Source: Infirmifilum sp. (GTDB taxonomy: Archaea; Thermoproteota; Thermoprotei; Thermofilales; Thermofilaceae). Taken from it: a stretch of DNA of 64,000 bases. The notes below the pieces were generated by a model. That model was not told where the DNA came from. It worked only from the letters and a program-made list of their open reading frames with translations, and searched no databases. Numbering within the stretch: position 1 is the stretch's first letter; each line of letters starts with the position of its first letter. The stretch lies in assembly GCA_041287245.1 (NCBI GenBank), contig JBEULP010000108.1, positions 27,860 through 91,859 on the forward strand, given 5' to 3'. Below, one piece after another: positions 1 to 64,000 of this stretch. Made by a program: the position numbers and the translations under genes.

Positions 1-2115
1 GACCTCGAGAAAAATGTCGAGCTCGCCTCTACTTCCTCTCAAAATGAACTAAAGGGTATTGTAAAAGCAGATTTTTCAACGCCGAGGAAAATGGGCTTAG
101 CAATCATGAACCCATCCACGGCGACTGCGGCCGTATCAGGTAGGTTTAATGTTACATTGTGTGGGGGTCCAGCCCTCGCCTGGTCAGTAGACCGCGAGAC
201 GAAAACCTCCAATACCGGGCTTGGAAGGGCGGCGCCGGTGGGAATAGTCGATATAGGCGTAGCGTTAGTCAACGGGACTTTTATAGCATACAGATATGAC
301 TTTCAGGGCGTCAAAGCCTTGATAAGCTTCTCGGACGACTTTAAGGCTCACAGTTATAATCTTCCAGAGTATACTACGGGAGCAAGTGTCCAGCTAAACC
401 TGAACCTGAAGGTGGTTACAAACAACAGGGATATACAGTTCTACTGGGTTCAGGAGGTTCTCGTGCTTGATGGCTCAGAGATGTACGTTAATATAAACAT
501 ATGGAACATTACTAGAGTGAGGAAAGACTCTACCTGTATACTCTCACCTCTAACCGAAAACACCGTTAGAGGCCACGGATCCATCAAATGGTACGACGGA
601 AGCAAGGGCGGCTGCGCTGGCCAAGTCTACGCCTACGCGGAGCCGCGAACCACGCCACTCGGAGACACAACTTTGGAGGTCTCTGCTGAAAAAATCGGGA
701 ATACTATAACCCTCAGCTTCTTCCGAGATCAAAACCTTGTTGACTATGTGACCATACTTCCAGCGGGAAGCGTTACGGATGCCAGCTTTACCGTAGAGCC
801 GATGCTCTGGGAGTGGAGCCCGATAGATGCAGAGCTGGTGTTCTCGGGAAAATCTAATATTTATCCTCTCGCCCTACTTGCATCCGGGCAGGTAATTCTC
901 AAGTTGAGCTATCTCCGAAACGGCGCATGGATTCCTCCGCTTGCAGCATGGTCAACAGGTGGAAATACGTATGAAGTGTCCGTTGCAAACGCCGTTATCC
1001 AGCAGGCGGGTATTGTAAAAGTCGTGCCTGGGAACCCCGATACACATCTACTCTGGGTGTCGCTAGTAGTCATAAAGACTCCACTCGGTGATATCTTCTC
1101 GCAGTCGCTGGACATCTCTGGTTTTATCAGAAAAGTCATCGACTTCCAAAATGGAACGCGGCTTGTTGAGCCCCAGGTATACGTTAATGGGAAACTATTC
1201 AATGGTACTAAGGTTTCCCCCGGAGATGTAGTCGAGATAAAATATACGAAACAACACCATCTCAGAATTAATCTTCCCACAGGTGTTCAGGAGCTCTGGG
1301 TTAACGACGGGACCAAGCTTCTCTCGATAATTCCCGAAGTGATACAACTGAATCCCAGTGAAAGATACATCCTCACTAAAGTTTATTTCGCCGGGATTGA
1401 AGTCAAACCCGATTCTGAGGTTCACGAGCCCGGTGAACTAGTGGGAATATACAGGAAACAATTCTTCATAACAGTGCTCTCTCTAAACACCACCTCCTTC
1501 TGGGCCGATGAAAATCTTTCCCTAGCAAGATTTGTCCGCGACGAGATAGAGTTAGGGAACAGGACTAGGCTTGTAAAGCCGAGAATAATATACAACGGAT
1601 CGCCCCTGGACACCCACGAGCCACGAGTAATAGGCCCAGGGGAATATGTTGTAGCTTATACAAGACAATACCTCTGCATGGTAACCACGCTTGAGGGGTC
1701 TTATGGAATATGGGTAGACTCGGGAAGCATTCTGCCGCTTCAACCTCCAGTTACATGCTTAAAGGGGGTTTGCTTTGTGCCGGTGGCATACATGGTTAAT
1801 AATCAAACCGTGGGAAGCCAAAGCCCACTTGTCAATTCTCCCCTTAATGTCCAAATATTATACGATGCTACTGCTAGCGTTGACGCTTCAAGCCTAGGAC
1901 TCCCAGCTCTCTATGCAACCGTTAGGCTTCAATGCGACTCGAGGACGGCTGAAACATCCTCTCTGCTAGCTTACAAGATAAGTGCTAGAATTTCAGGAGT
2001 CTCTACGCCAAACTGCATCGTAAATACGACAGTCCTGCCCCTTTGGCCGATACTATTAGCCTCCATAATTATCATAGTTATTTCATGGGCGTTTCACGAG
2101 AAAAGAAGCAAATAA
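1..2115 (+). CDS. Thermopsin-family (peptidase A5) membrane-anchored protease, 5' end outside the window
   Basis: The frame is open from base 1 (DLEKNVELAS...) into the 91..2115 ORF. It has thermopsin-like motifs ASVQLNLNL, YWVQEV, DAELVFSG and GGNTYE, repeated C-terminal Y-x-[KR]-Q-[YFH] modules and a terminal TM helix. Confidence 0.75.
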   Translation, partial: DLEKNVELASTSSQNELKGIVKADFSTPRKMGLAIMNPSTATAAVSGRFNVTLCGGPALAWSVDRETKTSNTGLGRAAPVGIVDIGVALVNGTFIAYRYDFQGVKALISFSDDFKAHSYNLPEYTTGASVQLNLNLKVVTNNRDIQFYWVQEVLVLDGSEMYVNINIWNITRVRKDSTCILSPLTENTVRGHGSIKWYDGSKGGCAGQVYAYAEPRTTPLGDTTLEVSAEKIGNTITLSFFRDQNLVDYVTILPAGSVTDASFTVEPMLWEWSPIDAELVFSGKSNIYPLALLASGQVILKLSYLRNGAWIPPLAAWSTGGNTYEVSVANAVIQQAGIVKVVPGNPDTHLLWVSLVVIKTPLGDIFSQSLDISGFIRKVIDFQNGTRLVEPQVYVNGKLFNGTKVSPGDVVEIKYTKQHHLRINLPTGVQELWVNDGTKLLSIIPEVIQLNPSERYILTKVYFAGIEVKPDSEVHEPGELVGIYRKQFFITVLSLNTTSFWADENLSLARFVRDEIELGNRTRLVKPRIIYNGSPLDTHEPRVIGPGEYVVAYTRQYLCMVTTLEGSYGIWVDSGSILPLQPPVTCLKGVCFVPVAYMVNNQTVGSQSPLVNSPLNVQILYDATASVDASSLGLPALYATVRLQCDSRTAETSSLLAYKISARISGVSTPNCIVNTTVLPLWPILLASIIIIVISWAFHEKRSK

Positions 2116-2192
2116 TATGCTGCTTACTAATTTTTTCAGAAATCTAACCGATGGTTTTATAAAATAATACAATATACTTCAATTGATCAACA

Positions 2193-2270
2193 ATGCCGTG
2201 CAAGAGCAAAGGGAAAGGAAAGAAGAAAGAAAGTGAGACTAAGGAAGAAAAGAAAGAGGCTTCTAAATAG
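2193..2270 (+). CDS. Putative 25-aa Lys/Glu-rich small protein (MPCKSKGKGKKKESETKEEKKEASK)
   Basis: ATG at 2193 and TAG at 2268-2270, with a TATA-like TTTTATAAAA about 30 nt upstream. It is below the ORF-track cutoff and fills an otherwise empty intergenic gap. Confidence 0.4.
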   Translation: MPCKSKGKGKKKESETKEEKKEASK

Positions 2271-2293
2271 GTGTCTCTTAAAAAAGAGTTTCT

Positions 2294-2767
2294 TTACCCT
2301 CCAGGAGTTCCATGAAACGGGACTTCTTTCCACAACATTTCCCAAATCTCTGACTCTTTGATCACTTCTCTTTTAACAATTATTTCGAGGATGTTAACTA
2401 GAAGTTTGTGGTGTTTTACCTCATCGTCGAAAATATATTTAAATATGTTCTCTACGCGAGGATCGCTCACGTTTCCCAGAAGCTCTTTAAGCTCTCTAAT
2501 CATCTCCTCCTCAATCCGAATGTGCGTCTCAACAATCCCCTTGAGCTTATCAAAGTCTTCTTCGCTTATAGCTGGGGAAATATTTGTCAGGATATTAAGT
2601 ATACCCTTGTACATCTCAGCATGCTTTCTCGAGTCGAAAGCTATGCTGCCCAGGATTGTCCTTATAACCTCGCTTTTTAAACCGGTGACGCCTTTTTCTA
2701 GCTCCTCAGCATTTCTCAGCTCGAGTCTTATGCTCTTCTCAAGGCTTGGGATGCTTATTTTACTCAT
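2294..2767 (-). CDS. Ferritin-like/rubrerythrin-family four-helix protein
   Basis: Duplicated E...(D/E)xxH diiron-type motifs (LELRN...DSRKH; IEEEM...DEVKH). Confidence 0.7.
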   Translation of the reverse strand: MSKISIPSLEKSIRLELRNAEELEKGVTGLKSEVIRTILGSIAFDSRKHAEMYKGILNILTNISPAISEEDFDKLKGIVETHIRIEEEMIRELKELLGNVSDPRVENIFKYIFDDEVKHHKLLVNILEIIVKREVIKESEIWEMLWKEVPFHGTPGG

Positions 2768-2807
2768 CAAGAATAAAACCTCTAGCCTTTAATAAAGTAT
2801 TATGTTT

Positions 2808-3419
2808 TCACTGTTTAGGAGCTTCTCCTGCTCTAACAGCTTGAGTATTAGCTTCGATAAACAGTACTAGCCAGGTTATCGGTGCGAATAAGGGTATGAG
2901 GGCTGAAATGATGCTAAAAGCTCCAGCCAGGGTAAACGTCGAGGAGTTAAGGTAGGTTCCAAGCTTAATTACTATAGTGCCGAGACCCACATAACCCAAG
3001 AGCAGTGATAGATAAGACAAGACTAAGGCTATAGCTCGCCCCGGGAGTGTTAGAGGTAAAAGTATACTGGATATTCCTAGCAATATAAGGCCCGCGGCAA
3101 GCCCCCAGACGGCCAGGGGAGAAACACCTTTAATATCCCCCTTCCATTGGCCGAGAAGGTCTAACCCTTTGGAGAGCTTTGCTAGCACTGCGTAGAGCCC
3201 TAATCCTACCCCTGCCAGGGCTATAGCCACTGCAATAATAGCTACAAATGGGTGTGACATGCGTGGGTAATTCACGTATAGTCTCGGAGGCATTATTAAG
3301 GTATACACCCGTAGAAAAGGCATGAGCAAAATGTCAATGCCTGTAACTATGTAGGCTACAAGCATAATTATCGACGCTGAAGAGAGCATTTTTAAACCGT
3401 TTTCAAACTCTTTTTCCAT
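2808..3419 (-). CDS. Multi-pass membrane protein (DUF973/DUF996-like)
   Basis: About five hydrophobic helices. The ATG at 3419 (MEKEF...) is preferred over the upstream GTG. Confidence 0.55.
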   Translation of the reverse strand: MEKEFENGLKMLSSASIIMLVAYIVTGIDILLMPFLRVYTLIMPPRLYVNYPRMSHPFVAIIAVAIALAGVGLGLYAVLAKLSKGLDLLGQWKGDIKGVSPLAVWGLAAGLILLGISSILLPLTLPGRAIALVLSYLSLLLGYVGLGTIVIKLGTYLNSSTFTLAGAFSIISALIPLFAPITWLVLFIEANTQAVRAGEAPKQ

Positions 3420-3572
3420 ATGTTTCCCGGGGGTACGCACGGGGAAAAAGCTAATAAGAGTTATGTACTTGAAGTCCACTCAACAGCGAATAACACAATA
3501 GTATAGCTGGGAAATCCCGGGCAAACATATTTAGAGAAACAGTTATTGCCTAGTAGAGCTTACTGGGTTGCT

Positions 3573-4949
3573 ATGACAAGAGTTAAAATAGCGGTTATAG
3601 GCGCGGGGAGCATAGCTTGGAGCTCCAAGATAATCCATGACCTTCTTCACACTCCAACCCTTTTAGGCAGCGAGGTCCACCTTGTCGACATTGATAACGA
3701 TCGGCTGAAGATGGTGAAAGGCTTTGCTAGCAGGTATGCCTCAGAGCTAGGCGCAGACTATAAGTTTTTTGCCACGACGGATAGGCGTCAGGCAATTCGC
3801 GACGCGGACTTTGTCGTAAACACAGCTATGTATGGGGGCCACGGATACTACGAGAAGATGCGGGAGTTGTCTGAAAAGCACGGTTACTACAGGGGTGTGA
3901 ACAGCACCGAGTGGAACATGGTGAGCGACTATCACACAATCTGGGGATACTATCAATTTAAACTCGCCTTCGATATAGCAAAGGATGTTGAACAGTATGC
4001 GCCGGATGCCTGGCTCCTCCAGCTTGCTAACCCTGTTTTCGAGCTCACAACTCTCATCTCAAGGGAAACAAAGGTGAAAACAATCGGGCTTTGCCACGGG
4101 CACCTAGGATACAAGGAGATTGCAAGACACCTCGGCTTCAACCCCGAGGAGGTGGAGGCTGAGGTTATAGGCTTCAACCATGTTGTCTGGCTGACTAAAC
4201 TCGCCTTCAGGGGGAGAAACCTCTACCCACTTATCGACGAGTGGATCCAGAGGCAATCAGAATCCTACTGGAGACAATGGAGGCAAAACCAGAGAGATCC
4301 CTTCGACATACAGATGAGCCCAGCCGCTGTCGACATGTACAGGCGCTACGGCTTGTTTCCTGTCGGAGACACTGTAAGGGGTGGTACGTGGGTGTACCAC
4401 TGGGACCTCAAAACAAAGCAGTATTGGTACGGGCCGACGGGAGGGCCGGACAGCGAGATCGGCTGGATGCTATACCTGGGGCACCACTGGTGGTACAGCG
4501 GCTTCCTTGAAAAGTTGATCTCTGATCCACGAGTTTCCATATCTAGCTTTTTCCCTCCAACCCGCACAGAAGAGTCTCTTATCCCGCTGATAAGCTCCAT
4601 CGCCAACGACGAGCCCGCTGTTTACCAGGTAAACGTGTTAAACAACGGTGCTTTAAACGGGATACCTGATAACGTGGCTGTCGAGATTCCCGCGGAAGTT
4701 TCTAGCAAGGGGGTAAGGAGGCCAGGGGGTTTAGCTCTACCCGGCAGAATACTCAAGGCGGTTTTATGGCCGCGCATGTTGAGGATGGAAATGGCTGTTA
4801 CGGCTTTTCTTGAAGGCGGTAAACAGCTGTTGATTGACTGGCTTATGCTTGATCCAAGAACTAAATCGGAGAGGCAGGCTGAGGAGGCTTGGGATGAGAT
4901 ACTCTCAATGCCTGAGAACGAGGAGATGAAGCGACACTATAGAGGGTAG
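3573..4949 (+). CDS. GH4 NAD+/Mn2+-dependent alpha-glucosidase (Thermotoga AglA-like)
   Basis: KIAVIGAGS Rossmann motif, ANPVFE, GLCHGH, GFNH, SPAAVDMY...GDTVR and GGPDSEIGW, all characteristic of AglA-type GH4. Confidence 0.9.
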   Translation: MTRVKIAVIGAGSIAWSSKIIHDLLHTPTLLGSEVHLVDIDNDRLKMVKGFASRYASELGADYKFFATTDRRQAIRDADFVVNTAMYGGHGYYEKMRELSEKHGYYRGVNSTEWNMVSDYHTIWGYYQFKLAFDIAKDVEQYAPDAWLLQLANPVFELTTLISRETKVKTIGLCHGHLGYKEIARHLGFNPEEVEAEVIGFNHVVWLTKLAFRGRNLYPLIDEWIQRQSESYWRQWRQNQRDPFDIQMSPAAVDMYRRYGLFPVGDTVRGGTWVYHWDLKTKQYWYGPTGGPDSEIGWMLYLGHHWWYSGFLEKLISDPRVSISSFFPPTRTEESLIPLISSIANDEPAVYQVNVLNNGALNGIPDNVAVEIPAEVSSKGVRRPGGLALPGRILKAVLWPRMLRMEMAVTAFLEGGKQLLIDWLMLDPRTKSERQAEEAWDEILSMPENEEMKRHYRG

Positions 4950-5072
4950 AAGTTTTCTCTTTTGCCCTGTTTCTTCTTATATGTAATTTTATATATAGTT
5001 AGAGATTTCTGCGAAAACAGGTAAGATTGTCTCGTGCATGGTTCTCGAAGAGGATGCGATCGAGGATTCCTA

Positions 5073-5097
5073 CTTTCAATTCATTCTCTTCGGATAC
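5073..5097 (-). CRISPR. Solitary CRISPR repeat variant GTATCCGAAGAGAATGAATTGAAAG
   Basis: The reverse complement matches the 18934/18998 repeat at 23 of 25 positions and ends in ATTGAAAG. An AT-rich leader-like stretch lies 5' on the minus strand. No second repeat is visible nearby. Confidence 0.7.
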
Positions 5098-5424
5098 TGT
5101 TACTCTCTAGTTTGGAGTTATTTATTTTTACTAGTAATTTGCGCGCGAGATTTGGTATGGTATAAAGGTGTGCGGTGAAATTCCCGTGTATTGTTCTTTT
5201 TCCTTTATGGAATCCGCTTAAAGGTATCGGAAAATCACGATTCTCAGTGTTAAACTCTAAACAGAGAAAAGGATGTTCAGATGGCTTTATGTTTCTCCAG
5301 ATGTCGTGAGGACAAATTCCTCTTATAAAGAAGGGAGAATATAAGTGAAAAAGAAGTATAAATTAATAAGACCAAACACTTAAATAGAGAAATGCTAAGA
5401 TAATAATCACTAAAGGGGAAAAAC

Positions 5425-6630
5425 ATGGTGAAAAAGGATTTTAAGCTACTTGTTAGCTTTCTCCTAGCGCTTACACTAACCCTTACATTCCTACCCATCG
5501 TTAAAGCAGAAAACCCCACGATTTCGGTTCAAGACCCCACTGGGGATGATAAGGGTCCCGGTTTCTACGGGTACCCAACAAACGATGTTTTCAAACCCGG
5601 CGTATTCGATATAACTGGATTTAGCGTCACTGTTACTAACACTAGCTTAACATTCAAGGTCGACCTGAAGGATCTCGGAGGTAACCCATGGGGAGGGAAA
5701 AACGGTTTCTGTCTCCAACAGGTTCACATTTACCTTCACACCGACGCCCCTGCCAATGTCCCGGCGCGTGCCAGCGCGATCGGCCTTAACTTGAACTTTG
5801 ACCCCTCATGGGCCTGGCACTATGCTATTCTAGCCGGTCCTTGCTGGGAGACTCCTCCGCAGCCGCTTCCCACGGGGCAGTGCGCAGTTCTATACAGGCC
5901 TTTCGACGAGGTTGTGCAGGACGATCAACTAAAGGTTAGTGTTCAAGGAAACTCAATAATTATAACTGTGGACAGGAAGCTCTTCGAGTACGGCGACCCA
6001 GCCAACATAAAGAACTGGAGGATCCTTGTTGCAGTGACGAGCCACGATGGTTTCGGGCCTATGAAGATAAGGGGTGTCGGGCTCAGCAAGGGCGAGTGGA
6101 ACATCTGGGGTACGGCTACCGCAAATGACACGCAAAAGGTTCTGATCGCCAAAGCTATTCAGTTCGGGATAGAACCAAGGGTGTTAGATATAGCGGTGTA
6201 TTCACCAGAGTACCCCAACGGGATCACGGCAGACCAGCAATACGCGTGGCTAAGTAGTATAGACGTCAATGCTAAGCAGCCCGCTACCATCCCGCCCCTC
6301 GCAACAGCCCAGCTTAAAGCTCTCGTTCAGGAAAGGGACAGCTTAAAGTCACAGGTCTCCAACCTTCAGAGCCAGATTCAGAGCCTCCAAGGGCAAATTC
6401 AGAGCCTTCAGAGCCAGATTCAAAACCTCCAGTCCCAGAACAGCGGCCTACAAAGCCAGGTCAAGTCACTGCAGGATCAGAACTCCAAGCTTTCCAGTGA
6501 GCTAGAGGCCCTTAGGGCGTCAACAATGGATACTACGACAGCCATAGTGTTGGCCCTTGTACTCCTTATCGTGGGAGCTGTAGTTGGGTACTTCCTAGGC
6601 TCGAAGAAGAAGCCCAAGACTAGCTCTTAA
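5425..6630 (+). CDS. Surface protein: glucodextranase-type DOMON-like carbohydrate-binding domain, heptad coiled-coil stalk and C-terminal TM anchor
   Basis: Signal peptide; DPTGDDKGPGFYGYPT...FDI motif; (QSQIQSL)-type heptads; TM helix followed by a Lys-rich tail. Confidence 0.8.
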   Translation: MVKKDFKLLVSFLLALTLTLTFLPIVKAENPTISVQDPTGDDKGPGFYGYPTNDVFKPGVFDITGFSVTVTNTSLTFKVDLKDLGGNPWGGKNGFCLQQVHIYLHTDAPANVPARASAIGLNLNFDPSWAWHYAILAGPCWETPPQPLPTGQCAVLYRPFDEVVQDDQLKVSVQGNSIIITVDRKLFEYGDPANIKNWRILVAVTSHDGFGPMKIRGVGLSKGEWNIWGTATANDTQKVLIAKAIQFGIEPRVLDIAVYSPEYPNGITADQQYAWLSSIDVNAKQPATIPPLATAQLKALVQERDSLKSQVSNLQSQIQSLQGQIQSLQSQIQNLQSQNSGLQSQVKSLQDQNSKLSSELEALRASTMDTTTAIVLALVLLIVGAVVGYFLGSKKKPKTSS

Positions 6631-6664
6631 AAAAGATTTTTTTCATTGTGTGAGGTGAGCTAGG

Positions 6665-9600
6665 TTGTCTCTACATAAAAATATTGTGGGTGTCTTTCTC
6701 CTCCTAGTTCTAATAACGACCGTTCTCACCCCTGTGCTAGCCCAGCAGCAGAGTAACCCTCTCTACGTAGCCTTCATCTGGCACTACCACCAGCCCTGGT
6801 ACTACGACGTCTCAGGCTCTTACTTTATCCTCCCATGGACTAGAATGCATACTGTGGGGAACTACTATAAAATGGCCTATATACTCTCAAAATATCCGAA
6901 CATCAAGGTCACGTTTACATTCTCCGGCTCTCTAATACAACAGATAATAGATTACAACAACGGGGTGAAGGACTACAGGCAAATGCTGTCTGAAAAGATA
7001 GCCCAAGGGCAAAGCCTGACTGTTGACGAGAAGTTCGCAATGCTGAGCATTCCGAACGGGTTCTTCGACGTAAACTGGAACCGTATAGTTAACGTGGTTC
7101 CAAGGTTCCGCGAATTAAGGGACAAGGCGCAGAGCGCTCTAAGCCGGTATGTCTCCCTTCCTGAGAGAGAGTTTAAGACGCGCGTCGTGGCGGAGTTCTC
7201 AGACCAGGATTTCCTGGACCTAGCCGTTCTATTCAACCTTTTCTGGATAGACCCCGAGGTTCTCCGTGAACAGTACCCGGATGTGTACCAGCTGAGACAG
7301 CAGGCGGTTAACGGTGCTAGTGGTTTTACAAGGCAACAGCTTCAAATGGTTCTAAACGTGCATAAGGATCTACTCGCGAAGGTCCTACCCTTTTACGCTA
7401 ACCTAGCTAGAAAAGCCCAGATCGAGCTTATACCAGTACCTTACAGCCACCCCCTCGCGCCCATCCTAGCCGACTTCGGCCTTATAGATGACGTCAAGCT
7501 TCACGTGTCCCTGAGCACAAGCCTCTTCCAGAAAGTGTTCGGATACAAGCCTGTGGGCATATGGCCCGCGGAGCAGGCTGTCAACGGCTTAGTCCTATCG
7601 GTCTTCGCCGGCGAAGGTTACACGTGGACTGTGACTGATGGGACGCTGCTCGGCAAGGCCGGTCTCAACCCCTCCGACCCCTCTGTGGGCATGAAGGCAT
7701 GGTATGCTACGCCCAACGGGAGCAAAATCTATGTCTTCTTCAGGAACACTGAGCTCAGCAACCTTATAAGCTTCCAGTACAGCAATCAAGACCCCAGGCA
7801 GGCGGCGCAGGATCTCTTAAACAGGCTTCTCAACATGGCGAAGCAGAGCGACGGCACCAATATCGTTGTAATTGCTCTCGACGGTGAGAACCCGTGGGAA
7901 AACTACCAGGAGTTTGGCGACACCTTCCTCGAGTCTCTCTACTCAGGTCTCAGCGACCTCCAATCCAAGGGTCTGATTATCACCATAACTCCCCAGGAAT
8001 ACCTCTCAAAGCTGTCACACTCCGCCCGCGAGCTTCCTCTCAAAACATACCGATACCTTGATCTGGCCGGCAGGGACATCTCCGACATACCTCTAAACCC
8101 TACAGACGACGCTTATTCAATCCTGCCCCGTAGAAATGTAACCTCCCAGATACCTGAGGGTTCCTGGGCCGGCGGAGAGCTGACAATTTGGATAGGACAG
8201 AGACAAGAAAACGCCGCGTGGATGCTGCTCATAAAGACCCGACAAGACGTGCTGAGAGCGCTAGGTGTAAAAAGCCTCAAGGAGGCCCTTACGGTTAACC
8301 CGAAAGCCACAGAGGACATTCTAAGAGCAGAGGCTAGTGACTGGACATGGTGGTACGGAGGCGACGGAGGGGGAACCTTCCCTGCAAACCCACTCTACAA
8401 GGGTTATCTCACGAGAGCCTACATCGATGCGGGCCTAACTCCCCCGGACTACCTTGTTGCCCAATTCAACCCTGACGCAACCCCAGCAGGGGTTCTAAAT
8501 ACCAATTATCCCAAGCCGCCTACCACCGAGCCTTCACTAGACGGCAAGTTTAAGACTGGAGAGTGGGCTGGCGCGCTCAACGCCTCCTTGGGTGACAAGC
8601 TTTTCACAAACATTCTAGTGTGGCCTTCTAGCCGAGGGTTGTACATCGCTGCTATCCCCACCTCAAAGGCAACTCTAGGAGACCCAAGCGTCGCAATAGC
8701 CATTTACACGACTTCGAACATACGAAGCGTCAGCCCCTACCACCCTGGCTTTAACTCCTACCCAAGATACTCGAAGACCGACATTGGAATGGGGCTCTTC
8801 TACGAGATACTAATATACCCGGCGAACAAGAGCATGGTTATCAGCGCAGCAGACGGCAACGAAAAATGGACCCCGCTCTTCTACATGAACGCGGCTGTCG
8901 ACGATGTTATCGAGGTTTTCGTACCCTGGACCAGTATCGGCCTCTCCCAAGGGGAGCTGTTCTATCTCACCGCAGCCTCCTACAAGAGCCTCTCCCTTCA
9001 AGACACAGCCTCCAGGCTTGGCTCGGTTTACCAGCTGGTAGTTCCAAGGGCTACTGCTCTAGGCGCGGGAGCAAAGGTGGTCTTCGACATGAATGACCCG
9101 ACAGGCGACGATGACGGTGCCGGTGGATACAAGTATCCAAAAGCAGACGTGTTTGTCCCAGGGGTGTTCGACCTCACACGCTTCAGAGTTGTAGACCAGG
9201 GTTCAACCTTAAGGTTCGAAGTATATGTCAAGGATCTTGGAGGTAACCCATGGGGAGGCCCCAACGGCTTCTGCCTTCAATATCCTCATATCTACATTCA
9301 CACTACAAGCAAGATGCCAGGACGCACAGACACCTTCGGCTTGAACGTGAATCTTACAGCGGACTCAGCTTGGCATATTGCCATACTACTGGCACCCGGG
9401 TGGGGCTCAGATCCAGTCCCCAACGGCGAGAAGTCCGCAATATACTTCGCCGATGGCTCAGTAATAGTGCAGGACGACAAGTTCAAGGTATACGCGGATC
9501 CGGCGACCAATTCCATAGTAGCCGAAGTCGCGAAGGACGTCTTGCCGGACGCTGATAACGCTAGTAAATGGGTCTACACGGTAGCCGTCACAAGCTTCGA

Positions 9601-10048
9601 CGGTTACGGCAACATGAGGATCAGGCCTTTCGGACTCGACCCAGATGTCTGGGTTGTTGGCGCAGGCGCCAAGCACGCTAAAGCGGTTCTATTCAACGTT
9701 CTCCCCAGAATAATGGACCTATTAGCCCCGACGGCACAAGATCAATACGCGCAGCTTAACTCCTATGTGGCTGATAAGAACGGCACCCTGGCGAAAATAC
9801 ACGGTGTCTCAAGCGCCGCAACGACTCCCCCGCAGCAGTGCGTCTGTCCACAGCCTCAACAGCCAACGTGTCCAACCAACCAGACTGCCCAGCAACCCAC
9901 CTGCCCGCCCTGTCCCGCGGTAACCCAGCAGCCATCTATCAGCTACCAGGAGCTCTACCGCTCGCTTATAGTAGGCTTATTGGCCGGTGCGCTCATCGGC
10001 GTCGCTACTGCTCTATTAATTAGGCGCGAAGGTAAAAAACAAGTCTAA
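6665..10048 (+). CDS. apu: GH57 amylopullulanase, membrane-anchored, with DOMON-like domain
   Basis: WHYHQP, YSHPLAP, GIWPAEQAV (nucleophile E), ALDGENPWE (acid/base D) and AEASDWTWW; DPTGDDDGAGGYKYP DOMON domain; signal peptide and C-terminal TM; TTG start with GAGGTGA RBS. Confidence 0.92.
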   Translation: MSLHKNIVGVFLLLVLITTVLTPVLAQQQSNPLYVAFIWHYHQPWYYDVSGSYFILPWTRMHTVGNYYKMAYILSKYPNIKVTFTFSGSLIQQIIDYNNGVKDYRQMLSEKIAQGQSLTVDEKFAMLSIPNGFFDVNWNRIVNVVPRFRELRDKAQSALSRYVSLPEREFKTRVVAEFSDQDFLDLAVLFNLFWIDPEVLREQYPDVYQLRQQAVNGASGFTRQQLQMVLNVHKDLLAKVLPFYANLARKAQIELIPVPYSHPLAPILADFGLIDDVKLHVSLSTSLFQKVFGYKPVGIWPAEQAVNGLVLSVFAGEGYTWTVTDGTLLGKAGLNPSDPSVGMKAWYATPNGSKIYVFFRNTELSNLISFQYSNQDPRQAAQDLLNRLLNMAKQSDGTNIVVIALDGENPWENYQEFGDTFLESLYSGLSDLQSKGLIITITPQEYLSKLSHSARELPLKTYRYLDLAGRDISDIPLNPTDDAYSILPRRNVTSQIPEGSWAGGELTIWIGQRQENAAWMLLIKTRQDVLRALGVKSLKEALTVNPKATEDILRAEASDWTWWYGGDGGGTFPANPLYKGYLTRAYIDAGLTPPDYLVAQFNPDATPAGVLNTNYPKPPTTEPSLDGKFKTGEWAGALNASLGDKLFTNILVWPSSRGLYIAAIPTSKATLGDPSVAIAIYTTSNIRSVSPYHPGFNSYPRYSKTDIGMGLFYEILIYPANKSMVISAADGNEKWTPLFYMNAAVDDVIEVFVPWTSIGLSQGELFYLTAASYKSLSLQDTASRLGSVYQLVVPRATALGAGAKVVFDMNDPTGDDDGAGGYKYPKADVFVPGVFDLTRFRVVDQGSTLRFEVYVKDLGGNPWGGPNGFCLQYPHIYIHTTSKMPGRTDTFGLNVNLTADSAWHIAILLAPGWGSDPVPNGEKSAIYFADGSVIVQDDKFKVYADPATNSIVAEVAKDVLPDADNASKWVYTVAVTSFDGYGNMRIRPFGLDPDVWVVGAGAKHAKAVLFNVLPRIMDLLAPTAQDQYAQLNSYVADKNGTLAKIHGVSSAATTPPQQCVCPQPQQPTCPTNQTAQQPTCPPCPAVTQQPSISYQELYRSLIVGLLAGALIGVATALLIRREGKKQV

Positions 10049-12108
10049 AAGACTTTCTTTTTATATAGCAACCTCCACTCGTTTGTTCCAAGCTTAAGCG
10101 TTTCTACGTGTTCTCCACTCCACATGTCTATATGCTCACCTGGAAGCTCAACAAGGATTTTTTCACCAGTATTGAGGAACAGGCTAACCTGCTCCTCACC
10201 CCACCATCTGTACACGGCTACAGCGCTCTCGCTTAGGGCATCTGCGTCAAAGAAGCCGTAGCGTAAAGGCTTGGTTTCACGTCGAAGAAGAGCAAGCCGT
10301 CTTATTAAACAGTGAAGCCGCCTATTCCACTTTTGCTCGTCCCACACCATTGGAAGCCTGTTATCAGGATCTGGGCCGCCTTGCATACCGATCTCATCGC
10401 CATAATAGATAGCGGGGGAACCAGGCAAAGAAAAGAGAAGCACGTACAGGGGCTCCAGGCACTCGCCATTACACCTCTCAGCTAGAGTGGCGATACGCGG
10501 CGTATCATGGCTACCGAGTAGATTATACATGGCGTTTGCACTAAAGAGAGGAATATTAACGTAAAGCTCCTTTAACCCCTTGACAAGCTCCGGCGCTCTA
10601 ATCCTTCTATACAAGAGGAAATCCAGGAGAAGCTCTCTCAGGTCGTAATTCATTGCTGAGTCGCCTGTCAACCCGTATGGGTAAAAATTAGCCCCCTTGC
10701 TCACCTCCAGTATGACCACCGCGTCTTTTCTCTTCTTGATGTTTTCGTAGAGCTGAGTTAGAGCTTGGTCGGGAATAGCATGGCCAACGTCAATTCTAAT
10801 GCCTGACGCCCCTTTCTCAAGCCAGAAAAGGGCTATATCTTTTAGCCTTTCCACAACTTCATCATTGCTATAGTTCAGCTTAGCCATGCCCCAGTTGCAA
10901 AAGAAAGTCTCGTAAAACGGCCTTTTGCCTCTAAGATGCGCAGGGAATTCCTTGCAACCCTCTTTCACGAACATCTTGAGAGCTTTTTCATCCTCGCTGC
11001 TCGCGGAACTGTGAAACCTGAACCATTTTCGTCGCGGGGATTCTGGGTTGAGAAGTGCATCTGTGAACTCTGCACTGCAGGGGGAGGCGTGGTGCGCCAC
11101 AATGTCAACTACCAAGTGGATCCCCTTCTCACGGGCTTTTTCGACAAGCTCGGCCCACTCTTCCCAGGAGCCCAGGTCGGGGTCAATGCTCTTGTGGTTG
11201 ATCACGTCATACCTGTGGTAGCTTTTGGCTTCGTAGATGGGTGTGAGGTATATCGCTTCGATTCCCAGGGAGTGCAGGTAGTCAAGGCTTTCCGTTATAT
11301 CTTTTAGCTTTCCCCCAAGCTTTATCTTAGGCCTGTTGTTTTCATGTGGGAGAGGTCTACGCGTAAAACTATCTGGGAAGATAAGGTAATAATTGCACCC
11401 GTAGTACCACTCTGCGCTCTCAATGCTGGTGACTCGCCCCGGAGTTATGTATTCCTCATCTCCCAGCCCATTCTTTCCATAATATATTTTCTCACCGCTT
11501 GACTCTAGGATAAACCTATATGCGGTTATTTTTCCCGGAATCACTCCCTGGAAATAATCCACATAATCGTTGCTGTGAAATCTACTCATCTCGTTGATCT
11601 TGCCATTAACACCTTCAATGTAAACTCTTTCAAGTAACCCCCGGGGCGCCTTAATCCGGGTGACTGTGTAGCCTAGGAAATAGCTTATAAAGGCTGGGTC
11701 TCTCTCATCGTGAACAACCAGCTCCCACGGCAGCGCACCTCCATTCTGAGCCGACCTGTACTCTTGAAGGCCCACCTCGGCTATCGAGTACTCCTCTATC
11801 CCTTCGCTATCAGGCCATAACCGTAAATTAGCTTTTCTCGGATTTTCTGCATCAATCGTAGAATACCCACAAGTTGAAGCAAACCTATAAGGGTATGTCC
11901 CCTCCCAGAGCGATACTATAACTCGTCCCCTATCTCCTTCACGTGTAAGCTCGACTCTACCTGGAAAAAACGAGGTAAAGCTGGATACCAAGTATAGGTG
12001 GTCTATTCCTGGTGGCCAGGGGTGCGTGAACTCCACTAGATATTTTCCAAGACGTTTTTCAGCCAGCCGCTCACGCCCTATAATCTTATACAAGCTTCTT
12101 CCCGACAC
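10045..12108 (-). CDS. GH13 cyclomaltodextrinase/maltogenic amylase (neopullulanase subfamily) with N-terminal CBM48-like domain
   Basis: YHRYD, DIVAHH, GIRIDVGH, ILEVS, LLGSHD and YYGDEIGM...DPDNR conserved regions. Confidence 0.88.
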   Translation of the reverse strand: MSGRSLYKIIGRERLAEKRLGKYLVEFTHPWPPGIDHLYLVSSFTSFFPGRVELTREGDRGRVIVSLWEGTYPYRFASTCGYSTIDAENPRKANLRLWPDSEGIEEYSIAEVGLQEYRSAQNGGALPWELVVHDERDPAFISYFLGYTVTRIKAPRGLLERVYIEGVNGKINEMSRFHSNDYVDYFQGVIPGKITAYRFILESSGEKIYYGKNGLGDEEYITPGRVTSIESAEWYYGCNYYLIFPDSFTRRPLPHENNRPKIKLGGKLKDITESLDYLHSLGIEAIYLTPIYEAKSYHRYDVINHKSIDPDLGSWEEWAELVEKAREKGIHLVVDIVAHHASPCSAEFTDALLNPESPRRKWFRFHSSASSEDEKALKMFVKEGCKEFPAHLRGKRPFYETFFCNWGMAKLNYSNDEVVERLKDIALFWLEKGASGIRIDVGHAIPDQALTQLYENIKKRKDAVVILEVSKGANFYPYGLTGDSAMNYDLRELLLDFLLYRRIRAPELVKGLKELYVNIPLFSANAMYNLLGSHDTPRIATLAERCNGECLEPLYVLLFSLPGSPAIYYGDEIGMQGGPDPDNRLPMVWDEQKWNRRLHCLIRRLALLRRETKPLRYGFFDADALSESAVAVYRWWGEEQVSLFLNTGEKILVELPGEHIDMWSGEHVETLKLGTNEWRLLYKKKVF

Positions 12109-12242
12109 CCCAAGGAAGGAGAAGTTATAAGAGTTTAGTATTCAGGGAGAATAATATATTTGCTTTTAAGAAGTATTCAAAAAACTTATGTAGAAATGCT
12201 TATAATAAAACAAGGACAAATGTAGATTGCAGGTGAAAACTT

Positions 12243-13739
12243 TTGAAGAGAGCAATCGGTCGCAACGTACTGATAGCGATAATTCTTGTTCTTGTAGCCG
12301 TGGGAATAATAATCTTCTATCAGCTAAGCCTACCCCCAACACAGCCCTCCCAGCCTAGCCAGCCTTCTCAACCCTCTCAGCCTTCTCAACCAAGCCAGCC
12401 TTCCCAGCCCAGTCAGCCTTCGCAGCCAACAAATGCTACACAGCCGCAACAACCTCCACCCTCAACGCTACAGACTATAACTATCGGGACAAGCACTATC
12501 AGGGTTCCCAACGACTTTTATGACTTTGTATCAAAGGTCAAGTCTGGACAGCTAAAAGTTACGATAAACTTCTGGACCGGGATGAGCCAGTGGGAAGTAG
12601 ATGTTATGAAGAATGTGCTAAACAAGTTCCAACAAGAGTATCCCGGGATAACCGTCAAGTATACCAACGTTCAGAACCTCAAGGAACAGGTTAAGGCTGG
12701 AGTACTCACGGGCGACGTAGAAAACACAGCTCATGTTTTCACATGGGCCCACGATTGGACCGGAGACCTTGCAGACAGCGGAACAATTATAGCCCTGGAC
12801 AAGTACCTCCCGCCTGAGACCCTGGTGGATTTGAAGGGCCAGTATATGTCTTCTGCCTACCTAAGCGGCATGTACAAGCTCCACCTTTATGGCCTGCCGT
12901 GGGCCGCCGAGGCCATAGCTCTAGTCTGCAACAAGGATCTCGTGCCAAATGCCCCGCAAACCTGGGGTGACTATGAGAAGATAATGCAGCAGTGGTACAA
13001 CCCGTCAAAGAACACTTACGGGATAGCTTACCAGATTGACCCGTACCACGTCTACCCGTTTGTCACGGCATTTGGAGGATACTACTACGACGAGGATAAA
13101 AATACAGTGGGCGTGAACTCCACTGGAACCCTCAATGGGCTTACCTTCTACGTCACACACGTAATGAAGTACATGTATACATCTGACGTTGGAATGGAGA
13201 CGCAGCTCAAAATACTCCTTGAGGGTAGAACACCCTGCATGGTCACAGGCCCCTGGAACATTCCGACGATAAAGCAGACGATAAAGAACGTCGTCGTCTA
13301 CTCCATACCGCCCATCGATGGTAAGACCCCCAAGCCGTTCTCAGGCGTGAAGCAGCTCTGGATAACCAAGGTGGTCGAGGGCGACAAGAACAGGCTATAT
13401 GCCTCCATACTCTTCACAATGTGGTTCACGCTCAACGACGACACATTGAAGACTCTCGTCGACGCTGGCTACATACCGGTCAAACTCTCAATCCTCCAGT
13501 ACCTGCAGTCTAATGCTGACAAGTATCCTACTATACTCGGCTTCGCACAGGCCGTTTCAAACAGCATACCGATGCCGAAGTCTGCCAACATGAACTACGT
13601 GTGGAGCCCTGTGAGCGACGCTCTGAACGCTATTGTTACGAAATACAACGAAGCTGGCCCCGACGCCGCTGTGAGCATCATTCCGCAGTTGCTTAATGAC
13701 GCACAAGCAAAGATTATATCCAAGATAAGCGGGCAGTAA
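12243..13739 (+). CDS. malE: Maltose/maltodextrin ABC transporter substrate-binding protein
   Basis: FTWAHDW, YGLPWAAEAIAL, TGPWN and KPFSGVK motifs; N-terminal TM and a Q/P/S linker. Confidence 0.85.
   Translation: MKRAIGRNVLIAIILVLVAVGIIIFYQLSLPPTQPSQPSQPSQPSQPSQPSQPSQPSQPSQPTNATQPQQPPPSTLQTITIGTSTIRVPNDFYDFVSKVKSGQLKVTINFWTGMSQWEVDVMKNVLNKFQQEYPGITVKYTNVQNLKEQVKAGVLTGDVENTAHVFTWAHDWTGDLADSGTIIALDKYLPPETLVDLKGQYMSSAYLSGMYKLHLYGLPWAAEAIALVCNKDLVPNAPQTWGDYEKIMQQWYNPSKNTYGIAYQIDPYHVYPFVTAFGGYYYDEDKNTVGVNSTGTLNGLTFYVTHVMKYMYTSDVGMETQLKILLEGRTPCMVTGPWNIPTIKQTIKNVVVYSIPPIDGKTPKPFSGVKQLWITKVVEGDKNRLYASILFTMWFTLNDDTLKTLVDAGYIPVKLSILQYLQSNADKYPTILGFAQAVSNSIPMPKSANMNYVWSPVSDALNAIVTKYNEAGPDAAVSIIPQLLNDAQAKIISKISGQ
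12342..12428 (+). repeat. Coding tandem repeat (Gln-Pro-Ser)x9 plus Gln-Pro linker
   Basis: 9-nt period CARCCNWSN with synonymous variation inside the malE linker. Confidence 0.9.
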
Positions 13740-13765
13740 GCCCCTTCAAAAATAAGGTGTTTTTT

Positions 13766-15238
13766 ATGCCGAAGACTAAGACAAGCCTATACCCCACAAA
13801 GATAGCTTTCTCACTCATTATTCTAAGCCTAGCCATGTACCTTTTCTTCTCGCTATGGCCAATAGCATACTCCATCTACGTAGCATTCACAGACGCTAAC
13901 AACTTCAACATCGCATCGGAGCCCCGTATACGCGAGTTGCAAGCCCAGAAGGCAGCAGTCGCGAACTATTTGTACAGTAACAGGGATAAAGTTCTAACAC
14001 AGGTTTCTCGGGCTGAAAACTACCTATCCACAAGTATATCCGCTCTCCAAGAGTTGAAGTCCCTTATTCTCTACTCTACGCCTCAAAACTTCTCATCCAG
14101 TAGGCTAGCACAGATAAGGGGTAGGGTGGACGATGCCCTTATCTATGTAACAAGCATAGTAAAGAGCAACACCACCTTCCTCTACTACTACCAGGGGCTC
14201 GGAGACAACCTGACGCGAGCCGTCACACTCATCGATGGCGACATCTGGAGCTCGATAGACCAGATCGTAGGTTTCAAACTTGCGCTGTCCCAGGATGATC
14301 TACAACAACTCAAGACAAAAGTTGCCCCGAAAGTAGATCAGGCTATTAGCCTACTACAGACATGCCTCCAGCTTGTAAAAACCGTCGAGTCCAACTATGA
14401 CCTGCTAGTGAGCTCCGCGACGCGAGGGCTCGACGAAGAGATCGACAGGATCTCGCTACACTTCGTGGGTCTGGCTAACTTCCAGATCCTTTTCTCAGAC
14501 TCTCGCTTCCCCTACAGTATATTCAAGACACTTCTCTTCGTAATTACAAGTGTTCCCATCAAGGTGCTGGCTGGCGTATCCCTAGCCTTCCTATTTTCAA
14601 GCCCCCTTATTTACGGGCGCAAGGTTATGAGGGCTCTCCTACTCATTCCCTGGGCTTTGCCAATCCTACTTTCTGTCACAACCTGGAGAATGATAATGGC
14701 CCCTGGGATGGGCCCCCTCGCCAACTACCTAAGTAGCATCGGTGTCGATATCAACATATATAATAGGGAGTGGGATGCATTCCTAGCATACAACATCGTT
14801 GAAATGTGGCTTGCCTATCCGTTCATCATGACAGTTACGATGGCTGCTATAGCCTCAATACCTAAGGAGCTTTTAGAGTCAGCTTTGGTCGACGGGGCTA
14901 GTGTTTGGGAACGCTTCAAGAGTATAATGCTCCCGTTAACATCCCGGCCAATCCTCTTTGCCAGCATTTTGACAGCTGGAGCGTCGCTCCAAGCTTTCAT
15001 GGTGCCTCTACTCATAAATAACGGCGGGCCCACGAAGGAGATCCAGTTCCTTGGGCTTCCAAGGACAACAGGCGGGGTTAACGAGATGATGGTTCTCTTC
15101 GGCTATAACAGGGCATACCTTGACCAACAATATGGGTTGTCAGCAGCGTCTTACCTCGTAGTAGTTCTCATACTTCTAGTATATGCAATCGGCTGGTACT
15201 ATCTTATTTATAAGAGAAGCACTCCGGGTGGAGTATGA
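13766..15238 (+). CDS. malF: Maltodextrin ABC permease with large extracytoplasmic loop
   Basis: FVGLANF, LLIPWALP and the EAA-type loop ESALVDGAS; in an operon with malE. Confidence 0.85.
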   Translation: MPKTKTSLYPTKIAFSLIILSLAMYLFFSLWPIAYSIYVAFTDANNFNIASEPRIRELQAQKAAVANYLYSNRDKVLTQVSRAENYLSTSISALQELKSLILYSTPQNFSSSRLAQIRGRVDDALIYVTSIVKSNTTFLYYYQGLGDNLTRAVTLIDGDIWSSIDQIVGFKLALSQDDLQQLKTKVAPKVDQAISLLQTCLQLVKTVESNYDLLVSSATRGLDEEIDRISLHFVGLANFQILFSDSRFPYSIFKTLLFVITSVPIKVLAGVSLAFLFSSPLIYGRKVMRALLLIPWALPILLSVTTWRMIMAPGMGPLANYLSSIGVDINIYNREWDAFLAYNIVEMWLAYPFIMTVTMAAIASIPKELLESALVDGASVWERFKSIMLPLTSRPILFASILTAGASLQAFMVPLLINNGGPTKEIQFLGLPRTTGGVNEMMVLFGYNRAYLDQQYGLSAASYLVVVLILLVYAIGWYYLIYKRSTPGGV

Positions 15239-16098
15239 TGGGTCCGGCAAGTTCACAATTGGCGAGATTCGCAGGCGCCATCGTCCTCACAACAGTATCT
15301 CTGCTTGTAGTCTTTATCCTACTCTACCCTGTGCTTTTCGCAGTTCTGTCGAGCATCGTCAAGGGACAGATGATTATAACCGACCCGCTACAGGTCCTCA
15401 GCATTGGTGTCTCAGCTGAGCACTATGTAAAGGCGGTTAGCGATCCACGTTTCATTAGTGCTACAGGACTCAGCCTGGTAGTCGCCCTAGCCAACATCGT
15501 TTTCGCACTTGTCGTCATAACGCCAGCGGCTTACGCTTTTTCAAGGTTCAAGTTTCCAGGTAGAGATGCGTTGCTCGTAGCATACTTAGTCCTTAACCAG
15601 GTGGGAGGGGGGTTTGGCGTCGCAGCTGTCATTGCCCTCTACGTTATGCTCCTAAAGCTCAACCAGATCGGTCTCCCAGTCATAGGAAACCCTGTAATCC
15701 TTGCGGCCATCTATACAGCAGGCGCCGTACCCTTCCAAACCTGGATGGTGAAGAACTACCTGGACGCTCTCCCAAGGGAGATAGATGAGTCCGCATTTAT
15801 AGACGGGGCCAGCTGGAGGCAAGTAATATTTGAAGTTGTACTCCCGGCTTCTAAGCCTACAATGATTGTAATCGCGCTCTTCGCGTTCATGGGCGCGTGG
15901 GGAGAGTTCATCGTAGCTAATTTCCTGAGAGTCGAAACGCTGGCAGCTTACGTTTACGAAACCGCCACAGGACAAACTATATTCTGGAGCGACTTCGCAG
16001 CCAGGACAATCCTTTTTGCCCTGCCTATAATAGCCATTTACGTCTTCACCCAGAAATACATAGGCGAAGCAATGAGATACGGAGCGGGAAAGCTCTAA
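15235..16098 (+). CDS. malG: Maltodextrin ABC permease
   Basis: AAYAFSRFKFPG and DESAFIDGAS; ATGA overlap with malF. Confidence 0.85.
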   Translation: MMGPASSQLARFAGAIVLTTVSLLVVFILLYPVLFAVLSSIVKGQMIITDPLQVLSIGVSAEHYVKAVSDPRFISATGLSLVVALANIVFALVVITPAAYAFSRFKFPGRDALLVAYLVLNQVGGGFGVAAVIALYVMLLKLNQIGLPVIGNPVILAAIYTAGAVPFQTWMVKNYLDALPREIDESAFIDGASWRQVIFEVVLPASKPTMIVIALFAFMGAWGEFIVANFLRVETLAAYVYETATGQTIFWSDFAARTILFALPIIAIYVFTQKYIGEAMRYGAGKL

Positions 16099-16169
16099 AA
16101 AGTGAATTAGTATTTTATCTTCCTTTAAAACCTTTAACTTCTCTCTACGTGAAAATTTTCCTCTGGGAA

Positions 16170-17105
16170 TTAAGGGGATTCCTCAACCCTAACCCTGACA
16201 TACCTGAGAGCACCGCGACGGTATATCTTTAGCTCAGCGTAGCCGCCGGGCCCGACTTCTCTCAGCACATTAAGCAAGTCTGAGACTCCTGAAAGTTTTT
16301 TCCCGGAGGCCTCAAGAATAATGTCTCCAGGACGGATCCCAGCCTTGTGAGCGGGTCCCCCTGGTACTATGCGCATGACTAGAACTCCCCCAGGCTCCCT
16401 CAAGCCGAGCTGCAGAGCCACAAGCTGGGTTACGTCTAGACCGAATATTCCTATCCAAGGCCTGGTTATCCGCCCGTACTTCCTTACTTGTTCTAGCCCC
16501 CACTTTACCTCATTTACAGGAATAGCGAAGCCAATGCCCTGTGCGAAGGGGATGACCGCAGTAGTGATTCCTATAACCTCTCCGTCAAGGTTTACCAGCG
16601 GCCCACCACTGTTACCTGGATTGATAGCAGCGTCCGTCTGAATCATGTTCTCGTAGACTTTCCCCTCGACCCGCAGAGTTCTTTTAACGCCACTCACAAC
16701 CCCGAAAGTCAGAGAAGGTCCTCCGAGAATCTGCCCAAACGGGTTTCCGATGGCTAGAACAATCTGTCCTATCTTCACATTGTCACTGTCTCCAAGCCTA
16801 GCCGGCTTAAAGTCATCTCCCTCGACCCTGATAAACGCAATATCCCACTGAGGATCCTCAGCTAAAACCTCGGCTGGAAGGCTCTCACCATTTGGCGTGG
16901 TTACTGTTATTCTTTCAAACCCCTCTACAACGTGCGAGTTAGTCGCAATGATCCCAGATGAGTCAACGACAACGCCCGAGCCGAAGCCTGTAATAGGGGC
17001 GTGTGTGAATAGGAAGTCCACTATGCGGAGGGCTGAAACGCCTGTAACGCTCGGAATAATCTCCTCATAGATACGGGTTATCCTTTCCTGCAGAGCTTCA
17101 ACCAT
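16170..17105 (-). CDS. HtrA/DegS-like trypsin serine protease with PDZ domain (no signal peptide)
   Basis: GSGVVV, TNSHV, DIAFI, QTDAAINPGNSGGPL and a C-terminal PDZ (GPAHKAGIRPGDII). Confidence 0.9.
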   Translation of the reverse strand: MVEALQERITRIYEEIIPSVTGVSALRIVDFLFTHAPITGFGSGVVVDSSGIIATNSHVVEGFERITVTTPNGESLPAEVLAEDPQWDIAFIRVEGDDFKPARLGDSDNVKIGQIVLAIGNPFGQILGGPSLTFGVVSGVKRTLRVEGKVYENMIQTDAAINPGNSGGPLVNLDGEVIGITTAVIPFAQGIGFAIPVNEVKWGLEQVRKYGRITRPWIGIFGLDVTQLVALQLGLREPGGVLVMRIVPGGPAHKAGIRPGDIILEASGKKLSGVSDLLNVLREVGPGGYAELKIYRRGALRYVRVRVEESP

Positions 17106-17218
17106 ACACCTTATGTAGCATGCTATTTATAAAAAATCTTTCCAGCCAGGGCTACCGATTACATCCAATTCTTAAGTCATATTTTTTAACTCCCTCCACC
17201 ATTCAGATAATGACGTGC

Positions 17219-18550
17219 ATGCCCGAAGAGTTTGAACCATACCCCGAATTCGTAAAGTGGGACCATATCCCAGACCTCGAAAGAGAGGTTGTAGTTACAT
17301 TCCGCCTTGTCCCCGGGGAGGGTTTCACCGTGGACGATGCTGCAGGAGCTGTTGCCGCAGAAAGCAGCGTCGGGACTTGGACTACACTCTACGAGTGGTA
17401 CGACAAGAGCCGGATTAACAGTTTGAAGGGCAAAGCGTATCAGAAAAAGCCCCTGCCAGACGGGTCTTTCCTTGTCCGAGTTGCTTACCCGGTAGAGCTT
17501 TTCGAGGAAGGGAACATGCCTGCATTTCTAGCATCAGTTGCTGGCAATATTTTCGGCATGAAACGCGTAAAGTCTCTAAGGGTTGAGGACATATATCTAC
17601 CTAAGCCATTCCTTGACTTTTTCAAAGGACCATCTAAGGGAATACCGGGTATACGCGAAGTTATGCGTATCTCAAGGAGGCCCATAATAGGTACGGTTCC
17701 CAAGCCTAAGGTCGGTTACTCGCCTGACGAGGTTGAGAGGCTCGCCTACGAACTACTTATAGGCGGTATGGATTATGTTAAGGATGACGAGAACATTGCC
17801 AGCCCAAGCTACTGCAGGTTTGAGGAGAGGGCGAAGGCTATAATGAAGGCGATCGACAGGGCTGAGAGGGAGACGGGCGAGAGAAAAGCCTGGTTTGCAA
17901 ACATCACGGCAGATGTTAGGGAGATGGAGCGAAGGCTGAAGCTCGTAGCAGAGTATGGAAATCCATACGTTATGGTCGATGTGGTAATAACTGGATGGTC
18001 AGCTCTGACATACATCAGAGATCTCGCCGAGGAGTATGGACTAGCTATCCACGGCCACAGAGCCATGCATGCGGCATTCACTCGGAACGAGTATCACGGC
18101 ATATCAATGTTTACCCTTGCGAAGCTCTTCAGAATTATTGGAATAGACCAGCTTCACGTTGGTACACCCGAGGTAGGCAAGCTGGAAGCTAAGGCAGTCG
18201 ACGTTCAGCGCAACGCTCGTGTCCTGAGGGATGCAGCGTATGTCCCGGACTCCGAGGACTTCTTCCATCTTAATCAACCCTTCGGCTCCATGAAACCCTC
18301 CTTCCCCGTGGCAAGCGGTGGGCTACACCCCGGGACTCTCCCGGAGGTCATAAGGAAGATGGGGGAAGACATAGTGATACAAGTTGGCGGTGGTGTTGTC
18401 GGCCACCCAGACGGCCCTAGAGCTGGTGCTGCAGCCGCGAGACAAGCGGTCGAGGCTACGCTTGAGGGAATAGACCTCTCCGAGTACGCAAAAACCCACC
18501 ACGAGCTTGCACGGGCTATCGAGAAATGGGGCTTTGTAAGGCCTGCGTGA
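17219..18550 (+). CDS. rbcL: Ribulose-1,5-bisphosphate carboxylase, archaeal form III
   Basis: AAESSVGTWT, PKPKVG, DYVKDDE, HGHRAMHAA and ASGGLHPG. The start is set at ATG 17219 (MPEEF, 443 aa). Confidence 0.95.
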   Translation: MPEEFEPYPEFVKWDHIPDLEREVVVTFRLVPGEGFTVDDAAGAVAAESSVGTWTTLYEWYDKSRINSLKGKAYQKKPLPDGSFLVRVAYPVELFEEGNMPAFLASVAGNIFGMKRVKSLRVEDIYLPKPFLDFFKGPSKGIPGIREVMRISRRPIIGTVPKPKVGYSPDEVERLAYELLIGGMDYVKDDENIASPSYCRFEERAKAIMKAIDRAERETGERKAWFANITADVREMERRLKLVAEYGNPYVMVDVVITGWSALTYIRDLAEEYGLAIHGHRAMHAAFTRNEYHGISMFTLAKLFRIIGIDQLHVGTPEVGKLEAKAVDVQRNARVLRDAAYVPDSEDFFHLNQPFGSMKPSFPVASGGLHPGTLPEVIRKMGEDIVIQVGGGVVGHPDGPRAGAAAARQAVEATLEGIDLSEYAKTHHELARAIEKWGFVRPA

Positions 18551-18551
18551 A

Positions 18552-19366
18552 ATGGCTGAGGCTAAGACTCTGATCATAGCCCACGGCGACTGTGACGGGG
18601 TTACTTCGGCAGCTCTAGCGCTCTCTATATACGCAGGTAAGGTCGTGTTCTCTCACCCTGTAGGCATCCTTGGAGACCTGGACGAGTTCTCAGAGGATGC
18701 GGACAGGATAGTAATCCTAGATATAGCCTTAGATGAGAGGCATTGGAGACAACTTGCGGAAAGACTCGCTGGGTATTGGGAAGCTATATACGTGGATCAC
18801 CACCCCCCTCCTGTGGGATCGCTAGAGTTCCTGCGGGAGAAAGGAGTGAAAGTAAACCACGAGGAGAATGCGTGCACAGCAGAGCTCACCTTCAGGTATC
18901 TAAAGCCTAGGGCTGACCTTAGCCGCGTAGCTCGTATCAGAAAAGAATGAATTGAAAGATGGCGTAGTCACCTATGCATCCGTATAGAGCTACGCGGGTA
19001 TCAGAAAAGAATGAATTGAAAGAGCAGGCTACGGTAATAGAGGAGGCACGCGAGAAACTCCCAAAGCGCTTAAAGGTTCTGAAGAACATAGCGTTTGTAG
19101 AGCACCCAGAGGCCAGCCTGGGGATAATGGCTTTCTATGCCGCAGTGGTCTCAGGTATGAGGGTGGGAGTTGCTATAGAAGTTAAAGACGGGTGGGCGGT
19201 AATGAGCCTAAGGGCTAAGGATCCACGCGTAGACCTCAACAGCCTGCTACGTAACATCGCGCCTTCATTTAAGGGCCATGGCGGAGGACATAGGAGTGCG
19301 GCAGGCGCCAGGGTCCCCCTAGAAAATCTGACAGCCTTTCTTTCAGCCCTGGATGAAAGCCTTTAG
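18552..19366 (+). pseudogene. DHH/DHHA1 phosphoesterase gene disrupted by a CRISPR repeat-spacer-repeat that replaces its middle
   Basis: The N-part (18552-18933) has HGDCDG, ILDIA, YVDHH and CTAEL. The C-part (19023-19366) has SLR...GGGHRSAAG (DHHA1). The first repeat supplies a TGA at 18948-18950, and the central region is missing. Confidence 0.85.
18934..19022 (+). CRISPR. Mini CRISPR array: two identical 25-nt repeats GTATCAGAAAAGAATGAATTGAAAG and one 39-nt spacer
   Basis: Repeats at 18934-18958 and 18998-19022 end in the archaeal ATTGAAAG handle. The spacer at 18959-18997 is ATGGCGTAGTCACCTATGCATCCGTATAGAGCTACGCGG. Confidence 0.88.
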
Positions 19367-19653
19367 ACTTTTATCAGCGACAGGGTTTTTCTGTCGAGAC
19401 TTCTTATTTTCTCGCGGGCTTCTTGAAGGCTCGCAGCATGCTCAATTCCCTCAACACGCACATTGTAATACTCTTCAACAGAGCTTTCAGCTAACAATTT
19501 TCTTACATCCATGTCATCGTCAAGGACAAGGTATACGTAGCTACCCAAACTGTAGACTGCCTGCACGCCTGCTAGCCTCATAAAGTGCTCCTTTGCTGGG
19601 GCAACACAGCTAGCGCAGCCAATACCTGACACCTTGAGAGTTACGAGTTTCAT
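19363..19653 (-). CDS. Heavy-metal-associated (HMA, CopZ-like) domain protein
   Basis: LKVSGIGCASCV metal-binding motif. Confidence 0.75.
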   Translation of the reverse strand: MKLVTLKVSGIGCASCVAPAKEHFMRLAGVQAVYSLGSYVYLVLDDDMDVRKLLAESSVEEYYNVRVEGIEHAASLQEAREKIRSLDRKTLSLIKV

Positions 19654-19740
19654 TTGGAACCCTTCCTCTCTATAGGTTCCCGTTATAAAAACTTATCAGA
19701 GGAGGAAATAATTATATGGTTGGTAAGGGATTCTATCTTA

Positions 19741-21138
19741 ATGGACACGCTTAATGCTAAGCCCATTCTTGAATACGAGTTCTCAGGAGAAGCAGGCCCT
19801 GAAAAACGTTTAGGTTTTCAATATCTAGACTTTAGCGTTCCCGAATCGTCCTGCACCCTGGAGGTTGAATACGATTATAAAGGTTTGGGCCCTGGCGAGG
19901 TAACCATAGATATCGGACTATTCGAGCCTGGCGAGATAGAGTTAGCGGAGGGGATGAAGAGTTTCCGAGGATGGAGCGGCTCGACCAAGCGGAAATTCTA
20001 TGTTTCAAGGGCATGGGCAACCCCGGGCTATTTGCCTGGAGATGTAAAACCGGGTACTTGGAAAGTAATTCTAGGCTTCTACAAGATACCGGAGAGGGGC
20101 GTTGCGTATAGCGTGAGAGTACGAGTTTACCGTGAATGCTTCGACGCTTCTAAAAAGCCAAATGTTGTAGAGAAAAGGAAAAGCTATAGGGGGTGGGTTA
20201 AGGGTGATTTACATATGCACTCGGTACATAGCGACGGTGACTCTACGCTATACGAAATAGCGGAACTTGCCCACTCCATGGGTCTAGACTTTGTCTCTGT
20301 AACAGACCACAATACAGTTTCACAAATAGCTGAGCTGGACTGGAGCTCTGCCTACATAAACAATGTCCTATTCATAAGAGGAGTAGAAGTAACAACGTAT
20401 AAGGGCCACATGAACGTCTATGGCGCCAGCGAGGTGCCTGACTTCCGGCTTAGCACTCGGGCCGACCTGGAAAGAATCGTATCGTACTTGAAGAGTAAGA
20501 ACTTCTTTTTATCCGTTAACCACCCGAAGCCACTAGGACCTGACTGGGAGTTTGGGGACATGTCTTTTGCCGATGCAGTCGAAGTGTTCCATTCCGTGTG
20601 GGAGTTCAACAATCATGTCTCTCTTAGGAAGTGGGACGAGCTTCTACAAAAAGGGCTTAGGATAGGGTTGATAGGGGGTAGTGACGCTCACGAGATGAAG
20701 GGAAAGGCAAGCCTCCTCCTACCAGGTGTTCCTACAACTTGGGTATATGTGGACGAGCTGAGCGAGCCTGGTGTGTTAGCAGGTCTCAGGTCTCAAAAGG
20801 TCTTTGTCTCAGAATCTGTCCAGGGCCCAAAGTTGTTCTTGAAAGCCTTCTCGGGGGGTCGTGAATACGGGCTTGGTGAAACAATAGACTCTGGGGATGT
20901 AAAGTTGGCTGTTCAGGTAGAAGGAGCTGAGGGTCAGTACTTAAGGCTCATAAGCCAGGGAGAGGTGATAGCTACCGAGAAGGTAAACAGCGGTATCTTC
21001 GCGAGAAAATTCAATTTAAACATGAAAGGCGCTTATGTCAGGGCTGAGGTTCTGAAAGAAGTAGCTGATCTAGGAGATCCTTATCACCCGGATAATATTA
21101 TCTCTGTTTTAAGCTCGCCTATCTATCTTAACATATAA
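19741..21138 (+). CDS. PHP-domain metallohydrolase (CehA/McbA-like)
   Basis: GDLHMHSVHSDG, VTDHN, GVEVT, NHP and GGSDAH; N-terminal FRGWSG...ATPGYLPG domain. Confidence 0.8.
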   Translation: MDTLNAKPILEYEFSGEAGPEKRLGFQYLDFSVPESSCTLEVEYDYKGLGPGEVTIDIGLFEPGEIELAEGMKSFRGWSGSTKRKFYVSRAWATPGYLPGDVKPGTWKVILGFYKIPERGVAYSVRVRVYRECFDASKKPNVVEKRKSYRGWVKGDLHMHSVHSDGDSTLYEIAELAHSMGLDFVSVTDHNTVSQIAELDWSSAYINNVLFIRGVEVTTYKGHMNVYGASEVPDFRLSTRADLERIVSYLKSKNFFLSVNHPKPLGPDWEFGDMSFADAVEVFHSVWEFNNHVSLRKWDELLQKGLRIGLIGGSDAHEMKGKASLLLPGVPTTWVYVDELSEPGVLAGLRSQKVFVSESVQGPKLFLKAFSGGREYGLGETIDSGDVKLAVQVEGAEGQYLRLISQGEVIATEKVNSGIFARKFNLNMKGAYVRAEVLKEVADLGDPYHPDNIISVLSSPIYLNI

Positions 21139-21164
21139 ATAAAACTCTCACAAAGAATTTATGT

Positions 21165-22454
21165 ATGTTGACCAGACTACAGAAGATCTCTTATGGTATT
21201 GGAAGGCTGGGATCAACTACTCTCTTAAGCGCCTTCAGCTTCGCTGGCTTCTATCTATACTGGGATGTTTACAAGCTTGACCCCAAGTTGAGCGGCGTGG
21301 TAAGCGCAGTGGGAAAACTTGCCATTCTGATAAACTCGATAATAATGGGGTATCTTAGCGACGCTACGCGGACCAGGATTGGTAAGAGAAAACCATATAT
21401 CATCACAGGGGCTCCCATGCTTGCATTGTCGGCAATTCTATACTTCACACCGTTTTACTTTATATCAATCGAGGACAAAACGGCACTGTTCTACTGGGGG
21501 GCATTCTGGAGCGCGGCCTTCAACTTCTTTTACGGCTACCTTCTAACCCCTTTCCAAGCGTGGATGCCTGAGATAACAGAACCGGCTGAAAGAATAACTA
21601 TCACCACTCTGCAGAATGTCTCGAACATTTTAGGCAATGTTATAGGTGTTGTATTCAGCTTCCTCGTTCCAAGGTTATACCAAGGTGGTTTGCTTCTACC
21701 CGTTATGATCGCTTTTTCTATTCTAGAAGTTGTTCTCTACATGCCAAGCGTGCTGGTGATCCCGGTTGAGAGGAAGACCGTCCTAACGCCTAAAATCTCG
21801 CGGGACATAGTGGACCTGTTCAAATATAAAGAGTTTATGCTATGGGAGGGTGTCCGCATGCTCATGTCTGCGGTGGAGACGATGATCACAGCTCTCATAG
21901 TTAAGTATGTAAGCTCGGTTATGGGACTAGGTCAAGACATGGCTTCTGTGATTTTCGGTGTTGTTATGATCGTGCTCGTTATGGGCGCCTTTCCTTTCTG
22001 GGGGAGACAGGCGAAAAGGATCGGGAAAGGTCCCGCCCTTGTCAGAGCGGCGGTTATTCTCACTTTCGGATTATTTATGGCCCCGCTCCCCGCATTTCTC
22101 CCTTCTTCACCCCTTAAGACGGTGGCCGGCTTGCTTGCGATAATCCTGGGAGCAGTAGGGCTTTCAGCCTATGAGCTTTTCCCGTATGCTGTCATAGCAG
22201 ACCTGGCTCACTGGAACGAGTCTAAGACCGGACTGAGTAGAGCAGGATTATTCACAGGCTTTGAGGGGATACCAATTAATATCTCCCAGTCTCTAACATA
22301 CGTCTTCCTGGGTTATCTAGTATCTCTTCCTTCTTTCGACGGGTATGAGTACACGTGGGGACTTGTTTTGTGGGGACCTATAGCCGCTCTCATGACTTTA
22401 GCAGCCATAGGCATACTTAGGAAGACAAATATAGACCCCTTCAAGGAGCAGTGA
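21165..22454 (+). CDS. MFS transporter, GPH (glycoside-pentoside-hexuronide) type
   Basis: GYLSDATRTRIGKRKPYI motif and about 12 TM helices. Confidence 0.8.
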   Translation: MLTRLQKISYGIGRLGSTTLLSAFSFAGFYLYWDVYKLDPKLSGVVSAVGKLAILINSIIMGYLSDATRTRIGKRKPYIITGAPMLALSAILYFTPFYFISIEDKTALFYWGAFWSAAFNFFYGYLLTPFQAWMPEITEPAERITITTLQNVSNILGNVIGVVFSFLVPRLYQGGLLLPVMIAFSILEVVLYMPSVLVIPVERKTVLTPKISRDIVDLFKYKEFMLWEGVRMLMSAVETMITALIVKYVSSVMGLGQDMASVIFGVVMIVLVMGAFPFWGRQAKRIGKGPALVRAAVILTFGLFMAPLPAFLPSSPLKTVAGLLAIILGAVGLSAYELFPYAVIADLAHWNESKTGLSRAGLFTGFEGIPINISQSLTYVFLGYLVSLPSFDGYEYTWGLVLWGPIAALMTLAAIGILRKTNIDPFKEQ

Positions 22455-22490
22455 GAAAACTTTTTCTTCAGTAAATAGGTTTACAAGCCC

Positions 22491-23276
22491 GTGATGGACT
22501 GGTTGGTAGCGCAATTTGTTCAAATCACAGGGGACAACCTTTTACTAGCGAGTCTCATAACGGGGCTCTTCGTAGCCTTCACCACAAGCCTAGGCTCTCT
22601 CGGGGTCTTTTTCTATCGGAGCAAATCGCCAGACATGTCTCTGTCGTTAGCCTTCGCCTCGGGTATAATGCTTGTAGCCAGCTTTACAAGCTTGATAATA
22701 CCTGCTACCCGGCTAGCCGGATTCCCCCTAGTCGCCACCGGCATCGCGCTCGGAGTGGTAGCCATTCACCTCACAGATTCCCTCATACCTCACGAGCACC
22801 TGGTGAGGGGGTATGAAGGACACCCGGCCGGCAAGAGGCTGTTAAAGAAGGTCTGGCTAATTGCCATGGCTATTATCATCCACAACTTCCCGGAGGGCCT
22901 GGCCGTGGGGACATCAGTCGCCTATTCAATCCCCCTCGGCCTAGCTACGGCAATCGCTATCGGTATCCAGGACATACCCGAGGGCCTGGCTGTAAGCCTA
23001 CCTGTTTCCGCCACAAGCGGTAAGCGAATGGGGGTTTTCATCGGGGTTTTAAGCGGCTTAAGTGAGACTCTGATGGCGGTCGTCGGAGCTCTTCTCTTCT
23101 CTCAGACAGCCTGGCTCCTACCGCTTGGGATGGGCTTCGCCGGCGGTGCGATGCTGTACGTGACCCTCAAGGAGGCTATACCTGAAGTATACAGGGAGGA
23201 GGAGCCCCCGCTCAAGATAACGTTAGGCTTCCTCATCGGCTTCTACCTGATGCTATTCCTCGACTCCATTTTCTAG
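22491..23276 (+). CDS. ZIP-family (ZupT/GufA) metal transporter
   Basis: IIHNFPEGLAVG, IQDIPEGLAV and FAGGAMLYV motifs. Confidence 0.88.
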   Translation: MMDWLVAQFVQITGDNLLLASLITGLFVAFTTSLGSLGVFFYRSKSPDMSLSLAFASGIMLVASFTSLIIPATRLAGFPLVATGIALGVVAIHLTDSLIPHEHLVRGYEGHPAGKRLLKKVWLIAMAIIIHNFPEGLAVGTSVAYSIPLGLATAIAIGIQDIPEGLAVSLPVSATSGKRMGVFIGVLSGLSETLMAVVGALLFSQTAWLLPLGMGFAGGAMLYVTLKEAIPEVYREEEPPLKITLGFLIGFYLMLFLDSIF

Positions 23277-23320
23277 CCTACCCCGCAATCTTTTTCAACT
23301 ACGTCGGGGTTTTCCGACGC

Positions 23321-23830
23321 GTGGAGAGCGGTTTTTCACAGTTGCTGAAAAGCCCAAGGGTGGAAAGCGAGTTACAAAACTTTGAAGAGTGGTTCAGGAA
23401 ATACGGCGAGTACATCCTCAAGTACGAAGAGTCTAAAATAACAGTCCGCCTAGCCTGGGTCACACGTATAATGCTAGACGAGGGCTATGCCCTCTTCCCG
23501 GGAAGAGAAGAAAGCGTGAAAAACTACATTGCTGCTTTCTGGGCTGAAAAACTTCCCTCCCTCGGTCTAGATCCAAGGCTGATCACCAAGGGGGATCTCA
23601 AGGGGACCCGGCAAGATGTAATAGATGTACTGACCATGGTTTTTCCTAACATGCAGCAGCAGGAAAGACCCTCCCTTCTGAAAATATTACAAGAGGAGCA
23701 GGTCGCGGTTGAACAAACACTGCCCTTCCTACCATCGAGACTTGTCGTATACTCGAGGATAAGACCCCTCATAGCTCTAACGATGACCATTCTTCTATCT
23801 GCACTTATGATAATCCTGCTATCACGTTAA
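23321..23830 (+). CDS. Hypothetical protein with C-terminal TM helix
   Basis: 169-aa ORF with plausible composition and a hydrophobic tail. Confidence 0.55.
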   Translation: MESGFSQLLKSPRVESELQNFEEWFRKYGEYILKYEESKITVRLAWVTRIMLDEGYALFPGREESVKNYIAAFWAEKLPSLGLDPRLITKGDLKGTRQDVIDVLTMVFPNMQQQERPSLLKILQEEQVAVEQTLPFLPSRLVVYSRIRPLIALTMTILLSALMIILLSR

Positions 23831-24197
23831 CCGGCGCGCACCTATGACACACCTGACAAGCTCATCACCAAGTCCCTTAATCAATATAGAGTACAAAGAT
23901 CCTCTAAGAAACTAAAGAAAGATGTTCCACCATTAGAGCCACAAATTCAAATGCTTTAAAAGCCTAAGCTAAAAGCGTGTAGCATATTATCGAGAAGGCT
24001 GATGCATTGAAGAGGAAAAGGGTCTCAAATCTTCATAACGCAACTGTTGATTTCAGGAGAGATGCTAAATAAAATTTTTCAACCAGGAAAAGGTTAAGAA
24101 TCTCCACCCTCAATACCGGATATAGCAGAAGACTTTTGATTGTCTGAAAACTTCATGAGGAAAAGATTGAATTCAACGAGACGAGAAAAATAAGGGT

Positions 24198-24582
24198 ATG
24201 GGTGTTGCAATTGAGATTGAAAATTTGCCAAAGAAGCTTCAGAAGAAAGGTTTAAAGGAAAAACTGGTTGAAATATGTGAGAGACACAACATTGTTTTCA
24301 TGGCTGTTTTCGGTTCCTTTGTGAGGGGGAGCAGAAAGCAGAGAGCGATATAGATATAGCTATTGAGTTTGATAAGAATAGTAGAAAGTCCCTTTTTGAT
24401 CTTGTTAGGATTGAGGAAGAGTTAAGAGAGGTTTTTGGAAGGAAAGTAGATTTAGGAATTTTTAGCAGTATAAATCCCCACATAGAAAAAAGATAAAGGA
24501 TACCTTAAGCACATCTTGGAGGTTATAGCGAACATATAAATGTTTAATATCTATAATCCTGAAAGAGATTGAAGAAACTTAA
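24198..24582 (+). pseudogene. Decayed MNT (minimal nucleotidyltransferase)-HEPN (DUF86) toxin-antitoxin pair
   Basis: ATG 24198 reads ...VFGSFVRG, then a frameshift in the G5 run at 24325-24329 continues EQKAESDIDIAIEF...FGRKVDL to TAA 24496. HEPN-like remnants follow (KDKGYLKHILEVIANI*; ...IILKEIEET*). The segment is AT-rich. Confidence 0.75.
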
Positions 24583-24727
24583 TCTGAAAAACAAAATTGC
24601 TAGATGCTGCGAGGCGGGTTAGACCAAAAATGCCTGGGGATCTTGGGATTCTTGGTGGAAAAAGTTGCCTGCGTCCTGTGTAGCTGGAATTCCAAAATTA
24701 GTTCACATGGGCTGGGGCTAATAGCTC

Positions 24728-25129
24728 TTATCCTCCTGCTGAACTAGCAATCAAGGATTTTATTTTGCCCGCGAAGGATGCCTTGTCGATAATAGCTCTT
24801 TCATGGAGAGCATAACCTATCATTAGGTTTCCGCTCCACACCTCCACCCAGAATAAAACCCGCTTCTCGTCTGAGTGTAGCACCGTGGCTCGAACCTCGA
24901 GTTCAGAGCCTAGAACTGCAGGCTTCACGTGGTGGACGTCAACTCTAACCCCAACGGTGGTGTGGGTCTCAGGCAGCTGTTGGTCCCAGAATATCCTGCA
25001 GGTTTCCTCGATGAAGCCCACCATGACGGGAGTCGCGAGTACACGTATTCCCTCAACGTCAATATGCTTAGCCACGTCGCCTGGCCCGACTGTGTAGCGT
25101 CTTGTAAAAACCTTCTTCTGCTCCAACAT
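24728..25129 (-). CDS. Hot-dog thioesterase (fluoroacetyl-CoA thioesterase FlK-like)
   Basis: VLATPVMVGFIEE, TTVGVRVDVHH and HERAII motifs; ATG at 25129 with AGGAG RBS. Confidence 0.8.
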   Translation of the reverse strand: MLEQKKVFTRRYTVGPGDVAKHIDVEGIRVLATPVMVGFIEETCRIFWDQQLPETHTTVGVRVDVHHVKPAVLGSELEVRATVLHSDEKRVLFWVEVWSGNLMIGYALHERAIIDKASFAGKIKSLIASSAGG

Positions 25130-25234
25130 ACATCTCCTACATAATCTTGGCTTTCTTTTATTTTTGACCCTTTTCATTTTCAGGATACACTGCGCTAGGA
25201 TTATATCGGGGACGCAGATTGAGAGCATAGAGGA

Positions 25235-26446
25235 ATGTCCTCGAGAATAGCGGGGCTATGCCTTAAATGCAGAGGCGCGAAAAACCTATGTGGACTGCCT
25301 AGTTGCCCGTTTTTCAAGCTTTGGAGAAGCGTTGGCCTCTCCAAGATCACTACGGCTAGTGTTATAGAAGCCCCTTCTCCCCCCTCGATTTTTGTTGGAA
25401 GAATAGGTTATCCCAAGGTCAGAATAGCCCCCTCCGTTACAACCCTGGACGGTGATGCCTCAGTATACGACCTTCCTGAGAAATGGTTGCAATATAGCAT
25501 TGAAGACGTGTTAAACTTCAGGTTAAGCCTAGTAATGGGTAATATCACTGTAGACGTTCGAAAACCCGACCTTATCGGTGAAATAGCCTTGCTCTCCGCC
25601 TCTTCGAAACCCGTCGACCTACAAGTTAAGTTCGCCAAGCCCCCGAGCGGCTTCAGGATAGACCCGTTCTCCCCTCCCTTCGGCCCCTCAGGAACAGCTG
25701 AAAAGATTAAGGTTCTAGACAACCCGCGTATTCCGAGACCTCTAGAGAGGCTACTCGGAGGAGATACTCCTCGGGCCCAGGAAGCGATTTGGAGTCTCTA
25801 TGAGTCGGGCTTACCAGTCTCAACGATACAACGAGTCTTCTCCGCTGGCCTCATCGGGAGAGAGAGGAAGATCGTCCCTACTAGATGGTCGATAACGGCT
25901 GTGGATGATATTATTTCTCAGCGCATAGTAAAAGAGGTTAAGAAATATCCTTCTATCAACACATTTCTTTTCTTCGAGAGGAGGTATTCAAATAACCTTT
26001 TCATCGGTATTCTAGCACCAGCCTCCTGGAGCTTCGAGTGGATAGAGGCCTGGTTTCCGCACACGACGTGGAATCCGGGGGCTAAGGTAGAAGTAGAGGC
26101 TGACTGGGAAGGCTATACTGGGCGTAAGGAATACGCAACCCTTGGGGGATGCTACTACTCAGCTAGGCTGGGAGCCGCAGAGTTTCTCAGGAAGTTGAAG
26201 CGACAGGCTACCGTCCTTCTTATCCGCGAAATATACGAGGGATTCTTCCTACCCATAGGAGTCTGGTTTGTACGGGAAAATATTAGAGAGTTATTCAAAT
26301 CAGAGCCTGAGAGGTACGACACGGTTAAAGAGGTTCTTGAAAGGCTGGGTAAAACTACGCGGCTGCCCCTACAAGTATGGCTGGACAAGTCACGCGTGCT
26401 CAAGGATCTGACTGCGCAGAAAAAGCTTGAGGTGAAGGGTTTCTGA
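25235..26446 (+). CDS. nreA: Archaeal DNA repair protein Nre (NreA, DUF650/651)
   Basis: CxxCxG...LCG..CP zinc motif, SPPSIFVGRIGYPKV, VPTRWSITAVD, GGCYYSARL and PIGVWFVRE. Confidence 0.88.
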   Translation: MSSRIAGLCLKCRGAKNLCGLPSCPFFKLWRSVGLSKITTASVIEAPSPPSIFVGRIGYPKVRIAPSVTTLDGDASVYDLPEKWLQYSIEDVLNFRLSLVMGNITVDVRKPDLIGEIALLSASSKPVDLQVKFAKPPSGFRIDPFSPPFGPSGTAEKIKVLDNPRIPRPLERLLGGDTPRAQEAIWSLYESGLPVSTIQRVFSAGLIGRERKIVPTRWSITAVDDIISQRIVKEVKKYPSINTFLFFERRYSNNLFIGILAPASWSFEWIEAWFPHTTWNPGAKVEVEADWEGYTGRKEYATLGGCYYSARLGAAEFLRKLKRQATVLLIREIYEGFFLPIGVWFVRENIRELFKSEPERYDTVKEVLERLGKTTRLPLQVWLDKSRVLKDLTAQKKLEVKGF

Positions 26447-27276
26447 GTGTCACATACAAGAAGATTCACGTGCAACATGCCTTATCCAAGTCAGGTTTAC
26501 CCGATCTTGACTACTCTTTCAACCCTTACGTGGGCTGTAGCCACGCCTGCGTCTACTGCTATGCGAGAGCTTTCACGCGTTACAAAGAGGTCTCGAGCAA
26601 CTGGGGTAAAATAGTTTACATTAAGGAGAACATAATAGATGTTCTCAAAAGCGAGGTTAACAGGCTAAGAAAAGGTGTAGTGGGCGTCTCGACAATAACC
26701 GACCCCTACCAGCCGGTAGAGGCTGAAGAGAAGCTTACTCGCCGGGGTATCGAGATATTAGCTAAAAACGGGTTTCATGTAAGCGTTCAGACAAAGTCCC
26801 CCCTAGTAGTCAGAGATCTTGATATAATCTCGTCCTACAAGGATTTCTTTGACGTTGGCTTCACAATAACCACCTTAGATTCCCGGGTGGCAGGCGTCAT
26901 AGAGCCCGGTGCGCCCCCACCCCCAGCCCGGGTCGAGGCGCTTAGACGGGTATCTTCCTTGAACGTGGAAACATGGGTTTTTCTCGGCCCGATAATGAGA
27001 GGTGTGAATGACTCTCGTCAATCCATAGAGGCTGTTGTGAGGGTAGCGTTTGAGACGGGATCTAGGCTATACTATGACTTTTACCATCACAAGCCCGAGG
27101 TTGTCGAGAGCATGAAGACTATTCTTCCGGCATATCCTCAGGCTATGGGTGAAACAGTAGGTTGGCGGGAAGAGGTTGTGAGCAACGTTGAGCGAATATG
27201 CCGCGAGACAGGTATTGAGTGTATACCTGCATTCAAACCAAGGAAACCTGCACGAAAAATCATCGATTATTTTTAA
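26443..27276 (+). CDS. Radical SAM protein of the SPL/Rv2578c-like DNA-repair-associated family
   Basis: NPYVGCSHACVYCYA, TDPYQP and QTKS...RDLD motifs. The start is probably CTG 26443 (the track uses GTG 26470). Confidence 0.82.
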   Translation: MSVTYKKIHVQHALSKSGLPDLDYSFNPYVGCSHACVYCYARAFTRYKEVSSNWGKIVYIKENIIDVLKSEVNRLRKGVVGVSTITDPYQPVEAEEKLTRRGIEILAKNGFHVSVQTKSPLVVRDLDIISSYKDFFDVGFTITTLDSRVAGVIEPGAPPPPARVEALRRVSSLNVETWVFLGPIMRGVNDSRQSIEAVVRVAFETGSRLYYDFYHHKPEVVESMKTILPAYPQAMGETVGWREEVVSNVERICRETGIECIPAFKPRKPARKIIDYF

Positions 27277-27358
27277 CGATTAAACACTTGGGCGCCTGTA
27301 CTGTTGTTCTCGCGTGATAGAGTTACGCTTAATATATTCTGCGCCTTTTTAAAATAGG

Positions 27359-28429
27359 GTGGGAATGGGATCTAACGTGGGAGGCTACAGCTCGCCATTG
27401 ACTGATGTCGTGCTTGAAGATATTCTCAGACTCCTCGGGAATATAAAGGTAGTCTTGAGACCCGATTTTTTATACGGTGACAAGGAAATACCATACCGGG
27501 GATTCATTCTTCTAGAAGCGATTGGTAGGAGCGGGTCTTTGAGAAAAGCCGCTGAAAGCATAGGAGTGGACTATAAAACCCTCTGGGATATAATTCATGC
27601 ACTGGAAGAGACGCTTGGCGTACCTCTCGTAGAGCGAAGAGCGGGGGGTCGCAGTGGGGGAGGAGCAAACCTGACCCTCTATGGGGAGGCAATTCTAGCA
27701 CTGTTCAGGCTTGTCGAGAGGAAGGTGGAAGACGCTGCTAGAGAGCTAAACCCCTCGCAGCCTGACGTCACAGTTATTGGTAGTGACTGTGCTATCATGG
27801 AAAAACTCGTCGAGGAACTGGCGGACAGAGGGGTTTATGCCCTCTATATTAAGACTGGCTCTTCACTTGGGCTCTATGCGATTAAAAGGGGTTTGTGCCA
27901 CATAGCGGGTGTTCACATACTTGATTGGGCTACAGGAAAGTATAACGAGCACCTGCTTAGAGACCCAGAGATCAAGGGAAGGATTGTACTAGTCAAAGGT
28001 TGGAAAAGGGTTATCGGGCTGGCCTACTCGAAGAACCTTAAACCCCCGCCTAAAAACCTAGAGGATGTTTACACTAGGGGTCTCAGGCTAGCCAATAGAG
28101 TTAGAGGCAGCGGCACAAGGATATTTTTAGACTATATGCTTACCCAGCTAGCCTCTTCCCGCGGGGTTCCCGTTTCCCAGTTGAAGAGGAAAATAAAAGG
28201 GTACTCCATCGAGTATAACACCCACGGTGAGGCAGCTCAAGCCGTAGCCTCAGGCAAGGCCGACGTAACCATAACCACCGAGTATGTTGCAAAGCTCTAC
28301 GGCCTAGGTTTTGTCCCACTCACTATCGAGGACTATGACCTGCTGGTGAAAAAGGATATCCTGGACCGCCTACCCCTCAAAGAGCTCTCACCATTCAAGG
28401 GAAGAGATAAGCTTCAATTTCTCGAATAG
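27359..28429 (+). CDS. ModE-like HTH regulator fused to a molybdate/tungstate PBP domain
   Basis: GSLRKAA...Y...W HTH and RAGGRSGGGANLT; PBP motifs GSSLGL, AGVHI and NRVRGSGTR. Confidence 0.8.
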   Translation: MGMGSNVGGYSSPLTDVVLEDILRLLGNIKVVLRPDFLYGDKEIPYRGFILLEAIGRSGSLRKAAESIGVDYKTLWDIIHALEETLGVPLVERRAGGRSGGGANLTLYGEAILALFRLVERKVEDAARELNPSQPDVTVIGSDCAIMEKLVEELADRGVYALYIKTGSSLGLYAIKRGLCHIAGVHILDWATGKYNEHLLRDPEIKGRIVLVKGWKRVIGLAYSKNLKPPPKNLEDVYTRGLRLANRVRGSGTRIFLDYMLTQLASSRGVPVSQLKRKIKGYSIEYNTHGEAAQAVASGKADVTITTEYVAKLYGLGFVPLTIEDYDLLVKKDILDRLPLKELSPFKGRDKLQFLE

Positions 28430-28480
28430 TCGACCCGCACCTCCATAACGCTTAAATAGTATTATCGCGGCACGCCTCAC

Positions 28481-28750
28481 GTGCATTCCCCACTAGAGCT
28501 ACAATCAGCTAGACAGCTCTTGTTGTACCTTCTGAGGAGCAGTGGTTTTTATGTCCACATGCATGCCTATGAATTCCTTCTGGGCTACGATGGAAGGCTT
28601 ATAGGTGTCTTGCTCCTTGAGCCTTCACGGCGGAAGGCTACCCTCTATGCTAACGAAGGTTTAACTTCGCAGGAAGCCATCAAGAAGTTAAAAGGTGTTT
28701 TAAGACAGGTCGATCCAGCCCTGCTCCTCTCAGTAATACATAAAGGTTAA
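28481..28750 (+). CDS. Hypothetical protein
   Basis: 89-aa ORF with an upstream TATA-like CTTAAATA. Confidence 0.5.
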   Translation: MHSPLELQSARQLLLYLLRSSGFYVHMHAYEFLLGYDGRLIGVLLLEPSRRKATLYANEGLTSQEAIKKLKGVLRQVDPALLLSVIHKG

Positions 28751-28929
28751 TACGAGTCAAGCTAGGCTCGTAAGCACCACTTTTCCCATGAAGAAGGGCG
28801 ACAGCCACCTTGCCTGTTGAATCCTAATGCCTCATACTTTTACTGGGTTTTAAGAATACACTACAGATCCTACGAGGGCTTGTTCATTTCTTTATAAAAA
28901 AGCATAAAATTATTTAGCAGAATTTTTAT

Positions 28930-29943
28930 ATGTGTCAAGGGGCATCATTTTTTGTGTCTGTAAAAATTTCACAGTGTAAAAGCGTAGCGCCACCCTCTGG
29001 GAAGCGTGTGGCTGTGATAGGAGCGGGTCCTGCTGGGCTAGCAGCTGCAGCCGCTCTCGCCTGCTACGGGCACAAAGTTGATGTCTACGACCGCCTCCCC
29101 GAGCCGGGCGGAATGCTCTTATTCGCCATCCCCGAATTTAGGATCCCCAAGGATGGAGTAAGGCAGAGCATTCGAGAGCTCGCAGACATGGGCATAACCT
29201 TTCACAATAACATCGAGGTGGGTAAGGATCTTAGGGTCAACGAGCTGCTGGAAGATTACGGCGCTGTCATAGTCTCCACTGGGACTTGGCGAGGAAGGAA
29301 GCTTGGGATCCCGGGAGAGGAAAAGGGCGGTGTTTACGACGCGCTGGGATGGATTGTAAGTTTCATGAAGAACATGCTTGGATATTCAAGCCCCCCACCC
29401 CCCTCTCTTTCGGGAAACGTGGCTGTCGTCGGGGCAGGTCTGACAGCGGTTGACATAGCCGAGCTAGCGGCTAAAGAGTATGGTGCTAGTGTGACCCTGC
29501 TTTACAGAAGGCCTATGAGTGTCGCCCCGGCGAGGCACATGCTTAAATCGTTAGAAAAGCTGGGCGTGAGGTTCATTGATAATGTTCTACCACTTGAAAT
29601 ACTAGGAGGCGGGAAAGCCGAGAAAATCCGCCTAGCTCGTGTTAAGCCGACCACCGACAGGAAAGCTTCTATCGAGGTAATCCCAGGTTCAGAATTCGAG
29701 CTTGATCTTGATGCTCTCGTCGTAGCCGTAGGACTCCAAGCTACTCCTCCTGAGAACCTGAAGACGCTGGGGGTTGAACTGAACAGAGATGGGACAATAC
29801 GGGTTAACGAAAATTACATGACCAACGTGCCGGGGCTATTCGCAGCGGGCGATGTTGCTCACGGGCCGTCAAACATAGGCCTAGCTATGCGAAGCGGTAG
29901 ACTAGCGGCGAGTAAAGTTCATGAATATCTTGTGAGAAAATAA
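28930..29943 (+). CDS. FAD/NAD(P)-dependent oxidoreductase, GltD/SudA-like (short form lacking the N-terminal Fe-S domain)
   Basis: VIGAGPAG, PGGML..IPEFR, VVGAGLTAVD and LFAAGDVAHGPS motifs. Confidence 0.8.
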   Translation: MCQGASFFVSVKISQCKSVAPPSGKRVAVIGAGPAGLAAAAALACYGHKVDVYDRLPEPGGMLLFAIPEFRIPKDGVRQSIRELADMGITFHNNIEVGKDLRVNELLEDYGAVIVSTGTWRGRKLGIPGEEKGGVYDALGWIVSFMKNMLGYSSPPPPSLSGNVAVVGAGLTAVDIAELAAKEYGASVTLLYRRPMSVAPARHMLKSLEKLGVRFIDNVLPLEILGGGKAEKIRLARVKPTTDRKASIEVIPGSEFELDLDALVVAVGLQATPPENLKTLGVELNRDGTIRVNENYMTNVPGLFAAGDVAHGPSNIGLAMRSGRLAASKVHEYLVRK

Positions 29944-29997
29944 GATGGTTGTTTAAGTAGCTTTTCCCAGAGTTCTTTTTTAACTGGATCTGGAAAG

Positions 29998-31452
29998 CTA
30001 GACGAGTGGCTTGTACATGTAGAATGAGCCCTTCAAAACCTCATAGCCGAGCTTCCTATAATACTCTCTCGTACCCACAGCCGAAATGACGAGCATTTTC
30101 TCTGCACCATACTCTTGTGCCGCCACCTCTTCAGCAGCTCTTACAAGCCTTCTACCAAGCCCTCTGTGCTGCCACCATCTGCCTTCTCCTCCAAGAGGCG
30201 TCTCGGGCCCATAGACGTGTAGTTCCCTGATAAAAGCAGTCTTGGAGGTAACCTCCCACCTGTGTGCCTTCTCGCTGGGTATACGAAGCCTAAGGAAGCC
30301 GAATAAGACGTCGTTCTCTACATCCTCGAAAGAGATAAACTCCTCAATTCCTCCGCTGGCCTCGTAGCGCCTACGGACAAGCTTTGCATCTTCAATCCTG
30401 GGCTCTCTGCCTGTCCACAATGCAAACCTGCCAACTTCTCGGCAGCGTATACACCTGCACCTCATACCCCTTTCTCGCATGTGATCCCATACAATTTCCC
30501 TAAGATTATTCACAGGCGGGCCGTCTACAATCTCACTAGTCGGGATGTCTCTCTGAACTCTTATTATTCGAACCCAGGGTGGCGTTATAGCCTTAATCTT
30601 TGCGATTAGCTCGACTAAAGTCTCCATGTCATACCCTTTGTAATCGCCCCTCTTCCACATCTCGTATAGCCCGCTACCGGGCACTACTAGAGTCGGGTAG
30701 ATCTTCACAGCGTCCGGCATGAAATCCTCGTTGCTGTAGATCTCCTTAAAGGCCTCATAGTCTCTCTCAGGGTCAGAGCCAGGTAAGCCGAGCATCATGT
30801 GGTACGTTACCTTATAGCCGGCATCCTTTAGGATTTGGGTCGCCTTAACAGAGTCCGCTACAAGGTGCCCCCGGTGCACCCTTTCTAGAATGTCGTCGTA
30901 CACCGTCTGAACGCCAAGCTCGATACGAGTGGCGCCGAGATGGAGGAACCAGTCGACGTGCTCCTCGAAGCTCCAGTCTGGTCTCGTTTCTAGTGTCAGT
31001 CCCACACATCTTATCCTGGCACTCTCATTCCTCTTCATAGCCACATCGAGTCTTGCCTCACCAGTCTTCTCCTCAGGAAAATTATTCAAGGCTTCTAGGG
31101 CCTGCGCGATGAACCACTCCTGATATTCGCGCGGCATAGCGGGGAACGTGCCGCCCATTACGATCAGCTCTACCTTGCTTGGAACCTGTCTCATGGCTAG
31201 GTATTGCTTTAGCCGAAGTTGAACCTGACGGTAAGGGTCGTATCCAACGTGGATAGCCCTGGCCACAGCGGGGGATGTCTTAACGTAGCTCTGAGGTGTT
31301 CCGTACTGAGGCCCACCGGGGCAGTAAAGACATTTACCGTGAGGACAGGGGTATGGTTTTGTCATGATAGCTACCACGGTTACTCCTGAGAGCATTCTCG
31401 TTGGCTTCTTGATGTCCTGGAAAAACTCTAGTCCTTTAGGCTTCCCGGGCAT
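29998..31452 (-). CDS. elp3: tRNA uridine(34) acetyltransferase Elp3
   Basis: SGVTVVAIMTKPYPCPHGKCLYCPGG, ETRPD, RIELGVQT, RELHVYG and WQHRGLG motifs. Confidence 0.95.
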   Translation of the reverse strand: MPGKPKGLEFFQDIKKPTRMLSGVTVVAIMTKPYPCPHGKCLYCPGGPQYGTPQSYVKTSPAVARAIHVGYDPYRQVQLRLKQYLAMRQVPSKVELIVMGGTFPAMPREYQEWFIAQALEALNNFPEEKTGEARLDVAMKRNESARIRCVGLTLETRPDWSFEEHVDWFLHLGATRIELGVQTVYDDILERVHRGHLVADSVKATQILKDAGYKVTYHMMLGLPGSDPERDYEAFKEIYSNEDFMPDAVKIYPTLVVPGSGLYEMWKRGDYKGYDMETLVELIAKIKAITPPWVRIIRVQRDIPTSEIVDGPPVNNLREIVWDHMRERGMRCRCIRCREVGRFALWTGREPRIEDAKLVRRRYEASGGIEEFISFEDVENDVLFGFLRLRIPSEKAHRWEVTSKTAFIRELHVYGPETPLGGEGRWWQHRGLGRRLVRAAEEVAAQEYGAEKMLVISAVGTREYYRKLGYEVLKGSFYMYKPLV

Positions 31453-32107
31453 AATACTCGACCACTATATTTCTCTTCAACAAGACCCTTTTGTAGTCCC
31501 AGAGATATAATTTAAAGCTCTCGTAACCGCTGCTTCGAAGGTCGCGACGCAACTCTAGAGGAGTGTAAAGGTGGTAGTACCTCTTGTTTTTCCCATTTTT
31601 CCCTACCAGCACGTCCCGTGAAAGCATGGAAACAGCCCTCAAGAGGTTGTTCGGGTCGAAAAGACACCACACGGTGATAAGTGCAAATCCCCTGCAAACC
31701 TCTTTTAATTCCCTCAAGGCCTTGATCCTCCACCTCCTTCCGTGTACGTGATGGACCACCGCGGCTGCTAAGACTGTCTCAAACGCCTTTTGGCGGAACG
31801 GGAGGAAGACTATAGAGCCTTGTATGAAGTCGAGGGCACCCTCCAATTCCCATTTCCGGGCTCTATTGCGCGCGCTGACAAGCATGTTCCAGCTCACGTC
31901 GAGGCAAACAATCCTCTGCAATCCCTTCCTGGCTAGCAGGCACGCTATGTATCCGGTGCCGCAGCCAGCGTCTAATAGTGGCTCTTGAGCCCGATCACCC
32001 AGCAAACGTAGCATCCCATTATACCATCCAAGTCTACCCTTGTCGTAGCTCTTGGATAACCGGTCGAATGGCTTTATAACGTGCTCAACCTCGAAGTCTT
32101 CCAGCAA
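31436..32107 (-). CDS. Class I SAM methyltransferase, Trm9/ALKBH8-like (probable cm5U methyltransferase)
   Basis: LDAGCGTG, AVVHH, ITVW and RYYHLY...EL motifs typical of Trm9; overlaps the elp3 start. Confidence 0.7.
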   Translation of the reverse strand: MLEDFEVEHVIKPFDRLSKSYDKGRLGWYNGMLRLLGDRAQEPLLDAGCGTGYIACLLARKGLQRIVCLDVSWNMLVSARNRARKWELEGALDFIQGSIVFLPFRQKAFETVLAAAVVHHVHGRRWRIKALRELKEVCRGFALITVWCLFDPNNLLRAVSMLSRDVLVGKNGKNKRYYHLYTPLELRRDLRSSGYESFKLYLWDYKRVLLKRNIVVEYYAREA

Positions 32108-32277
32108 GAAGCCTCCCTTAGTTAAACCAGGTGTCCACAGCTTAAAACTTCTCGCTTTAGCAGTGAAAGACTATAAATATCTCCTCCTGATATTCCTTCC
32201 CTTCACCAATAGCAATTGTATTCTAACAAGGGATTCCTGCAGGCTTGTTTTTAACTAGTGAGGATGGGTCAGCTCAT

Positions 32278-33732
32278 CTAACCTGAATGGGCTTTTATAC
32301 CAAGCTCCCGTAGAACCAGTCTGACCAGGCTCCTGAACCAGCTATCGATCACGTAGAGCGTTGCGAAGTAAACAACCGCTCCTATAAACACTGCTAGCAG
32401 GGCTTCGCGTATCCTCCACGGGTTTATCCAGACCGCCACCACGCTCATGGGTATGGCTGCTGCTAAGTACCTGGCTACGCTTGAAAAGACTGGTTTAAGC
32501 CTCACATATACTCTAGACATCAAATACAACCTTGCTAGGACAAAAACCTCTGCAAGAAGCCATGAAAGTCTAGCAAGGACAGCTGCTGTAACACCGTCCT
32601 TGAACAATAAGATGACAAGCCCCACTCCCACTATGCCTAGGACTGCCCTGGTTAAACCGATCAGCGTGATTTTAAATATGAGAGAACCTTTCAGTTCCTT
32701 TGGATGCACGTTATTCGTGTCTATAGACTCGACGCCCTGCAGGGTATCGGATAATACCCCGTTGACGACTCCTATGAGCGCAGCTATCGAAGCCACCTGG
32801 AGAACCTGTGACGCAGCAGTATAATCAGGTTTAAACAGGTAGAGAAGGTTGGGAGCTAAGATGATGGCCCCGACAGCTGTTGGGACTCCCAGTAGCAAGG
32901 TGAGCTTTAACGTCTCCTCAAGCTTCTCTTCCACTCTCTCCTGGCTGGAGAGAAGACTTGGGTAGAGCCCTTTGCCTAAGACATAGGAATAGCCTATTAG
33001 GTTAGAGTAGGTCAGAACCACCGTATAATACGCTACGACAGTGTTAGACAGAAAATGAGATATGAGGGGGACGTCCATCATAGCAACAATGGAGGCCGGC
33101 AGGCCCAAAGCGTTCACCCAAGAGTACAACAATATCCGTTTGATCGTGTCTAACCTGGGCTTATGTACTAGATCACTCCTCGTGAAAAAGAGCAGCGATA
33201 AGCTCTGCCCCACATGTCCGGCGAGGACTGCCAGAAGCGCGGTAAACAGACTTATCCGCGAAACCGCCATGAAGAACAGCGCAGCTAACAGTTTAAAGCT
33301 CTCGAATATGAACTCCGTCACCGCGGCTCGGGAGGGGTTAACTGCGTATAGGTCTGAGTATAGAGCACTGTTTACGTAGTAGAAGGGTATGTAGGCTATG
33401 GAGAGAAGGATAATATTGTATGGGACGTTAAATAGGGTGGAGAGATCTCGAGATAGGAAAAACAAGGCAGTAATAGCTACAAGGGAGAACCCGATGCTCA
33501 GAAGAAGGCCGCTAATGAGTGCTGACGTGTCTCCGCGGGCTCTGAACCTCGTTATCCAGTAGTTTATAATTGTGGCTAGTGCGGCGTAGGAGAGTATGGA
33601 AGAAATCACGCTCCAGGCTCCGTAGTCGCTGGGAGTCAGGTTCCTTGTAATTATAAGTATAAAGAGTGCACCCACTACGACGCTGTAAACTCTCTCAGCG
33701 TAGAAGATGAGCCCTGCCCTCTTCAACCCCAT
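32278..33732 (-). CDS. MOP-superfamily polysaccharide flippase-like membrane protein
   Basis: ITRNLTPSDYGAW motif and about 14 TM helices. Confidence 0.7.
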   Translation of the reverse strand: MGLKRAGLIFYAERVYSVVVGALFILIITRNLTPSDYGAWSVISSILSYAALATIINYWITRFRARGDTSALISGLLLSIGFSLVAITALFFLSRDLSTLFNVPYNIILLSIAYIPFYYVNSALYSDLYAVNPSRAAVTEFIFESFKLLAALFFMAVSRISLFTALLAVLAGHVGQSLSLLFFTRSDLVHKPRLDTIKRILLYSWVNALGLPASIVAMMDVPLISHFLSNTVVAYYTVVLTYSNLIGYSYVLGKGLYPSLLSSQERVEEKLEETLKLTLLLGVPTAVGAIILAPNLLYLFKPDYTAASQVLQVASIAALIGVVNGVLSDTLQGVESIDTNNVHPKELKGSLIFKITLIGLTRAVLGIVGVGLVILLFKDGVTAAVLARLSWLLAEVFVLARLYLMSRVYVRLKPVFSSVARYLAAAIPMSVVAVWINPWRIREALLAVFIGAVVYFATLYVIDSWFRSLVRLVLRELGIKAHSG

Positions 33733-33863
33733 CCTGTCAATACACCTCAGCTTTCACAGCTAAAGGACTATCATTAGAGTAGAAAAATGTATCTGTAGGC
33801 CCATATTATATTGAAAATTAACCCGAATAAGAAAGTTTATATACGTGATGAAACGATACCATA

Positions 33864-34820
33864 ATGATGAAAGGAACAGGTTTAAGAAGTAAAAAGACTT
33901 ACCTAATCATCATCGCCATAGCTATAGTCGCAGCTCTTCTCATCATGTTACCTCTCTTTAACCCCAGCAAGCCCCCTGAGAAGGTCACACTAAGAATAGC
34001 AACAACGACAAGCCTAGACGCTACAGGTCTTCTCAACGCTGTGAAGCAGAGGTTTGAGGCAAAGTACCCAAACATCAACGTCACATGGGTTGCCGTCGGC
34101 ACGGGACAGGCTCTCGAAATAGGTAAAAGGGGAGACGCCGACCTCGTAATAACACACGACAGGCCCCTCGAGGAACAGTTCATAAGTCAAGGTTATGGCG
34201 TCCACGGAATTTCCTTTGCATACAACGACTTTGTCGTGCTCGGACCGCCCGACGACCCTGCTGGAGTGAGAGGCTCGAAGAGCGTTGTAGAAGCCTTCAC
34301 GCGTATAGCCGAGGCGGGGAAGCAGGGGAAAGCCGTCTTCGTCTCGCGAGGGGACAAGTCGGGAACCAACCTCAGGGAGCTCAGGATCTGGGACAAGGCT
34401 AAGATAGACCCTAAGGGGCAGCCGTGGTACAAGGAGACGGGGCAAGGCATGTCGCAGACGCTGATGGTGACGGATCAGCTTAAAAGCGCATACACATTGA
34501 GCGATAGGAGCACATACCTAGCGTTTAGGAATAGGCTTTCGCTCGTAATAGTGTTCGAGGGCGACCCATACCTCATTAACGTCTACAGGGCAACGATTAT
34601 AAACCAAACCCGCTTCCCATGGGTTCATTACGACGCCGCTGTAAAGTTTGTAAAGTTTCTCATTTCGCCAGAGGGTCAGTCGTTGATAAGTAGCTATCAG
34701 AAGGACGGGACAAAGCTTTTCAACGTCTGCTTCGGGAACCTCACGGCCCTCGGGATAAACGACCCCTATGAGCAGCAGCAAGTTGCGTACTGGAAGGAGC
34801 AACTTCAAAAAGACCCCTAA
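33864..34820 (+). CDS. tupA: Tungstate ABC transporter substrate-binding protein
   Basis: ATTTS signature, VGTGQAL and FVSRGDKSGT. Confidence 0.9.
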   Translation: MMKGTGLRSKKTYLIIIAIAIVAALLIMLPLFNPSKPPEKVTLRIATTTSLDATGLLNAVKQRFEAKYPNINVTWVAVGTGQALEIGKRGDADLVITHDRPLEEQFISQGYGVHGISFAYNDFVVLGPPDDPAGVRGSKSVVEAFTRIAEAGKQGKAVFVSRGDKSGTNLRELRIWDKAKIDPKGQPWYKETGQGMSQTLMVTDQLKSAYTLSDRSTYLAFRNRLSLVIVFEGDPYLINVYRATIINQTRFPWVHYDAAVKFVKFLISPEGQSLISSYQKDGTKLFNVCFGNLTALGINDPYEQQQVAYWKEQLQKDP

Positions 34821-34870
34821 AAATTTCCAAGCAACTTATTTCTAGGGCAGAGTTTTTCTTTCTCATAGAG

Positions 34871-35539
34871 GTGTTTCCAAGTTTGAACATAAACGAACTG
34901 ATCGGGATAACCCTGCTCTCGCTACGCGTATCAGGGACTGCGGTGGCCGCCTCTGCAACCGTGGGTATGCTACTGGGAGCTCTCATCGCGAGCCGGGAGT
35001 TCAGAGGCAAAAATGTCGCAGTTACGTTGGTATCTACTCTTATGGGTATGCCTCCTGTTCTTCTAGGCCTTGTCTTATATTTGGCTCTCTCTAGGTCTGG
35101 TCCCCTCGGCTGGACGGGTTTGCTCTTCACCCCCGAAGCCATGATTCTAGCCCAATTCCTGCTCACACTTCCAATCACCACAGGCCTATCAATTTCCGCT
35201 ATTGAGTCCTTACCCCGCGATACACGTGAGACGATCTACTCGCTTGGAGCCAACCCTCTGTACGAGCTTCTACTTATGCTAAACGAGGCTAGGGCTGGCC
35301 TTGTGGGCGCTGTCCTCACAGCTCTCGGGAGGGCTATATCCGAGGTCGGGGCTGTGATTATCGTAGGGGGCAACATAAGGTATCAGACTCGGGTGCTCAC
35401 AACCGCGATTGTGTTCTACACGAACGCTGGCGAGTTCGACGCCGCGCTCGCTCTTGGCGCTGTACTGGCCTCCGTCTACCTCGTTGTCAACATTGTACTG
35501 GTGTACATGAAGCTCAGGGTGGTTAGCGGTGGCTCTTAG
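34871..35539 (+). CDS. tupB: Tungstate ABC transporter permease
   Basis: GMPPVLLGL...SRSGPLG and GRAISEVGA...GGNI...TRVLTTAI. Confidence 0.9.
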   Translation: MFPSLNINELIGITLLSLRVSGTAVAASATVGMLLGALIASREFRGKNVAVTLVSTLMGMPPVLLGLVLYLALSRSGPLGWTGLLFTPEAMILAQFLLTLPITTGLSISAIESLPRDTRETIYSLGANPLYELLLMLNEARAGLVGAVLTALGRAISEVGAVIIVGGNIRYQTRVLTTAIVFYTNAGEFDAALALGAVLASVYLVVNIVLVYMKLRVVSGGS

Positions 35540-36218
35540 AGTCGAAGGGGTGACTAAGAGCTTCTCCGGTCTAACCGTTCTGAGAGACGTTAGTCTAGAG
35601 GCACAGGAGGGCAAAATAACCTGTGTTGTGGGGCCTAACGGCTCCGGAAAGACCACGCTTTTACGCATACTAGCACTCCTCGAGAAGCCTGATAGAGGAA
35701 AAATCATCTACGATGGGAGGGAAATATCCGGGATTGATAAAGACTACCGGCGTAGCCTTGCATACGTCCCGCAAAGACCTGTAGTCTTAACTGCGAGCGT
35801 ATACAACAACATCTACATTCCTCTAAGGGCCCGGGGGCTCTCAGCAGCCGAAGCCTCCGAGAGGGCTAAGCGGCTTCTAGCACTCACAGGGCTCGCTAGA
35901 CTTTCGAAGACCCCGGCTCAGAAGCTCTCCGGCGGGCAAAAACAACTGCTAGCCCTCGCCAGAGCCCTAGCCTTAGAGCCCAAGATACTAATCTTAGATG
36001 AGCCTACGAGCCACCTTGATGTCGCTAATGCCCCTATGATGAGGAGTCTTATACTAGAATATGTAAGAGATGAGAGAGCCGTAGCGGTTGTTTCAACTCA
36101 CACGCTAGACGAGGTCATGGAGTTATCTGACCAGACTATTCTCCTTGTTGGAGGGGCTATAAGGGGAGTGTTTACAACAAAGGATAATATCAAAGACTTT
36201 TTACGATTCATCTCCTGA
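35529..36218 (+). CDS. tupC: Tungstate ABC transporter ATPase
   Basis: GPNGSGKT, LSGGQ and LDEPT; overlaps tupB. Confidence 0.85.
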   Translation: MALRVEGVTKSFSGLTVLRDVSLEAQEGKITCVVGPNGSGKTTLLRILALLEKPDRGKIIYDGREISGIDKDYRRSLAYVPQRPVVLTASVYNNIYIPLRARGLSAAEASERAKRLLALTGLARLSKTPAQKLSGGQKQLLALARALALEPKILILDEPTSHLDVANAPMMRSLILEYVRDERAVAVVSTHTLDEVMELSDQTILLVGGAIRGVFTTKDNIKDFLRFIS

Positions 36219-36284
36219 TCGAAAAAGGCTCCTCGTACTTTGAAAAACAAAAATACATATAAATAACAAACAAGTTAAAGAGGT

Positions 36285-36602
36285 ATGTCTCAGACTCAGT
36301 TGGGCTTAGACCCCAAACTCGAGGCAGCTATCTCTTACATTTTCGGTTTTATAAGCGGGATCATTATTTTTCTACTAGAGCCCAAGAACTACTTCGTCAG
36401 GTTCCACGCAATGCAGTCGACAGTAGCATCTCTCTTGGCCTTCGTTTTATCATTCATCCTTCCACTTCTAACCCCTCTGTGGTTCTTAATCTGGATCGTT
36501 GTATTAATCGTGGGCGTTGTCAAGTCACTTCAGGGAGAGCTTTACAAGTTCCCCTTGATAGGCGATTTAGCTGCGCAGCTAACTCCCCCGCCTCCTCCAT
36601 AA
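36285..36602 (+). CDS. DUF4870-like small membrane protein
   Basis: LDPKLEAAISY...FVRFHAMQS...YKFPLIG pattern. Confidence 0.75.
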   Translation: MSQTQLGLDPKLEAAISYIFGFISGIIIFLLEPKNYFVRFHAMQSTVASLLAFVLSFILPLLTPLWFLIWIVVLIVGVVKSLQGELYKFPLIGDLAAQLTPPPPP

Positions 36603-36675
36603 AATGGTTTTTTGGCTCTCCATAAGAGGAAGAAATATAAGCTTACCCTAGATTCTTCGAAGGAGGTGCTGTCTT

Positions 36676-37809
36676 TTGGACACTGAAAGCTTGTTGAGAC
36701 AAGCCTTGCTTGAGCCTACGGAGGAACTCCTTACCCCGGAGCGCCTACGCGAGATGGCTGAGAACGGTTTCCGCCTTAAGCATTATATAGGCTTCGAAGT
36801 CTCCGGGCTAGTTCACCTAGGAACAGGCATTGTATCGATGCAGAAGCTCGTGGACCTGCAGAGGGCGGGTGTCGAGACAACTGTTTTCCTCGCCGACTAC
36901 CACAGCTGGATTAACAAGAAGCTCGGCGGGGACCTGTCAACCATACGTCGGGTAGCAGGAGGTTATTTCAAAGAGGCTCTTAAGGTGTCGATCAAGATAG
37001 TTGGTGGAGATCCTGAAAGGGTTTCTTTTCTTATGGGTTCCGATGTCTATGAGAAGCTTGGCTTGGAGTACTTCACAAATGTGGTTAAGGTTTCCATGGA
37101 TACTACTCTCTCACGCGTCAAGCGGTCTATAACGATCCTGGGCAGGAAGGAGGCTGAGTCCTTAAGCTTCGCCCAGCTCCTATACGTGCCGATGCAGGTA
37201 GCAGATATATTTTCTATGGGAGTGACGATAGCTCAAGGGGGCATGGATCAGAGGAAGGCGCACGTCATAGCGATAGAGGTGGGAGAAAAGGCGTTCGGGT
37301 ATAAGCCCGTCGCCCTACATCACCACCTCCTACCGGGTCTTGCGATAGACAAGGACTCGTGGACCAGGCTTGTTGACGCTAAGAGGCGGGGCGACAAGGG
37401 GGAGTTTTCCGACATCCTAGCCGATGTGAAGATGTCGAAGTCTAAGCCCGAGACAGCTATCTTCATCCACGACCAGGAGGATAAGATCAAGGAGAAGATA
37501 ATGGGAGCTTTTTGCCCGGCAGGCGAGGTTGAGCTAAACCCCGTACTGGAGATTACGCGCTACATAATCTTCAGGAACCGCAGCGAGCCCCTGGAAGTAT
37601 TGAATAAGAAGACTGGGGAGCGACTGGTATTCTCTAACTACCAAGAGCTCGAGCAGAGCTTCCGACAGAAAAAGTTACACCCCCTCGACCTTAAAAACGT
37701 TGTAGCCGAGGAGCTGGCGAGAATCCTAGAGCCTGCCCGCAAGCACTTCCTAGAGGGCCCAGGTAGAAGCTACCTGGAGGACCTAGAAGGTTTAAAAATT
37801 ACAAGGTGA
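36676..37809 (+). CDS. tyrS: Tyrosine--tRNA ligase (archaeal type)
   Basis: YIGFEVSG...HLGT, YVPMQVAD, GGMDQRKAH and KMSKS motifs. Confidence 0.95.
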   Translation: MDTESLLRQALLEPTEELLTPERLREMAENGFRLKHYIGFEVSGLVHLGTGIVSMQKLVDLQRAGVETTVFLADYHSWINKKLGGDLSTIRRVAGGYFKEALKVSIKIVGGDPERVSFLMGSDVYEKLGLEYFTNVVKVSMDTTLSRVKRSITILGRKEAESLSFAQLLYVPMQVADIFSMGVTIAQGGMDQRKAHVIAIEVGEKAFGYKPVALHHHLLPGLAIDKDSWTRLVDAKRRGDKGEFSDILADVKMSKSKPETAIFIHDQEDKIKEKIMGAFCPAGEVELNPVLEITRYIIFRNRSEPLEVLNKKTGERLVFSNYQELEQSFRQKKLHPLDLKNVVAEELARILEPARKHFLEGPGRSYLEDLEGLKITR

Positions 37810-37815
37810 CGAGGT

Positions 37816-38280
37816 CTGCTCTCGACCCGTGACCTCGAAGATTTCTTGCGGAGACATGGAATAAGCTTTAAGCTTTTAGAGGTGGGAGCCGCTGCTACAA
37901 GCGAAGATGCCTCAAAGAGTCTGAGAGTCGACAAGAGCCAGATAGCAAAAACCATTGTCTTTGTAGCTGACACCGGCGATGTTGTTCTCGTCGTCCTCAG
38001 AGCCGATCGCAGAGTAGACCAGTCCGGGCTTGCAAAGCTCCTCGGGTACAAGAGGCTCCGCCTGGCCCGCGACAGCGAGGTTGTAGAGAACACTGGTTAC
38101 CGACCCGGTGGTGTGCCTCCTTTAGGTCACGCTAAACCACTCCCAGTGTTTATTGACCGTGAGGTCTCGGAAGGCGCTTATTACTGCGGTGGGGGCGACG
38201 ACAAGCATCTTCTGTTTTTAGACTTTAGAGAGATACCATCTCGCTTGAATGTGAAGGTTATAGATGTTCCGAAAAAGTGA
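37816..38280 (+). CDS. YbaK/ProX aminoacyl-tRNA deacylase
   Basis: IAKTIV and TGYRPGGVPPLG motifs. The start is probably CTG 37816 (the track uses TTG 37846). Confidence 0.85.
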   Translation: MLSTRDLEDFLRRHGISFKLLEVGAAATSEDASKSLRVDKSQIAKTIVFVADTGDVVLVVLRADRRVDQSGLAKLLGYKRLRLARDSEVVENTGYRPGGVPPLGHAKPLPVFIDREVSEGAYYCGGGDDKHLLFLDFREIPSRLNVKVIDVPKK

Positions 38281-38648
38281 GCTTCTACACCCCTCGCCTG
38301 TATGAATGTGGTTAATGCTTCGCTTCTATTGAACCATAAAGGGTAAAGCCCCAGGGCAGGAGTTCATTGTTTAAAGAGAAAATCTTCAGGGGAAAAGGCT
38401 TACGAGCTTGTTGGGGCTGGGGCTCTTCAGAGGGGAACTAAAGGATTAAAGGAAACTCTTCTTTAAGGTGGTAGTAGGCACTCGCAGGCAATCCTGTTTT
38501 CGCTTTAGCTAATATAAACATTGTAATTCGCGACTTATTTGCGGGTTAGAGGGTTTTTCGCGGATGGACTTGACAAATGAGACGCCCTTCCTCGTGTGAG
38601 TAAAAGATATTTCTCACTATATTCTTGAATTGTATTAGGTGATGCTCT

Positions 38649-39038
38649 TTGAGGCGTGTCTCCGTTACTCTACCTGACGATATATACCGTCAACTGGAAG
38701 AGCTTGAGGCTAAGACTAAAATCACCAACAGGTCGCGCTTAATCGGGGACGCTATCACGTTGTTTTATAACCAGAACATAGAGGACGAAGCCGTCTATGC
38801 GGGTAGCCTCGTAACGTTATATGACCATTCGCGTGGAGAGACAGTGTACAGCGTCGTGGATGTTCAGCACGACTTCCACGAAGTTATTAGGGTAACAACA
38901 CACGTACACTTGACCGAGGAGAAGTGTGTAGAGGTTACGACTGTGCTGGGGAAAGGCAAAGACATAAAGGAGCTTGTCTCGCGTCTCAGGAGGATAAGCG
39001 GCGTACTAACGGTGCAGTACAACGTTATTAAGCTTTAG
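38649..39038 (+). CDS. nikR: Nickel-responsive regulator NikR family
   Basis: RHH N-terminus RVSVTLP...NRS; YDH, QHDF and HVHL...CVEV metal site. Confidence 0.85.
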   Translation: MRRVSVTLPDDIYRQLEELEAKTKITNRSRLIGDAITLFYNQNIEDEAVYAGSLVTLYDHSRGETVYSVVDVQHDFHEVIRVTTHVHLTEEKCVEVTTVLGKGKDIKELVSRLRRISGVLTVQYNVIKL

Positions 39039-40312
39039 AGGATGCAGTGGGCGAGCCTCGCACTATATATGCACTCGTTACAGCCTACATCGTTTCCATA
39101 ACAGTCGTACTCGTTTTGATCCGTGTACCAGCACTTTTTCGTTGCGAAGGGGCAGTCGGCACACCAGGGTACACCTAAGGAGAGTTTTTCACGCACCTTC
39201 CTAAACATCACGAACTCTGGCTTGTTCCAAACCTCTTCAATGCTTTCTTTTCTGACATTACCGAAGTGTTTTGCCCTGACAATCTTAACGTGTAGGTTAG
39301 TGTAAAGCGGGTGCTCGTATGCGAGGTCCATGCATGGCGCGACGTCGCCGTTCTGGAGGATCATCATTGCTTTCTCCTCAATGTATGGGCAACTACGCTT
39401 TAAGGAATCAGCGTAAACACTTGGGACACGGATGTCAATGCCGTTTTGAACTGCGATTTCTCTAGCCTCGCTGATGTATCGTTCAACTTCTAATAATAGC
39501 TCTTCTCGTGCAATAGCATCCCTTGCAATATCAGAGTTTACACTATAGCCTTTCTCTGCTATCTTATTCACAAGTTTAAGGTACAGCTGTTGCTTTCCGG
39601 AGGACGAGAGGGTGTGGTGGGCGAGGAGGGTGTCATATATAGCCTCTTTAGCCAGCGAGTCGAGATTGCCTCCTGAAGCCTTATAGAACTCAACGGCTTC
39701 CCTACTAGCAGTAGTATAAACAGCTTCGTTAACCATTGCAGCGTGATAAGGTACAATGTGCGACACTACCACGAAATCCAGGTTTAGCTCGGCGGCTCTT
39801 GAGACAAGCCTGGGTAAAAGCTTATAATTACTTCTCATAAGCACTAAAGCCACACCAAGGCTTACACCATAGTCCTTTTTGATCCTGGCAGCACTCCGCA
39901 GGTTGCCCAGCACATCGTAGCGTTGAGAGCCGACCCTAATCTTACCCAGTGGCTCCATATCAGGAGCATCCACGCTGAACGCAACCTGGTCTATACCGGC
40001 TTCGAAGACCTCGGTAGCTTTTCTCTCATCCATTAGAGTCCCGTTTGTAACGAAGTGGAGAAAAGCCCCATCCCCCAGCCCGGCACGGGCATAGCGGATA
40101 AAGTTTACAAACAACGGGTGGCTCAGAGGCTCGCCGAAGCCATAGAGAGCCATCTTCCTAACCTTCCCAGTAGATTCATCGATTATCTTTTTAAAAAGCT
40201 CGAAGTCCATATGACTATAGTTTTTCTGGCTCCATGTCCTCCTAACACACATTATACACGACAAGTTGCAAATATTAGTCGGCTCAACCTGCAACACTTC
40301 AGGATAACTCAT
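39035..40312 (-). CDS. Radical SAM/SPASM protein, tungsten-oxidoreductase-maturase-like
   Basis: CNLSCIMC and YGFGEPL; Cys-rich SPASM CPY...GDVAPC...PWCADC...C...DCYGN..GCNEC. Confidence 0.75.
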   Translation of the reverse strand: MSYPEVLQVEPTNICNLSCIMCVRRTWSQKNYSHMDFELFKKIIDESTGKVRKMALYGFGEPLSHPLFVNFIRYARAGLGDGAFLHFVTNGTLMDERKATEVFEAGIDQVAFSVDAPDMEPLGKIRVGSQRYDVLGNLRSAARIKKDYGVSLGVALVLMRSNYKLLPRLVSRAAELNLDFVVVSHIVPYHAAMVNEAVYTTASREAVEFYKASGGNLDSLAKEAIYDTLLAHHTLSSSGKQQLYLKLVNKIAEKGYSVNSDIARDAIAREELLLEVERYISEAREIAVQNGIDIRVPSVYADSLKRSCPYIEEKAMMILQNGDVAPCMDLAYEHPLYTNLHVKIVRAKHFGNVRKESIEEVWNKPEFVMFRKVREKLSLGVPWCADCPFATKKCWYTDQNEYDCYGNDVGCNECIYSARLAHCIL

Positions 40313-40586
40313 CCTAGCTATATCCCGCTCACAGTATAAATCAATTATGGTTTGGCTGTCCTTGAGAGAAGAATACGCCTGCGTAGGTGCGTAATCACGC
40401 GCGAATGGAGCGGAGGTAGAGGACCGGTTAGTTATTGAACTATCATCTTTAAAGCATGAGGGAGTAACGGTTTCCGTTAATTAAAAGGATTCCAAAGGCC
40501 TAATAATCTTTGAATCAAGTTTTTTCGGAACTTTAAGTGTTTAAACTTATTAAGGTGGGACTACCGGGTTTATCAAAGGCTTCAGA

Positions 40587-41132
40587 GTGGGTGTGCGGCT
40601 CTTGACTGTAAGGTTGTCCCGCGACGAGCTCCAGAACATATACAGGAGTATCATAAATAATCCGAGCCTTGTGGGCCCTGTAGCCGTGTCAGCAGGGACA
40701 CCAGAATATTTGAAATGGGTGGTGGAGGCGAGTGGCGAAAAGAATACAGTATTTCTTGTGGGCCCAGGAAGCAAGGCTGGGTTATGTTATAGTATAGCTG
40801 AACTTGGTGGGGTTGAGAGTGTATGCGTGGATTATACCTATCTGCCTCTCCGAGACGAATCAATAAGCGTATTGCTATTCGCCTTTGTTTTCAATGCAGC
40901 CAGAGACATCAAGGCTATGCTTAGCGAGGCCCGGCGCGTGTTGAAAGAGAAGGGGGTGCTCATCGCCGGAGACTGGGCGCCGCAATCTAGAATAGCACCG
41001 GCAATCAAAGAGGGTTTCCAGCTTAACCTGAATGAGTTTAAAGTTTACTTTTCGAAGTATTTCAGGGTTGTAGAGCTAAGGATATATAAAGACTACTTCA
41101 TCGTAGTGGGGATTAATGAGCAACCTGAATAG
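40587..41132 (+). CDS. Methyltransferase-fold protein (degenerate motif I)
   Basis: LPLRDES and EARRVLKEKGVL motifs; the GxG motif is degenerate (LVGPGS). Confidence 0.55.
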   Translation: MGVRLLTVRLSRDELQNIYRSIINNPSLVGPVAVSAGTPEYLKWVVEASGEKNTVFLVGPGSKAGLCYSIAELGGVESVCVDYTYLPLRDESISVLLFAFVFNAARDIKAMLSEARRVLKEKGVLIAGDWAPQSRIAPAIKEGFQLNLNEFKVYFSKYFRVVELRIYKDYFIVVGINEQPE

Positions 41133-41152
41133 ATTTCCCTTCGAGTAAAAAT

Positions 41153-42028
41153 CTAGGTAGCTTGCTTCTCAGATTCAGGCTGCCTGGTCTTCCTGATTCG
41201 CTTGAAGACAAGCCAAGCTATGAAGCCGAGGATTATTATAGGGGAGAGGCCTATCACGCCTATAATCAAGAGTGATAAAACGGTTAATGCTGTGGCTAAG
41301 CCGTCACGGAGCGTCCCGATAAGGTTCACACTCGGCCACTCCAACGGCTTCTCCTTCAAGGTAAACGTAACAGTTATCGTCGAGTAGGTAATCGATCTCT
41401 CAAGGTTTCGAAGCTGCGCCTGATAAAATTCAATCTGATACCTTACGTTTGCAAGCCTATCCTCGATCTGTAGAACATCCTGGATATTAGTAGCCTTGTC
41501 CAGTAGTTGTAGGAGCCTTGACTCCTCAGCTTTAAGGTTTGTCAGCCTAGCATTGAGGTCAATCCACTGGTCTGTAACGTCGAGAGCTTTTTCCTGGAGG
41601 CTTTCAAGCCTGCCTAAGCCTGAAAGCAAGTTTATAGCGTCGCGGTATGTCTGGGCTGGTATCTTCAAAGTCACCGTAGCGGTCTCGCCCGTATCCTGGC
41701 TAAAATCAACCGACGCGACATACCCACCGAGCTGCAAACATATGTTAGAGGCGGAGTCAACAGCTTTTTTAACGTCGTCGACGGCTACTCGCATAGAGGC
41801 TATATATGTTATGTTTCTCTGGCTTTCTAGAGATGACGTGGAAACAGGGGGCTGAAAGCTCTTCGCGCTGCTAGTAGCTATAGTTTCTCGGGGAACCGAG
41901 GATTGAGACGAGAAGTACGGCGACTTTAAGGATGCGGCTGGGTTATAGAGGAGCAGCATAGCCAGTGCAATTACAGCTATAATTAAAACCGCACCTGCTA
42001 TTATTAACAACAGTTTCTTGTTCATCAT
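41153..42028 (-). CDS. DUF4349 domain membrane protein
   Basis: DVTDQWIDLNARL...RLLQLL...IEDRL coiled coil between N- and C-terminal TM helices. Confidence 0.8.
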   Translation of the reverse strand: MMNKKLLLIIAGAVLIIAVIALAMLLLYNPAASLKSPYFSSQSSVPRETIATSSAKSFQPPVSTSSLESQRNITYIASMRVAVDDVKKAVDSASNICLQLGGYVASVDFSQDTGETATVTLKIPAQTYRDAINLLSGLGRLESLQEKALDVTDQWIDLNARLTNLKAEESRLLQLLDKATNIQDVLQIEDRLANVRYQIEFYQAQLRNLERSITYSTITVTFTLKEKPLEWPSVNLIGTLRDGLATALTVLSLLIIGVIGLSPIIILGFIAWLVFKRIRKTRQPESEKQAT

Positions 42029-42225
42029 CTACAGATACCCGCTACTTTATAATATAATCGTAAAGTATCAACGGTACGTCTCACCAATCCACCCTGAAAC
42101 TCTCTGACAAATCTACTCTATAGTCCGCTCCCCCTCTCGGCTTGGTAGTCCGCATTGGACGTTAAAGAAACCTGTAGCTCTGCCGGAGCAGAAGACGAAA
42201 AACCTGTAACGTTAATTTACCCCTT

Positions 42226-42948
42226 TTGGTGGACATATGTGTGAAGGCAGTTAGCTTCGACGTTTGGTCAACGCTGCTGGATATAGACGTTTTCTACAGG
42301 TTTATAGCCGAGGCATTATCAGAAGTTAACGGTCAAAGCCCACAGGAGGTCTTTCCGTCACTACGGAAAGCCTATTCCGCTGTTAAAGATGCTAGGAGAA
42401 AAAGCCTCATCCGCGAGGACGACGTTGTCGGAAGCTCCACAGAGGTATTCCTTGGGTCACTAGGCTCCTTTTCCAAATACGAACTTTACTGGGCTGTTTC
42501 AAGAGCAGTTAACCGGGTCCCGGGGGAGAGGCTTCTCCTGCCCGGTGCAACTGAGGTACTTGAAAGCCTCGCGAGCCAGGGCTATAGGCTTGCCGTGACA
42601 AGCAACGTGATCTTCTGGCCTGGATACGTTACGAGAATACTTCTAGACAAGTCGGGGCTTGGAAGATTCTTTAAGGTTCAGGTGTACGCGGATGAAGTTA
42701 AAGCCTTAAAACCTAGTAGCAAACCATTCCTAGAAATGCTGAGGGCTATAGGATCAGAGCCTAGAGAGGCTGTTCACGTAGGCGACAGCCCACAAGAGGA
42801 TCTAGCAGGAGCCCTAAACGCGGGTATGGCCGTCATACTGGTCGAGCGAGATGGTGGTCAGAAGATTATCTACGAGAAAATAAGAATCGCGGTGGTCAGC
42901 TCACTTCTAGACGTGCCCGAAGCCGTGGAACATCTCTTAAAAGAGTGA
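42226..42948 (+). CDS. HAD-superfamily hydrolase
   Basis: FDVWSTL, TSN, KP and HVGD...DLAGALNAG motifs. Confidence 0.85.
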   Translation: MVDICVKAVSFDVWSTLLDIDVFYRFIAEALSEVNGQSPQEVFPSLRKAYSAVKDARRKSLIREDDVVGSSTEVFLGSLGSFSKYELYWAVSRAVNRVPGERLLLPGATEVLESLASQGYRLAVTSNVIFWPGYVTRILLDKSGLGRFFKVQVYADEVKALKPSSKPFLEMLRAIGSEPREAVHVGDSPQEDLAGALNAGMAVILVERDGGQKIIYEKIRIAVVSSLLDVPEAVEHLLKE

Positions 42949-42953
42949 GATAT

Positions 42954-43751
42954 CTAGGTCTCCGTTGAGCCATACCACCTCGTGTAGAGATCCTTTCTAA
43001 GCAAATTCAAAACCGGGACGTTTTTACGTGCCTCCTCCACTTCTCCCACATCCAGCTCTAACGTAATGCTTCTCTCTTCTTCTCCAAGGTCGAGAAGCCT
43101 GTGACCCATAGGGGTTACAACCGTGCTATGCCCGGCGAAGAAAGAGCCAGTCTGGTCGACTGCAACGAGAAACGCCGTGTTTTCATGCGCCCTAGCCGAG
43201 GTAAGCATAAGCCACTGTTCAACCTTGTACTTGCCTCTATACCACGCGGAGGGTACGACTAAAAGGTTAGCTCCCCTGACAGCCAGCGCCCTGAAAAGCT
43301 CTGGAAATCTCAAGTCAAAGCAGACGGCAAGCCCCACCGTGAACTCCCCAAGTCGCGCGAGTGCAAGCCTGTCTCCCTGGGTAAATATCTGCGACTCCCT
43401 GTAGCCAAACGCGTCAAAGAGGTGGATCTTCCTGTAAACCGTAGATATCCGTCCTCTCTCCGCAAGGATTGCTGAGTTATAGACACGGCCGTCTTCGACT
43501 GTGAAGGCTGAGAAAACCACGGCTGAGCCATTCTCCCCACTCTTGTCTACAATTCCCTGGACAAAAGGCCCGTCGATGGGCTCCGCGTAACTGTGAACAT
43601 ATTCTCTCGTAATTCCCTTTTCACCTACGCCCATTAGGTATTCCGGTAGGACATGTAGGTCCGCATCTGCAGAGTCGAGGAGTCGCATTACCCTTCTTAG
43701 GTTCTCTTCCTTCTGAGGCCCGACTGAAATCTGGTGTAGAGCGACCCTCAC
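42954..43751 (-). CDS. Carbon-nitrogen hydrolase (nitrilase/Nit family)
   Basis: LPE, YRKIHLFD and VCFDLRFPE catalytic E-K-C triad. Confidence 0.9.
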   Translation of the reverse strand: MRVALHQISVGPQKEENLRRVMRLLDSADADLHVLPEYLMGVGEKGITREYVHSYAEPIDGPFVQGIVDKSGENGSAVVFSAFTVEDGRVYNSAILAERGRISTVYRKIHLFDAFGYRESQIFTQGDRLALARLGEFTVGLAVCFDLRFPELFRALAVRGANLLVVPSAWYRGKYKVEQWLMLTSARAHENTAFLVAVDQTGSFFAGHSTVVTPMGHRLLDLGEEERSITLELDVGEVEEARKNVPVLNLLRKDLYTRWYGSTET

Positions 43752-43786
43752 AAGAATAAAATATTAGGCACCCGTAAAAACTTGAT

Positions 43787-44365
43787 GTGGCTCGCCTTTC
43801 ATGTTCGTGCCCCCGTATGATTGTTGCCCTCTACGTTGCCTTCCGAAACGACCCCTTATTTCAAAGGATATTCCCGGAGCAGTGGAAAATACTGGAGTTT
43901 TTCAGGGGAATTGAGCTACTGGTACAATCCAAAGCACTTAAAGCAATATGCATCAGGGAAAACCTCCTAACCATTTCTGTAGGGGTTTTAGGCCTTGGCG
44001 GGAGAGGCTCCGCTTTGGGCGTTCTAGCTGCGTTGAAACATATCATTCGTAGCGCGTCCTTGACAATGATCCTAGAGGTTTTCCGGTGGCTAGGTGGCTC
44101 CGTGAATTACTGGAGAGCTCTTAAGAGAGTCCACGGGTATTGCCACTTGCTTTTCTTAGCCTCTATGATTCAAGGGCGCGGCTATGGCTCTCTCATTTTA
44201 AGGGCTGTTGAGAGCACGTGTAGAAGGCTTGGCGGGGGGTGGCTAATCCTTGACGTAGACTTTGAAAACCCAGCGTTGCTGTTCTATTGGAAGAGGGGCT
44301 TCAAGCCTTTGGGGGAGTCTTGGTTCTCAGGAAGGAGGTATATTATAATGTGTAAGAACCTCTAA
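43787..44365 (+). CDS. GNAT-family acetyltransferase
   Basis: QGRGYGS acetyl-CoA motif and NPALLFYWKRGF. Confidence 0.65.
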   Translation: MARLSCSCPRMIVALYVAFRNDPLFQRIFPEQWKILEFFRGIELLVQSKALKAICIRENLLTISVGVLGLGGRGSALGVLAALKHIIRSASLTMILEVFRWLGGSVNYWRALKRVHGYCHLLFLASMIQGRGYGSLILRAVESTCRRLGGGWLILDVDFENPALLFYWKRGFKPLGESWFSGRRYIIMCKNL

Positions 44366-44419
44366 TTTTTGGTGGTAGCTCTACCGTAGGAGATAAAAAG
44401 CGCCTCATCGATACTAGTG

Positions 44420-44470
44420 CGATGATGAGGAAGAGACGATCCGAGGAGTGACGAGAAACTAATCTCTGAA
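44420..44470 (+). ncRNA. C/D box sRNA
   Basis: Box C ATGATGA 44422-44428, 12-nt guide, D' CCGA 44441-44444, C' GTGACGA 44448-44454, 11-nt guide and D CTGA 44466-44469; intergenic. Confidence 0.8.
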
Positions 44471-44516
44471 TACTTCTTTTAGAAAGGTAAAAATACTATT
44501 ATGAGTTCCCAATGAT

Positions 44517-44993
44517 GTGAGGCTGCTAATCCTCGACCTGGACAACACTCTATGGAGCCACCACGACATATCCCGGACTGAGCCGCCCTATAGGAGGATC
44601 TCCCAGGACACGATCGTTGACTCGATGGGAGAGACTATAAAGCTTAACCCGTGCGCTGCTCAAGTCCTTTCAGAGGCGAAAAATAAAGGAATCCTCCTAG
44701 CTGTAGCAAGCTGGAATAACCCTGAAAAAGCGGAAGAGGCTATAGTCGCTCTAGGGCTTCAAGGCTTCTTCGAAGAGATTGTTGTAGAGCCACACCCCTA
44801 TAAGGAGAAAATGATTAGAAGAATACTGAGAAAGGTTGGGGTGAAACCCAGCGAGGCTGTCTTCGTCGACGATAACTCTGAAATATGCCGTCGCGTCCGG
44901 GGCGCTTACCCTGAACTCAAGGTTTTTAACCTTGGGATAGATATTCAGAGTCTCTGCGAATTACTACATCTTATCAAGCAGGATGATTTGTAG
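44517..44993 (+). CDS. Magnesium-dependent phosphatase-1 (HAD IIIC)
   Basis: LDLDNTLW, ASWN, EPHPYK and FVDD motifs. Confidence 0.85.
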   Translation: MRLLILDLDNTLWSHHDISRTEPPYRRISQDTIVDSMGETIKLNPCAAQVLSEAKNKGILLAVASWNNPEKAEEAIVALGLQGFFEEIVVEPHPYKEKMIRRILRKVGVKPSEAVFVDDNSEICRRVRGAYPELKVFNLGIDIQSLCELLHLIKQDDL

Positions 44994-45048
44994 CCCCAGC
45001 TTATAAGACATATAATAATAAAAAATATTAGTTCTCGCTGAATATGGT

Positions 45049-46152
45049 GTGGCACCGGCCAGGCTTAAATGCCCAGCTTGCGGCCGTGAGTATCCTCTAT
45101 CCAAGCTTGTATGGCGCTGCGAATGCGGGAGCCCTCTTCGAGTAGACTTCCCATTTGTTTTCGAGCCTCTACCCCGCGTTAGGGGGATGTGGAGGTACAG
45201 GAAATCCCTCCCGCTAGCGGAGGCTGCGCAGCCCGTGACGCTTGGTGAAGGAGGTACGGCGACCGTGAAGGCTGAGGTATTTGGACTAAAAGTATTCTTT
45301 AAACTAGAGTTCCTTAATCCTACGGGCTCGTTCAAGGATAGAGGTTCAAGCCTAACAGTGTCAAATCTGAAGGCGATTGGGGCAACTGAGATAGCTGTGG
45401 ATAGCTCGGGGAACGCCGGGGCTTCGATAGCTGCTTATTCCTCCCTGGCCGGCATCAAGTGCAGAGTATATACACCAGCCAGCGCACCACAGGGTAAGAA
45501 GGCGCAGATCAGGATTTACGGGGCAGAGCTCATAGAAGTGGAGGGGAGTAGGGGCGACGTGACGAGGCGGGCGCTGAGCGAGCTGAGAGGGGCTTTCTAT
45601 GCGAGCCACCTTTGGAGTCCTTTCTTTCCGGAAGCCAATGCTACAATTGCCTATGAGTTCTTCGAGGATTATGGTGTCCCAGACGCCGTTATAGCGCCCG
45701 TAGGGAGCGGGGGGCTTCTATTGGGGTTGGCGTGGGGGTTTGAGAGGCTCTTTAAACACGGCTTTTCCAATTTGATGCCCAGGGTCTATGCCGTCCAGTC
45801 TGCGTCGAACCCCACCTTGCACGAAGCCTTGTACGGCCGGCCTTTCGGGCGGATCGAGGATGAGGTGCTGGCCGACGGTATTGCTGTTCAAAACCCTCCT
45901 AGGCTGGGAGAGATTGTAGAGGTGTTAAAGAAGTTTAAAGGAGGCTTAAGCATTGTGAATAACAAGGATATCATCTGGGGGCTAAAGACGCTGGCTAAAA
46001 TGGGCCTATTCGTCGAGCCGACAAGCGCTACGATAATACCTGCTCTTAGAAGCCTGGTGGAAAGTGGAGATTTAGCATCCGGTGAGAGCGTGCTCGCACC
46101 TCTAACCGGATTCGGTTTTAAAGCCTTTGAAAAAATAATGGCTAGGGTGTAG
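45049..46152 (+). CDS. Threonine synthase-like PLP enzyme
   Basis: N-terminal CxxCG...C-x-CG, NPTGSFKDRG, SSGNAG, PVGSGG and EPTSA. Confidence 0.85.
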   Translation: MAPARLKCPACGREYPLSKLVWRCECGSPLRVDFPFVFEPLPRVRGMWRYRKSLPLAEAAQPVTLGEGGTATVKAEVFGLKVFFKLEFLNPTGSFKDRGSSLTVSNLKAIGATEIAVDSSGNAGASIAAYSSLAGIKCRVYTPASAPQGKKAQIRIYGAELIEVEGSRGDVTRRALSELRGAFYASHLWSPFFPEANATIAYEFFEDYGVPDAVIAPVGSGGLLLGLAWGFERLFKHGFSNLMPRVYAVQSASNPTLHEALYGRPFGRIEDEVLADGIAVQNPPRLGEIVEVLKKFKGGLSIVNNKDIIWGLKTLAKMGLFVEPTSATIIPALRSLVESGDLASGESVLAPLTGFGFKAFEKIMARV

Positions 46153-46267
46153 GTTGGCTTCACACGCTGGGCTTCCCCTCCTCCCTGAAGGGCGAGGCTT
46201 TCATTTTTATACAAAAGCGGTTGCTCAAATTATTTAAATAGAACTATGGAAAGTTTCTAACGGTTAT

Positions 46268-47620
46268 ATGGGTATAGCTTACCCACACTATGAGGAGCTT
46301 GAGCGCACGAGGCATTTCGCTACGATAGGGCTTGTAGCTGCCAACACCCTTGTCTACCTCATCACATCTGTTGGCAACAGTTTTCTAGCCGTTGAAGACC
46401 AGTGGGTTCAAACACTTGCCTTTGTCCCAGCCTTCATAATGAGCCCCAGCGCTCTCTACAGAATTTTCACATCGATGTTCCTCCATGCGAATGTCGCGCA
46501 CATATTCTTCAACATGCTCTTCCTCTACACTTTTGGAAAGCAGGTTGAGGCGGCAATGGGCTCTAAAAGGTTTCTCGCCCTCTATTTCCTTAGCGGCATA
46601 CTAGCCACCGTCTTCCACACGGCCTTCATCCCTATAGAAGGCGCATCCTCGGCTTTCATACCTGCCCTTGGGGCTAGCGGTGCAATCAGCGGCGTGCTCG
46701 GTGCGTACCTGCTACTCTTCCCAGGAACTAGGCTTACCATGTGCTTCTTCTACCTCTTTATACCCCTTTGCTTCACAACCAGCGCAGCAGCCTACATCAT
46801 CTTCTGGTTTGCGACCCAGATAATAGAGGGATATTTAGGAGCAAGTCTTGGCGTAGCAGTTTTCGCACACGCTGGGGGCTTCATAGGCGGTATAGCTTTG
46901 CTCCCACTCCTACTCGACTATGAGAGGCTGGGTTTACTTAGGGTCTATGCGTCGATGAGAAAGTTTTTCTTCAATGTGTTCTTCGTAAAGCCTGGCTTGA
47001 GCAGTGCAGCTAAAGCTATAATCATAACCTTGATTGGGCTCACCGCTGCAGGAGCCGTATACTCGGCTTACGTGGGAGCAACTGCGGGAGGCATAAACAA
47101 GATCTTGGACTTCAGCGTAGCTAGCTGTGGCTCTGCCTCCAACTGCTCCGGGCCTTACGTGAATGAAAGCGTGATTATACAGTTGAATAATGGCAACCTG
47201 GATTATACACCTATATCTACGAGCGAGGTTCGAGTGGTTTTCAACAGGCTCAACGCTGCAAACCTGGTCTATAGCCTGGGAAATAAGGATAAGACTGTAA
47301 GGGTGAATCTTTCGACTACTCGTCGTGTTCAAGGCATACCGGTGAGTGTCTCGATATCTGGCACTTTGCGCTTCGACGCTTACGGCTTGTTGGACTCTGG
47401 CCAAGGAGTCGTGTCCACAGAGGTTTTACAGTGTGACCAGATCTCGGGGACCTGTGTAAAAGGGGGTTTCATGACCTATACGTTCATAGTTTCAACCTCC
47501 GCGAGTATGGTGGGCTTTGAGGGCATTCCTATTTCTGAGCTTGCTCTAGTCTCGCTTCTTGCCTCCCTAGCCTCCATTGTTGTTGTAGGACGCGCAGACA
47601 AGTTCGAGATAATCGTATAG
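46268..47620 (+). CDS. Rhomboid intramembrane protease with extracellular C-terminal domain
   Basis: SMFLH...HIFFNM, GASGA (Ser) and FAHAGG (His). Confidence 0.9.
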   Translation: MGIAYPHYEELERTRHFATIGLVAANTLVYLITSVGNSFLAVEDQWVQTLAFVPAFIMSPSALYRIFTSMFLHANVAHIFFNMLFLYTFGKQVEAAMGSKRFLALYFLSGILATVFHTAFIPIEGASSAFIPALGASGAISGVLGAYLLLFPGTRLTMCFFYLFIPLCFTTSAAAYIIFWFATQIIEGYLGASLGVAVFAHAGGFIGGIALLPLLLDYERLGLLRVYASMRKFFFNVFFVKPGLSSAAKAIIITLIGLTAAGAVYSAYVGATAGGINKILDFSVASCGSASNCSGPYVNESVIIQLNNGNLDYTPISTSEVRVVFNRLNAANLVYSLGNKDKTVRVNLSTTRRVQGIPVSVSISGTLRFDAYGLLDSGQGVVSTEVLQCDQISGTCVKGGFMTYTFIVSTSASMVGFEGIPISELALVSLLASLASIVVVGRADKFEIIV

Positions 47621-47759
47621 AGATAATTTTTCCTTTTTATTCTCCCAGAACCAGATAAAAAATCTTTGATTTTTCTACTAAAGAATTACAGAGTTTAGAA
47701 AGAAGATACTTAAGGAGAGCAATAGTAAGTGAAGACTGATGTCCTAATGGTGATGAAGT

Positions 47760-50444
47760 TTGAAACCTCTAATGCCAGAGCAGCTCTTCGCCTCGCTAGG
47801 CACTTCCCCAGAGGGGCTTACAGACGAGGAGGCCAAGCTCAGGTTATCTAAGTATGGACACAACGTTTTTGAGGTTAAAAAGACACGGTTTAGAAACGTT
47901 AAGAAGTTTCTAAAACACCTTACAGATCCACTTTCAATCCTTCTAATAATCTCGAGCGTCTTGTCTCTTTTGATAGGATCCGAAAGCCTAGGAATCTCTA
48001 TACTAATACTAACATTCCTAAACTCGGCTCTGAACACAGTGCAGGAGTGGCGTGCCGAGAAGACTATTGAGAAGCTACAGGCTTGGATGCCCTCCTACGC
48101 AAAGGTTATCCGCGGCGGAAAACCCAAGATAGTCCGCGTTAGCGAGGTTGTCCCGGGAGACATTCTTGTTGTGGAGGAGGGCGACAAGGTTCCAGCGGAC
48201 TCTGTACTCTTCGAAGCCCATGACCTCTGGATAAGCAACATCCCCCTTACAGGCGAGTCCTCGCCGCAGCAGAAGTACGTGGACGACCTTGAAGAGGAGT
48301 ATTCCTCCTATCTCGAAATGCCCAACGTTATACTAGCAGGCACAACCGTGGTTAAGGGGTATGGAAAGGCTGTTGTCTTTGCCACCGGCCCCAGGACGAT
48401 GTTCGGAGATGTTGTAAAGCTCACACAGGCAGTGGTGAAAGAGGAGAGCCCTCTAGAGAAGGAGATCGCATCTCTTGCAAGAACAACATTCATCGTAGCC
48501 ATGGTTGTAGGCTTCATATTCTTCCTATCGAGCCTGGTTATCCTACAACACTCTCTCTACGACAGCATGCTCTTCATGATAGGCGTGATGACCTCCCTTG
48601 TCCCGGAAGGCATACAAATAACTGTTTCTATGGCGCTTGCCCTCGCCGTCCTAGATATGGCTAAGAGAAACGTCCTGGTTAAGAGGCTGTCATCGGTACA
48701 GACACTCGGGAGCGTAACCGTCATAGGCACAGACAAGACGGGGACGATTACAAGGGGCGAAATGATGGCTTCTCACATTTGGGTTTACAACCGAGACTAT
48801 GAGATCACCGGGGAAGGTTATGAGCCTAGAGGCGAGATCCTGTTCAACGGAGCCCCCCTCGACAAAAAAGACCCTGTTCTTGATAAGCTGCTAACAGCCG
48901 CAGCTCTAGCTTCAAATTCCCACCTACAACCGCCAACGCGGAAGGGGGAAAGCTGGAAGGTGATCGGTGACCCTACTGATGGGGCGATTATAGTAGCGGC
49001 GTTAAAGTACGGGTTAGACCGCGAGAAGCTATTGCAGGAGTACAAGCTTGTAAAACATGTACCTCTAGACCCGATTAAAAAGACCATGTACAGTGTATAT
49101 ACTCTCAATGGGAAAAAATACCTATTTCTAAAAGGTGCTCCGAGGGGAGTTTTAGACGCCTCTAGCAGAATATTGGCGGATGGAGAGGAGGTAGCTCTTA
49201 CAGAGGATCGCAAGCGGCGAGTTGAGGAGAAGATAAAAGATCTTGGCGAGAAGGGGTTGAGAGTTATAGGTGTAGCTTACGGAGAGGATACGGAAATAGA
49301 CTCGGGCCTTGTCTTTCTCGGATTAATTGGAATTATAGACCCCCCTCGCCCGGAAGTTCCGCAGTTTGTAGAAAAAGCCAAGAGGGGAGGCATCAAGATC
49401 ATCATCCTCACAGGTGACTACGGTCCAACAGCAAAGGCCATAGCTATGAAAGTGGGGATTACAGGTGAAAACGCGCGTATAATTAAGGGCTCTGAGCTCG
49501 AGAAGATCAGCGACGAGGAGCTTTCCGAGATCCTACGGCGCGAGGATGTTATTTTCTCGCGTGTAACTCCCGAGCAGAAACTTCGGGTGCTCCGCGTCCT
49601 CAAAAGCAACGGCGAAGTCGTGGCCATGATCGGAGACGGGGTAAACGATGCCCCTTCTCTTAAGGAAGCGGACGTCGGGGTCGCGATGGGAGTAGCCGGC
49701 ACCGATGTCGCCAGAGAGGTTGCTGACGTTATTCTTCTAGATGACAGTTTTGCATCTATCGTCAAGGGAATAGAGGCGGGTAGAACCATCTTTGAAAACA
49801 TTAGGAAGTTCGTAACGTATGTATTCGCCCACAACTTCGCAGAGCTTATACCATTTATAGCTTTCATAACGGTTAAAATACCGCTACCACTTACCGTCAC
49901 ACAGGTCCTAGCTATAGATTTAGGGATTGATGTACTCCCCTCCATAGCGCTCAGCAGGCAGCCCCCCGAGCCAGGAATCATGCAGGAGCCCCCGAAGTCC
50001 AAGACAGAGAGGCTCCTCGATAGAAAAGCCCTACTACGCTCATTCATCCTAGGACTGATAGCCTCAACCTTCGCCCTATACACCTGTATAAGCACATGGC
50101 TCGCAGGAGGTTGGAGCCCCGGCCTATATCTGAACACAGATTCTCAGGTCTACCTTAAGGGCGTAACACTCACGTTCGCAGCCATAGTCTTAGCTCAAAT
50201 GGGAAACCTAGTTGCATCGCGTAGAAAGCGTGGACCAGTTATAGACTCCACACTGCTCCGTGATAAGTGGGTTATGCTGAGCCTTATCGCCCAGCTGCTG
50301 GTTCTTCTCACACTAATTTATACGCCATTCCTACAGGGAATATTCCAGACATACCCACTTACTCTAAACGACTGGCTACGAATAACCCCTGCCCCTATAC
50401 TCGTAATTGCAGCGAGCTATCTCCTGAAGAAAGCGGATCTCTAG
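47760..50444 (+). CDS. Type II cation-transporting P-type ATPase
   Basis: LTGES, VPEG, DKTGT, KGAP, TGD and GDGVNDAP motifs. Confidence 0.92.
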   Translation: MKPLMPEQLFASLGTSPEGLTDEEAKLRLSKYGHNVFEVKKTRFRNVKKFLKHLTDPLSILLIISSVLSLLIGSESLGISILILTFLNSALNTVQEWRAEKTIEKLQAWMPSYAKVIRGGKPKIVRVSEVVPGDILVVEEGDKVPADSVLFEAHDLWISNIPLTGESSPQQKYVDDLEEEYSSYLEMPNVILAGTTVVKGYGKAVVFATGPRTMFGDVVKLTQAVVKEESPLEKEIASLARTTFIVAMVVGFIFFLSSLVILQHSLYDSMLFMIGVMTSLVPEGIQITVSMALALAVLDMAKRNVLVKRLSSVQTLGSVTVIGTDKTGTITRGEMMASHIWVYNRDYEITGEGYEPRGEILFNGAPLDKKDPVLDKLLTAAALASNSHLQPPTRKGESWKVIGDPTDGAIIVAALKYGLDREKLLQEYKLVKHVPLDPIKKTMYSVYTLNGKKYLFLKGAPRGVLDASSRILADGEEVALTEDRKRRVEEKIKDLGEKGLRVIGVAYGEDTEIDSGLVFLGLIGIIDPPRPEVPQFVEKAKRGGIKIIILTGDYGPTAKAIAMKVGITGENARIIKGSELEKISDEELSEILRREDVIFSRVTPEQKLRVLRVLKSNGEVVAMIGDGVNDAPSLKEADVGVAMGVAGTDVAREVADVILLDDSFASIVKGIEAGRTIFENIRKFVTYVFAHNFAELIPFIAFITVKIPLPLTVTQVLAIDLGIDVLPSIALSRQPPEPGIMQEPPKSKTERLLDRKALLRSFILGLIASTFALYTCISTWLAGGWSPGLYLNTDSQVYLKGVTLTFAAIVLAQMGNLVASRRKRGPVIDSTLLRDKWVMLSLIAQLLVLLTLIYTPFLQGIFQTYPLTLNDWLRITPAPILVIAASYLLKKADL

Positions 50445-50658
50445 GCAAATGTCCTTAGCTCCGAAATGGCTCTACAGAGTAGTAATCCTCAACAACCCTT
50501 CTGGCTTAATACCTGAATATATAGCGGGAAAGGTGTCAGACAGTTTTCCACAGGTTGGCAAACCCTTGTTTTCGGTAGGTTTCAGGCAGACTACTAGGGC
50601 GTAAACTACCCAGGCTGGTATTCTCCTTTTTAGGATAAAATTTTTACTGGAAGCAGCG

Positions 50659-51378
50659 ATGAGCAAATCTGTGTTGAATGCAGTTATAACGGGAGCATCA
50701 TCGGGGATAGGTTGGGCATTGGTAAAAGAGCTCTCGGCTAAAGGTGCCTATGTTCTCGGCACCGGGCGAAACAGGCAAGCATTAGCCGAGTTAAAGAAGA
50801 TGCTAGGAGAAAGATTTGAATATACAGTATGTGACCTGGCAAACCTTAGTTGTGTGGATGAAATAGCTAGGAAAGCCTCTGAAAGATTCTCAACTCTCGA
50901 CGTTCTCGTAAACAATGCTGGATACGGTGTTGCAAAAAACCTTTCCGAGATGATGCCGGAGGAAACGTATGCCATGGTTATGGTCAACCTTGCAGCCCCC
51001 CTAGCGCTTACACAGAGACTACTTCCTACCCTCCACCCTGGCTCCACGGTTGTTAACGTTGAGACTGCTGGGATCCACGTCCTCATGAACCGCCTCCCCC
51101 TCTACGGAGCGACGAAAATAGCGTTACACTATGCTTCCAAGGCCCTAAGACGGGAGCTGCAAGCTAGAGGTGTGAGGCTGCTTGAAGTCTTTCCAGGAGT
51201 TGTTGACACACCATTTCACGAGAGGGCTGGTCTCCCAGCTTCGTTGAAGGGAGTATCGGCGGAGAAGGTTGCTAGAGAGATAGTAAATGCTATTGAAGGC
51301 GGGAAGGAGAAGCTATACATCCCATGGTACATGGGTATCCTCAGAATATTTGGTCCCTACCTGCCAGCCATCTACTAG
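50659..51378 (+). CDS. Short-chain dehydrogenase/reductase
   Basis: TGASSGIG, NNAG and YGATK motifs. Confidence 0.9.
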   Translation: MSKSVLNAVITGASSGIGWALVKELSAKGAYVLGTGRNRQALAELKKMLGERFEYTVCDLANLSCVDEIARKASERFSTLDVLVNNAGYGVAKNLSEMMPEETYAMVMVNLAAPLALTQRLLPTLHPGSTVVNVETAGIHVLMNRLPLYGATKIALHYASKALRRELQARGVRLLEVFPGVVDTPFHERAGLPASLKGVSAEKVAREIVNAIEGGKEKLYIPWYMGILRIFGPYLPAIY

Positions 51379-51643
51379 GGAACCTTGAAGTCAATCAATT
51401 TATGAGGATACATCTTTTTAACGCATGGCTCACACTCGTGAGGTGAGGACAGCGCATTTCCTGGGCATAGTATTTACAGAGACGCGCGGCACTCACCCCA
51501 AAAATTGCCAGCTTGGAAGAAAGATGCGAACCAGCCGTAATGCTACGTTAAAATAGGGAGAATAACAGGTAGCGAGGATCTGCCTCTCTATTTGATCTCG
51601 CATCTCCCCAGAATAACAGCAGACTTAATAGAGGGAGAGTTGC

Positions 51644-51991
51644 TTATTTTTCGCTGAAGTATTTTCCTTTCACCTTCTCGACAGGATACCTTTGCTCGTT
51701 AATCTGAAGCTTTTCGAGAATAGCCTCCTCTAGATCCACTCCAAGCTCATGAGCGAGGAGAATAAGATATATCGCGACATCCGCCATCTCATAGGCTATC
51801 TCCTTCCTCCTCGCCTTGTCGGCAGCCATCCTCCTGATTTCCTCATCAGCCTTCCACTGGAAGTGCTCCAGAAGCTCTCCAAGCTCTATAACCAGGGAAA
51901 GTGAGAGGTTCTTCGGCGTGTGGTACTCTCGCCAATCCCGCTTATCCCTAAAGCTTACAATACTTGCTTCCAGCTCCTTGATGCAAGGCAC
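51644..51991 (-). CDS. MazG-like/dCTP pyrophosphatase (all-alpha NTP-PPase)
   Basis: RDW..YHTPKNL...ELGELLEHFQW...EMADV...RYP pattern. Confidence 0.85.
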   Translation of the reverse strand: MPCIKELEASIVSFRDKRDWREYHTPKNLSLSLVIELGELLEHFQWKADEEIRRMAADKARRKEIAYEMADVAIYLILLAHELGVDLEEAILEKLQINEQRYPVEKVKGKYFSEK

Positions 51992-52050
51992 ACCTCTAAA
52001 TGTCTACTCGAGGTTATAGAGGTATTGTTTGAGAAAACGTTATATTCGCT

Positions 52051-52911
52051 TTGAAGCTTTCATGTGCTGTGCTTTGGAGCATACTTGCAATTGCAGCCGC
52101 CCTCCTATTCGCTTTGGCAGGCGTGCTTTACAGAAAAGCTGTTTCCGGGTCAAACCTACACCCCTTGCTTGCTAGCGGTTTGAGAGCCGGGCCTGCTTTT
52201 CTAGTAATGTTGCCGGTCTTCGTAGCTACGGGGGGCACCTTCTACAAATCTCTTGAATACTACCTCATCGCTACAACCTCGGCCCTCTTCGCCTTTTTCG
52301 TAGGCGACTCCTTCTTCATCTACGGACTCTCCAAGGCGTCTGTCGGGCTAGTGTATCCGGTGGCCTACACTTTCCCCATCTTTGTAGCTCTATTCAACTT
52401 TGTACTCACAGGTAAGAGACCATCGCCTATACTGCTCCTATCCGCGCTGATAATGGTTGTCGGCATAAAACTTGCTTACAGCGGAAATAACAAAATAAAC
52501 CCGGTCGGCCTCCTATCAGGGTTCATGGCGAGCCTGAGCTGGGGGCTAGGCATAACTCTAGCCTCTCTAGCACTGAAAGAGGGCACGCCCTTCGAGCTAA
52601 ACTTCTTTCGAACTGGACTTTTACTTGCGACAACTACACCCATAATCGTCAGTAAAGCTGAAAAGCTGTCAAACGTTAAGTTAAGATGGTTGCTCCTGGG
52701 CGGTTTACTGGGGATAGGACTTGGGCCAATCGCTTTGTTCTACTCTATCCAGCTATCAGGACCCGTGGGGCCCTCAGTAATCTCCTCTGGAGCCCCGGTA
52801 TTTGCTGTTCTCCTAGCCTATCCTCTCTTGCAGGAGAAGCCAAGGAAAGGAGTCCTCTCAGGAGCTGTCCTCGTTGCCCTCGCTACCGCGATAACCGCAC
52901 TCTGGGGCTAG
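52051..52911 (+). CDS. DMT/EamA family transporter
   Basis: Two EamA-like repeats, about 10 TM helices. Confidence 0.75.
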   Translation: MKLSCAVLWSILAIAAALLFALAGVLYRKAVSGSNLHPLLASGLRAGPAFLVMLPVFVATGGTFYKSLEYYLIATTSALFAFFVGDSFFIYGLSKASVGLVYPVAYTFPIFVALFNFVLTGKRPSPILLLSALIMVVGIKLAYSGNNKINPVGLLSGFMASLSWGLGITLASLALKEGTPFELNFFRTGLLLATTTPIIVSKAEKLSNVKLRWLLLGGLLGIGLGPIALFYSIQLSGPVGPSVISSGAPVFAVLLAYPLLQEKPRKGVLSGAVLVALATAITALWG

Positions 52912-53912
52912 AGGTACACCGGCACGCGTACCCGGTCCCGAACCCACACCCACTTCTTCGTCTCGTCGTCTAGGAAACGCCACAAGTGGGGGACTCCCAG
53001 GTCGACCTCGTTTTTAACTAGCATCAACCCGTCCTGCACCTTTACGCCGTATGAGTGAGCCAGGTCGTAGGCCGCCTGCAGGTATCCCACCTCGAGCTGT
53101 CCCAGGTAAACAGCGGCGCGCTTCGCCGTGTACGCTACCCCCCAGACGGGGAGGCTTGCCAGGGCCTTCGCGACCCTTCCGGCCTCCCGCCCCTTTAGGA
53201 GGAGGGCAACCTTCGGGGCTTTAGACGGATCCCTCTTCTCATGATACGTCGTGTAGAGCCACCCCGGGTAGAAGTGTAGCCTGTAATGGTAGCTGACCGA
53301 TTGATAGCTTGGCAGAGGGTGCCACAGTAGGTGGGAAAGCTTCTTTATAATCTCCCAAGCCCTGGCGTAGGGGCCGAACATAAGCTTGCCGGTCAGGAGC
53401 TCGAGGTCTATGGCATCGGGCATCCTATTCTTCTCGGGCTTCTTGAATCTCGGCAGGAAGTCTTCAAGCTTCTCAGCCAGCACGTCCACCTCGCCCTGGC
53501 GCAGGTTTCTAAGCCTCTCGAGGGGAACCCAGTAGGTGACCTCGGAGGTCACGAGAACCTCGCCTTTCCCTAACGCTTCCTGCAGGCCTTTGACGTAAAG
53601 CGAGGACAGCGCCGCTGGGACATAGCCCACTACAATTATGTAATAGCCGCCTGGAGAAGAGGCGCTCAGAGCCATCCGCGAGCCGTAGGGCAGAGAACCC
53701 GGCACTCTCTTAAACGGCGCGATGAATACGACGTGTGTAAAGCCAAAGTACTCGTCATCCACAACTATGAGGAAACTACCCCTGCTGGAGAGGTCGTCGA
53801 CCACCCGTTTCGCCGTGGAGTGTGAGACCCCTGCCAGCCTTCCCAGCTCGCGAATGCTCCTAGCCTTAGGGATAGAGTAGAGAACCCTAGACTCGTCGAT
53901 CCTCAGAGGCAT
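52908..53912 (-). CDS. Putative transcriptional regulator with N-terminal HTH (duplicated Lrp/AsnC-like architecture)
   Basis: SIRELGRLAGVSHSTAKR HTH and a second HTH-like segment (DAIDLEL...YQSVSYHY). Confidence 0.55.
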   Translation of the reverse strand: MPLRIDESRVLYSIPKARSIRELGRLAGVSHSTAKRVVDDLSSRGSFLIVVDDEYFGFTHVVFIAPFKRVPGSLPYGSRMALSASSPGGYYIIVVGYVPAALSSLYVKGLQEALGKGEVLVTSEVTYWVPLERLRNLRQGEVDVLAEKLEDFLPRFKKPEKNRMPDAIDLELLTGKLMFGPYARAWEIIKKLSHLLWHPLPSYQSVSYHYRLHFYPGWLYTTYHEKRDPSKAPKVALLLKGREAGRVAKALASLPVWGVAYTAKRAAVYLGQLEVGYLQAAYDLAHSYGVKVQDGLMLVKNEVDLGVPHLWRFLDDETKKWVWVRDRVRVPVYL

Positions 53913-54127
53913 CAGACCATCTATGAACGGTGAGATTTAAACGTGCCAACCTCACCTCGGGGTTTCACCTGAAGAAAGCGGCTCGAGAACCATTGACCCA
54001 TCAGTCTACGCGTGGCGGCCCTCCAGCCAGGAGCGCCTCGGGCCGCCGTGGCTCCCCGGGCTCACCTCGCCCAGGTTAGCGACCAGGGGTGAGTGCAAAG
54101 CATATATGTTTGAGGCATGTAGCAGTT

Positions 54128-55078
54128 ATGAAGGTGGCAGAGGTGGCTGGGGGGCTTTCCAGGAAAAGTGAAGCCCCCTACTTGATCACGCTCGCCCTCG
54201 CAGTTGTGGCTACCATGTGCCTCGTTTTCACGGCTGCGGCGCTCATCAGCCTCGCCGCTCCGCCGAGCCTCTCCCACTTCTCCATTCTTCGCGAAGTCTC
54301 CACCTTTCAAGGTCCACCGGATCCATCGTTGATTCGAGGCGAAGTTGGCCTTGAGGCGGGTTTCAAGGATGTACCCGACACGGAGTACGAGCTAATAGAC
54401 GTGTCTAAGATTCCAAGGGAGGTGTTGGATCTCGCGGGCGTGGGGCCCGGGTACGAGCCGGTCTTCTCCGTCGCGGGCAGGCAGAGCCACGCGCTGTACG
54501 TGGTTCTGAAAAACGATGAAAGCGCGAAACACCTCGTCTTCTACGCCGGGGCGAAGGGTGTGCGGGTCGAGGAGCTGGAGTTCTCTGAGGTCTCCGAGGA
54601 GCGGGTCGAGAGGGATGGCCCTGTGCAGAGGCTCGTGGTGGACGGGAGGGAGGTTGAGGTTCGGGGCAGGCTGGCGTGCGGGGTCAAGAAGAGCACAGCT
54701 CGGTATGGGACGCTCCAAGTGTCCTCCATATACTTCGACTGCTGGTACACCACCTACCTTGGGAGCACGCAGCTCGCGACGACGCACTCGCGGGGCTACG
54801 TGTACTACATCCCCGGTCAGGTGGTGACCAGCTTCACCGACCTCTCGTACTACACGGTGCACAACCCACTAGTGGAGAGTTGTTGGTTCCGCAGCTACCC
54901 CTCGGGCGTTGGCCAGCCAGTAGGCAGCTTGACCGCTGAGGGGAAGTTCTTAACGTGCTTCGTCGCAGCTTCGACCCAGTGGACGCAGTTCGCGAGGTTC
55001 GTTGTCGACGCGAGGACGGGAGGCTACTGGTGCGAAGGCGCGCACAACGCTTGGGCCTCCCCGGGTTGTAACTGTTAA
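54128..55078 (+). CDS. Secreted or membrane-anchored hypothetical protein, Cys-containing C-terminus
   Basis: Hydrophobic N-terminal helix; beta-rich body ending PGCNC; own TATA-like CATATAT; high GC3. Confidence 0.6.
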   Translation: MKVAEVAGGLSRKSEAPYLITLALAVVATMCLVFTAAALISLAAPPSLSHFSILREVSTFQGPPDPSLIRGEVGLEAGFKDVPDTEYELIDVSKIPREVLDLAGVGPGYEPVFSVAGRQSHALYVVLKNDESAKHLVFYAGAKGVRVEELEFSEVSEERVERDGPVQRLVVDGREVEVRGRLACGVKKSTARYGTLQVSSIYFDCWYTTYLGSTQLATTHSRGYVYYIPGQVVTSFTDLSYYTVHNPLVESCWFRSYPSGVGQPVGSLTAEGKFLTCFVAASTQWTQFARFVVDARTGGYWCEGAHNAWASPGCNC

Positions 55079-55359
55079 TAATAAACTTTTTTCCCAGACT
55101 CCTCCACCTTTAAAAGGGCCGGTTTGTTCGTCAACCGTGAGCCGGGGAGGCGGTGCCGTGCACCTCTCAGCTACCTTCCACTACGCTCAGGTTATCTGCA
55201 GAGGGGATCCCGGCGGGCTCGGCTCAACGGGTAGGAGAGGCCGCGGGTAAGGCGTTAGGGCTAAGGACTGAGCACCGTTGGATCTGCGGGGCTCGCCGCA
55301 CGAGGCCGGCACTGGTTGGACGGCGTAAACTCTTATATTCCCTGCGTGGTAATTGATAT

Positions 55360-55728
55360 GTGGCGAAAGGCAGGTTCGTGGTGCACGAGCACGATGCTCG
55401 CAGGGCCGGGCTACACTACGACCTCAGGATTGAAATGGACGGCGTTCTGAAAGACTGGGCGTTCAGGAAAGCCCCGCCTCTCGAACCAGGGGTTAAAAGG
55501 TATGGGTTGCAGCAGGAGGATCATGATCTGTCCTGGCTTGGCTTCGAGGGGGAAATCAAGGAGGGGTACGGCGCCGGAACCATGAAGATATGGGACAAGG
55601 GGGAGTACGAGCTGCTGGAGAGCGACGATGACAAGCTTGTCCTAAGGTTCCACGGTGAAAAGCTACGGGGAAGGTATATCCTGCTTAGATTCAAGGAGGG
55701 CTGGCTCTTCTTCAAAGCTGGAAACTAA
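55360..55728 (+). CDS. Stand-alone LigD 3'-phosphoesterase (PE) domain protein
   Basis: FVVHEH...LHYDLRIE, EDH...FEG.I..GYGAG...IWDKG and LRGRYIL motifs. Confidence 0.88.
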   Translation: MAKGRFVVHEHDARRAGLHYDLRIEMDGVLKDWAFRKAPPLEPGVKRYGLQQEDHDLSWLGFEGEIKEGYGAGTMKIWDKGEYELLESDDDKLVLRFHGEKLRGRYILLRFKEGWLFFKAGN

Positions 55729-56564
55729 CGGTGTCCATAAATAAGGGACGGGTAGAGGTTCTTCTTGCCTCTGGCCTCCTTGACCCTGTCCCATTCGTAG
55801 AGTATCCTGACGGCCTCATTCGCCACGCGCACCGCCTCCGGCACCCCGGCCTCCAGCTTAAACTCGTCTGTCACACGGTTAGCGAGAACTGCTAGGACGG
55901 CGCCGGCTCTGGCTCCGTAGACAGATGAGAGGGTGAAGACCGTCGCTGCCTCCATCTCGAAGCTCAGCACGCGTGCCGCCTGAAGGTCTTCCATCAAGCT
56001 TTTGAATACGCTTGGCATGTAGCCTTTGTACCCGGGCCTCGCCTGACCCGTGTAAAAAGTGTCTGTGGAAGCCACAAAACCCAGATGGTACCTCGCACCC
56101 AACTGCTCCGCTGCCTCTACAAGCGCAAGCACAACCTCGTAGTGCGCGACCGCCGGGTACTCGACCCTGACGTACTCCTCACTGGCTCCGTCGAGCCTAA
56201 CAGCCCCCGTAGCGATTACTAGGTCACCCACCCTTATTTCAGGCTGCAGCGCGCCGGTCGTGCCTACCCGTATGAAGGTTTTAGCCCCCACCCGGAGGAG
56301 CTCCTCAAGCGCTATCGAAGCAGCGGGACCGCCGATGCCCGTGGAGGTAGATGAGATAGGCGCGCCTTTATAGACTCCGGTATGAGTAACGTATTCACGG
56401 TGCCTGGCGATCTCCCTCCTCTCGTCCCACAGGCTGGAGATCAGCTGTACTCTCTCAGGGTCTCCGGGGAGTAAAACATAGGGAGCCACGTCTCCAGGCT
56501 TGCACCTGATATGGTACTGCATCCCTTCCCCGAGGTCGGGTGAAGAAGCAGACGTTCTCATCAC
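55725..56564 (-). CDS. udp: Uridine phosphorylase
   Basis: YHI.CKPGD...LLPGDPER, STGIGGP, RVGTTG, FYTGQ and FEMEAA motifs. Confidence 0.88.
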   Translation of the reverse strand: MMRTSASSPDLGEGMQYHIRCKPGDVAPYVLLPGDPERVQLISSLWDERREIARHREYVTHTGVYKGAPISSTSTGIGGPAASIALEELLRVGAKTFIRVGTTGALQPEIRVGDLVIATGAVRLDGASEEYVRVEYPAVAHYEVVLALVEAAEQLGARYHLGFVASTDTFYTGQARPGYKGYMPSVFKSLMEDLQAARVLSFEMEAATVFTLSSVYGARAGAVLAVLANRVTDEFKLEAGVPEAVRVANEAVRILYEWDRVKEARGKKNLYPSLIYGHR

Positions 56565-56599
56565 GTAAGATAAGAGAAAAACCTCTTAAAAAGCGTTTT

Positions 56600-57367
56600 C
56601 TAGTCTTCCACCGTCGCGCTCTCGAATGCTTTGACGCCCACGACGAGTAAGATGGACGTGAGGACAACCAGCAGTAGTACGTCCAGCATTGGGTCGAAGT
56701 AGGAGACCCCTGTGAGCCAGTACCTCATGCCGTCGACAGCGTAGGTAGCTGGGTCCAGGTATGCTATCGTGCGCATCCAGCTGGGCATTGTTGTAAGTGG
56801 GAAGAAAATGCCGCTCATGAAGAGCAGGGGCTGCGTGATTAGGTTAACTATCATCTGGAATCCCTCCATGCTTGAGAGCTTCACAGACAAGGCGATGCCC
56901 AGGGACGCGAAGCCAAGCGAGAGGAGAATGCCGTAGACTACGACGGGGACGACCCCCTGTATCCTGAGCCCCGGGGCTAAAAGGTAGACGAGTGCGAGTA
57001 TAATTAAAGCCTGAAGGTTGATGACGAGAGAATCTCCTAAGGCTCTCCCAAGTATTATCTCTGCACGGGAGGCAGGGGCTACTAGAGTCTCTTTTAGAAA
57101 GCCGAACTGCTTATCCCAGATCACCGAGATACCGCTCATGAAAGAGCCCATTATGATAGTCATTGAAACCATTCCAGAGGCGAGGAAGGAGAGATAGTCC
57201 AATCCTCCGAACATCGAAGATGCCCCTGGGAAGCTGAATGCTCTACCCATTCCAAGCCCGAAGAACACAAGCCACATCAGCGGCTGCACGATGGTCATCA
57301 CCAGCCGTGACCGAGCGTTGACAAACCTCTTAATCTGCCTGTAAACCATTGGAAATATACCCTTCAT
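56600..57367 (-). CDS. ABC-2 type exporter permease (DrrB-like)
   Basis: WDKQFGFLKE.LVAP and SGIFFP...P.W...P.TYAVD motifs. Confidence 0.85.
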   Translation of the reverse strand: MKGIFPMVYRQIKRFVNARSRLVMTIVQPLMWLVFFGLGMGRAFSFPGASSMFGGLDYLSFLASGMVSMTIIMGSFMSGISVIWDKQFGFLKETLVAPASRAEIILGRALGDSLVINLQALIILALVYLLAPGLRIQGVVPVVVYGILLSLGFASLGIALSVKLSSMEGFQMIVNLITQPLLFMSGIFFPLTTMPSWMRTIAYLDPATYAVDGMRYWLTGVSYFDPMLDVLLLVVLTSILLVVGVKAFESATVED

Positions 57368-57370
57368 AAC

Positions 57371-58351
57371 CTACCACCTCCTATGCACAAGTCTTGGGCC
57401 ACCCCCCTCCTCGAGGGAGTCTCTAAGCTCCCGACCAGTAAGGTAGATGAAAACCTCATTAAGGGTTGGACGCTTATAGGTAACCTCTACTATCTTTAGG
57501 CCCCGGCTACTCGCCAGCTCGAAGATCCTCGGCATAGCCGTAGACGCGTTCTTAACGACAAGCTGCACCGTGTCCCGAGAGACAGGCGTGCAGTTATCTA
57601 TGAAGTCGGCCTCGATGCAAGGCGTAGCCTCAAAGCCGCCGTCAAGCCTTAGGTACACGATTTCGCTGCCCAGCATAGACTTCAACTGTTCAGGCGTGCC
57701 CTCAGCCTTAATCTTGCCGTGATCCATGATGGCGATGCGCTCGCAGAGCTGGTCAGCCTCGTCCATGTAGTGTGTAGTTAGGAGAATAGTCATGCCGTGC
57801 TCTTTCTTTATGGCAGTGATATAATCCCATATCTTAACCCTTGTCTGGGGGTCTAAGCCTATCGTAGGCTCGTCCAGGAAGAGTATTTCAGGCTCGTGCA
57901 GCAAGGAGCGGGCTATCTCAAGCCTCCTCCTCATCCCCCCTGAGAAGTACCTGACCAGTTTGTTCGCATAAGGCTTAAGCTCGACAAAGTCTAGAAGCTC
58001 GTTTATCCTCCTCTTAAGCTCCTCCCCGCTGAGCCCGTAGAGCTTACCGTGAATATACATGTTGTCGTACGCTGTAAGCTGGTTGTCCAGGCTAGGATCC
58101 TGGAAGACGATGCCTATGCGCTTCCTAACCAATCCGGGTTGCTTTACAACGTCAAAACCTGCAACCGTGACCCTACCGCTGGTAGGCTTTAGAAGCGTGG
58201 TGATTATATGTATGGTTGTAGTCTTGCCTGCACCGTTCGGTCCCAGCAGACCATATATCTCGCCGCTCCTAACCTTGAAGCTGATATGGTCAACGGCTGT
58301 GACGTCCTTAAACTTTTTAACAAGATCCTCGACAACTATGGCTTCACTCAT
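57371..58351 (-). CDS. ABC exporter ATPase (DrrA-like)
   Basis: GPNGAGKT, FSGGM, LDEPTIGLDP and TTHYM motifs. Confidence 0.9.
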   Translation of the reverse strand: MSEAIVVEDLVKKFKDVTAVDHISFKVRSGEIYGLLGPNGAGKTTTIHIITTLLKPTSGRVTVAGFDVVKQPGLVRKRIGIVFQDPSLDNQLTAYDNMYIHGKLYGLSGEELKRRINELLDFVELKPYANKLVRYFSGGMRRRLEIARSLLHEPEILFLDEPTIGLDPQTRVKIWDYITAIKKEHGMTILLTTHYMDEADQLCERIAIMDHGKIKAEGTPEQLKSMLGSEIVYLRLDGGFEATPCIEADFIDNCTPVSRDTVQLVVKNASTAMPRIFELASSRGLKIVEVTYKRPTLNEVFIYLTGRELRDSLEEGGGPRLVHRRW

Positions 58352-58821
58352 CTCTCACCACCCCTTAATATCCCCAACACCCTATACTCAAAGTCTAGGA
58401 CAGCCTTAGAGAGCTCCTCAACCTGCTCATCACTCAACCTATCCATATTCTCAACCACCTCACCTATAATCCGGAAAAGGCGTGAACACCCAGAATCATT
58501 AAACCTCTTGAATGAGCGGGCAAGCCTTAATGCCTCTTCAACCTTGTCCCTATGGGCCTCCAGAAAACGCACCCCATCCCCACTCAAGCTGTAAACCTTT
58601 ACGCGCCTACCGGCTCTCTCAACCTCTTCAACCTTAACAAGCCCGTGCCGCTCTAAGTGTCGGATAATAGGGAAAAACGCACCACTACTAGGCATAAAAC
58701 CGGTTAGCTCCTCAATCTTCCTCATAAGCCCGTAAGCGTGAGTGGGCTTGTTATTCAAAGCGTATAGCACGAGGAACTTGAGGGTACCCCCGTACTTGCC
58801 CTTGACGCCTAACTTCTTCAT
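58348..58821 (-). CDS. PadR-family transcriptional regulator
   Basis: HAYGLM...PSSGAFFPII..LE..GLV...VKVYSL pattern; heads the ABC operon. Confidence 0.85.
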   Translation of the reverse strand: MKKLGVKGKYGGTLKFLVLYALNNKPTHAYGLMRKIEELTGFMPSSGAFFPIIRHLERHGLVKVEEVERAGRRVKVYSLSGDGVRFLEAHRDKVEEALRLARSFKRFNDSGCSRLFRIIGEVVENMDRLSDEQVEELSKAVLDFEYRVLGILRGGER

Positions 58822-58924
58822 ATATGTCTGCAGACAGTATATAGATATAGTTAATAAACCTATCGTTTGATAATTCCAGAAAAAAGCCGCAACTGACTTT
58901 ATAAGATCTTTATTCTATCTTTCT

Positions 58925-58985
58925 ACTGATGAGGAGGGTCTGGAGCACTGAAACATAAATGATGAAGACATCTAGAAATCTGACT
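58925..58985 (+). ncRNA. C/D box sRNA (predicted tRNA-Trp Cm34 guide)
   Basis: C CTGATGA 58926-58932, D' CTGA 58948-58951, C' ATGATGA 58959-58965 and D CTGA 58980-58983; TATA TTTATAA about 25 nt upstream; T-tract downstream. Confidence 0.8.
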
Positions 58986-59025
58986 CTTTTCTCAAGGCAC
59001 CCCTCTAGCAGCCTAGAAGCACATA

Positions 59026-59679
59026 CTAGACCTGTCTCCTCGACCTGAACATTTGAAGCTCTAGCTCATAAGCCTCACGCGGGAGCTGAACGGGCTCCCC
59101 CAGTAGGCTAGCAAGAATATATGTTTTCGCGGCTCTCTCAAGGTAGACGAGAGAATCCAGAGCCTCGTCGAGGCTAGAGCCGCATGCGAGGGCCCCGTGG
59201 TTAGCTAGTATAACTGCGTTTCTCTCGCCCAACGCCCTTACAACGTTCTCCGCGAGCTCCTCGCTACCCGTAACGGCGTACTCAGCCACCTTGACCTCTC
59301 CGCCGAGATAGATAACTGTCTCCTCAAGTATAGGTGGGAGGCTCCTCCTGAGAGCCGCGAGTACTGAAGCGTAAGGCGAGTGTGCATGCACTACAGCCTT
59401 CACGTCTTTTCTAGCCCTGTAAACTGCGAGGTGTGTCCTGGTCTCCACGGAAGGTCGGCCCTCCCCCTCGACTACATTTAGGTTGGAATCTATAACGAGG
59501 ATGTCCTCGGGTCTGAGCCTCGACTTCCTAGCGCCGCTGGGCGAGATAAGGAATAGCCCCTCCTGAGGAGCCCTGAGGCTTATGTTTCCACTATACCCGT
59601 AGTTAAGCCCCTTCTCCTCGAGAAACCTGAACGCCTCGACTATCTGTCGCCTCATCTCCTCGAAAAGCATGCCTTTCAC
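59026..59679 (-). CDS. Class II aldolase/adducin family (FucA/MtnB-like)
   Basis: SGNIS, ISPSG, PSVE..TH, VHAHSPY and LANHG motifs. Confidence 0.85.
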   Translation of the reverse strand: MKGMLFEEMRRQIVEAFRFLEEKGLNYGYSGNISLRAPQEGLFLISPSGARKSRLRPEDILVIDSNLNVVEGEGRPSVETRTHLAVYRARKDVKAVVHAHSPYASVLAALRRSLPPILEETVIYLGGEVKVAEYAVTGSEELAENVVRALGERNAVILANHGALACGSSLDEALDSLVYLERAAKTYILASLLGEPVQLPREAYELELQMFRSRRQV

Positions 59680-59765
59680 AAGGAAATACCCCCTCTCGGG
59701 GATATATCAATTATTACGGGTCTTCTAGACAAGGTTTATATAAGCATTAATCGATATCTTTTTCT

Positions 59766-61043
59766 GTGACAACAGAAGAAAAATTCAGCTACTATAAAAT
59801 ATTCCTCCTCGGCTTCGGCTTCTTCGGTATCAGCATCATATGGTCCATATACAACTCATACGTACCAATATTCCTTAAAAACCTGGGGCTAGCCTCCTGG
59901 CTCGTAGGCTTTATAATGACCATAGACAACATCTTCGCAGTTATCCTACTACCCTACCTCGGAGTCCTGAGCGACGTTACCAGGACAAGGATCGGCAGGA
60001 GAAAACCTTACATACTCCTAGGCGCACCCCCCGCGGCCCTAACCTTCGCGTTGATACCGTTCTTCCAGGGCCAGCTCGCCCCCATGATGCTCGTCATTAT
60101 AATAATGAACTTCTCAATGGCGCTCTTCAGATCCCCCGTGATCGCATTCATGCCAGACATAACTCCAAGCGAGAAGAGAAGCCAGGCTAACGGGATAATA
60201 AATTTCATGGGAGGTATCGGCTCCCTCCTTGCATTCTTCGCGGGCGCGCTCCTATACAACATCAACCCGTCCTACCCCTTCATCGCCTCCGCCATCATCC
60301 TCATCGCCTCAAGCATCCTTGTAGTCATACTTGTAGACGAGCCCGAGGAGTTCAAGGTTAGGGAGACTGGAGGGCCAAGCTTCCTAGAGCTGTTAAGAAA
60401 GACTTTCAGGCAAAGCTTCGACGAGCTCTCCGACAACCTCAAGCTCGCCTTCACAGACCCCGACAAGAGCCTCCTATTTATGCTTACGTCTATCTTCCTC
60501 TGGTTCATAGGTTACAACGCCATCGAGACCTTCTTCACAAGCTACGCCAAGTGGTTCATGGGGGTGGGCGAGGCAACAGGCTCTTTCATGCTCGGCTTTG
60601 TAGCCCTAGGGTTTCTCATATTCTCGCTTCCCGCAGGTTTTATAGGAGCAAAGCTTGGGAGGAGGCGGACAATGACCCTTGGACTCATACTACTAACCCT
60701 GCTACTCCTAGGCGTCCACCTCGCCGTTACGACACTAGGGGGATCCCACGTGGTAACTGTCGTCGAAGCCCTGTTCCTCTTAGGCGGCTTTGCCTGGGCA
60801 CTTGTAAACGTAAACAGTCTCCCAACAGTGGTTGACATGACGACACGCGAGAAGCTCGGCGCATTCACAGGACTATACTACTTCGCCTCCCAGAGCGCGT
60901 CTATACTCGCACCCCCACTCGCGGGGCTTTTCATAGACATCTCAGGATACGGGACACTTATGCCCTACTCCATGCTTTTCCTCCTGCTATCCGCCGTCAC
61001 CCTCCAGTTTGTAAGGAAGGGCGAGGCGAGGAAAGGCTTCTAA
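59766..61043 (+). CDS. MFS sugar (maltose/sucrose-type) transporter
   Basis: LLGFGFFGI, LSDVTRTRIGRRKPY and RSQANGIINFMGG motifs. Confidence 0.82.
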   Translation: MTTEEKFSYYKIFLLGFGFFGISIIWSIYNSYVPIFLKNLGLASWLVGFIMTIDNIFAVILLPYLGVLSDVTRTRIGRRKPYILLGAPPAALTFALIPFFQGQLAPMMLVIIIMNFSMALFRSPVIAFMPDITPSEKRSQANGIINFMGGIGSLLAFFAGALLYNINPSYPFIASAIILIASSILVVILVDEPEEFKVRETGGPSFLELLRKTFRQSFDELSDNLKLAFTDPDKSLLFMLTSIFLWFIGYNAIETFFTSYAKWFMGVGEATGSFMLGFVALGFLIFSLPAGFIGAKLGRRRTMTLGLILLTLLLLGVHLAVTTLGGSHVVTVVEALFLLGGFAWALVNVNSLPTVVDMTTREKLGAFTGLYYFASQSASILAPPLAGLFIDISGYGTLMPYSMLFLLLSAVTLQFVRKGEARKGF

Positions 61044-61252
61044 AGAAGTACACGTGTTTTCTCTCAACAGTAATTTACCACCGTCCTCTACATTATCTCG
61101 TCCTGTGCACACCACCCCGCCCCTAGGTACCATATAACCCTGTGAGAGCAGAAAGCCACGTCGCAAAAGCTTGGGGCCACAGTATCAAAGACACATCTTT
61201 AGCGCTATTCCCCAATATGCTAGCCTTTTAGAGTTTGCCACCTCCCGAAGCG

Positions 61253-62077
61253 TTATTTTTGGCTTTTAGATTTGAAGATTTTTATTTCACAGTATGGGTC
61301 GCCCTTAGCTATGCACTTCTCCTCCCTCGCAACGATGTCTCCAAACTCTAGCCCCCACCGCGCGGCAAGCCATCCAGCTAACAATCCCCTAACAAAACCG
61401 CTCCTAGGCCCGCCAGCGCCCTTAAAGAGCTCGCACTCAAAAGAGTCGTAAACGCGGATCGTAGCCTCCTTGTCCCCGTCGTCCAGCTTCACAACCTCCA
61501 GAACACCAAACCCCTGCGTTTGGAAAAATGCCTGTGCCAACCTCACCTGAACCCCAGGGTCGGGGCTAAGGCTAGCATGCCTCGTAAAGGTAGAGTGGCC
61601 TGCATCGAGGCCAACGGCATAGAGTAGTGCCGCGTAGGGAGCACCGAAGCGCTCCCACCCGCCCCTGATGAATCCCGAGTAGAGCGACTTCCTGATTATA
61701 ATGGCTCTTTCGTCAGAGAGGCTTACTGGGAAGCTGACCGTATCAACAGCTATGCCGTCAGCGAGGGGTGGGACAACCCTCAAACTCTCAACAGGTGTAA
61801 GCTTTCTCAGCTCCCTCGAGACCAGCTCCACCTTGTCCTCGGCACCCTTGAAGTCTGCGAATACTATCACAACTACCTTGTCGTCAATCGCCGAAGTTTT
61901 TACCTGTAGAATGTTAACGTCGTGATCCGCGAAAACCCGCGCCATGGCGGCGATAACCCCTTTGGTCCAAAGGGCCTCCCCCCTCAAAATCATATGAAAC
62001 ATGTAGGGTCGGGTTCCGGGCCTTAGCACAAGACGCCCAGCCTCGTAACGCAGGGGGTGACTATTCGTGCTAGACAT
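61253..62077 (-). CDS. ACT + V4R domain protein
   Basis: ACT-like KGVIA..ARVFADHDVNIL; V4R SFEC...RG..AG...EEKCIAKGDPYCE. Confidence 0.8.
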   Translation of the reverse strand: MSSTNSHPLRYEAGRLVLRPGTRPYMFHMILRGEALWTKGVIAAMARVFADHDVNILQVKTSAIDDKVVVIVFADFKGAEDKVELVSRELRKLTPVESLRVVPPLADGIAVDTVSFPVSLSDERAIIIRKSLYSGFIRGGWERFGAPYAALLYAVGLDAGHSTFTRHASLSPDPGVQVRLAQAFFQTQGFGVLEVVKLDDGDKEATIRVYDSFECELFKGAGGPRSGFVRGLLAGWLAARWGLEFGDIVAREEKCIAKGDPYCEIKIFKSKSQK

Positions 62078-62207
62078 ACGCCACTATAATTCCTTTAAAC
62101 CAGCTTAAATATTTAACTTTTTTAGCATTAAAATGCCCAAAAACAAAAAAGGCTGCACGACGACGGAAAGCTTATCAGGTACTTCAATACACTTCTATTA
62201 GAGGCCC

Positions 62208-64000
62208 ATGCATAGAGGACAGGCAGAGGTCGTAGCAGCCCTCTTATCCACCCTCGTCTTGGTGGCGGCCTTCGCCATTCTCTGGATCTCCCTCTACCCC
62301 CAGTACCTCGGGCTCGAGCAGTCCGTTCAGCGAAACATCCTGTACGCGAGGCTCGCGGCCCGGGAACAGCTAGTCCTAGAGCGTGCAAGGCTACAAGACG
62401 GGAAGCTCAACCTAACAATTGCTAACACAGGCGACTTCGAAACGACGCTAATAGCAGTCTACCTCAACGAGACACTAGCGTGGAACGGGGCGCTGCAAAT
62501 ACCACCTGGAGCCTCGAAGAGCCTAGAAGCCCCCGCGGGCAGCGCGGCTAGCTACGTAATCAAGCTCTGCACCCTGCGGGGCAACTGCTGGGCCTTCCAG
62601 GAAACAGCCACCACCACGACGACTCCGCCACCGCCCCCCGCCCCTCAGCAGCCTCTCTTCTCGCTGGTCTCCTGGAACCAGACCATCTCGGGGCCCCCCT
62701 CGGGTAAAGCCCGGCTCGTCTTCACCCTAGCAAACAACGGGGCTGTGCCTGGGGCTGCGCGCGTAGAGGTCTACAACCACTCCGGGGGACTTGTCAACCA
62801 GACCCTGCTCGCCGTCCCAGGCGGCTCTCAAGCCACGGGGGAGCTAACCGTCACGCTGCCCCCCACCCCCGGCACGTACACGTGGACAATCAAGGTGTAC
62901 AACAATGCCACCGGCGTCTACGACGACAGCAAGACTTTTATCGTCGCTGTCCAAACCCCTGTTTTCCGCATCACAAGCTACAACACCTCCATCTCCGGTT
63001 TGCCGGGTAGCACCGCCAAGCTGGTCGTCACAGTCTCCAACGACGGGTCTGTTCCGGGGACAGCGCGCGTAGAGGTCTACGATAATACTGGTGCCCTGAA
63101 GGCCAGCCAGACACTAACGATAAACGCAGGGTCCACCTCAACCGCAAGCCTAGCCCTCACGCTACCCTCGAACACAGGCACCTACACCTGGACACTCAAG
63201 GTTCTGAACGTGCAGACAGGCGTCTACGACGACAGCAAAACCTTCACAGTACGCGTCGCAGACCTAGTGCTGCTAAGCAGAACCGCGTTCCTCTACGAGA
63301 GCTTCGAAACAATGCCAGCAAACTGGGCCAGCATAGGAGGATCCTGGAGCAACGTCAGCGGCGGCTGGTCCGGCAACGCACTCCAAGGAACCGATGACAA
63401 TAAAGGCCCAGGCCGGGAGTCCGTCTACTACTACAGTGGCAACATCCCCCAAAGCTTCCAGGCCATTGTGAAGATCGGGGGTGTAAGCCGTAATGACGGG
63501 ATTTACAGGGGGTTTGCACTGCTCGAAAAGCTCGACGCCAGCTCTCGGCTCTATGAGATAAGCGCAATGCCATCGGGGAACTTTATATACTTGTATATAT
63601 GGCGTTATAGTGGAGGATGGTCAAGGCTGGCCTCTTCAGCGGCGAGCTATGTCTCTACCTGGTACACGGTTTACCTCTCATACACCCTCTCTGGCAACCA
63701 GAATACTCTTGCCGCAACTCTCTACGACAGCAGCGGGAACCCGCTTACGACGGTTAGCGCCACAGACTCCACGTTCACGCCCGCCTACCTTGGGCTGGCC
63801 GTCGACGGGGGGTCTTCTCTGTTCGACGAGGTCGTCGCCGCGACGGGCGACCCGCGCTACGTAAGGGTCACTGGCTTGCAGCCCGGCTGGACCGTGGAGC
63901 TATGGAACGGCAGCAAGCTGGTGGCCTCTGCCGTCGCAGATGCGGGCGGCGCGGCGAGCCTCAACGTTCTCCAGCTTCCTATTATCCGTGGGGCTACGAT
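62208..64000 (+). CDS. Large type IV pilin-like adhesin (class III signal peptide), 3' end outside the window
   Basis: Not in the ORF track because there is no stop before the window end. It reads MHRG|QAEVVAALLSTLVLVAAFAILW..., then a pilin domain, a T/P linker, two Ig-like repeats and a lectin-like beta domain. The frame is open for about 597 codons. Confidence 0.8.
   Translation, partial: MHRGQAEVVAALLSTLVLVAAFAILWISLYPQYLGLEQSVQRNILYARLAAREQLVLERARLQDGKLNLTIANTGDFETTLIAVYLNETLAWNGALQIPPGASKSLEAPAGSAASYVIKLCTLRGNCWAFQETATTTTTPPPPPAPQQPLFSLVSWNQTISGPPSGKARLVFTLANNGAVPGAARVEVYNHSGGLVNQTLLAVPGGSQATGELTVTLPPTPGTYTWTIKVYNNATGVYDDSKTFIVAVQTPVFRITSYNTSISGLPGSTAKLVVTVSNDGSVPGTARVEVYDNTGALKASQTLTINAGSTSTASLALTLPSNTGTYTWTLKVLNVQTGVYDDSKTFTVRVADLVLLSRTAFLYESFETMPANWASIGGSWSNVSGGWSGNALQGTDDNKGPGRESVYYYSGNIPQSFQAIVKIGGVSRNDGIYRGFALLEKLDASSRLYEISAMPSGNFIYLYIWRYSGGWSRLASSAASYVSTWYTVYLSYTLSGNQNTLAATLYDSSGNPLTTVSATDSTFTPAYLGLAVDGGSSLFDEVVAATGDPRYVRVTGLQPGWTVELWNGSKLVASAVADAGGAASLNVLQLPIIRGAT

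Follow-up and report, generated by a model that had tools for sequence, protein, structure and literature searches.

A CRISPR repeat–spacer–repeat unit standing in place of most of its own target in a chromosomal DHH/DHHA1 gene of Infirmifilum sp.

How a piece of CRISPR array came to stand inside a chromosomal gene, at the very site from which its spacer derives, is the question raised by a DHH/DHHA1 phosphoesterase gene of Infirmifilum sp., a hot-spring archaeon of the Thermofilaceae. The window, i.e. the whole stretch of 64,000 nucleotides that was analysed, is a portion of contig C19 of a host genome (G000) of 1.81 Mb in 119 contigs. The locus was examined for whether the allele is real, where its spacer and repeats come from, by which route they may have entered the gene, and what the resulting unit might do.

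Layout of the locus and reality of the allele

The layout given by the initial annotation, a DHH gene that is broken at 18933 and resumed at 19023 with a repeat, a 39-nt spacer and a second repeat in between, was seen as claimed (Table 1). Each junction coincides to the base with the end of a repeat, none being added or lost, and the gene is frameshifted: the open frame of the 5′ remnant enters repeat 1 by 5 residues and meets a stop codon at 18950, giving a truncated product of 132 aa, in agreement with the proposed knock-out. The repeat finder gave 26-nt repeats, since an A follows both copies; the true length is 25 nt, with repeat boundaries set by flank variation in arrays.

Table 1 Features of the DHH/DHHA1 locus (positions of the window)
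Feature	Coordinates	Strand	Remarks
Form III RuBisCO gene	17120..18550	+	TIGR03326, 629.6 bits (cut-off 497)
DHH/DHHA1 phosphoesterase gene, 5′ remnant	18552..18933	+	127 codons + 1 nt; PF01368
Hypothetical sense-strand spacer arm Sa	18892..18933	+	Putative; TCA at 18892–18894 for an arm of the modal 39 nt, CCT at 18889–18891 for one of 42 nt
Protospacer residue kept in the gene	18923..18933	+	11 nt; exact inverted match to 18987–18997
CRISPR repeat 1	18934..18958	+	Exact 25-mer without upstream leader; 3′ end ATTGAAAG
Spacer	18959..18997	+	39 nt; antisense to the deleted centre of the DHH gene; predicted self-folding
CRISPR repeat 2	18998..19022	+	Same sequence as repeat 1
DHH gene, 3′ remnant (DHHA1 domain)	19023..19366	+	PF02272; restarts at the first base past repeat 2

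The gene was assigned to the DHH/DHHA1 family on the presence of the PF01368 and PF02272 domains and of the DxDG, DHH and GGGH motifs, the 5′ part matching Pfam DHH and the 3′ part Pfam DHHA1; no NCBIfam equivalog was reached for its intact relatives. Contig C82 carries another, more distantly related DHH gene whose open frame spans 339 aa. The start of the interrupted gene is situated 1 nt past the stop codon of the form III RuBisCO gene, which makes one shared transcript for the two likely. A scan for sigma-70 promoters, a model unsuited to archaea, gave background levels. The RuBisCO III–DHH gene pair is kept in relatives (loci L048 and L050). Elsewhere in the window, a nine-base repeat encoding a Pro-Ser-Gln linker was seen at 12333–12431, near the start of a gene (12243–13739) with an ordinary product resembling sugar-binding lipoproteins.

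For verification of the allele, Logan contigs from three public runs (X1, X2 and X3) were compared with the locus; these runs belong to one study of about 6× depth, which is possibly the source of the genome itself, and contigs drop rare alleles. In X1 and X3, single contigs of 3236 and 2916 nt carry the unit in one piece along a whole 2-kb stretch, with 3 and 6 base differences, respectively. The X2 contig is missing 64 nt (one repeat and the spacer), leaving a single repeat with the same junctions, and this form is most simply read as a later loss of spacer and repeat. Such loss by recombination between repeats is described as common in the accessible part of PMC8047081. Both forms leave the DHH gene knocked out.

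No piece of an intact allele, and none of an array bearing these sequences, was found in the contigs of any of the three runs, 33-nt matches having been detectable by the same approach at contig C35. Outside the spacer, the missing centre of the DHH gene is absent from the assembly. A public protein collection includes the truncated 132-aa product (3 members), and the best full-length relative reached 65% identity (5 matches among 1116 candidates, in searches from which near-identical records may be missing); the closest named proteins are those of Infirmifilum. It is therefore very unlikely that the assembler threaded from the gene into an array via self-spacers and back again while the real gene is intact, even though threading of this kind does occur in the assembly at C35, where run X2 disagrees, and even though the three runs share the origin given above; a minority intact allele may still be present. 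The presence of a repeat–spacer–repeat within the DHH gene is confirmed.

Two sites of the same genome were found to be of another kind. On C35 (L022:4939–5311), a leader, a repeat and a 41-nt spacer run into an unrelated ORF, which is an assembly chimera; X2 has a repeat after the spacer. On C17 (L023:5400–5552), two repeats at the contig end are joined to 5.4 kb of unassigned, mobile-element-like ORFs, probably a similar chimera.

Origin of the spacer and identity of the repeat

The spacer is derived from the DHH gene in antisense orientation, as the initial annotation had proposed. The stretch 18923–18933 recurs, exactly and in reverse complement, as the final 11 nt of the spacer, and the match goes no further; the chance of an 11-nt match is about 1.4e-5 with any offset within the spacer allowed. 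Reverse-complemented, the spacer reads RVALYGCIGDYA, and at the corresponding place the LYGxIGDY-type motif anticipated from the gene family was found as RVA[LIV]YG[AS]I[GCSA]D[YH] in all 17 close orthologs (L002–L018; the distant paralogs L019 and L020 were excluded from 19 rows). The best ungapped match of the 39-nt spacer fell at the expected position in each of these 17 sequences (23–28 of 39 nt identical; runner-up 17–23).

The central block said to be missing from the gene measures 216 nt (about 72 codons) against 16 of the 17 orthologs, and 89 nt stand in its place. The further claim that most of the protospacer is deleted also holds, 28 of its 39 bases being gone. In the three orthologs nearest to this gene, 20, 20 and 22 of these 28 nt are the same, the flanks reaching 59–64%. 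The Cys of the spacer reading occurs at that residue in 0 of 17 orthologs and no intact conspecific allele was found, for which reason the nucleotide-exact identity of the deleted 28 nt to the spacer is presumed. Searches for such an allele gave 0 matches in a degenerate pattern scan of metagenome contigs and 1 distant locus only in a protein scan (423 candidates), both scans being liable to omit near-identical records. If the PAM is 5′, the retained stretch 18923–18933 is the PAM-distal end of the protospacer. The deletion starts within the protospacer and extends to the side of a 5′ PAM, a direction that would suit self-targeting with Cas3-type degradation guided by the spacer seen.

The spacer covers a quasi-palindrome. 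As RNA it has a strong predicted self-fold at 37 °C (z −3.2) and hardly any at 85 °C; an equally strong fold was predicted for 4 of 362 spacers, and of 217 antisense 39-mers sampled from what is left of the gene, none was predicted to fold as strongly at 37 °C. On this modelling, breakage or tolerance might have been favoured by hairpin formation at the native site.

The 25-mer, which had been put forward as a CRISPR repeat, is identical to the repeat of leader-bearing arrays in two related genomes (G001 and G005) and on C35 of the host genome, 71 of the 72 repeats of one G005 array (L039) being the same, and is the canonical CRISPR repeat of this genus. Rfam returned CRISPR-DR27 only, at 20.7 bits against a gathering threshold of 35 (E 3.9), so that no family was above threshold. 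On C35 the 25-mer follows a leader and adjoins a type I-A module. A length of 39 nt is modal among spacers of the host genome and its relatives (98 of 362). The scan of genome contigs for the repeat gave 2 loci, a tighter repeat pattern was present in 5 of 120 genomes of the class, and both repeat and genus name were absent from the 5 supplementary files of PMC8482600. The unit in the DHH gene has no leader: the 60 nt preceding it are coding, contain 23% A and share 13–15 of 60 positions with leaders, the other leader sites scoring 25–40 of 60.

With respect to cas type, the genome encodes two type I-A modules, a III-B module, a III-D-like module, and cas1, cas2, cas4 and csa1. Matches over the cut-off were obtained for Cas7/Csa2 (twice), Cas3′, Cas10/Cmr2, Cmr1, Cmr4, Cmr5 and Cmr6, and for Cas1, Cas2, Cas4 and Csa1; those for Cas6 and Cas3″ were under the curated cut-offs, and Cas8a was not named.

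Further repeats were recorded in the host genome and its relatives. At 5073–5097 on the − strand of the window, one repeat that differs from the DHH repeat by 2 mismatches follows a leader, without any spacer, and an X2 contig has the same leader and repeat. Similar sites occur on C64 and, twice, on C82; the arrays of this genome thus look mostly empty or collapsed. On C70 (L026:2571–2625), a leaderless repeat with about 26 nt stands at the end of a long gene that is convergent with a putative SAM synthetase gene, and provides the last codons and stop of the long gene. Additional leaderless single repeats with 1–4 mismatches, intergenic where the context was readable, were located at L029 (C82:52304), L024 (C6:10158), L031 (C96:24073), L027 (C80:2543) and, in G005, L051:1974–1998. 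Small intergenic mini-arrays with degenerate end repeats and without the usual A-rich leader were seen in G017 (L071:1504–1592) and G021 (L042:8400–8546), and at least 7 short arrays (1–11 repeats) with near-identical leaders are scattered over the complete genome G001 (L043–L047).

Routes by which the unit may have entered the gene

The account favoured here as the simplest that known steps allow, tentatively and at somewhat less than an even chance, is that an array with three neighbouring self-spacers recombined into the gene through its outer, sense-strand spacers. Breaks or self-targeting at the DHH locus would have fed Cas1–Cas2, yielding an array Sa-R-Sb-R-Sc (R, repeat) in which Sa ends at 18933 and Sc starts at 19023, both in sense orientation, and Sb is the antisense spacer seen. 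Sa and Sc, of about 39 nt each, would have served as homology arms while R-Sb-R was swapped in for the centre of the gene; equal to the gene, both arms would now be invisible. The swap would have taken away the Sb target and could have been selected for that, and the step from there to the single-repeat form present in the contigs would likely be the subsequent loss noted above.

Spacer–repeat joints are the product of Cas1–Cas2, and junctions placed exactly at repeat ends point to joints made by Cas1. The recombination account is also supported by the match of the 25-mer to leader-bearing arrays, the modal spacer length, and a full adaptation module beside I-A and III effectors. Recombination between spacer and protospacer has reportedly been described (Varble et al. 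2019). For Sa, motifs were found at appropriate distances, the left junction being preceded at exactly 39 nt by a TCA and at 42 nt by a CCT; the type I-A Cascade of T. tenax cleaves CCT and, more weakly, TCA, according to the available text of PMC4005679. This motif support is weak, because the PAM of the lineage was not found and TC and CC motifs are common, one or the other being expected by chance in the usual length range about 1 time in 3 (an estimate from 5.8% TC and 5.5% CC). Self-targeting in Haloferax gives spacers from both strands near the target, as stated in the accessible portion of PMC7521656.

Several points stand against this account. Three self-spacers would be toxic given an active I-A system, and the Sa target retains its 5′ flank after the swap; two arms of 39 nt are short for gene conversion; and there is one event only, no second in-gene example having been found at the repeat sites of the host genome or at the fetched loci of G001, G004, G005, G017 and G021. 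A donor array with Sa, Sb or Sc was present neither in the host genome nor among the 362 spacers of this genome and its relatives, and the sole readable first spacer, at C35, is unrelated to the DHH gene.

Self-targeting is plausible as the trigger. The position of the Sb PAM is occupied by TCN in 6 and by CCN in 1 of the 17 orthologs, the flank itself being deleted in the DHH allele. No convincing protospacer was found for the 362 spacers within the host genome and the fetched loci (best, 7 mismatches), and none in phage and plasmid collections (1 weak, unrelated match), in 120 genomes of the class (one array as query) or in viral contigs.

Unlikely, yet the first of the alternatives, is growth in place, whereby a leaderless single repeat landed at the right junction, took up Sb from about 200 nt away and then Sa, after which a deletion between two 39-nt copies of Sa removed the target. 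One crossover would be enough here, and no Sa guide would be left behind. Leaderless single repeats do exist in this genome (C70, C82:52304, C6, C96 and C80), the one on C70 sitting between convergent genes whose stops are 0–2 nt apart or overlapping in 4 of 5 relatives, and the part of PMC7521656 that was available reports that spacers are acquired close to active CRISPR loci. However, the insertion of the first repeat is left unexplained by this route, integration would have to be leaderless given the low leader identity of the upstream 60 nt, and no intermediate allele was seen in the contigs of the three runs.

Rather unlikely as well is a direct joining by Cas1–Cas2, in which the two chromosome ends of a self-targeting break would have been treated as prespacer ends, one being joined to the start of a repeat and the other to the end of the following repeat, and repair would then have excised R-Sb-R into the break. 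From the chemistry of Cas1, such joining would predict the same exact junctions and the correct polarity of each end, as the sequence has them, and a break inside the protospacer with deletion toward the PAM side is consistent with it. It would nevertheless need two half-site reactions at different repeats and a resolution without lasting rearrangement, and no paper describing such an event was found in the literature searched.

The least probable route is repair templated by the spacer (array DNA or crRNA), or blunt end-joining capture of an array fragment: although the spacer matches the break site, and microhomology-mediated deletions follow self-targeting in Haloferax (available text of PMC7521656 and PMC6990116), templating predicts the reverse of the orientation seen and random capture seldom ends exactly on both repeat boundaries. 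Copying from spacer DNA or crRNA would give sense gene through the whole protospacer and then a reverse-complement repeat, whereas gene, forward repeat, inverted spacer, forward repeat and gene were seen; since it is inverted relative to the gene, the spacer itself is ruled out as repair template. The initial annotation had called the event a CRISPR-templated knock-out; of that interpretation, the origin of the spacer, the deletion, the knock-out and the genuine repeat stand, and templating through this spacer is abandoned.

Two further candidates were set aside. A target-site duplication was rejected, the repeat being the array repeat, and the repeat at 5073–5097 is unlikely as donor, being mismatched, in opposite orientation and 13.8 kb away.

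A possible homing function and comparison with known systems

It is doubtful, though conceivable from the arrangement of the parts, that the unit acts as a natural CRISPR homing cassette, being transcribed within the RuBisCO–DHH message, having its guide freed by the Cas6 of the host, and directing type I-A or III complexes to undisrupted copies of the gene, so that repair from the disrupted allele would spread the knock-out. The repeats are co-directional with RuBisCO and DHH, so a putative guide could be released by Cas6 that is antisense to the message of an intact allele and matches its DNA. Flanked by homologous sequence, the guide occupies the site of its target, 28 of whose 39 bases are lost from the carrier. 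Spacer DNA flanked by repeats is a context left uncut by the T. tenax Cascade (PMC4005679, as far as available). The single-repeat allele would, under homing, be an immune, non-driving decay product, and the strong self-fold at 37 °C could make for a weak, tolerated guide.

Among 4 consensus sequences, the intact allele was found in none, and 4 variable gene sites were counted, one of them 16 nt from the left junction. At all 3 amino-acid differences, both alternatives occur in intact orthologs (background 0.26, and 0.39 where the change is to Glu; p ~0.02–0.06, post hoc). Against homing, a decaying pseudogene would also account for 3 non-synonymous changes among the 4 differences, a contig is not a haplotype, co-direction has a 1-in-2 chance, and drift in one spring would suffice.

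The unit is real, and is regarded as an unusual variant of known parts, represented by a single case with a mechanism that we infer. In the literature covered (titles and abstracts, subscription papers being largely outside this scope), no repeat–spacer–repeat replacing its own chromosomal target was found, and the locus therefore presents an outcome of CRISPR autoimmunity that was not found described, namely the replacement of the target, within the host gene itself, by array DNA with integrase-precise ends. It suggests how a CRISPR system may come to edit the chromosome that encodes it and to spread leaderless repeats to new positions. Its guide-in-target layout also opens to testing a question that has long been discussed, whether the CRISPR machinery of a host can make an allele spread by drive in a natural population of prokaryotes; present evidence comes from one allele in one population.

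Neo-CRISPR units, which according to Nivala, Shipman and Church are said to arise from off-target integration by Cas1–Cas2, share with the DHH unit a leaderless repeat–spacer–repeat outside an array. Their 'repeats' are reportedly duplications of the landing site with nothing deleted, and this identity was rejected for the DHH unit, which has true array repeats and has lost 216 nt. The phage–CRISPR recombination reported by Varble et al. 2019 has in common the use of 30–40 nt spacers as homology; in the DHH case the partner is a chromosomal gene of the host, and a piece of array is swapped into it. Virus-borne mini-CRISPR arrays, reportedly described by Medvedeva et al. 2019, resemble the DHH unit as one-spacer units that rely on the Cas proteins of the host and match a related allele, whereas the DHH unit is chromosomal, lies leaderless in a housekeeping-type gene, and replaces its target rather than standing beside it.

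Homing endonucleases and the bacterial Pro-AG system, the latter consisting of engineered guide-in-target cassettes, share with the DHH unit targeting information at the target site, homologous flanks, and a carrier allele without target. Unlike homing elements, the DHH unit encodes no nuclease, and its host gene is destroyed instead of being spliced.

In Haloferax, escape from type I-B self-targeting proceeds by end-joining deletion of the target, homologous restoration, or loss of the spacer or of cas genes (available portions of PMC7521656 and the review PMC6990116). A self-derived spacer, a target-removing deletion and spacers from near the target are shared with the DHH locus; in the text available from these two sources, no CRISPR repeats or guide are left at the Haloferax junctions, whereas the DHH locus keeps both.

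Follow-up and report, generated by a model that had tools for sequence, protein, structure and literature searches.

The 64,000-nt stretch of DNA analysed here (the window) raises the question of how a short CRISPR unit came to lie inside a protein-coding gene. An earlier note proposed that a native array had acted as repair donor, carrying a spacer against this gene (S2) between two others, S1 and S3, identical to the sequences that now flank the insert. Two 25-nt repeats, identical at 25 of 25 nt, enclose S2, which is 39 nt long, and the insert amounts to 89 nt in total (Table 1). Both junctions fall exactly at repeat edges, as had been claimed, and the claims that target-site duplication and leader are missing were also borne out: no duplicated target was present, and the 60 nt upstream of repeat 1 are coding DNA with 23% A, versus 48–63% for A-rich leaders. 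The repeat is the host's native one. The same sequence follows a leader on contig C35 of the host genome (G000), beside a type I-A operon, and makes up 71 of the 72 repeats of one array in a relative (G005). The length of S2 is the modal length among 502 distinct pooled spacers (112 of them, S2 included). Judged from the position of the leader in other arrays, the insert lies in the array sense direction on the + strand. Compared with a canonical array, it has identical repeats of the host family and a spacer of family-typical length, and it lacks a leader before the first repeat. An Rfam search gave 0 matches, and a promoter scan with a bacterial-type model gave a chance-level result.

Table 1. 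Features at the interrupted gene, in coordinates of the window
Feature	Coordinates	Strand	Basis
RuBisCO large-subunit gene, stop 1 nt before DHH start	17120..18550	+	
5' part of DHH-DHHA1 phosphoesterase gene, 127 codons; frame enters repeat 1, stop at 18948-18950	18552..18933	+	
TCA, weak candidate type I-A PAM, 39 nt before left junction	18892..18894	+	sequence
Putative S1: left homology arm, or half-integration prespacer	18895..18933	+	inference
Surviving 11 PAM-distal bases of S2 protospacer	18923..18933	-	orthologue/spacer alignment
CRISPR repeat 1, native 25-nt, leaderless	18934..18958	+	repeat identity, upstream A content
Spacer S2, 39 nt, antisense to gene; 28 nt of target in deleted part	18959..18997	+	orthologue alignment
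CRISPR repeat 2, identical to repeat 1	18998..19022	+	sequence identity
3' part of DHH-DHHA1 gene (DHHA1 domain), resuming 216 nt past left junction in orthologue coordinates	19023..19366	+	
Putative S3: right homology arm, any original PAM replaced by repeat end	19023..19061	+	inference

The interrupted gene is intact in five of seven genus relatives, and G000 lacks query residues 126–197; the best full-length homologous proteins are 63–65% identical, and the named homologues come from Infirmifilum. The gene is broken, since its 5' frame stops inside repeat 1. Because the RuBisCO stop lies directly before the DHH start, the insert is likely co-transcribed with RuBisCO in the array sense direction, which is the orientation for processing. 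One nucleotide match spans RuBisCO and DHH-DHHA1 (17120–19366) in three relatives, which hints at a shared pathway. Loss of the DHH-DHHA1 gene is tolerated here.

The reverse complement of S2 gives RVALYGCIGDYA in the frame of the DHH gene. Of its 39 nt, 26–28 match in three orthologues, and the first 11 overlap the left flank. The spacing of the orthologues to the right junction is 227 nt, which sets the deletion at about 216 nt. The left junction thus cuts through S2's own target, which has lost 28 of its 39 nt together with the PAM side. The 11 PAM-distal nt of the S2 protospacer are still present in the left flank. When the S2 guide was compared with G000, it found those 11 bases at its own locus and no other site within 12 mismatches. 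No intact DHH allele was found in G000, the middle of the gene is nowhere in the assembly, and a 24-nt S2 pattern gave 0 loci in metagenome contigs, a set from which near-identical records may have been held back. To judge from the alignment, the S2 guide would match an intact DHH allele. The anatomy, repeat-S2-repeat in place of about 216 nt, was confirmed. A fold-back template switch was considered as the origin of S2 and rejected, as the inverted copy continues for 28 nt past the junction and has repeats exactly at its ends.

The CRISPR-Cas complement of G000 includes cas1, cas2, cas4/csa1, cas6, a type I-A cas7, cas3' and eight RAMP matches. Absence of cas6 as the cause of self-spacer tolerance was rejected, PF01881 giving 0 matches and PF10040 one above the cut-off. 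A-rich leaders were found in all eight groups of the complete genome G001 and in both groups examined in G005. No second two-repeat unit between two coding flanks appeared among 50 array groups (46 loci, some redundant), and viral contigs did not contain the repeat. Diverged type I-A operons on L016 (C35) and L018 (C85) adjoin arrays whose repeats are one base apart; the pair may be separate loci or come from two strains in the bin, whose contamination is 5.05%.

Several further joins between repeats and other DNA were observed. On C35 (L016:4939–5311) a leader and repeat run into a long foreign-looking ORF, and run X2, one of three metagenome runs described below, shows leader-repeat-41-nt spacer-repeat instead of the ORF, so that the C35 join is likely a spacer-mediated chimera in the same assembly. 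On C17 (L017:1–5552) a repeat-spacer-repeat at the contig end is followed by 5.4 kb of mobile-element-like genes with a truncated ORF, probably another spacer walk, or else a real array-element recombinant. L052:584–1394 holds an 811-nt coding stretch exactly between two array repeats, the reciprocal of the DHH insert, which is either a chimera or a real capture. Non-leader DNA is joined straight to a repeat at L028:1500, L043:911, L064 (minus strand, 1500) and L034:83; the repeat-to-long-DNA joins of L028, L043, L052 and L064 are similar to that of C35. In addition, a leader with a single repeat and no spacers, that is, an empty array, was found at 5073–5097 of the window (minus strand) and at C82:62192, C82:36278 and C64:15843. 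Contigs of X2 and X3 (about 1.6–2.2 kb) hold the leader and repeat of two empty arrays, and at least the one whose X3 contig continues as C82 does is likely real. Degenerate solitary repeats without an A-rich leader occur at C70:2571, where the repeat overlaps the end of a long ORF, C82:52304, C96:24097, C6:10158 and C80:2543.

Whether the insert exists as a molecule was studied in three runs of hot-spring metagenomes (X1–X3), all from one study and perhaps one sample, as k=31 contigs at about 6-fold depth. A single contig crosses the entire insert in X1 (3236 nt) and in X3 (2916 nt). The X2 contig holds a single repeat at the site, with 64 nt skipped. Four of the 31-nt words needed for this form do not occur in the two-repeat form, an indication of real molecules that had lost the spacer. 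Loose ends were seen at neither junction in any of the three runs, and no contig breaks there. S2 is uncovered in X2, and C35 beyond 5004 in all runs; neither was scored as absence. Seven positions in 1401 nt vary across the runs, 18349 and 18814 being common to two runs and 18917, inside S1, being found in one (X3), whose contig there also carries the upstream gene and the repeat. The repeat at the DHH site is thus common to a polymorphic population, which fits an old event, recombination or homing alike, and mosaic contigs cannot separate these.

There is nevertheless a serious doubt, in that the insert could have been made by the assembler, along a path that left an intact gene, passed through S1 and S3 in a separate array and then returned to the gene. 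The contigs overlap by 141 nt, which we take to be typical of an iterative-k metagenome assembler, the C35 join of the same assembly is contradicted by X2 and resembles others listed above, and the evidence consists of contigs rather than reads. However, the insert is crossed by single contigs in X1 and X3, the X3 contig with the variant at 18917 includes the upstream gene and the repeat, and the gene middle is missing from G000. In a toy graph test, run on random DNA at similar depth and with a simplified pruning unlike Logan's, a contig spanning the site came out of 0 of 300 trials (five depth settings) when the gene was intact and the S1-S2-S3 array separate, and of 37 of 60 when the junction was real. 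When a donor was kept beside the real junction, the figure was 1 of 60 for equal depth and 43 of 60 for quarter depth; a donor in most cells is therefore disfavoured, since at equal depth it would break the spanning contigs. The short-k mis-join that had been feared is likewise disfavoured, and the insert is probably real. We consider an artefact very unlikely, and kept that much doubt because the runs are of one study, possibly one sample, with contigs at such depth, and because this assembly makes spacer chimeras elsewhere (C35).

The most credible origin of the insert, which we hold to be rather probable, is the scar of an array-templated repair after a type I-A self-cut of the chromosome. 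A self-spacer, S3, would have been acquired first and would have primed the uptake of S2 from about 190–230 nt upstream. A cut guided by S2 would then have broken the gene inside the S2 target, with degradation towards the PAM side. At the right chromosome end, S3 (about 39 nt) would have provided the homology for recombination with the array, and the left end would have met repeat 1 through either a third spacer, S1, or a stalled Cas4-Cas1-Cas2 half-integration. Later the donor spacers would have been lost from the array, and some cells would have dropped S2 by repeat-repeat recombination.

Several observations agree with this order of events, beside the exact repeat edges, the modal length of S2, the spanning contigs and the cas genes described above. 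The deletion runs from the junction in the S2 target to its PAM side, the direction in which 3'-5' Cas3 activity would be expected to degrade the displaced strand (PMC4005679). In Haloferax, self-targeting is followed by uptake near the target, with mostly coding-strand spacers upstream of a template-targeting guide and fewer from the other strand, according to the excerpts consulted of PMC7521656; S3 as the oldest spacer, with S1 and S2 upstream on its PAM side, would match that self-primed pattern. In addition, arms of 35–40 bp suffice for gene replacement in Sulfolobus (PMC6249222).

The two ways of joining the left end would yield the same final sequence. The three-spacer version, which is that of the earlier note, is a possibility that we hold tentatively. 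The half-integration version, to which we give somewhat less credit, could replace S1 because the left join lies inside S2's target. The break end, still attached to the chromosome, would have been trapped to give gene-PAM-39 nt-repeat 1-S2-repeat 2-S3, and S3 would have paired with the right end. It would require two self-spacers, would explain the junction inside the S2 target and would leave no finished S1 to attack. In Cas4 systems, the prespacer's non-PAM end is the first to be joined, at the leader-repeat edge, while Cas4 keeps the uncut PAM end, as found for types I-C and I-G with short substrates (bioRxiv 10.1101/2022.05.30.494039, in the part consulted).

Several points stand against repair from the array, among them that no donor array was found, that a finished S1 would keep its PAM in the mended gene, that the assembly holds a spacer chimera at C35, and that none of the 50 array groups shares the architecture. 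S1, S2 and S3 were found as spacers neither among 501 other spacers, mostly from relatives, where the longest stretch shared with S1, S2 or S3 was 10 nt, nor in G000 outside the DHH site, nor in another context on any contig of X1–X3. These absences do not refute the model, because the arrays of this population were hardly assembled. What had been proposed thus keeps its exact repeat edges, its cas genes and the precedents for arm length and uptake, while an S1, S2 or S3 spacer in an array is missing and a retained donor is disfavoured. The array as donor is plausible and unproven.

The PAM evidence is also of limited weight. TCA (18892–18894) and CCT (18889–18891) do lie where the earlier note placed them, but as PAM support they are weak, since YC occurs at some PAM position for spacer lengths of 36–42 at 57% of window positions by chance (13% for exactly 39), and we estimate a likelihood ratio of roughly two-fold at best. 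In the type I-A system of T. tenax, which reads the PAM on the 5' side, CCA and CCT are functional, TCA lowers cleavage, and targets flanked by the repeat tag are spared (PMC4005679, in the part consulted). The repeats would therefore protect S2 and S3 but not S1, whose 5' PAM survives, so that the suggested neutralisation of both remaining targets applies to S3 and fails for S1. S1 and S2 overlap by 11 nt, which bars one molecule as the source of both; two DNA copies would have been needed. Searches for a PAM yielded none: 281 spacers gave no clean protospacer in G000, one G005 array gave 0 matches to phages and plasmids, the C35 and C17 patterns gave 0 matches to viral contigs, and 502 distinct spacers against G000 and all loci gave three rows outside intact array context, none informative. 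At three of the five leaderless repeat junctions of L028, L034, L043, L052 and L064, hand-picked and chosen post hoc, YC lies upstream at exactly 39 nt (p ~0.02), which may be taken as a hint only.

Other events could have left a real insert of this kind. Cas1 integrase might have joined both broken ends to repeats, treating the chromosome as a giant prespacer, after which repeat-repeat recombination would leave repeat-S2-repeat and strip S2 from the array. One self-spacer would then be enough and S1 and S3 unnecessary; the exact repeat edges, the missing donor and the existence of one- and two-repeat forms would be explained, and in strand polarity both joins agree with Cas1 chemistry. Against it, the substrate of Cas1-Cas2 is one short duplex, so that capture of two separate long ends would have taken two independent events, and no in vivo case was found among the titles and abstract openings searched, so we regard it as unlikely. 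The single-repeat form in X2 raises the thought that a single-repeat allele came first, from an S1-repeat-S3 donor or by end joining, and that S2 was acquired later, at this leaderless repeat, from an intact copy of the gene. We find this highly improbable: the site has no leader, S2 would have to stem by chance from just the part that was deleted and reach across the junction, and of the two events spacer loss between repeats is the commoner. To a neo-CRISPR, made by off-target Cas1-Cas2 integration into the gene, we give almost no credence. A self-derived spacer of normal length at a non-array site would suit it, but the flanks are true array repeats instead of a duplicated piece of the gene, 216 nt were lost, and the orthologues show no repeat-like sequence at the site.

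Repair templated by the array stays our preferred reading, and it might have a consequence of its own. The insert might act as a natural CRISPR homing cassette, in which the S2 guide attacks intact alleles and the knockout spreads like a gene drive, an idea that we think quite unlikely to be correct. Read-through from the RuBisCO promoter and Cas6 cutting would produce an S2 guide, perhaps also an S3 guide, against incoming intact copies; a cut copy would be repaired from the insert allele, which would so spread across strain backgrounds. Homing would explain why the repeat is at the site in all three runs amid polymorphism as near as 119 nt (two runs) and 16 nt (one run). The mechanism is unproven, and there is a single example. 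If it is real, a natural CRISPR array has served as repair DNA at its own self-target, which would give a concrete origin for leaderless mini-arrays of true repeats in genes and a route to survive autoimmunity, and the locus would record three consecutive self-spacers or a trapped acquisition intermediate. Additionally, a chimera made by spacers (C35) and a similar-looking junction that withstood checking occur in one assembly, which is relevant to the mining of arrays from metagenomes.

Finally, the insert was compared with the nearest known systems. Neo-CRISPRs reportedly carry a spacer between direct repeats at a non-array site, the repeats being the duplicated target site and no deletion being made. 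As in neo-CRISPR (Nivala 2018), the spacer of the insert lies between repeats away from an array, but these are native repeats, a 216-nt deletion is present and the target is not duplicated. In the open-licence literature, as covered by titles and abstract openings, no report was found of a segment of a native array inserted at the chromosomal site that it targets. Duplication of a repeat-spacer unit independent of adaptation (PMC8860593, in the part consulted) is unlike the insert. In phage spacer-target recombination (Watson 2018; Varble 2019; as cited in PMC8616872), homology of spacer length joins array to target with junctions at repeat edges, where those of the insert also lie. Here, in contrast, the target belongs to the cell itself, joins were made at both ends, and the target was deleted, with a leaderless mini-array remaining in the gene. 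The orphan anti-cas arrays of E. coli (Almendros 2016, per PMC8616872) are similarly small arrays that match a lost gene and could block its return, but they lie at the CRISPR locus and target cas genes, whereas the insert sits inside its own target without a leader. Escape from type I-B self-targeting in Haloferax volcanii (PMC7521656) resembles our case in the loss of the protospacer and in new spacers from near the cut. In H. volcanii, either microhomology links the ends or homologous recombination restores them, and an array segment at the break is not described in the excerpts consulted; at our locus the protospacer and its PAM side were likewise removed, and 89 nt of insert stand in place of a direct microhomology join. 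A further parallel is the microhomology-mediated gene inactivation of Sulfolobus islandicus (PMC6249222), where part of a crenarchaeal gene gives way to a cassette with arms of 35–40 bp; that is a laboratory method with a PCR donor, and the donor of the insert would be a native array.
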